Assembly (NCBI GenBank): GCA_046726415.1
Contig: JBKPAK010000095.1
Location: 1-12,595, forward strand
Length of the DNA: 12,595 nt
Direction of reading: 5' to 3'
Source: Candidatus Methylomirabilota bacterium
GTDB lineage: Bacteria; Methylomirabilota; Methylomirabilia; Rokubacteriales; CSP1-6
Shown: one piece after another, positions 1 to 12,595 of the stretch
Numbering within the stretch: position 1 is the stretch's first letter
Layout of the letters: each line of letters begins with the position of its first letter
Made by a program: the position numbers and the translations under genes
The notes under the pieces: generated by a model
The model's database searches: none
Seen by the model: the letters and a program-made list of their open reading frames with translations, nothing else
Told to the model about the DNA's origin: nothing

Positions 1-1
1 C

Positions 2-622
2 CTCGTCGGCAACACCACGGGCAACCTCAACATCGCCCTGGGGACCGGCGCGGGGTTCAACGTGACGACCGGCAGTAACAACATCCATATCTACGACGCC
101 GGTACAGATGCCGATAACGCCCTCATCCGCATCGGCACCGCAGGCACCCAGACGGCCACCTTCATCGCGGGTATCAACGGCGTCAACATCGGCATGGGGG
201 CGCCGGTGCTCGTCAACGCGAATGGCCAGCTCGGCACCATGATGTCGGCGGCTGGCTTCAAGGAGGGCATCGAGGACCTAGGCGAGGGCAGCCGCCGGCT
301 CCTCGGGCTACGGCCGGTGCGCTTTCGCTACAAGGCCCAACACGACGATCCGTCGCGGCCCGTGCAGTACGGGCTCGTGGCGGAGGAGGTGGCTGCCGTC
401 TTCCCCGAATTGGTGTACCCAGGCCCTGACGGTGCCCCGTACTCGGTGCGCTACCACCTGCTGAGCGTCCTTCTACTGAACGAACTCCAGCGGCAGGAGC
501 GAGAGTGGCGAGCGAAGAAGGCGGAGGCAGCGGCCCGCTTTGAGGCTCAGCAGGCTCAACTTGACGAGCTGCGGGCGCAGGTGCGGGCGCTGATCGGTGG
601 AAGGGCGGCGGTCAGAGAATGA
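2..622 (+). CDS. Tail-fibre-domain protein with C-terminal intramolecular chaperone (Peptidase S74-like) domain; 5'-truncated by window
   Basis: Frame open from base 2 (LVGNTTGNLNIALGTGAGFNVTTGSNNI..., Gly/Asn repeats). Then S74-type motifs FKEGIEDL, LLGLRPVRFRYK, QYGLVAEEVAAVFPELV, SVRYHLL and a C-terminal coiled coil. Confidence 0.85.
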   Translation, partial: LVGNTTGNLNIALGTGAGFNVTTGSNNIHIYDAGTDADNALIRIGTAGTQTATFIAGINGVNIGMGAPVLVNANGQLGTMMSAAGFKEGIEDLGEGSRRLLGLRPVRFRYKAQHDDPSRPVQYGLVAEEVAAVFPELVYPGPDGAPYSVRYHLLSVLLLNELQRQEREWRAKKAEAAARFEAQQAQLDELRAQVRALIGGRAAVRE

Positions 623-838
623 GCGACCGGTCGCGGCTCACCACGGCTATGGTCTGGTCGGCGCACTCTGCTCCGGCGACGTTCACGAGGGCGCGTGGCT
701 CCGCGCCTAGGCGGTGCGCGCCTTCGCTATGCTGGGGATTGTGGTGAAGGCGGATTCGTCGGGCGGGGCCACCCGCTCTCGGCTACCATCGCGGGACCGG
801 CGAGGCAGGTCGCCGAGTTCCCGATGAGGAGGCCCTCT

Positions 839-1291
839 ATGAGATTGGCCGCCGTTGGGACGCTCGTGCCCGCTCTTGTCGCCTTCGCTACGCTGGCGCT
901 TCCTGTTGTTGCCCCCACCGATGTGATAGGACCGGCCTGCTGGATGACAACCGCATTGAACGATGTCTACCGCCTCTCCTTCTTCGTCGACCCTGCTGAT
1001 AAGACGGTAGCCACGGTAGCTGGGAGAACGGGCAAGGTGCTCGGGACAAGCGTCCCGGTCAGCGGTGCCGCCTTCCTGCGTCCCGCTAATGACGCCGGCG
1101 GCGATGTGGTCGAGCTCCTTCTCACCGTTGCCCAGTCGTTCACGGCGGACAAGCGAAGCACTTTGTTTCTCCACGTGAACTTCAGATTCGCCACGCTCGT
1201 GGGTGAGGGAGCCTGCCAAGCAGCCAATCCTGCCTTTGCCGTCTGTGGCGAGGAAACGTCCATCGACTGGACGCCGGTGGCGTGCCCGTGA
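839..1291 (+). CDS. Hypothetical secreted protein (about 150 aa)
   Basis: SD AGGAGG at 827-832, 6 nt before ATG 839. Hydrophobic signal-like N-terminus MRLAAVGTLVPALVAFATLALPVVA, beta-rich body, 4 Cys. Start 839 preferred over track start 695. Confidence 0.7.
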   Translation: MRLAAVGTLVPALVAFATLALPVVAPTDVIGPACWMTTALNDVYRLSFFVDPADKTVATVAGRTGKVLGTSVPVSGAAFLRPANDAGGDVVELLLTVAQSFTADKRSTLFLHVNFRFATLVGEGACQAANPAFAVCGEETSIDWTPVACP

Positions 1292-1596
1292 GCCGCGGCC
1301 TTCTCACCACCGCCCTGGTCGGAGCCTTCCTGCCCAAGGGCGTCCCCGAGGGGCACATGGTCCGCTCCTGGCTGGATAACTGGACCGGCATCCGTCACTT
1401 GGCCACCGGGATGGGCCGGCACGACTACGACATGGCGCTGACCAGCTACGCCGGCGAGGGCTGGCGGGCCATGTTCTACGTCATGGGCCGGGAGCACGCG
1501 CCGACGAGCAGCACCGGCAGCGCGTGGGAGAAGACGCCATGGCGCGCTGTCCAGGTCGCCGCGCTCGCCACGCTTGAGCGCATCAACGAAGCGTGA
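1288..1596 (+). CDS. Hypothetical protein (WLDNW...GWRAMFY...GSAWEKTPWRAVQ family)
   Basis: GTGA start/stop overlap with the upstream gene at 1288-1291. GC3-biased codons. A homologous remnant occurs at 4470-4519. Resembles a small family I recall from Rokubacteria genomes (unverified). Confidence 0.75.
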   Translation: MSRGLLTTALVGAFLPKGVPEGHMVRSWLDNWTGIRHLATGMGRHDYDMALTSYAGEGWRAMFYVMGREHAPTSSTGSAWEKTPWRAVQVAALATLERINEA

Positions 1597-1769
1597 TGGA
1601 GAGCCAATCGAACAGGCAAGAAACGAGAGCGGATCTCTTCGCCCGCCCCGTGGCCACCCATGGTCAGAGTGCGTGGCGAGCGCCTGTCCATTTCATGAGG
1701 GAACCGGGCAGGCCATCTCAGAACACCTTGGGAGCGCAACTCGCCACGCTTGGAGCCGTCGGCCTTAAG

Positions 1770-3407
1770 CTATTTCGGTTTCCCGCAGCCGACCGTCGTG
1801 AGGGAACTCGACCCGGAAATCGATAGACCATTGGCAGTCTGCCCGGTAAGGATGGCGGACGTATCACCGCACATAATGCCCGTGTCCTGAGTTTCGAATC
1901 GGACAACCATGTCGGTTCGTCCATCCCCGTCAACATCCCTGAATCGAACACTCACCGGAGTTGCCTCGCTACCGGTCCGACCAAAACGGACCGTATTGGG
2001 TTCAACGGTGGTCGCGTCAAATTCCTCTCGCGTAAAGATCACCACGGGGATTTTTCCATGGCTTTTGGGGTTAATCTTATTCGCTTCGGACCGCGGTCTG
2101 ATATCGATCACCACTTCCAAGCCCGCGGTTTGGAACTCGACGGCGCCGATATCGCAAATCCCTATGCGGGCCAATCCGAGCTGATCAGTTGGCGGGCACG
2201 CCTCAGGACGGGCGCTATCTATGGCCTGGCTACTCGCCAGCAGAGGGAAGTGGCCGCCGCCTGGAGTTCCGTCGTCGGTGAACTCGCCCAAACCGGGATC
2301 GCCGATGATATCATTCCCGAGAAGGCTGATCGTACAATCCGTGGGATCACCGATCAGGTTATGGTCTAACGAGGTAATCGCGCCAAAACAGTCGGGTCCT
2401 TTGGCGTTCACACCATCGCGGACTCTATTACCGGCCAAGATAGTGTTCTGCAGTGTCACCGTCCCCGTCCCCGGATTCTCGATGCCGCCGCCACGAAGAA
2501 CCGGACCGCCGCCAATAGTAGACGCCGTGTTGTCAGCGAGCGTGCTGTTGGCAATCATGACTGTACCAAGCAACCGGTTGGACAATGCCCCTCCGCCGCC
2601 ACCATTGACCGCGCCATGCATGGTATTACGAGCCAGTGTGCTGCTCGTAATGCTCACCGTTCCACCATTAGCGATAGCGCCACCGGCCCCGAGATTACCG
2701 AAAGTAGAGTTATCAGTAAAGGTGCTGTTGGTCACGGCGAGCATGCCTTGGTTGTTGATGGCACCTCCCGAGGCGCTGCGGTTAACGCGGACAAAATTAC
2801 TGGCAAATGTCGTGTTCGTCACGATGGTCACGGCGGCTCCGACGCCAGCAATGGCGCCACCGGATCCGCGTTGGTCCCGAACGGAGTTTCCCGTGAGGAC
2901 GCTATTCATGATTGACAGAGTCCCAAAGTTTAAGATGGCTCCGCCGGAGTCTTCGAACCCGAAAACAACTCCGGGACCGCGAACAACGCCGCCTCGTAAG
3001 GTGACTTCGTCGAGGATCAGGCTGCCGGTTGACGCAATGTGCACAAGACGAAAGACGGGGGCGGCGCCGTCCCGTTCGAGAATGGTACGGTCAGCACCAG
3101 CACCCCGAATGGTAACTGTGCTTTTGATCGACGGCAGACCGTTCGGCCCATCATCGCTATTGTTGTCCACGGTGGTTAATGTATAAGGACCCGGCCCCAA
3201 AGTGATCGTGTCCTCTTCCGGTGTGTCATTGGCCGAGTTCACCGCGGCTATGAGACAGGTGGCGTCTCCAGAGGAACAGAAAAACTCTGCGGCATGCAGC
3301 GGATGAGGAAGTACGACGGCAAAGAGAAGGAGGAGCGTTATCTTTGGTAGCATGACGCACCCCACGCAGGAGCGAGTCCGAACGGACATGGTCGCTCTGA
3401 AGGCCAT
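1770..3407 (-). CDS. Secreted right-handed beta-helix protein with GGAI(x)N repeats and choice-of-anchor-Q-like segment
   Basis: Repeated GGAILN/GGAINN/GGAIAN/GGALSN/GGGIEN motifs and LQNTILAGN...DCFG...SLDHNLIGD...SQAIDSA...DQLG...CDIGAVE. C-terminal IDIRP...DVDGDGRTD domain. Signal peptide ending PLHA-AEF. GGAGG before ATG 3407; alternative start 3353. Confidence 0.85.
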   Translation of the reverse strand: MAFRATMSVRTRSCVGCVMLPKITLLLLFAVVLPHPLHAAEFFCSSGDATCLIAAVNSANDTPEEDTITLGPGPYTLTTVDNNSDDGPNGLPSIKSTVTIRGAGADRTILERDGAAPVFRLVHIASTGSLILDEVTLRGGVVRGPGVVFGFEDSGGAILNFGTLSIMNSVLTGNSVRDQRGSGGAIAGVGAAVTIVTNTTFASNFVRVNRSASGGAINNQGMLAVTNSTFTDNSTFGNLGAGGAIANGGTVSITSSTLARNTMHGAVNGGGGGALSNRLLGTVMIANSTLADNTASTIGGGPVLRGGGIENPGTGTVTLQNTILAGNRVRDGVNAKGPDCFGAITSLDHNLIGDPTDCTISLLGNDIIGDPGLGEFTDDGTPGGGHFPLLASSQAIDSARPEACPPTDQLGLARIGICDIGAVEFQTAGLEVVIDIRPRSEANKINPKSHGKIPVVIFTREEFDATTVEPNTVRFGRTGSEATPVSVRFRDVDGDGRTDMVVRFETQDTGIMCGDTSAILTGQTANGLSISGSSSLTTVGCGKPK

Positions 3408-3626
3408 CAGCTCCTCCGACGAGCGACGGTCAGAGAGGTATCGCAGATGCTGGCCTGGATTCGGCTCGTTGTCAAGGGTGCAAGTGCGCCTGCTTATGCG
3501 GCCCTGCCCAGGTCTCGGGGCAGAGTACGCCGAGCTCAGGACAACCCGAGTGGAGCGGACGCCGGTCCGGGTGAAGACCATGGGGACCGCAGCAGGGCAC
3601 TCCTGTCGATTGGGTGGCGGCGGACA

Positions 3627-3808
3627 GTGGCGGACCACCGGGCCAAGCTCACCTTGACGCCCTTCCTCCCGCACGACCTCGCGGAGTGATCACCGCTCGC
3701 GCGATCCGTGAGGGGAAGAACGTAGCGGCGTTCGTGGCAGGGATTCTGACGGAGAAGCAGCTGGGCGACAACCGAGGGGATACGTTGGGGCGACAAAAGG
3801 ACGGCTAA
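3627..3808 (+). pseudogene. Frameshifted small protein, possibly ribbon-helix-helix-like (copy 1)
   Basis: VADHRAKLTLTPFLPHDLAE, then 1 nt missing near 3688, then ITARAIREGKNVAAFVAGILTE. Aligns with copy 2. Confidence 0.55.
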
Positions 3809-3926
3809 CTAGCCCATGGCCAAGCCAGCGCGCAACCCCGAGCAGGCGGAGCTCGCCTTCCCGAAGACCGGGACGAAGAAGGCGGGTCGAACCCCTGAGG
3901 AGCTTGCCAGGGCCGCTATAGCCCGC

Positions 3927-4109
3927 ATGCCGACAACGGTTTCGGGTGGTCGCGTCAAAGATGACGGTCACGCTGTTCCTGACCCGTGAGGCGCGGAGTA
4001 CCTCTCCGCCTGTGCGATCCGTGAGCAGCGCAACACACCCGCCCTGATCGCCGAGATCCTCACCGCCGAGGCCAAGCGCAAGTCAGCGTCTCGCCCGGCG
4101 ACCTGCTGA
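3927..4109 (+). pseudogene. Frameshifted small protein, possibly ribbon-helix-helix-like (copy 2)
   Basis: MPTTVSGGRVK, +1 nt near 3960, MTVTLFLTRE, -1 nt near 3991, AEYLSACAIREQRNTPALIAEILTAEAKRK. Shares GCGATCCGTGAG with copy 1. Confidence 0.55.
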
Positions 4110-4119
4110 GGCCGACGAG

Positions 4120-4263
4120 GTGACAGCGTGGATACGCCTCGACCTCCTCACCCGTCGCATTGTCGGCCAGCGCATGGAGCACGGGGGCGACGCCGAGAAG
4201 GATGAGGCCCTCGACAAGCTGATGGTGCTCCGCGCGTGGACGGCGCGGCGGCTGGTGAATTGA
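4120..4263 (+). CDS. Possible 47-aa hypothetical protein
   Basis: VTAWIRLDLLTRRIVGQRMEHGGDAEKDEALDKLMVLRAWTARRLVN. GC3-biased, with a TTGA overlap into the next start. Start uncertain. Confidence 0.4.
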   Translation: MTAWIRLDLLTRRIVGQRMEHGGDAEKDEALDKLMVLRAWTARRLVN

Positions 4264-4308
4264 GCGATAACGAGGACCCGACCATTGAGCGATGACGAGG
4301 ACCCGACC
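4259..4308 (+). repeat. 25-bp tandem duplication (1 mismatch)
   Basis: ATTGAGCGATAACGAGGACCCGACC (4259-4283) and ATTGAGCGATGACGAGGACCCGACC (4284-4308). Confidence 0.95.
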
Positions 4309-4380
4309 TGCGAGTGGTGCGGCCAACCGATCCCGGAAGGCATCGGGCGATATCAGCTCGTGCCCTCGCCTATCATACGT
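4285..4380 (+). pseudogene. Frameshifted CxxC micro-protein, paralog of 5434-5589
   Basis: Adding 1 nt in CCC 4363-4365 gives CEWCGQPIPEGIGRYQLVPLAYH, which aligns without gaps to CEWCRTPIHEGEARLRFFAIAYH. 3' end uncertain. Confidence 0.55.
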
Positions 4381-4547
4381 TTGGCGCTCGATCACCCAGG
4401 CAACACGGGGCAGTGGCGGCTGGCTGGCAGGGGCTGCGGATCAAGGTCAACCAGCTCGCGAAGTGAATCGGTACCGCGGGTGCCGCCACGCCTGGGAGGC
4501 GGTGCAGCTCGGGCCGCTGGTGAAACGCACAAGAGGAGAAGGTCCCT

Positions 4548-4718
4548 ATGACCGGCTGGAGATGGCTTCTCATAGCGGTCGGTGTCATCCTCGCGGTCCT
4601 GTCGCTGTTCGCAGACGTACTTAGGCTCGGCGCTGCCCCGGGTTTCGGTTGGAAGCAGATTGTCGGGCTCGTGGTGGGGTTGGCCCTAATAGGTTACGGC
4701 TTCTTCTGGGGATCGTGA
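4548..4718 (+). CDS. 56-aa two-TM membrane protein (absent from ORF track)
   Basis: MTGWRWLLIAVGVILAVLSLFADVLRLGAAPGFGWKQIVGLVVGLALIGYGFFWGS. Purine-rich SD AAGAGGAGAAGG at 4531-4542. Two hydrophobic helices separated by GFGWKQ. Confidence 0.8.
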   Translation: MTGWRWLLIAVGVILAVLSLFADVLRLGAAPGFGWKQIVGLVVGLALIGYGFFWGS

Positions 4719-4781
4719 CGGAGATCCTCGAGGCTGAGGTCCGGCGACGCTGATGGACCCGGCGTGGCGCCTCTACTTTCC

Positions 4782-5006
4782 CTATCCGGCGGAACGGCGG
4801 AACACCGGGCTCGCCAGCCGCCACGGCTCGTCGCTCTCATGCGGCCGCACAAGGCCGGTGGCCGGATCAGTCTCAGTCGCCCAGGACAGCGGACACGCCG
4901 GATGCGGACATGGCATCGCTACGCCACACTCCTCGACGCACGTCCCATCAAGATGGAGCTCCCAGACCCATCCATCGGCGCACTGGCCGCAGGTTTCAGG
5001 GGCCAT
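4782..5006 (-). CDS. Hypothetical Cys-rich small protein
   Basis: MAPETCGQCADGWVWELH...CVEECGVAMPCPHPAC. Starts 5 nt after the stop of the upstream minus-strand ORF. Confidence 0.5.
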   Translation of the reverse strand: MAPETCGQCADGWVWELHLDGTCVEECGVAMPCPHPACPLSWATETDPATGLVRPHESDEPWRLASPVFRRSAG

Positions 5007-5011
5007 GAGTG

Positions 5012-5166
5012 CTAGCTCGAGTGCAGCTCGCTCCGTGGCACCTTCGCACTCAGCTCGCGGACCTGCTGGAGAGCGTAGGCCAAACGGTCTTTCAAGTCCG
5101 CGATCTTCCCCGGGCGCGGATCAGTTCGCCCTGGAGCCGACGATTCTCGCGCTCGAGGTCGGTCAC
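5012..5166 (-). pseudogene. Frameshifted coiled-coil micro-protein
   Basis: MTDLERENRRLQGELIRAR, 1 nt missing in the run at 5108-5111, then KIADLKDRLAYALQQVRELSAKV. GTGA overlap with the upstream ORF. Confidence 0.5.
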
Positions 5167-5375
5167 TTCGTTCCGAGCACCTCGTCGATGCCGCCGTGCT
5201 CGTCGATCAGGCGCCGGATCACCTTGGTCTCGTCAACCCTGGGCGGAGGACACCGCCAGGCTTTTGCATGAAAGAGCGCCCAGTGCCAGATCGAGGTGTA
5301 CTCGTCCTACCCAACGACCTTGCGGTGCTGGATGCAGAGGCCAGCGTAACGGGGCAGCTTGGGCAGGCGCTTCAT
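5163..5375 (-). pseudogene. 70-codon micro-ORF with in-frame TAG
   Basis: MKRLPKLPRYAGLCIQHRKVVG*DEYTSIWHWALFHAKAWRCPPPRVDETKVIRRLIDEHGGIDEVLGTK, with TAG at 5309-5307. Extended -10 TGgTACACT lies 9 nt upstream of the ATG. Confidence 0.45.
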
Positions 5376-5415
5376 CGCCCCGGAAGTGTACCATCGCCCC
5401 GGAAGTGTACCATCG
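5373..5415 (+). repeat. Perfect 19-bp tandem duplication
   Basis: CATCGCCCCGGAAGTGTAC twice (5373-5391, 5392-5410) plus CATCG. Confidence 0.95.
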
Positions 5416-5433
5416 ACGCCGTGTTCGTCGAGG

Positions 5434-5589
5434 ATGCGGAACAACGGTCCCGTGGTCAGCTGCGAGTGGTGCCGCACGCCGATCCATGAGGGTGAAGCGA
5501 GGCTCCGGTTCTTCGCGATCGCGTATCACCTGGGCTGCTGGGATGCCTCGGTGGAGGCGCTGATCGTGCCACCACGGCGGCAGGAGTAA
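5434..5589 (+). CDS. 51-aa putative zinc-binding micro-protein (CxxC...HxxC)
   Basis: MRNNGPVVSCEWCRTPIHEGEARLRFFAIAYHLGCWDASVEALIVPPRRQE. Paralog at 4285. Confidence 0.6.
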   Translation: MRNNGPVVSCEWCRTPIHEGEARLRFFAIAYHLGCWDASVEALIVPPRRQE

Positions 5590-5621
5590 CAGCGGAGCGG
5601 AGCAGTGAACGCACGAGAAGC

Positions 5622-5651
5622 TTGACTTATTGTTTAACGGAGAGTTAAATT
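5622..5651 (+). promoter_or_regulatory. Sigma70-type promoter with overlapping palindromic operator
   Basis: TTGACT (5622-5627), 18 nt, TAAATT (5646-5651) in the only strongly AT-rich patch nearby. Perfect inverted repeat TTTAAC-N5-GTTAAA at 5633-5649. Confidence 0.75.
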
Positions 5652-5657
5652 ATTAAA

Positions 5658-5861
5658 GTGTCACCACGGAGGTTAGCCCGAGTGATTCGCGACTTACGCG
5701 AGCAGGCGCAGATGACCAGGATGGAGTTGGCGAAGAAGGCCAAGGTGACGACCGCCTACGTCTCCATGATCGAAGCTGGCAAGCGCAAGTCGCCGTCGCT
5801 GCCGGTGCTGCGGCGGCTCGCCAAGGCTCTCGGCGTGCCGGTGGCGGAGTTGCTGGAGTAG
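5658..5861 (+). CDS. XRE/Cro-C1 family HTH transcriptional regulator
   Basis: IRDLREQAQMTRMELAKKAKVTTAYVSMIEAGKRKSPSLPVLRRLAKALGVPVAELL matches the HTH_3 pattern along its length. Confidence 0.92.
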   Translation: MSPRRLARVIRDLREQAQMTRMELAKKAKVTTAYVSMIEAGKRKSPSLPVLRRLAKALGVPVAELLE

Positions 5862-5877
5862 GCGCGGACGTAGAGAC

Positions 5878-5909
5878 GCCCGGCCCCGTGTTCACAGCAC
5901 GTGCCGGGC
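5878..5909. terminator. GC-rich stem-loop downstream of XRE gene
   Basis: GCCCGGC-cc-CGTG-[ttcacag]-CACG-t-GCCGGGC. No clear poly-U tail on either strand. Confidence 0.4.
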
Positions 5910-5964
5910 TTGGCCCATCAACCCTAACCCTGGAGGCAGAGACGATGAGCACTCCCATCTTAGC

Positions 5965-6201
5965 GTGCCTACGGCTCGCTTCACCAAAACCGACCCCGAG
6001 AGGACCCTAGAGCCCGTGATGGCGGCGGATCTCATCGAGTGCAGCGTCGAGGCCATCAAGGACATCCTCACTGCGATCGCGCAACTCGACCCCATCTCCG
6101 GCCATGCCACTGATACCCTCCGCGAGAGCATCGAAAAGCGGGCCGATTGGATACTGAGGCGGCGGAGACGATACGGTACAGGGGTGGCAAGGCGGCGGTG
6201 A
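5965..6201 (+). CDS. Hypothetical protein (true start may be ATG 5945, frameshifted)
   Basis: Helical ORF with coding-like codons. The strong SD GGAGG (5932-5936) precedes ATG 5945, which is 1 nt out of frame with this ORF. Confidence 0.5.
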   Translation: MPTARFTKTDPERTLEPVMAADLIECSVEAIKDILTAIAQLDPISGHATDTLRESIEKRADWILRRRRRYGTGVARRR

Positions 6202-6250
6202 AGGCCCGTCAGCAGGAGAAGGGCGGAAGCGCCCTCTGATGACCCGCGGC

Positions 6251-6475
6251 TCAGTTCCCAGTCTCAATCCGCCAGTACGTCTCGCACTCCGCGTGGAGTC
6301 TGATGATCTGCCCGCCCGGGAATTCAACTTCCCACACGGGACCACCGTCCATCGGACGGTCACAGCCGGAGCAGTCTTGTCCGTTTCCAGCCACGACCCG
6401 TGCGCGGAGAGGTACCCCTCCAGTGATGGTTTTCGACCGAAGCTTGGCGCGAATGGTGTTGAGCGGTGAGGGCAT
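6251..6475 (-). CDS. 74-aa putative zinc-binding protein (CxxC...HxxC)
   Basis: MPSPLNTIRAKLRS...GNGQDCSGCDRPMDGGPVWEVEFPGGQIIRLHAECETYW. This is the C-terminal part of track ORF 6251-6808. Confidence 0.6.
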   Translation of the reverse strand: MPSPLNTIRAKLRSKTITGGVPLRARVVAGNGQDCSGCDRPMDGGPVWEVEFPGGQIIRLHAECETYWRIETGN

Positions 6476-6730
6476 GCCCGGTGGACTCCAACGGAGGGGC
6501 CATGTGAGGCAAGCCATCCACCGGGGCCTCAGGCTCAACGTAGAGGCCAAGGCGAGGCTGGCGGGACTATACAGCGATTCTTGGGCAGCCGTCCGAGTTT
6601 CTGGGGCAGGAGAGACGCCCGGAAGAGCACCGATCAAGGGAGGAGCTGATGGCCAAGACCATCGCGACGACATGGACGAAGCAGGGCTTGGACGGCGCCG
6701 CATAGGTGCGGACAGAGAGGAGCAGGGGAG

Positions 6731-7818
6731 ATGGCGCGACGCGGTGACGGCATCTACCAGCGGGGCAAGGTGTGGTACCTGGACTTCGTTCATGAGGGCC
6801 GCCGGCACGTCGTGCGCCTCGGGCGGGCATCAACCGGACGGTCGCCCGCGAGCTGGCCAGCGTGAAGCGCGCGGGGATTCTCAAGGGCGAGGTCGGTATT
6901 GGCCCCAAGGTGCGGAATCATCCGACGTTCGAGCAGGCCAGCGCCGAGTTCCTGAAGTGGATGAACACCAACAAGAAGCCGCGCACGGCGCGAGGCTACC
7001 GGAACGCCCTCAAGCATCTGGCGCGATCGTTTGGCGGGTGCCGGCTCAGTCAGATCGATGAGCTGAGCGTCGAGCGGCACAAGCGCACCCTGGTCGAGGC
7101 CGGCCACGGCACGGCCGCCAACCGCCAGCTGGCCATCCTACGGAGCCTGTTCAACCGCTGTCGTGACGATCTGAAGGTCTACGACGGGCCGACGCCGCGC
7201 ATGCGGCTGGTGCGCGAATCACCAGGACGTCTGCGGTTCCTCGACGCCGCCGAGGAGCAGCGTCTGCTCGAGCATGTCACGGAGCCTGTGCGGACCATCA
7301 TCCTGGTGGGCACCCACACGGGCCTCAGGATCACCTCGGAGGCCCTGGCCCTCCAGAAGCAGGACGTCGACCTTGCCCGTGGCCTCCTGACCGTCCAGAC
7401 CGCCTATGCGAAGAACGGCCGGACGCGCACCGTCCCCCTCAACCGGGTGGTGCGGGCCGCGCTGGCCAGGATCTTCGAGCAGACGCCTGGCCCGTTCGTG
7501 TTTGCTCGGCGGGATGGCCGACCGCTTCGGACCATCCGCAAGCCGTTCGAGGCCGCCTGTGAGGCCGCCAAGCTCACGGACGTCACCCCCCACACTCTGC
7601 GACACACGTTCGCTTCCAAGCTGGCCATGGCCGGCGTGGACCCACGGACGATCCAAGAGTTGGGCGGCTGGCGCTCGCTCGCGATGGTCGCGCGCTACAC
7701 GCACCTGAGCCCGACCCACAAGGCCGAGGCCGTCGAGCGGATCGCCGAAAATTCCCCAACGCTTTTCACAACAGGGCCGACGGCGACGACTGGCCAGCGT
7801 CGCGTAAGTGCTTTATAG
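6731..7818 (+). CDS. int: Tyrosine recombinase/phage-type integrase (Int1) with 1-nt frameshift near 6826
   Basis: Arm-binding-like N-terminus MARRGDGIYQRGKVWYLDFVHEGRRHVVRLGR from ATG 6731 joins INRTVARELASVKRAG... in the 6862 frame. Catalytic motifs TGLR, AKNG, HTLRHTFAS, LGGW, ARYTH. Confidence 0.93.
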
Positions 7819-9125
7819 TGTTGGCCCAGGCCGGGGTAGCTCAGTGGTAGAGCAGCTGATTCGTAATCAGCAGGCCGCGGGTTCAAATCCCGCCCCCGGC
7901 TCCATTCAGAATCAATCACTTCCGAATCGTCGCGTCCTCCGAAAGGGCGGTTTGGTTCCACTTTTGGTTCCAGATCAGCGAGCAGAGCCTCCGCCGTGGC
8001 CTTCAGGTCGTCCCGTCGATCGAGGACCTCGACCCAGCGCTGGCCCCTGGACGGAATCCACCGGGCGTAGAAGCGGAGCGTCGTGGCGGGATTGGCGTGG
8101 CCGAGCTGCGCGGCGACGTACGTGATCGGCGCGTTGCGCGCCAAGAGCAGGCTCGCGAAGGTGTGGCGGAGATCGTAGACTCGGAAGGCGGGCAGGCCGG
8201 CTCGCCTGAGCACTCCGCGGAAGACCCGGCCCACCTTGGTCTCGTCCATTGGTCGGCCCACCTCACTCGGAAAAAGCCACTCGGGCTGGCCCCAGCCGCA
8301 CCGGAACGCCTCCGCCTTGAGCCATGTCAGGTGCTCGAGGAGGATCCGGGTGAGGTTTCGGCTCATCTCTACGGCACGTTGGTCGTGGGTCTTCGTGTCC
8401 TTCTCGCGCCTCAGGCTCCACGCGCGCTCCACGCGGATCAGACGTTGGGGGAAGTCGAGATCGCCCGGTCGCAGTGCGAAGCCCTCGCCCGGGCGCAGGC
8501 CTGCGTAGACCAGCGTTGCGAAGAGCGCGAAGTGCCGCCGCTCAGCCGCTGCCGCGTCGAGGAACGCTTGGCGTTGCTCCCACGTCATCGGCCGGATGCG
8601 CTGTACACGCTCGGACTGGGTCAGCTTGTTGGCGCGACCGCCGAGACGGCGGCCGAGCTGGAGCGCCGGGTTGACGGGGATGAGGCCGTCATCCACGGCC
8701 TCGGAGAGCAGCGCCGAGAGCGGGGCCTTCATGAGCCGCACGCTGTTCTTCGAATGCCCCTGCCGGCGCTTCTCAGCAAGGAACGCCTTGATGTGCGCGC
8801 GGTGGATCAAGCGCAGTTTCAAGTGGCCGAGCGCGGGCAGCACGTGACGCTTGAGGCGCTCGGCGTAGCTCCGGTGCGTATTGGGTGCCCGGTCCGCTTC
8901 CACCATCGCCAGCCAGCGCGTGGCGTACTCGCGGAGCGTGATCTCACGGTCCTGGATGACAGGTAGGACTTGTCCGACGCGGCGGAAGACCTCGGTCGCA
9001 AACTCGTGCGCAGCCTCCTCGGTCGAGAAGAGGGGCCGACGGCGCACGCCATCGATGTCGCGATAGTCGACCTCCCAGACGCCGCGGTTCTTGCGGAAGC
9101 GGATCGTGACCTTCGCTCTCGCCAT
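7695..9125 (-). CDS. int: Tyrosine recombinase/phage-type integrase (Int2); ORF reads through the tRNA antisense
   Basis: Arm-binding-like N-terminus (RGVWEVDYRDIDGVRRR), core-binding region, catalytic motifs AGLRPGE, DTKT, YDLRHTFAS, QLGH, LRFYA. GGAGG SD upstream. Confidence 0.95.
   Translation of the reverse strand: MARAKVTIRFRKNRGVWEVDYRDIDGVRRRPLFSTEEAAHEFATEVFRRVGQVLPVIQDREITLREYATRWLAMVEADRAPNTHRSYAERLKRHVLPALGHLKLRLIHRAHIKAFLAEKRRQGHSKNSVRLMKAPLSALLSEAVDDGLIPVNPALQLGRRLGGRANKLTQSERVQRIRPMTWEQRQAFLDAAAAERRHFALFATLVYAGLRPGEGFALRPGDLDFPQRLIRVERAWSLRREKDTKTHDQRAVEMSRNLTRILLEHLTWLKAEAFRCGWGQPEWLFPSEVGRPMDETKVGRVFRGVLRRAGLPAFRVYDLRHTFASLLLARNAPITYVAAQLGHANPATTLRFYARWIPSRGQRWVEVLDRRDDLKATAEALLADLEPKVEPNRPFGGRDDSEVIDSEWSRGRDLNPRPADYESAALPLSYPGLGQHYKALTRRWPVVAVGPVVKSVGEFSAIRSTASALWVGLRCV
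7791..7819 (+). promoter_or_regulatory. Putative sigma70 promoter for tRNA-Thr inside int1 3' end
   Basis: TGGCCA (7791-7796), 17 nt, TATAGT (7814-7819). Mature tRNA starts at 7830. Confidence 0.55.
7830..7904 (+). tRNA. tRNA-Thr(CGT)
   Basis: Full cloverleaf: acceptor GCCGGGG/CCCCGGC, D arm GCTC/GAGC, anticodon arm GCTGA-TT-CGT-AA-TCAGC, T arm GCGGG-TTCAAAT-CCCGC, discriminator T, encoded CCA at 7902-7904. Confidence 0.98.
7910..7972 (+). promoter_or_regulatory. Putative att arm of right element: IHF-like site plus arm-type direct repeats
   Basis: AATCAATCACTTC (7910-7922) has 1 mismatch to WATCAANNNNTTR. TTTGGTTCCA occurs at 7951-7960 and 7963-7972. Confidence 0.6.
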
Positions 9126-9137
9126 CGCCTCCTCGAC

Positions 9138-9608
9138 TCAGATCATCGGAGACCTGCGTGGTCGCCCGGCCGGGCTGGTGAGACGGGTCGGCTGCATGTC
9201 TCTGCGAGGATTGAGCGACTCTATGGGGCGCTGTCCATCTTCGTCAACGTCACGCTTCGGATACGCCAGCCACTGCCGCAGTCCCCCGACCGAGATCATC
9301 CAGTACTTCCCGGACTTCGTCGCCGGGATCCGGCCGGTCCGGCACAGCTCGTGGACATAGGCCGCCTTGAGGCTCAGGCTCTCGGCGACCTGCTGGGGCG
9401 TCAGGTGCCGCAGTTCCTCGACGGAATCTATGGCGAGCGGTGCCGTCCGGGTGGTCGTCACGCTCACCAGGCGCTGCCAGAGGATGGCCTTGAGGCGTTC
9501 GAGACCGCCGAGGAGTTCGACGAGGTGCGGCTGCCCGGCGGTGTTGATCGTGCGCTCCAGGGAGAGGAGCAGGTCGGGTTCGGGATCAGGTGGGGTGGTC
9601 GACGTCAT
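9138..9608 (-). CDS. Excisionase-type (HTH_17/MerR-like) DNA-binding protein
   Basis: HLTPQQVAESLSLKAAYVHELCRTGRIPATKSGKYWMISVGGLRQWL. Ends 12 bp upstream of int2 on the same strand. Confidence 0.85.
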   Translation of the reverse strand: MTSTTPPDPEPDLLLSLERTINTAGQPHLVELLGGLERLKAILWQRLVSVTTTRTAPLAIDSVEELRHLTPQQVAESLSLKAAYVHELCRTGRIPATKSGKYWMISVGGLRQWLAYPKRDVDEDGQRPIESLNPRRDMQPTRLTSPAGRPRRSPMI

Positions 9609-9783
9609 TGCGCATCCCCGCGGACCACGCCGAAGTCGATCTTGTGATCAGCCGCTCGTAATCGCACCGGCACCTCCGTCTCGCCCGGCAAGACACTGCA
9701 AGGATTCGACCGCGCTCGGCCAACACCCGAAGTTCCGACGGGACGCGGCGTTGCGCGGCGTGAGCGTGCTCGCCGGCTCCGAA

Positions 9784-9968
9784 GAAACGACACGAAACGA
9801 CACGAAACGACAACGGCACTGAAACCACGCGGGCTTACGCGTCACCGGAGCTGCCCCAGACCCCCGAAAACGACACGAAACGACACGAAACGACAACGGC
9901 GCTGAAACCACGCGGGCTTACGCGTCACTGGACCTGCGCAGACCCCCGAAACGACACGAAACGACAAC
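9784..9968 (+). repeat. Nested direct-repeat array: 83/81-bp units containing 10-bp iteron-like repeats
   Basis: Units start at 9785, 9868 and 9949. AAACGACA(CG) recurs with 10-bp period in groups of 3+3+2, separated by near-identical 53/51-bp linkers containing CTGAAACCACGCGGGCTTACGCGTCAC. Confidence 0.95.
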
Positions 9969-10132
9969 CGGCCACGGGTCCATTCCACCGGCACCCCTCG
10001 CAGCCCGATCGCTCTCACATCTCGCGGAGTTGCCCTTCCCGCTCGCCGTCCCACCGCCATGGCATCACTTCTGCCTTGTCCCCCTATCGGCGCGGTGCTC
10101 GTCGAGACGGGTGCCGGGAGGCGTGAGGATCC

Positions 10133-10504
10133 ATGAAGGTCGTCCACGGTTGGCCGACGGCGCTGCTGCACGCGGTCAAGGAGCGAAACGTCGAGGCTGT
10201 GCGCGTCGCGGCGTTCCTGCAGAGCAGCGACGTCATCTCGAACGGCATCCCGCGCTACACGGCGTGGGTGGTCGTCACGGCGCGGCTCGATCTCGATTGG
10301 AACCTCTGGACCGAGTGGCGTCTCCTGATCGGGCGAGGCTACGCGGAGGTGACCGAGCATGGGGCTGCTGTCCCGGCACGACTCGCTGGGCTCCAGAAGG
10401 AGAAGACTGGGGAGATTCGCGCGCGCGTGACTGAGGCCGGCCTCGGCGTGCGCGGCGGAATCCTCGCCCACGACGCCGAGGCGTTGGACGGGGTTGTCCT
10501 GTGA
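10133..10504 (+). CDS. Hypothetical protein, paralog A
   Basis: GAGG SD. Full-length similarity to 10879-11247. Confidence 0.8.
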   Translation: MKVVHGWPTALLHAVKERNVEAVRVAAFLQSSDVISNGIPRYTAWVVVTARLDLDWNLWTEWRLLIGRGYAEVTEHGAAVPARLAGLQKEKTGEIRARVTEAGLGVRGGILAHDAEALDGVVL

Positions 10505-10541
10505 TCGCGGTGCCGACTACCGGCGGGGCGAGGCCGGGCTG

Positions 10542-10796
10542 ATGCCGGATCTCGACCTGATCAAGATGGTATCGACGCTTGGCGTCGGCGGGCTGCTGGC
10601 GTGCGTGATCTTCATCTACTACCGCCTGGACTTTCTCCGGGAGCGCCACAACCACCAGGCCGAGCGCGAGCGGCAGGCGAAGCGCGAGGAGCGCCTGCTT
10701 GACGTGATCGAGCGGAACGCCACGGCGTCCGAGCGGCTGGCCGTCATGATGGAGAACTTGGCCCGGGCGCTGGAGCGCGAGGGACGGCGTCCGTGA
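10542..10796 (+). CDS. Single-TM plus coiled-coil protein, BhlA/UviB holin-like
   Basis: MPDLDLIKMVSTLGVGGLLACVIFIYYR (TM) followed by charged coiled coil with KREERLLDVIE. GAGG upstream of ATG 10542. Confidence 0.65.
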   Translation: MPDLDLIKMVSTLGVGGLLACVIFIYYRLDFLRERHNHQAERERQAKREERLLDVIERNATASERLAVMMENLARALEREGRRP

Positions 10797-10878
10797 GCCG
10801 CCGCCAGGCGAGCCGGCGCTGCCGAGCTCCTGAAGCTTCTCGGACCCGTGATGACCACGTAGAAAGGCCGTGCACACG

Positions 10879-11247
10879 ATGAAGCTCCTCTTCGACTCCC
10901 TGGACGCGTTTCTCGTCGAGATCCGCGACCGGAATGTGGAGATCGTGCGCATCTCGCCGGCGCTCGCGATCGACACGGGCCGGCGGACGGCGGGGATCCC
11001 ACATCTGGTGAGCCGCGTGCTGGTGACGGCTGCGCTCAACGAGCATCACTGGGCAGAGTGGCGGCACTGGGTGGGCCGCGCCGTCGCGGAGGTCGGCGAC
11101 CGCGGCCTCCATCTGCCCGCGTGGCTCCGGGAGAAGCAGGACCGGGCGCTCGCCGAGGTCTCGAAGCGTGTGGACGACGCCGGCCTTCGGGTCCGCGAGG
11201 GGATTCTCACTCACGATGCGGGTGTGATGGACAGCTTCCGGCTATGA
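10879..11247 (+). CDS. Hypothetical protein, paralog B
   Basis: Start chosen by alignment with paralog A (MKLLF vs MKVVH). Shared motifs RNVE-x-VR, GIP, VTA, W-x-EWR, GR-xx-AEV, AGL-x-VR-x-GIL-x-HDA. Confidence 0.8.
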   Translation: MKLLFDSLDAFLVEIRDRNVEIVRISPALAIDTGRRTAGIPHLVSRVLVTAALNEHHWAEWRHWVGRAVAEVGDRGLHLPAWLREKQDRALAEVSKRVDDAGLRVREGILTHDAGVMDSFRL

Positions 11248-11317
11248 GGGCTGGCGAGGGTAGTGCAGGACGTACAGCAGCCGGCGGAGTCCTGAGCCGG
11301 GTGCCAGCGAGGTGGCG

Positions 11318-11527
11318 ATGAGGGAGTGCCGATCGGGCAAGGTGCGGAAGATCATCGCGCTTAGGGCGCGCGCGGCAAAACTCAACGCGGACTACGAGGG
11401 GGCGCAGGGTCGCCTGGCGCCCACGAAGCACCGGGCGCGGCAACTGCTCGCCGAGGCCCGGATGCTGAAGGGAGCGCTCACCGCCTGCGAGCTGGCGGAG
11501 CTCCGGCGGGCGTGGAGCGGGGTGTAA
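11318..11527 (+). CDS. Hypothetical basic helical protein
   Basis: GAGGT SD before ATG 11318, GC3-biased codons, co-oriented with neighbours. Confidence 0.6.
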   Translation: MRECRSGKVRKIIALRARAAKLNADYEGAQGRLAPTKHRARQLLAEARMLKGALTACELAELRRAWSGV

Positions 11528-11628
11528 CACCCGCGCAGATGGGCCATCCCGCAGAACTCGCAGTCCAGGTCAGTCCCGGGCCAGGGGCCGGCGTCTCGCC
11601 TGCAGTGCGGGATCGAGGCCGGGCGTTG

Positions 11629-12595
11629 ATGGTGCCAGCTCCTTCCCGCCGCGGCCCGGGGATCCTCGGGGTGACCCTCACGAAGGAAGGTCGTCTCGCG
11701 GACAGGGTCGAGCTCGAGCGGGTGGCGAAGGCCGTGGGGTCAGCAACCGACTGTTTCCTCTTCTGCCACGGGTGGCTGCACGACCAGACCGAGGCGCACG
11801 AAGAGTCGGCGCGCTTCTTCGCGCTCCTCGACGGCGTGCTCGCCCCATTGCGCGAGCGAATCGTCCCGCTGCGTTTGGGCCTTCACTGGCCATCGAAGCC
11901 ATTCGCCGTCGTCCCGCTGACGAGAGGCGCGTGGGCGAGCGGGCTCTGGCCCGAGCTCGAACACCGCTTCGCAGCATGGTCACCCCGACGCGCAAGCCGC
12001 TCTGACTTTGCGCTGCTCCGGGACCTCTGTGGGGCGGAGATCCCGAGGAGCTCCGAGGAGGAGGCGGAGCTGGACGCACTCGCACGACAACTAACGCGAT
12101 CCGCCCGCGATCGCGGAGCGCCATCGATCTCTCCCCTCCATGCGCTCAGCTTCTGGGTGATGAAGCGCCGGGCCTGTGAGGTGGGCGAGCGATTCGCGAG
12201 GGAGTGGGTGGCGCCCCTCTGGCACTCGCTCTCTCGGCCGCCCCGGCTCCACTTGATCGGCCACTCGTTCGGCGCGACGCTCGTCACGTCGATGGCACTC
12301 GGCGGCGCCCGGCCCGCGAGCTTGACGCTCCTGCTCGCCGCCTTCTCCGCCTTCGCGTTCGCGCCGTCGATCCCGGGTTTCCGCCGGCCCGGCTTCTATT
12401 ACCCCCTCCTCGCCGAGGAGCGCGTCGACGGGCCGATCGTCGTGCTTCGCTCCCACCATGACAGGGCGCTCGGCACCTTCTACCGGACCGTCACGGGAGG
12501 CGCCAAAGTCGAGCGCGCCAGCGCGCCTGATCCTGGGAGGCCGGGAGGGCGATTCGCTAGAGCGGCCACTGTCGCGGCCAGCGCACTGGGTGCCG
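11629..12595 (+). CDS. Alpha/beta hydrolase-fold protein; 3'-truncated by window and absent from ORF track
   Basis: Frame open from 11539 (likely start 11629) to window end. Motifs FLFCHGWL, GLHWPS, SFWVMKRRA, RLHLIGHSFG (nucleophile elbow at 12259-12273), SLTLLLAAFS, VLRSHHDRALG. Confidence 0.85.
   Translation, partial: MVPAPSRRGPGILGVTLTKEGRLADRVELERVAKAVGSATDCFLFCHGWLHDQTEAHEESARFFALLDGVLAPLRERIVPLRLGLHWPSKPFAVVPLTRGAWASGLWPELEHRFAAWSPRRASRSDFALLRDLCGAEIPRSSEEEAELDALARQLTRSARDRGAPSISPLHALSFWVMKRRACEVGERFAREWVAPLWHSLSRPPRLHLIGHSFGATLVTSMALGGARPASLTLLLAAFSAFAFAPSIPGFRRPGFYYPLLAEERVDGPIVVLRSHHDRALGTFYRTVTGGAKVERASAPDPGRPGGRFARAATVAASALGA

Follow-up and report, generated by a model that had tools for sequence, protein, structure and literature searches.

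The only tRNA-Thr(CGU) gene of this Candidatus Methylomirabilota genome lies between two tyrosine integrase genes, and the two-sided layout most likely reflects one element inserted 5' and another inserted 3' of the same gene. We consider it probable that two integrative elements, independent of each other and one perhaps now only a remnant, hold this tRNA from opposite sides. The analyzed DNA, hereafter the window, is the whole 12,595-nucleotide contig C95 of a 7.6-Mb metagenome-assembled genome. The tRNA-Thr(CGT) gene (7830-7904, plus strand) is intact and scores 77.6 bits in Rfam, where the gathering score is 29. It is the sole tRNA called by ARAGORN in the window and the single Thr-CGT gene among the 46 tRNAs of the genome, which is 98% complete and assembled into 352 contigs.

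The initial annotation described two clearly different tyrosine integrases at one intact tRNA, one stopping 11 bp short of its 5' end and the other entering from its 3' end, with no host gene on either side. These observations hold. The two proteins both match PF00589 and are clearly different, given that they share 25% identity over 268 amino acids, and the coordinates of both genes are confirmed. Pfam and PHROG searches of the ORFs reveal no recognizable housekeeping gene anywhere in the window, and the ORFs other than the two integrases, a tail-fibre-like gene and an excisionase-like gene have no family match in either collection. Since the window is an entire contig of a metagenome-assembled genome, a single assembly provides the physical linkage between Int1, the tRNA, and Int2.

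The right side of the tRNA has the features of a canonical 3'-side island. Int2 is a tyrosine integrase whose family favours the 3' side, and it occupies an uninterrupted 476-codon frame on the minus strand (9125-7695) that runs antisense through the att core and the whole tRNA. Its PF00589 domain (residues 182-355; E-value 6.3e-22) scores 78.6 bits against a cut-off of 27.1, and the protein also carries SAM-like N-terminal domains and matches the phrog_1 integrase family (8.7e-66). Tyrosine recombinases carry a catalytic motif of Arg, His-x-x-Arg, and Tyr, and inspection by eye locates these residues in the Int2 segments AGLRPGE, YDLRHTF, and LRFYARW. The adjoining gene (9138-9608, minus strand) encodes an excisionase-like HTH_17 protein (HTH_17, 6.5e-9; PHROG DNA-binding protein, 1e-9; PHROG excisionase, 3.6e-5).

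A 48-bp att repeat of the right-hand element (7859-7906, plus strand) extends from tRNA position 30, in the anticodon stem, to 2 nucleotides past CCA. The initial annotation had predicted a displaced 3' fragment for this side, and the fragment is indeed present on contig C172 (3937-3984), where 47 of 48 nucleotides are identical in the same orientation as written (E-values between 1e-16 and 4e-18). This copy is not recognized as a tRNA by either ARAGORN or Rfam. The C172 copy is followed by the flank 'TTGTTCTCGGGCACTTCC' and then by genes for a GT2 protein and an Opp-type ABC transporter. This flank resembles 'TTGTTTTTCAACGCACTTCC', the 3' flank of tRNA-Thr(CGT) in metagenome contigs L166-L169, which carry no 3'-side integrase. 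The flank and the genes after the fragment look native to the host. A DNA search with this flank in 40 relatives, intended to locate an empty site by synteny, returned only scattered paralog-level matches.

Integration of phage P22 at thrW, with a crossover in the anticodon loop, is an example of canonical 3'-side tRNA integration. [quoted passage not shown] The resemblance to P22 noted here is one of layout, and the far end of the right-hand element is on another contig, with the C172 fragment separate from the tRNA that Int2 adjoins. Among 30 loci of the Int2 family (own locus included), the integrase converges on the 3' end of a tRNA in 14 and has no nearby tRNA in the other 16, with no co-directional case.

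Other features on this side of the tRNA may have roles as well. A hairpin followed by GTTTGGTT (7933-7949, plus strand) resembles a terminator and might act as one, with one such structure found against 0.4 expected. Immediately beyond, TTGGTTCCA occurs twice in direct orientation at a spacing of 12 bp (7952-7972, plus strand), and we propose these copies as candidate arm-type binding sites for Int2. This sequence occurs 23 times in total on both strands of the 7.6-Mb genome, and the doublet is also present after tRNA-Thr in metagenome contig L146, which has an Int2-like gene. The Int2 frame crosses the att core both in the integrated form (476 amino acids) and in a modelled attP junction (444 amino acids), so the C-terminal tail would be expected to change on integration. 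About 50 codons separate the end of the catalytic domain from the att core, and we assign no functional meaning to the extension because long stop-free extensions are common in DNA of 67% GC. The integrase genes of Mx8 and SSV likewise extend across attP, as cited in the Islander report (PMC4383910).

The left-hand integrase, Int1 (6731-7818, plus strand), is a tyrosine integrase of a 5'-side clade, with matches to PF00589 (3.2e-32; 112.1 bits against a cut-off of 27.1) and phrog_1 (5.4e-61). The catalytic residues are present by eye in TGLRITSE, HTLRHTF, and ARYTHL. The gene begins with an ATG at 6731 and ends with a stop codon at 7816-7818, leaving an 11-bp gap (7819-7829) before the tRNA. 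Its frame is interrupted: translation from the ATG would end at a stop codon at 6863-6865, and the remainder is read in another frame from about 6829. The break was placed by comparison with the homolog in genome G082 and with P0003, an intact Int1 allele in metagenomes (362 amino acids, 99% identical). At 6827-6828, just 2 nucleotides stand where the intact allele has a Gly codon. The frameshift was absent from the initial annotation, and the missing base falls in a G run, where an assembly error is possible. Further intact relatives are found at 84-85% identity. The frameshift in this sequence counts against our preferred explanation, and activity of Int1 as encoded here is at most putative. 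No relative was found when a viral contig set was scanned with Int1.

Surveys of Int1 homologs link this integrase to the 5' ends of tRNAs. Among 33 genome loci of the Int1 family, 10 (own locus included) are co-directional with a tRNA, 13 are convergent, and 10 have no tRNA, with three of this last group at a contig end. The co-directional genes stop between -37 and +21 nucleotides from the tRNA 5' end. In a tree built from 27 rows and rooted with an Int2 outgroup, the Int1 clade receives an SH-aLRT value of 100, and integration geometry requires two changes across the tree of the family. The clade has five members, and all three that have a tRNA are on its 5' side. Closer relatives from metagenomes (at least 45% identity) give a consistent picture: 19 of 27 loci are co-directional on the 5' side, none is on the 3' side, and eight lack a tRNA, six of which have fewer than 150 nucleotides of contig left. 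Thus, the expectation that Int1 homologs would be found upstream of tRNAs is borne out by the 19 close metagenome loci and by the clade placement.

Displaced 5' tRNA fragments were found in five of seven other genomes tested. These are G041 (42 bp, 41 of 42 identical), G082 (39 bp at 100%), G197 (on the same contig and strand, about 29.8 kb upstream), G208 (41 bp at 100% on the same contig, about 7.4 kb upstream), and G023 (73 bp). In G197 and G208, a single contig shows the fragment and the island in the expected arrangement. The G082 case involves the same tRNA-Thr(CGT), with an integrase that is 58-60% identical and a TTGACC-N17-TACGGT sequence preceding the fragment. All five fragments stop at the anticodon loop or 1-3 nucleotides past it and are followed by unrelated sequence, which indicates that these elements carry the 5' half of a tRNA rather than the whole. 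No clean 5' fragment was found in G002, where a 3' fragment is present. G067 was rejected as a 5'-fragment case, as it has a second near-copy instead of a fragment: its contig C195 carries an integrase C-terminus with an intact tRNA-Arg(CCT), and its contig C37 carries a truncated int fused to the tRNA from position 13. By lineage, Int1 thus belongs to a clade that appears to bound islands with 5' fragments, and the assignment of the left side to this class of island draws its support from these relatives.

The displaced 5' fragment predicted for the left side failed to appear in the genome's 352 contigs, either by blastn-short with a word size of 7 or by an ungapped 47-mer scan of both strands. 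The best matches to the 5' query outside C95 are other tRNAs, at no more than 33 of 47 positions, or matches of chance size (14-19 bp). The best hit outside the other tRNAs, 18 of 19 nucleotides on contig C306, is of chance size and lies in coding-looking DNA. This absence applies to a fragmented assembly and not necessarily to the cell. Because no displaced fragment was found, the left element has no defined far end here, which likewise counts against our preferred explanation. A tblastx search with the flanks of tRNA-Thr(CGT) in relatives identified no consistent host-left contig.

The left-hand DNA provides additional hints of mobile origin. The 3' part of a tail-fibre-like gene (2-622, plus strand), whose frame is open at the left end of the contig, matches Peptidase_S74 (9.4e-10) and PHROG tail fibre and virion structural families (5.9e-7 to 2e-4). 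We propose that it is cargo of the left-hand element, although this single phage-like gene in the left-hand region counts against our preferred explanation. The GC content of positions 2001-3000 is 57.7%, compared with 67.5% for the genome. The first 100 nucleotides of C95 are also the right end of contig C270, which carries a FabG-like gene, a transposase, a second tail-fibre-like gene, a phrog_2034 member, and other ORFs with no assignment. C270 was dropped as a prophage or left-end marker, since this mixed content is not clearly that of a prophage. The tail-fibre-like genes of the window and C270, together with the phrog_2034 gene of C270, fall short of the virion, packaging, and lysis gene set of a prophage.

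The initial annotation had further suggested a mosaic tRNA, with its 5' end from the left element and its 3' end from the right. The 3' part of this proposal stands on the C172 repeat. The 5' part draws its backing from relatives, and the genome's own 5' fragment is missing. A missing left fragment combined with Int1 homologs unlinked to tRNA 5' ends had been named as the outcome that would tell against this proposal; only the former was found, and the proposal thus survives.

Our preferred explanation accounts for these observations through two insertions, each of which would involve recombination at the anticodon stem-loop. The right-hand element, with Int2 and the excisionase-like gene, would begin at 7907 and continue rightwards onto other contigs. 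Its attP would have brought tRNA positions 30-75 plus 2 nucleotides, and its integration would have moved the host's own 3' segment out to the distal end of the inserted DNA, now represented by C172 beside the native-looking flank. The left-hand element would extend from the tail-fibre-like gene to Int1 and end at the tRNA. In the Int1 clade, the int stop codon is predicted to be followed at once, within attP, by the 5' part of the targeted tRNA, beginning shortly before position 1 and ending at the anticodon loop. Integration would thus displace the host promoter and the 5' half of the tRNA, and the element would have to supply both. The donated promoter might be the site TGGCCA-N17-TATAGT (7791-7819, plus strand) within the last 30 nucleotides of int1, a site that ends 10 nucleotides before the tRNA. 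It is the sole sigma-70-like match in 7600-8100, with 0.1 expected from shuffles, and may serve as the tRNA promoter. Int1's element presumably integrated here as related elements did elsewhere, and any order of the two events is equally conjectural. If both insertions are real, nearly the whole gene of the only tRNA-Thr(CGU) would be element-derived and joined in the anticodon loop.

The two sides can be occupied separately. Nine of 11 metagenome loci on the 5' side, each with at least 300 nucleotides after the tRNA, have no 3'-side integrase, and none was found within 1.4-2.8 kb in G082 and G041. Two further tRNAs between convergent integrases were found. The tRNA-Arg(TCT) of G208 has an integrase on each side plus both 5' and 3' fragments, and the tRNA-Lys(TTT) of G002, which is of the same genus, has its 3' fragment 5.9 kb downstream. 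In addition, metagenome contigs L145 and L146 carry Int1 relatives at tRNA-Thr(CGT), accompanied by a 3' flank of this type or by an Int2-like piece, and this co-occurrence raises the possibility that the Int1/Int2 pair travels together more often than by chance.

Three alternatives must be weighed, and we regard each as improbable. The best surviving of these holds that Int1 is an old, vertically inherited relic kept for the tRNA promoter and 5' half, such that the right-hand island is the only current element. The frameshift in Int1 agrees with this, as do the Int1-like gene of G002, which has a frameshift and an internal deletion yet still abuts its tRNA, and the near-identical contigs L166-L169, in which an Int1-like gene about 100 nucleotides upstream of tRNA-Thr(CGT) is reduced to residues 270-311. 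Moreover, searches of this genome and of G002 both failed to find a 5' fragment. However, there is an intact allele (P0003) as well as intact relatives at 84-85% identity, the loss of one base from a G run could be an artifact, and low-GC, family-less DNA with a tail-fibre-like gene remains on the left. This alternative is in any case a late stage of the preferred explanation and does not contradict it.

It is more doubtful still that the contig merges two subpopulations into one consensus, the first with the 5'-side and the second with the 3'-side element, joined by the assembler through the shared 75-bp tRNA such that no cell has both. Repeats of tRNA size are a classic source of chimeric joins, and the window is a metagenome-assembled contig. 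Four public soil-metagenome runs provided only short contigs that all break at the tRNA; none spans it to join Int1 to Int2, and one piece (7416-7837) extends from int1 just 8 nucleotides into the tRNA. No attB or attP junctions were found in these short contigs, which do not inform the Int1 frameshift either. However, the bin has neither an alternative 5' flank for the tRNA nor a contig with the tRNA and a native 3' flank. The sole copy of the native-looking flank, on C172, is preceded by a bare fragment, which argues that the population represented by the assembly carries the 3' element in integrated form. The two-sided layout also appears in independent assemblies, namely G208, L146, and G002, where one of the 20 contigs of the genome holds all of it.

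Finally, that one element carries its own tRNA is unlikely, and we give very little credence to a composite element holding both integrases and a tRNA-Thr that is cargo or an internal att remnant rather than a host gene: phage-borne tRNAs that complement lysogeny have been described in one report (PMC10865867), the window has no host gene, and L146 and probably L145 carry Int1-like and Int2-like genes or an Int2-type flank around tRNA-Thr(CGT) at 71-82% nucleotide identity to the window, but the 98%-complete genome has no other tRNA-Thr(CGT), the 48-bp fragment beside the native-looking flank fits integration at this very gene, the two integrase families are apart in most loci, and the 5' fragments of the Int1 clade precede unrelated DNA, as expected if half a tRNA is carried.

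Integration on the 5' side is already published as a known minority class. The initial annotation had held such elements to be much less common, and published counts agree: Table 1 of the Islander report lists 159 islands with a 5' tDNA fragment versus 3760 with a 3' fragment, for a total of 3919 (PMC4383910), and one report on Sinorhizobium meliloti matches 9 of 88 phage-related sequences to a tRNA 5' end (PMC11476347). The Islander report also counts 2083 of 3919 islands with anticodon-centred sites and 125 tandems of two or more islands (PMC4383910). Its 5'-fragment islands, as that report presents them, share with our locus an integrase-bearing island upstream of an intact tRNA whose 5' part is restored by the element. 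The Int1 relatives show this exact signature, whereas here the defining fragment was not found in 352 contigs and the integrase is frameshifted. Tandem arrays likewise place more than one element at a tRNA gene, but they are stacked on the 3' side. The elements described here are on opposite sides, and thus each would supply a different half of the tRNA. A limited, keyword-bound literature search found no paper on the two-sided layout. Two-sided occupation is a combination of two known kinds of insertion, uncommon rather than new, and the accepted picture of tRNA-targeted integration is unchanged by this locus.

A broader reading is possible, which we advance only tentatively. Int1 may represent a widespread clade of soil-bacterial integrases specialized for 5'-side tRNA integration, in which the last int codons overlap a donated promoter. 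At a single-copy tRNA, the host would then depend on the int 3' end, and for this reason that end would outlive the rest of the element as frameshifted, internally deleted, or 40-codon relics. With a 3'-side island added, an essential tRNA would be built wholly of mobile-element DNA.

The locus indicates that the rarer 5'-side use can coexist with the common 3'-side use at one tRNA gene, and this arrangement replicates in other genomes. It is relevant to island-finding software, whose usual assumption is that integrase and fragment both lie 3' of the tRNA, and it bears on the dependence of hosts on element remnants. The Int1 clade offers a sizeable and phylogenetically coherent set of 5'-side integrases for studying what sets the side of integration. 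For the organism, it suggests that a tRNA present in single copy, along with its promoter, can end up pieced together from two mobile elements.

The tRNA-Thr(CGT) gene (7830-7904, + strand; Rfam 77.6 bits) is the only tRNA that ARAGORN finds in the window and the single copy of Thr-CGT among the 46 tRNAs of the genome, which consists of 352 contigs (7.6 Mb, 67.5% GC) and is rated 98% complete. Two genes assigned to the tyrosine recombinases by Pfam and PHROGs face this tRNA. The left integrase, Int1, starts with an ATG at 6731 and stops at 7816-7818 on the + strand, with a spacer of 11 bp before the tRNA. The right integrase, Int2, has a frame that is open on the - strand from 9125 to 7695 and thus runs antisense across the tRNA to reach the int1 end. 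It is adjoined by an excisionase-like HTH_17 gene (9138-9608, - strand; Pfam and PHROGs). Int1 and Int2 are only 25% identical, and the initial annotation was correct in describing two clearly different integrases that face one intact tRNA. The window takes in contig C95 from end to end (12,595 bp). The left end of the contig codes for the C-terminus of a tail-fibre-like protein (Pfam and PHROGs), and the same searches assigned no family to the remaining ORFs of the window. Nucleotides 1-100 are identical to the right end of another contig of this genome (G000:C270:24065-24164), where a second tail-fibre-like gene (C270:10737-11120) shares 85% DNA identity with window 11-394.

Overlooked in the initial annotation, a frameshift interrupts Int1 after 32 codons. 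The site has just two bases (6827-6828), against a full codon in the homolog of the relative G082 and Gly in P0003, an intact metagenome protein of 362 aa that is 99% identical to Int1. Relative to P0003, Int1 is one base short in a G run (6824-6831), which may reflect a true inactivating mutation or an assembly error in that run. The frameshift, along with Int1-type relics at other loci, would be expected if Int1 were a fixed relic, representing a late stage of the two-element account. However, an intact allele at 99% identity exists, and we consider this possibility unlikely.

A survey of 251 genomes of the phylum and the species collection yielded 33 Int1-family loci. In 10 of these, including our own, the integrase is co-directional with a tRNA and stops -37 to +21 nt from its 5' end (the 5'-side layout). 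The usual convergent layout accounts for 13 and the other 10 have no tRNA. Integrase layout tracks phylogeny with two changes in a quick maximum-likelihood tree (27 rows, Int2 as outgroup, six rows matched over <180 residues excluded), wherein the Int1 clade is fully supported and all three of its tRNA-linked members are 5'-side. Close relatives in metagenome contigs are 5'-side in 19 of 27 cases and 3'-side in none, counts that do not represent independent loci because several contigs are near-copies of each other; six of the eight that are tRNA-less end <150 nt on. Three unpublished genomes (G011, G075 and G116) enter the tallies only, and no claim depends on them.

The motif TAAGT occurs 6-21 nt before the tRNA in 7 of 10 5'-side loci, versus none of four host-side flanks of displaced fragments. 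It was noted at window 7805-7812 and, within 75 nt 5' of the tRNA, in L047, L064, L068, L069, L070 and L075. Given that it codes for a conserved C-terminal ...RVSAL in Int1 relatives, what is constrained may be the protein or the DNA (as promoter or att). In four near-identical metagenome contigs (L166-L169), an Int1-like gene is reduced to about 40 C-terminal codons, which lie roughly 100 nt upstream of a tRNA-Thr(CGT) whose 3' flank is native-looking. This arrangement looks like a decayed 5'-side element with its tRNA-proximal end surviving.

[quoted passage not shown] No displaced 5' fragment of tRNA-Thr(CGT) was found in the 352 contigs of the assembly. However, Int1 relatives do lie at tRNA 5' ends, and of seven further genomes whose integrase has the 5'-side layout, five hold displaced 5' fragments. 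G082 has the same tRNA-Thr(CGT) as the window, an integrase that is 58-60% identical, and a 39 bp fragment (100%) preceded by a good promoter match (TTGACC-N17-TACGGT). Fragments of 42 bp and 73 bp are found in G041, where the tRNA is tRNA-Lys(CTT), and in G023, respectively. At tRNA-Arg(TCT), the 41 bp fragment of G208 lies ~7.4 kb upstream of the tRNA, with cation exchangers (Na/Ca, Na/H and CNNM transporters) as island cargo, and the G197 fragment lies ~29.8 kb upstream on the same contig and strand, enclosing Prim-Pol, DUF927, IS element and solute-binding genes. All five fragments stop at the 3' edge of the anticodon loop, or no more than 3 bases from it, with unrelated DNA beyond, which indicates that these 5'-side elements carry half a tRNA and not the entire gene. 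A clean 5' fragment was not found in G067 or G002. In G067, tRNA-Arg(CCT) and its downstream flank occur in two near-copies (94%; L052, G067:C37, and L085, G067:C195), of which one pairs an intact tRNA with an integrase C-terminus and the other has a truncated integrase frame that runs straight into tRNA position 13.

The displaced 3' fragment anticipated in the initial annotation was located in the same genome at C172:3937-3984. Its 48 bp, of which 47 are identical to window 7859-7906, span from the last anticodon-stem pair to 2 bases beyond CCA, and the site yields no tRNA call from ARAGORN or Rfam. On its 5' side are the gene for an alpha/beta hydrolase and the end of a transposase, and on its 3' side a short family-less stretch precedes genes for a GT2 glycosyltransferase and for an ABC transporter of the Opp type. 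The initial 20 nt past the fragment resemble the 3' flank of tRNA-Thr(CGT) in L166-L169, which have no 3'-side integrase, and this likeness fits native sequence. Int2-family loci in the phylum converge on a tRNA 3' end in 14 of 30 cases (our own counted), are never co-directional (0/30), and otherwise lack a nearby tRNA (16/30). Based on the fragment, its native-looking flank and this family layout, we class the right-hand element as an ordinary 3'-side island; its att site is centred on the anticodon and presumably resembles that of P22 at thrW. A stretch of ~112 bp on C172 (L004, 5785-5896), without an Rfam match, is 79-89% conserved in G000:C200 as well as several related genomes.

Just 3' of the tRNA, TTGGTTCCA forms a doublet at 7952 and 7964 (window 7952-7972), and the genome total is 23 copies. 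The doublet is kept beside an Int2-like gene in the diverged metagenome contig L146 (about 1330-1350), and the copies are candidate arm-type binding sites. The Int2 open frame extends ~120 codons beyond the catalytic domain, across the att core and the tRNA (window 7695-7906, - strand), and the protein has 444 aa in a modelled attP junction versus 476 aa when integrated. Integration would thus alter its C-terminal tail, as described for the Mx8 integrase. An Int2 paralog with 63% identity (G000:C193:9657-10784) and the right window end, which is 86% identical to G000:C197:1211-1607, make a second, related element in this genome probable.

The Int1 and Int2 families occur separately. Where 5'-side metagenome loci extend at least 300 nt past the tRNA, nine of 11 have no 3'-side integrase, none was found within 1.4-2.8 kb in G082 and G041, and Int2 relatives are mostly at tRNA-Lys without an Int1 relative. 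Full independence is called into question by L145 and L146, in which Int1 relatives at tRNA-Thr(CGT) are accompanied by an Int2-type flank. The cleanest replicate of two-sided occupancy is tRNA-Arg(TCT) of G208 (L142, G208:C60, 1-8000), which is flanked by integrases on both sides and has fragments of both kinds, the 3' fragment (47 bp) being on another contig (G208:C21:30290-30336). In G002, of the same genus, an Int1-like gene with a frameshift and an internal deletion abuts tRNA-Lys(TTT) upstream (L118, G002:C11, 469-2475), an Int2-like integrase faces its 3' end, and a 3' fragment lies 5.9 kb downstream on the same contig. The two-sided layout is also seen in contigs L146, L159 and L164. 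A chimeric assembly join of two subpopulations at the tRNA, which read data do not bridge, is quite improbable given the same layout in other assemblies and the absence of alternative flanks from the bin. Still less credible is one composite element with its own tRNA-Thr gene, since tRNA-Thr(CGT) is unique in the genome, the C172 fragment exists and relatives have half-tRNA attP sites.

In the most likely mechanism, recombination by both integrases takes place at the anticodon stem-loop. The Int1-clade identity block ends at tRNA position ~38-41 and the Int2 block starts at position 30, and the cores overlap at the anticodon loop. The 3'-side element would bring the tRNA from position ~30 to its end plus a predicted terminator-like hairpin (7933-7949). 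The 5'-side element would have to supply a promoter and the 5' half, because integration severs the native ones from the gene. Between 7600 and 8100 there is a single sigma-70-like match, TGGCCA-N17-TATAGT (7791-7819), which sits within the final int1 codons, ends 10 nt 5' of the tRNA, and could serve as the tRNA promoter. We likewise infer the activity of Int1 and the integration of its element in this genome.

Islands with a 5' tDNA fragment are a recognised minority, numbering 159 versus 3760 with a 3' fragment in Islander Table 1. Anticodon-centred sites are common in Islander (2083 of 3919), and 125 tandem arrays on one tRNA side are known (PMC4383910). In S. meliloti, 9 of 88 phage-related sequences match a tRNA 5' end (PMC11476347). 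Keyword searches of the literature, which are weak evidence of absence, returned no description of opposite-side co-occupancy of one tRNA. The reading of the tRNA as a mosaic largely holds, directly on the right side and through relatives on the left, except for the 5' fragment in its own genome. The placement of one tRNA between two integrases is real, and two-sided occupancy, its most likely explanation, combines two known behaviours. With both elements in place, everything from promoter to terminator of this organism's sole tRNA-Thr(CGU) gene would consist of element DNA. Most worth pursuing are the coherent clade of 5'-side integrases and the way int 3' ends persist beside tRNAs.

What the first reader, a model, noticed from the sequence alone, without database searches (positions are those of the whole stretch)
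7695..7990. Int2 has no stop before the att site, so its C-terminus depends on integration state
Seen: the int2 frame crosses the tRNA antisense (EWSRGRDLNPRPADYESAALPLSYPG) and continues 124 bp into int1, stopping at 7695. Established: in myxophage Mx8, attP lies within int and integration replaces the Int C-terminus, lowering activity. Inference: Int2 could have three tails (excised circle, integrated alone, integrated beside the left element), so the neighbour element would rewrite this integrase. Int2 mRNA would also be antisense to the tRNA and int1.
Basis: partly seen in the sequence, partly recalled or inferred. Interest (0 to 1): 0.7.

Follow-up and report, generated by a model that had tools for sequence, protein, structure and literature searches.

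The report
Integrase whose tail neighbours rewrite
A mobile element in a soil bacterium has its DNA cut-and-paste site inside the end of its own integrase gene, so the enzyme gets a different last stretch when it is excised, inserted alone, or inserted next to another element; the design is known from phage Mx8, but here neighbouring elements also rewrite the end.

Summary
Confirmed. Int2 (476 aa, tyrosine integrase, probable Rokubacteria host) reads across the tRNA-Thr(CGT) att core and stops 124 bp inside int1. One such run-on is unremarkable (35% of random frames stay open this long).

The family evidence is strong. In DNA loci found without using the tail, 22 of 28 relatives with a nearby att cross the crossover, including 18 of 18 beside an intact tRNA. 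They almost always use the single open frame of their target (Lys, Asn or Thr).

Near-identical Int2 copies carry all three predicted tails: distal-arm (444 aa, matching my reconstruction), host-flank, and int1-neighbour (476 aa, plus a 445-aa variant). int1 marks a 5'-side island and is frameshifted here.

Unlike Mx8, only a short, predicted-disordered, poorly conserved tail after residue 422 is swapped, and one clade of 25 does without read-through. No effect on activity is shown. An ssrA-like degron in the element's own attP tail was rejected (0 of 9 end in Ala). Ala-ended tails from foreign arms remain a weak lead.

Verdict: a new variant of the Mx8 att-in-int design. This scan reported the design before on other DNA, but not for this sequence.

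The parts
7695..9125 (-). int2, tyrosine integrase of 476 aa in this state; catalytic Tyr353; enters the tRNA antisense at W408; crossover near E422
   Evidence: (PF00589, PF14659, PF22022 at or above cut-off)
7695..7859 (-). state-dependent tail (codons 423-476): antisense of the tRNA 5' half, then of the left element's arm and the int1 3' end
7830..7904 (+). tRNA-Thr(CGT), the shared target; inferred to be a chimera (3' half from the int2 element, 5' half from the int1 element)
   Evidence: 3' copy on contig C172; 5'-type island in G002; chimera status is inference
7859..7906 (+). att core, 48 bp from the anticodon loop to the 3' end; second copy (47/48) at G000:C172:3937-3984
7953..7972 (+). 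two direct TGGTTCCA repeats, putative arm-type sites of Int2, encoded inside the int2 ORF
   Evidence: same motif at the C193 paralog; function inferred
7933..7949 (+). terminator-like hairpin after the tRNA, inside int2
   Evidence: 2 found, 2.0 expected: weak
7791..7819 (+). sigma70-like promoter for the tRNA, inside the 3' end of int1
   Evidence: 2 found, 0.2 expected; similar -10 in relatives L002 and L005
6731..7818 (+). int1, tyrosine integrase of the left (5'-type) element; one-base frameshift near 6824-6826 separates codons 1-32 from the rest (intact relatives are 362 aa)
   Evidence: G inserted at 6824 in an X2 contig
7751..7773 (+). putative arm-type repeats of int1, placed symmetrically to Int2's about the anticodon loop
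   Evidence: similar motif on C11, C233, C59; inferred
9138..9608 (-). excisionase-like HTH_17 gene directly upstream of int2
9783..9968 (+). 10-bp-periodic GACAC repeats upstream of xis-int2, similar to repeats in the C172 arm; putative Xis sites
   Evidence: 6 such triplets in the genome, 4 of them at elements of this family; 0 in shuffles; function inferred

Best explanation
Int2 belongs to an integrase family (Rokubacteria, possibly wider) whose gene spans its own crossover site in the tRNA anticodon loop, as in Mx8. SHOWN: the ORF crosses the site; whatever DNA lies on the far side of the crossover supplies the last codons; four different ends occur on near-identical Int2 copies; the family keeps the one frame that is open across each target tRNA. 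INFERRED: read-through is kept by selection because it lets DNA state set the enzyme's extreme C-terminus. The folded enzyme is untouched. The circular form ends in a short, usually acidic tail. The integrated form ends in a tRNA-antisense tail, mostly uncharged in the Lys-targeting majority. This most likely tunes Int half-life or activity so that the circle integrates well and the resident excises rarely. In tRNA-Lys the antisense D-arm supplies a stop 8 codons after the crossover. In tRNA-Thr(CGT) base 7 is G, so there is no stop and the frame runs into the flank. That is why a 5'-side neighbour (the int1 element) rewrites this Int. The rewriting by neighbours is real in sequence but is probably a by-product.
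For: Natural tail variants of 93-100% identical Int2: P0121, P0122 (444 aa) and P0132 match the 444-aa reconstruction from C172. P0004 and P0128 match the host flank seen in G002. P0001, P0126, P0130 and P0131 match the window. P0123 (425/425 identical) and P0129 end in a shifted frame. DNA survey with tail-free queries: 35 loci matched the script's motif, 28 had an att within 300 nt, 22 of those cross, and 18 of 18 beside an intact tRNA cross. 21 of 24 distinct target/distance classes sit in an open frame against 42% expected (p=5e-6; kin not independent). tRNA-Lys, -Asn and this -Thr each have one frame open to the anticodon loop, and the family switches frame with target; that switch needs at least 3 changes on the tree. 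Protein set: 73 of 113 classifiable representatives cross, 6 enter the core and stop, 34 stop before. Arm motifs appear in all three frames (28/23/10; 3 unassigned of 64) while the core frame stays fixed, which implies compensated indels. Integrases of other families next to tRNA 3' ends stop short: 4 of 4 in this genome, plus L002 and L167. Mx8 has the same geometry, Tyr354 with the att near residue 417.
Against: No functional data. The swapped part is predicted disordered. Own attP tails are 9-31 aa and share only a loose T-x-x-DD-like motif that DNA repeats can explain; 6 of 9 are net acidic, 2 basic, 1 neutral. A well-supported clade of 25 of the 111 tree rows stops just before the att, so read-through is dispensable. 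Among more distant relatives only 30 of 125 classifiable cross (147 examined, 22 without the motif). Only 4 of 10 integrases beside a tRNA fragment cross. The protein searches used queries that contained the tail, which favours read-through forms. The C172 arm has TGGTAGC-type repeats against Int2's TGGAACC-type, and no contig link joins C95 to C172. The 444-aa form could therefore be a tandem-junction form and not the true circle.
Confidence: 0.55

Rival explanations
1. Neutral by-product. Arm sites and host-factor sites lie inside the int 3' end, the genome is GC-rich, and the ancestral frame is simply inherited. The tails are tolerated junk with no effect on the enzyme.
For: 35-57% of random frames stay open for 92-40 codons. 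The tail is disordered and not conserved. The 25-member clade that stops early is widespread. Conserved peptide bits map onto DNA motifs that are also seen beside unrelated integrases.
Against: The frame is kept across 24 target/distance classes and changes to the one open frame when the target changes. Early-stop forms inside read-through clades are mostly single tips, and one has an intact cluster-mate (P0006 versus P0190).
Confidence: 0.28
2. RNA-level control. What matters is that int mRNA and ribosomes cross the att. In the integrated state the message is antisense to the tRNA (and here to int1) and is cut or destabilised, akin to lambda sib retroregulation (recalled). The peptide is incidental.
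For: Convergent layout: a tRNA promoter-like site at 7791-7819 and a hairpin at 7933-7949 face the int2 message. All 18 integrases beside an intact tRNA cross the anticodon loop.
Against: Antisense overlap does not need an open frame. No RNA data were available.
Confidence: 0.1
3. Hostile tagging. Arms of later-arriving elements put an Ala-ended, ssrA-like degron on the displaced integrase and so lock arrays in place.
For: 14 of 37 junction-tail families end in Ala and 6 of 37 in Ala-Ala, against 1 of 21 run-on tails (Fisher p=0.0055) and a genome background of 11-12.5% and 1.5%. The same arm types sit on integrases of different clades and in tandem arrays (C193, L166).
Against: In an independent DNA set of tRNA-Lys distal arms, 5 of 24 families end in Ala against 4 of 41 control frames (p=0.27); by sequence 10 of 42 against 7 of 75, and Ala-Ala 2 of 42 against 0 of 75. 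Own attP tails: 0 of 9 end in Ala. Int2's own tails do not end in Ala-Ala. DNA motifs next to the stop could give the ending. The pattern was found post hoc.
Confidence: 0.07

Closest known systems
Myxococcus phage Mx8 integrase (and Mx9)
   Same: Tyrosine integrase with attP inside the int ORF, about 60 residues after the catalytic Tyr. tRNA target. Excisionase gene directly upstream. Integration gives a new C-terminus (PMC6070905 and PMC4701971, passages).
   Different: Not an orthologue: only 93 N-terminal residues align, at 34%. Mx8 swaps 112 residues for 13 and is then less active (PMC4701971, passage). Int2 swaps 22 disordered residues for 23-54. Neighbour-supplied tails are not mentioned in the passages I read. 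The primary Mx8 and Mx9 papers were not held.
SSV-type suicidal integrases of archaea
   Same: att inside the int gene and translated; tandem integration can create hybrid genes (PMC7253208, abstract and passages).
   Different: [quoted passage not shown] Here the whole catalytic domain and its last helix stay intact.
Integration-dependent immunity of mycobacteriophages (BPs)
   Same: Site-specific recombination changes a C-terminus; Int and repressor carry C-terminal degradation tags (PMC3694055, passages).
   Different: There attP lies in the repressor gene and the circle form has the tag. Here the att lies in int, and 0 of 9 own attP tails end in Ala.
Tandem and 5'-fragment tRNA islands (Islander)
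   Same: Islands on either side of a tRNA and tandem arrays are known: 159 of 3919 islands have a 5' fragment, and overlap of att by Mx8/SSV integrases is allowed for (PMC4383910, passages).
   Different: The effect of one island on its neighbour's integrase C-terminus is not discussed in the passages I read.

Membership tests
Lambda-type tyrosine integrase | Catalytic domain with R-K-(H/Y)xxR-H-Y residues plus N-terminal arm- and core-binding domains | tested here: met
   PF00589 78.6 bits, PF14659, PF22022; R211, K245, Y317/R320, H343, Y353 invariant in 46 sequences; fold matches XerA, Tn1549 Int and lambda Int
Mx8-type att-in-int design | Crossover site inside the int ORF, downstream of the catalytic Tyr | tested here: met
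   Tyr353, core at residues 408-422; alternative tails on near-identical copies
Mx8-type att-in-int design | Targets the 3' part of a tRNA and restores it | tested here: met
   Intact tRNA-Thr plus a 48-bp 3' copy on C172
Mx8-type att-in-int design | Integration replaces a long C-terminal segment with a short one | tested here: not met
   22 residues replaced by 23-54 in Int2 copies; 112 by 13 in Mx8 (PMC4701971, passage)
Mx8-type att-in-int design | Integrated form has lower or altered recombinase activity | not testable with these tools
   needs an assay
Mx8 integrase orthologues | Full-length sequence similarity to Mx8 Int | tested here: not met
   Only residues 62-154 align, 34%; best phage hits are 29-30% identical
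SSV-type suicidal integrases | Integration splits int into two inactive halves | tested here: not met
   Folded part (to residue 385) lies wholly on one side of the crossover
Integration-dependent immunity (BPs) | attP inside the repressor gene | tested here: not met
   att lies in int
Integration-dependent immunity (BPs) | ssrA-like Ala-Ala tag on the circle form | tested here: not met
   0 of 9 own distal-arm tails end in Ala
5'-fragment tRNA island (int1 element) | Distal copy of the tRNA 5' half upstream of the element | tested here: inconclusive
   Not found in this 352-contig assembly; the layout is seen with an int1-like gene in same-genus G002

The most novel reading that the evidence does not exclude
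At tRNA hot-spots, co-resident elements edit each other's integrase in cis. Because this family's int ORF must run through the crossover, any later arrival dictates the resident enzyme's C-terminus, whether it is a 3'-side tandem element (often one with no detectable integrase) or a 5'-side island such as int1. Some arms have evolved Ala-ended degron tails to switch the resident off. That would be a protein-level conflict between mobile elements written by site-specific recombination.
Probability: 0.12. Interest if true: 0.8.

Novelty: new variant of a known kind. Interest (0 to 1): 0.48.

Why it matters
A 2016 paper calls att-in-int integrases very few (PMC4701971, passage). This family has dozens of members across three tRNA targets and supplies natural isoforms of one enzyme with four different ends. 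That makes it easy to test directly whether C-terminal swapping controls integrase stability or directionality. It also shows that tandem accretion and 5'-side insertion change a neighbour's protein sequence, a route of interference between elements that I did not find described in the searches run (search listings only). Practically, it explains tRNA-antisense peptides at the ends of annotated integrases.

Tried and rejected
Sequence error: rejected.

ssrA-like degron on the element's own circle form: suggested by Ala-Ala ends, rejected by 0 of 9 own distal-arm tails. The independent DNA test of Ala enrichment was not significant.

Linking C95 to C172 through contig ends failed. A search of 183 genomes with the C172 arm found only chance-level hits.

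No RNA holder was listed. The contigs laid showed no attP-type joint. Neither result is evidence either way.

Viral contigs gave mostly distant integrases; only 3 of 80 loci (L085-L087) were close enough to use, and none crossed an att.

Script slips: the first A/B tail classifier mis-split classes and was corrected, with two rules fixed by hand. The tail translation was one base off and was redone. The motif missed L039/L064 (cross) and L049 (stops before), both seen.

Literature: PMC178153, PMC93897, PMC219415 and PMC3557535 were not held, so Mx8 and BPs facts come from passages of reviews and an addendum. Two narrow searches returned 0 papers; a Rokubacteria search listed no paper with that word among the 10 shown. 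Most subscription papers and supplements are not searched, so absence from print is not established.

No earlier finding of this scan matched this protein by sequence.

Full report
OBSERVATION. The window is contig C95 of a 7.6-Mb, 67.5% GC draft genome. Record titles and names of relatives point to Rokubacteria. int2 runs 9125->7695 (-), 476 aa, with PF00589 and N-terminal integrase domains; an HTH_17 excisionase-like gene lies upstream. The frame crosses tRNA-Thr(CGT) at 7830-7904 and ends 124 bp inside int1. Alone this is not beyond chance: 35% of random frames stay open for 92 codons. It is not an error: 12 of 13 cluster members with a readable end cross the att, and a contig from run X3 spans 7875-8120 without gaps.

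THE ATT SITES. The only other copy of the tRNA 3' half is 48 bp at C172:3937-3984, starting at the anticodon loop. Joining that arm to int2 in a script gives a 444-aa protein with a 22-residue acidic tail. Three database copies of Int2 (P0121, P0122, P0132; 97-98% identical) end in this same tail type, and none of the near-identical copies has another junction tail. The arm also has 10-bp-spaced GACAC-like repeats that resemble those upstream of xis. Against this assignment: the C172 arm-type repeats differ from Int2's at two of eight positions and match a remnant on C172's other side, and the contigs could not be linked. I take the 444-aa form as the probable circle form; a tandem-junction origin is not excluded.

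THE LEFT ELEMENT. int1 points at the tRNA 5' end, with arm-like repeats placed symmetrically to Int2's about the anticodon loop. Same-genus G002 has the diagnostic layout: host 5' half, about 3.7 kb of DNA, an int1-like gene, then a second 5' copy. The host flank there translates, in Int2's frame, to a tail homologous to that of P0004 and P0128, which are therefore the integrated-alone form. P0001, P0126, P0130 and P0131 have the window's tail. P0123 (425/425 identical) and P0129 end after a small frame shift in the left flank, which fits a 2-base insertion at 7822 seen in run X2. The distal 5' half is missing from this assembly. int1 here has a one-base frameshift near 6825, so the neighbour may be immobile.

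FAMILY. One search listed 120 of 194 hits. Seven lacked the motif. Of the rest, 73 cross the anticodon loop (55 into the tRNA 5' half, 18 into a foreign or distal arm), 6 enter the core and stop, and 34 stop before; 25 of those 34 form one clade. That query contained the tail, so I repeated the test on DNA found with tail-free queries. Thirty-five loci matched the motif, 28 had an att within 300 nt, and 22 cross: 18 of 18 beside an intact tRNA and 4 of 10 beside a fragment. 21 of 24 target/distance classes lie in an open frame against 42% expected (kin are not independent). tRNA-Lys, -Asn and this -Thr have one open frame each, and the family uses it, switching frame at least three times on the tree. 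Arm motifs are read in all three frames while the core frame is constant. Integrases of other families beside tRNA 3' ends stop short of them (4 of 4 in this genome; L002 and L167). Among more distant relatives read-through is a minority (30 of 125 classifiable). In Lys targets a stop in the D-arm antisense ends the protein 8 codons past the crossover. In Thr(CGT) base 7 is G and the frame runs on, which exposes Int2 to whatever lies upstream of the tRNA.

WHAT THE TAIL COULD DO. AlphaFold2 gives a lambda/Tn1549-like integrase with pLDDT <50 from residue 385 on. The swap at residue 422 leaves the enzyme intact. Own distal-arm tails from 9 elements (8 assigned as the next core on the same contig, 4 of them with decayed integrases) are 9-31 aa, 6 of 9 net acidic, and none ends in Ala. 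Junction tails from arrays are enriched in Ala ends (14 of 37 families versus 1 of 21 run-on tails, p=0.0055). An independent set of tRNA-Lys distal arms gave only 5 of 24 versus 4 of 41 (p=0.27). That charged C-termini stabilise and non-polar ones destabilise bacterial proteins is recalled knowledge, not tested here. Best reading (0.55): selected read-through that ties Int's end, and probably its stability or activity, to DNA state. Rivals: neutral inheritance (0.28), RNA-level control (0.10), hostile degron tagging (0.07).

COMPARISON. It works like Mx8 in layout: att about 60 residues after the catalytic Tyr and an excisionase upstream. It is not an Mx8 orthologue and does not lose a long domain. 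It is not an SSV suicidal integrase and not a BPs-type immunity switch. Papers seen as passages: PMC4383910, PMC6070905, PMC3694055, PMC4701971, PMC7253208. All others were seen as search listings only. The primary Mx8, Mx9 and BPs papers were not held, and no supplements were read. This scan has reported the att-in-int design in several other genomes but not for this sequence.

VERDICT. A real feature and a new variant of a known kind. The new elements are the documented multiple tails on one enzyme, rewriting by neighbours on both sides of the tRNA, and frame tracking across targets. Function is unproven. Interest 0.48.

Noticed in passing
window 6731-6862: int1 has a one-base frameshift after codon 32; intact relatives are 362 aa. 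Pseudogene or assembly slip.
   Followed up: partly
window 7695-7698: Int2's stop codon is the antisense of int1's catalytic Arg-Tyr codon junction, which may fix the end of the 476-aa tail.
   Followed up: partly
G000:C193:1116, 9508, 54369: Three tRNA-Lys cores form a tandem array. The Int2 paralog's present tail comes from an 8-kb neighbour with no detectable integrase of this family.
   Followed up: partly
window 9783-9968; C59:14861; C171:1166: Triple 10-bp GAAACGACAC repeats upstream of xis in three elements of this family; possible Xis operators or origin iterons.
   Followed up: partly
clade of P0031-P0094 type proteins (tree): The clade that stops before the att often ends in Ala (13 of 34 early-stopping representatives), possibly a constitutive degradation signal in place of tail swapping.
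   Followed up: no
P0119; G000:C301:9428: Integrases that read into a tRNA in the sense direction from its 5' end, i.e. read-through in 5'-type islands.
   Followed up: no
G000:C312 tRNA-Phe; C205, C148: Two 5'-half copies of tRNA-Phe indicate more 5'-type islands in this genome.
   Followed up: no
window 10133-10504 and 10870-11247; 4259-4308 and 5359-5589: Pairs of paralogous small ORFs without Pfam hits recur inside the two elements.
   Followed up: no
window 2-622 and 1770-3674: A Peptidase_S74 (intramolecular chaperone) domain ORF and a low-GC secreted repeat protein without Pfam hit, probable cargo.
   Followed up: no
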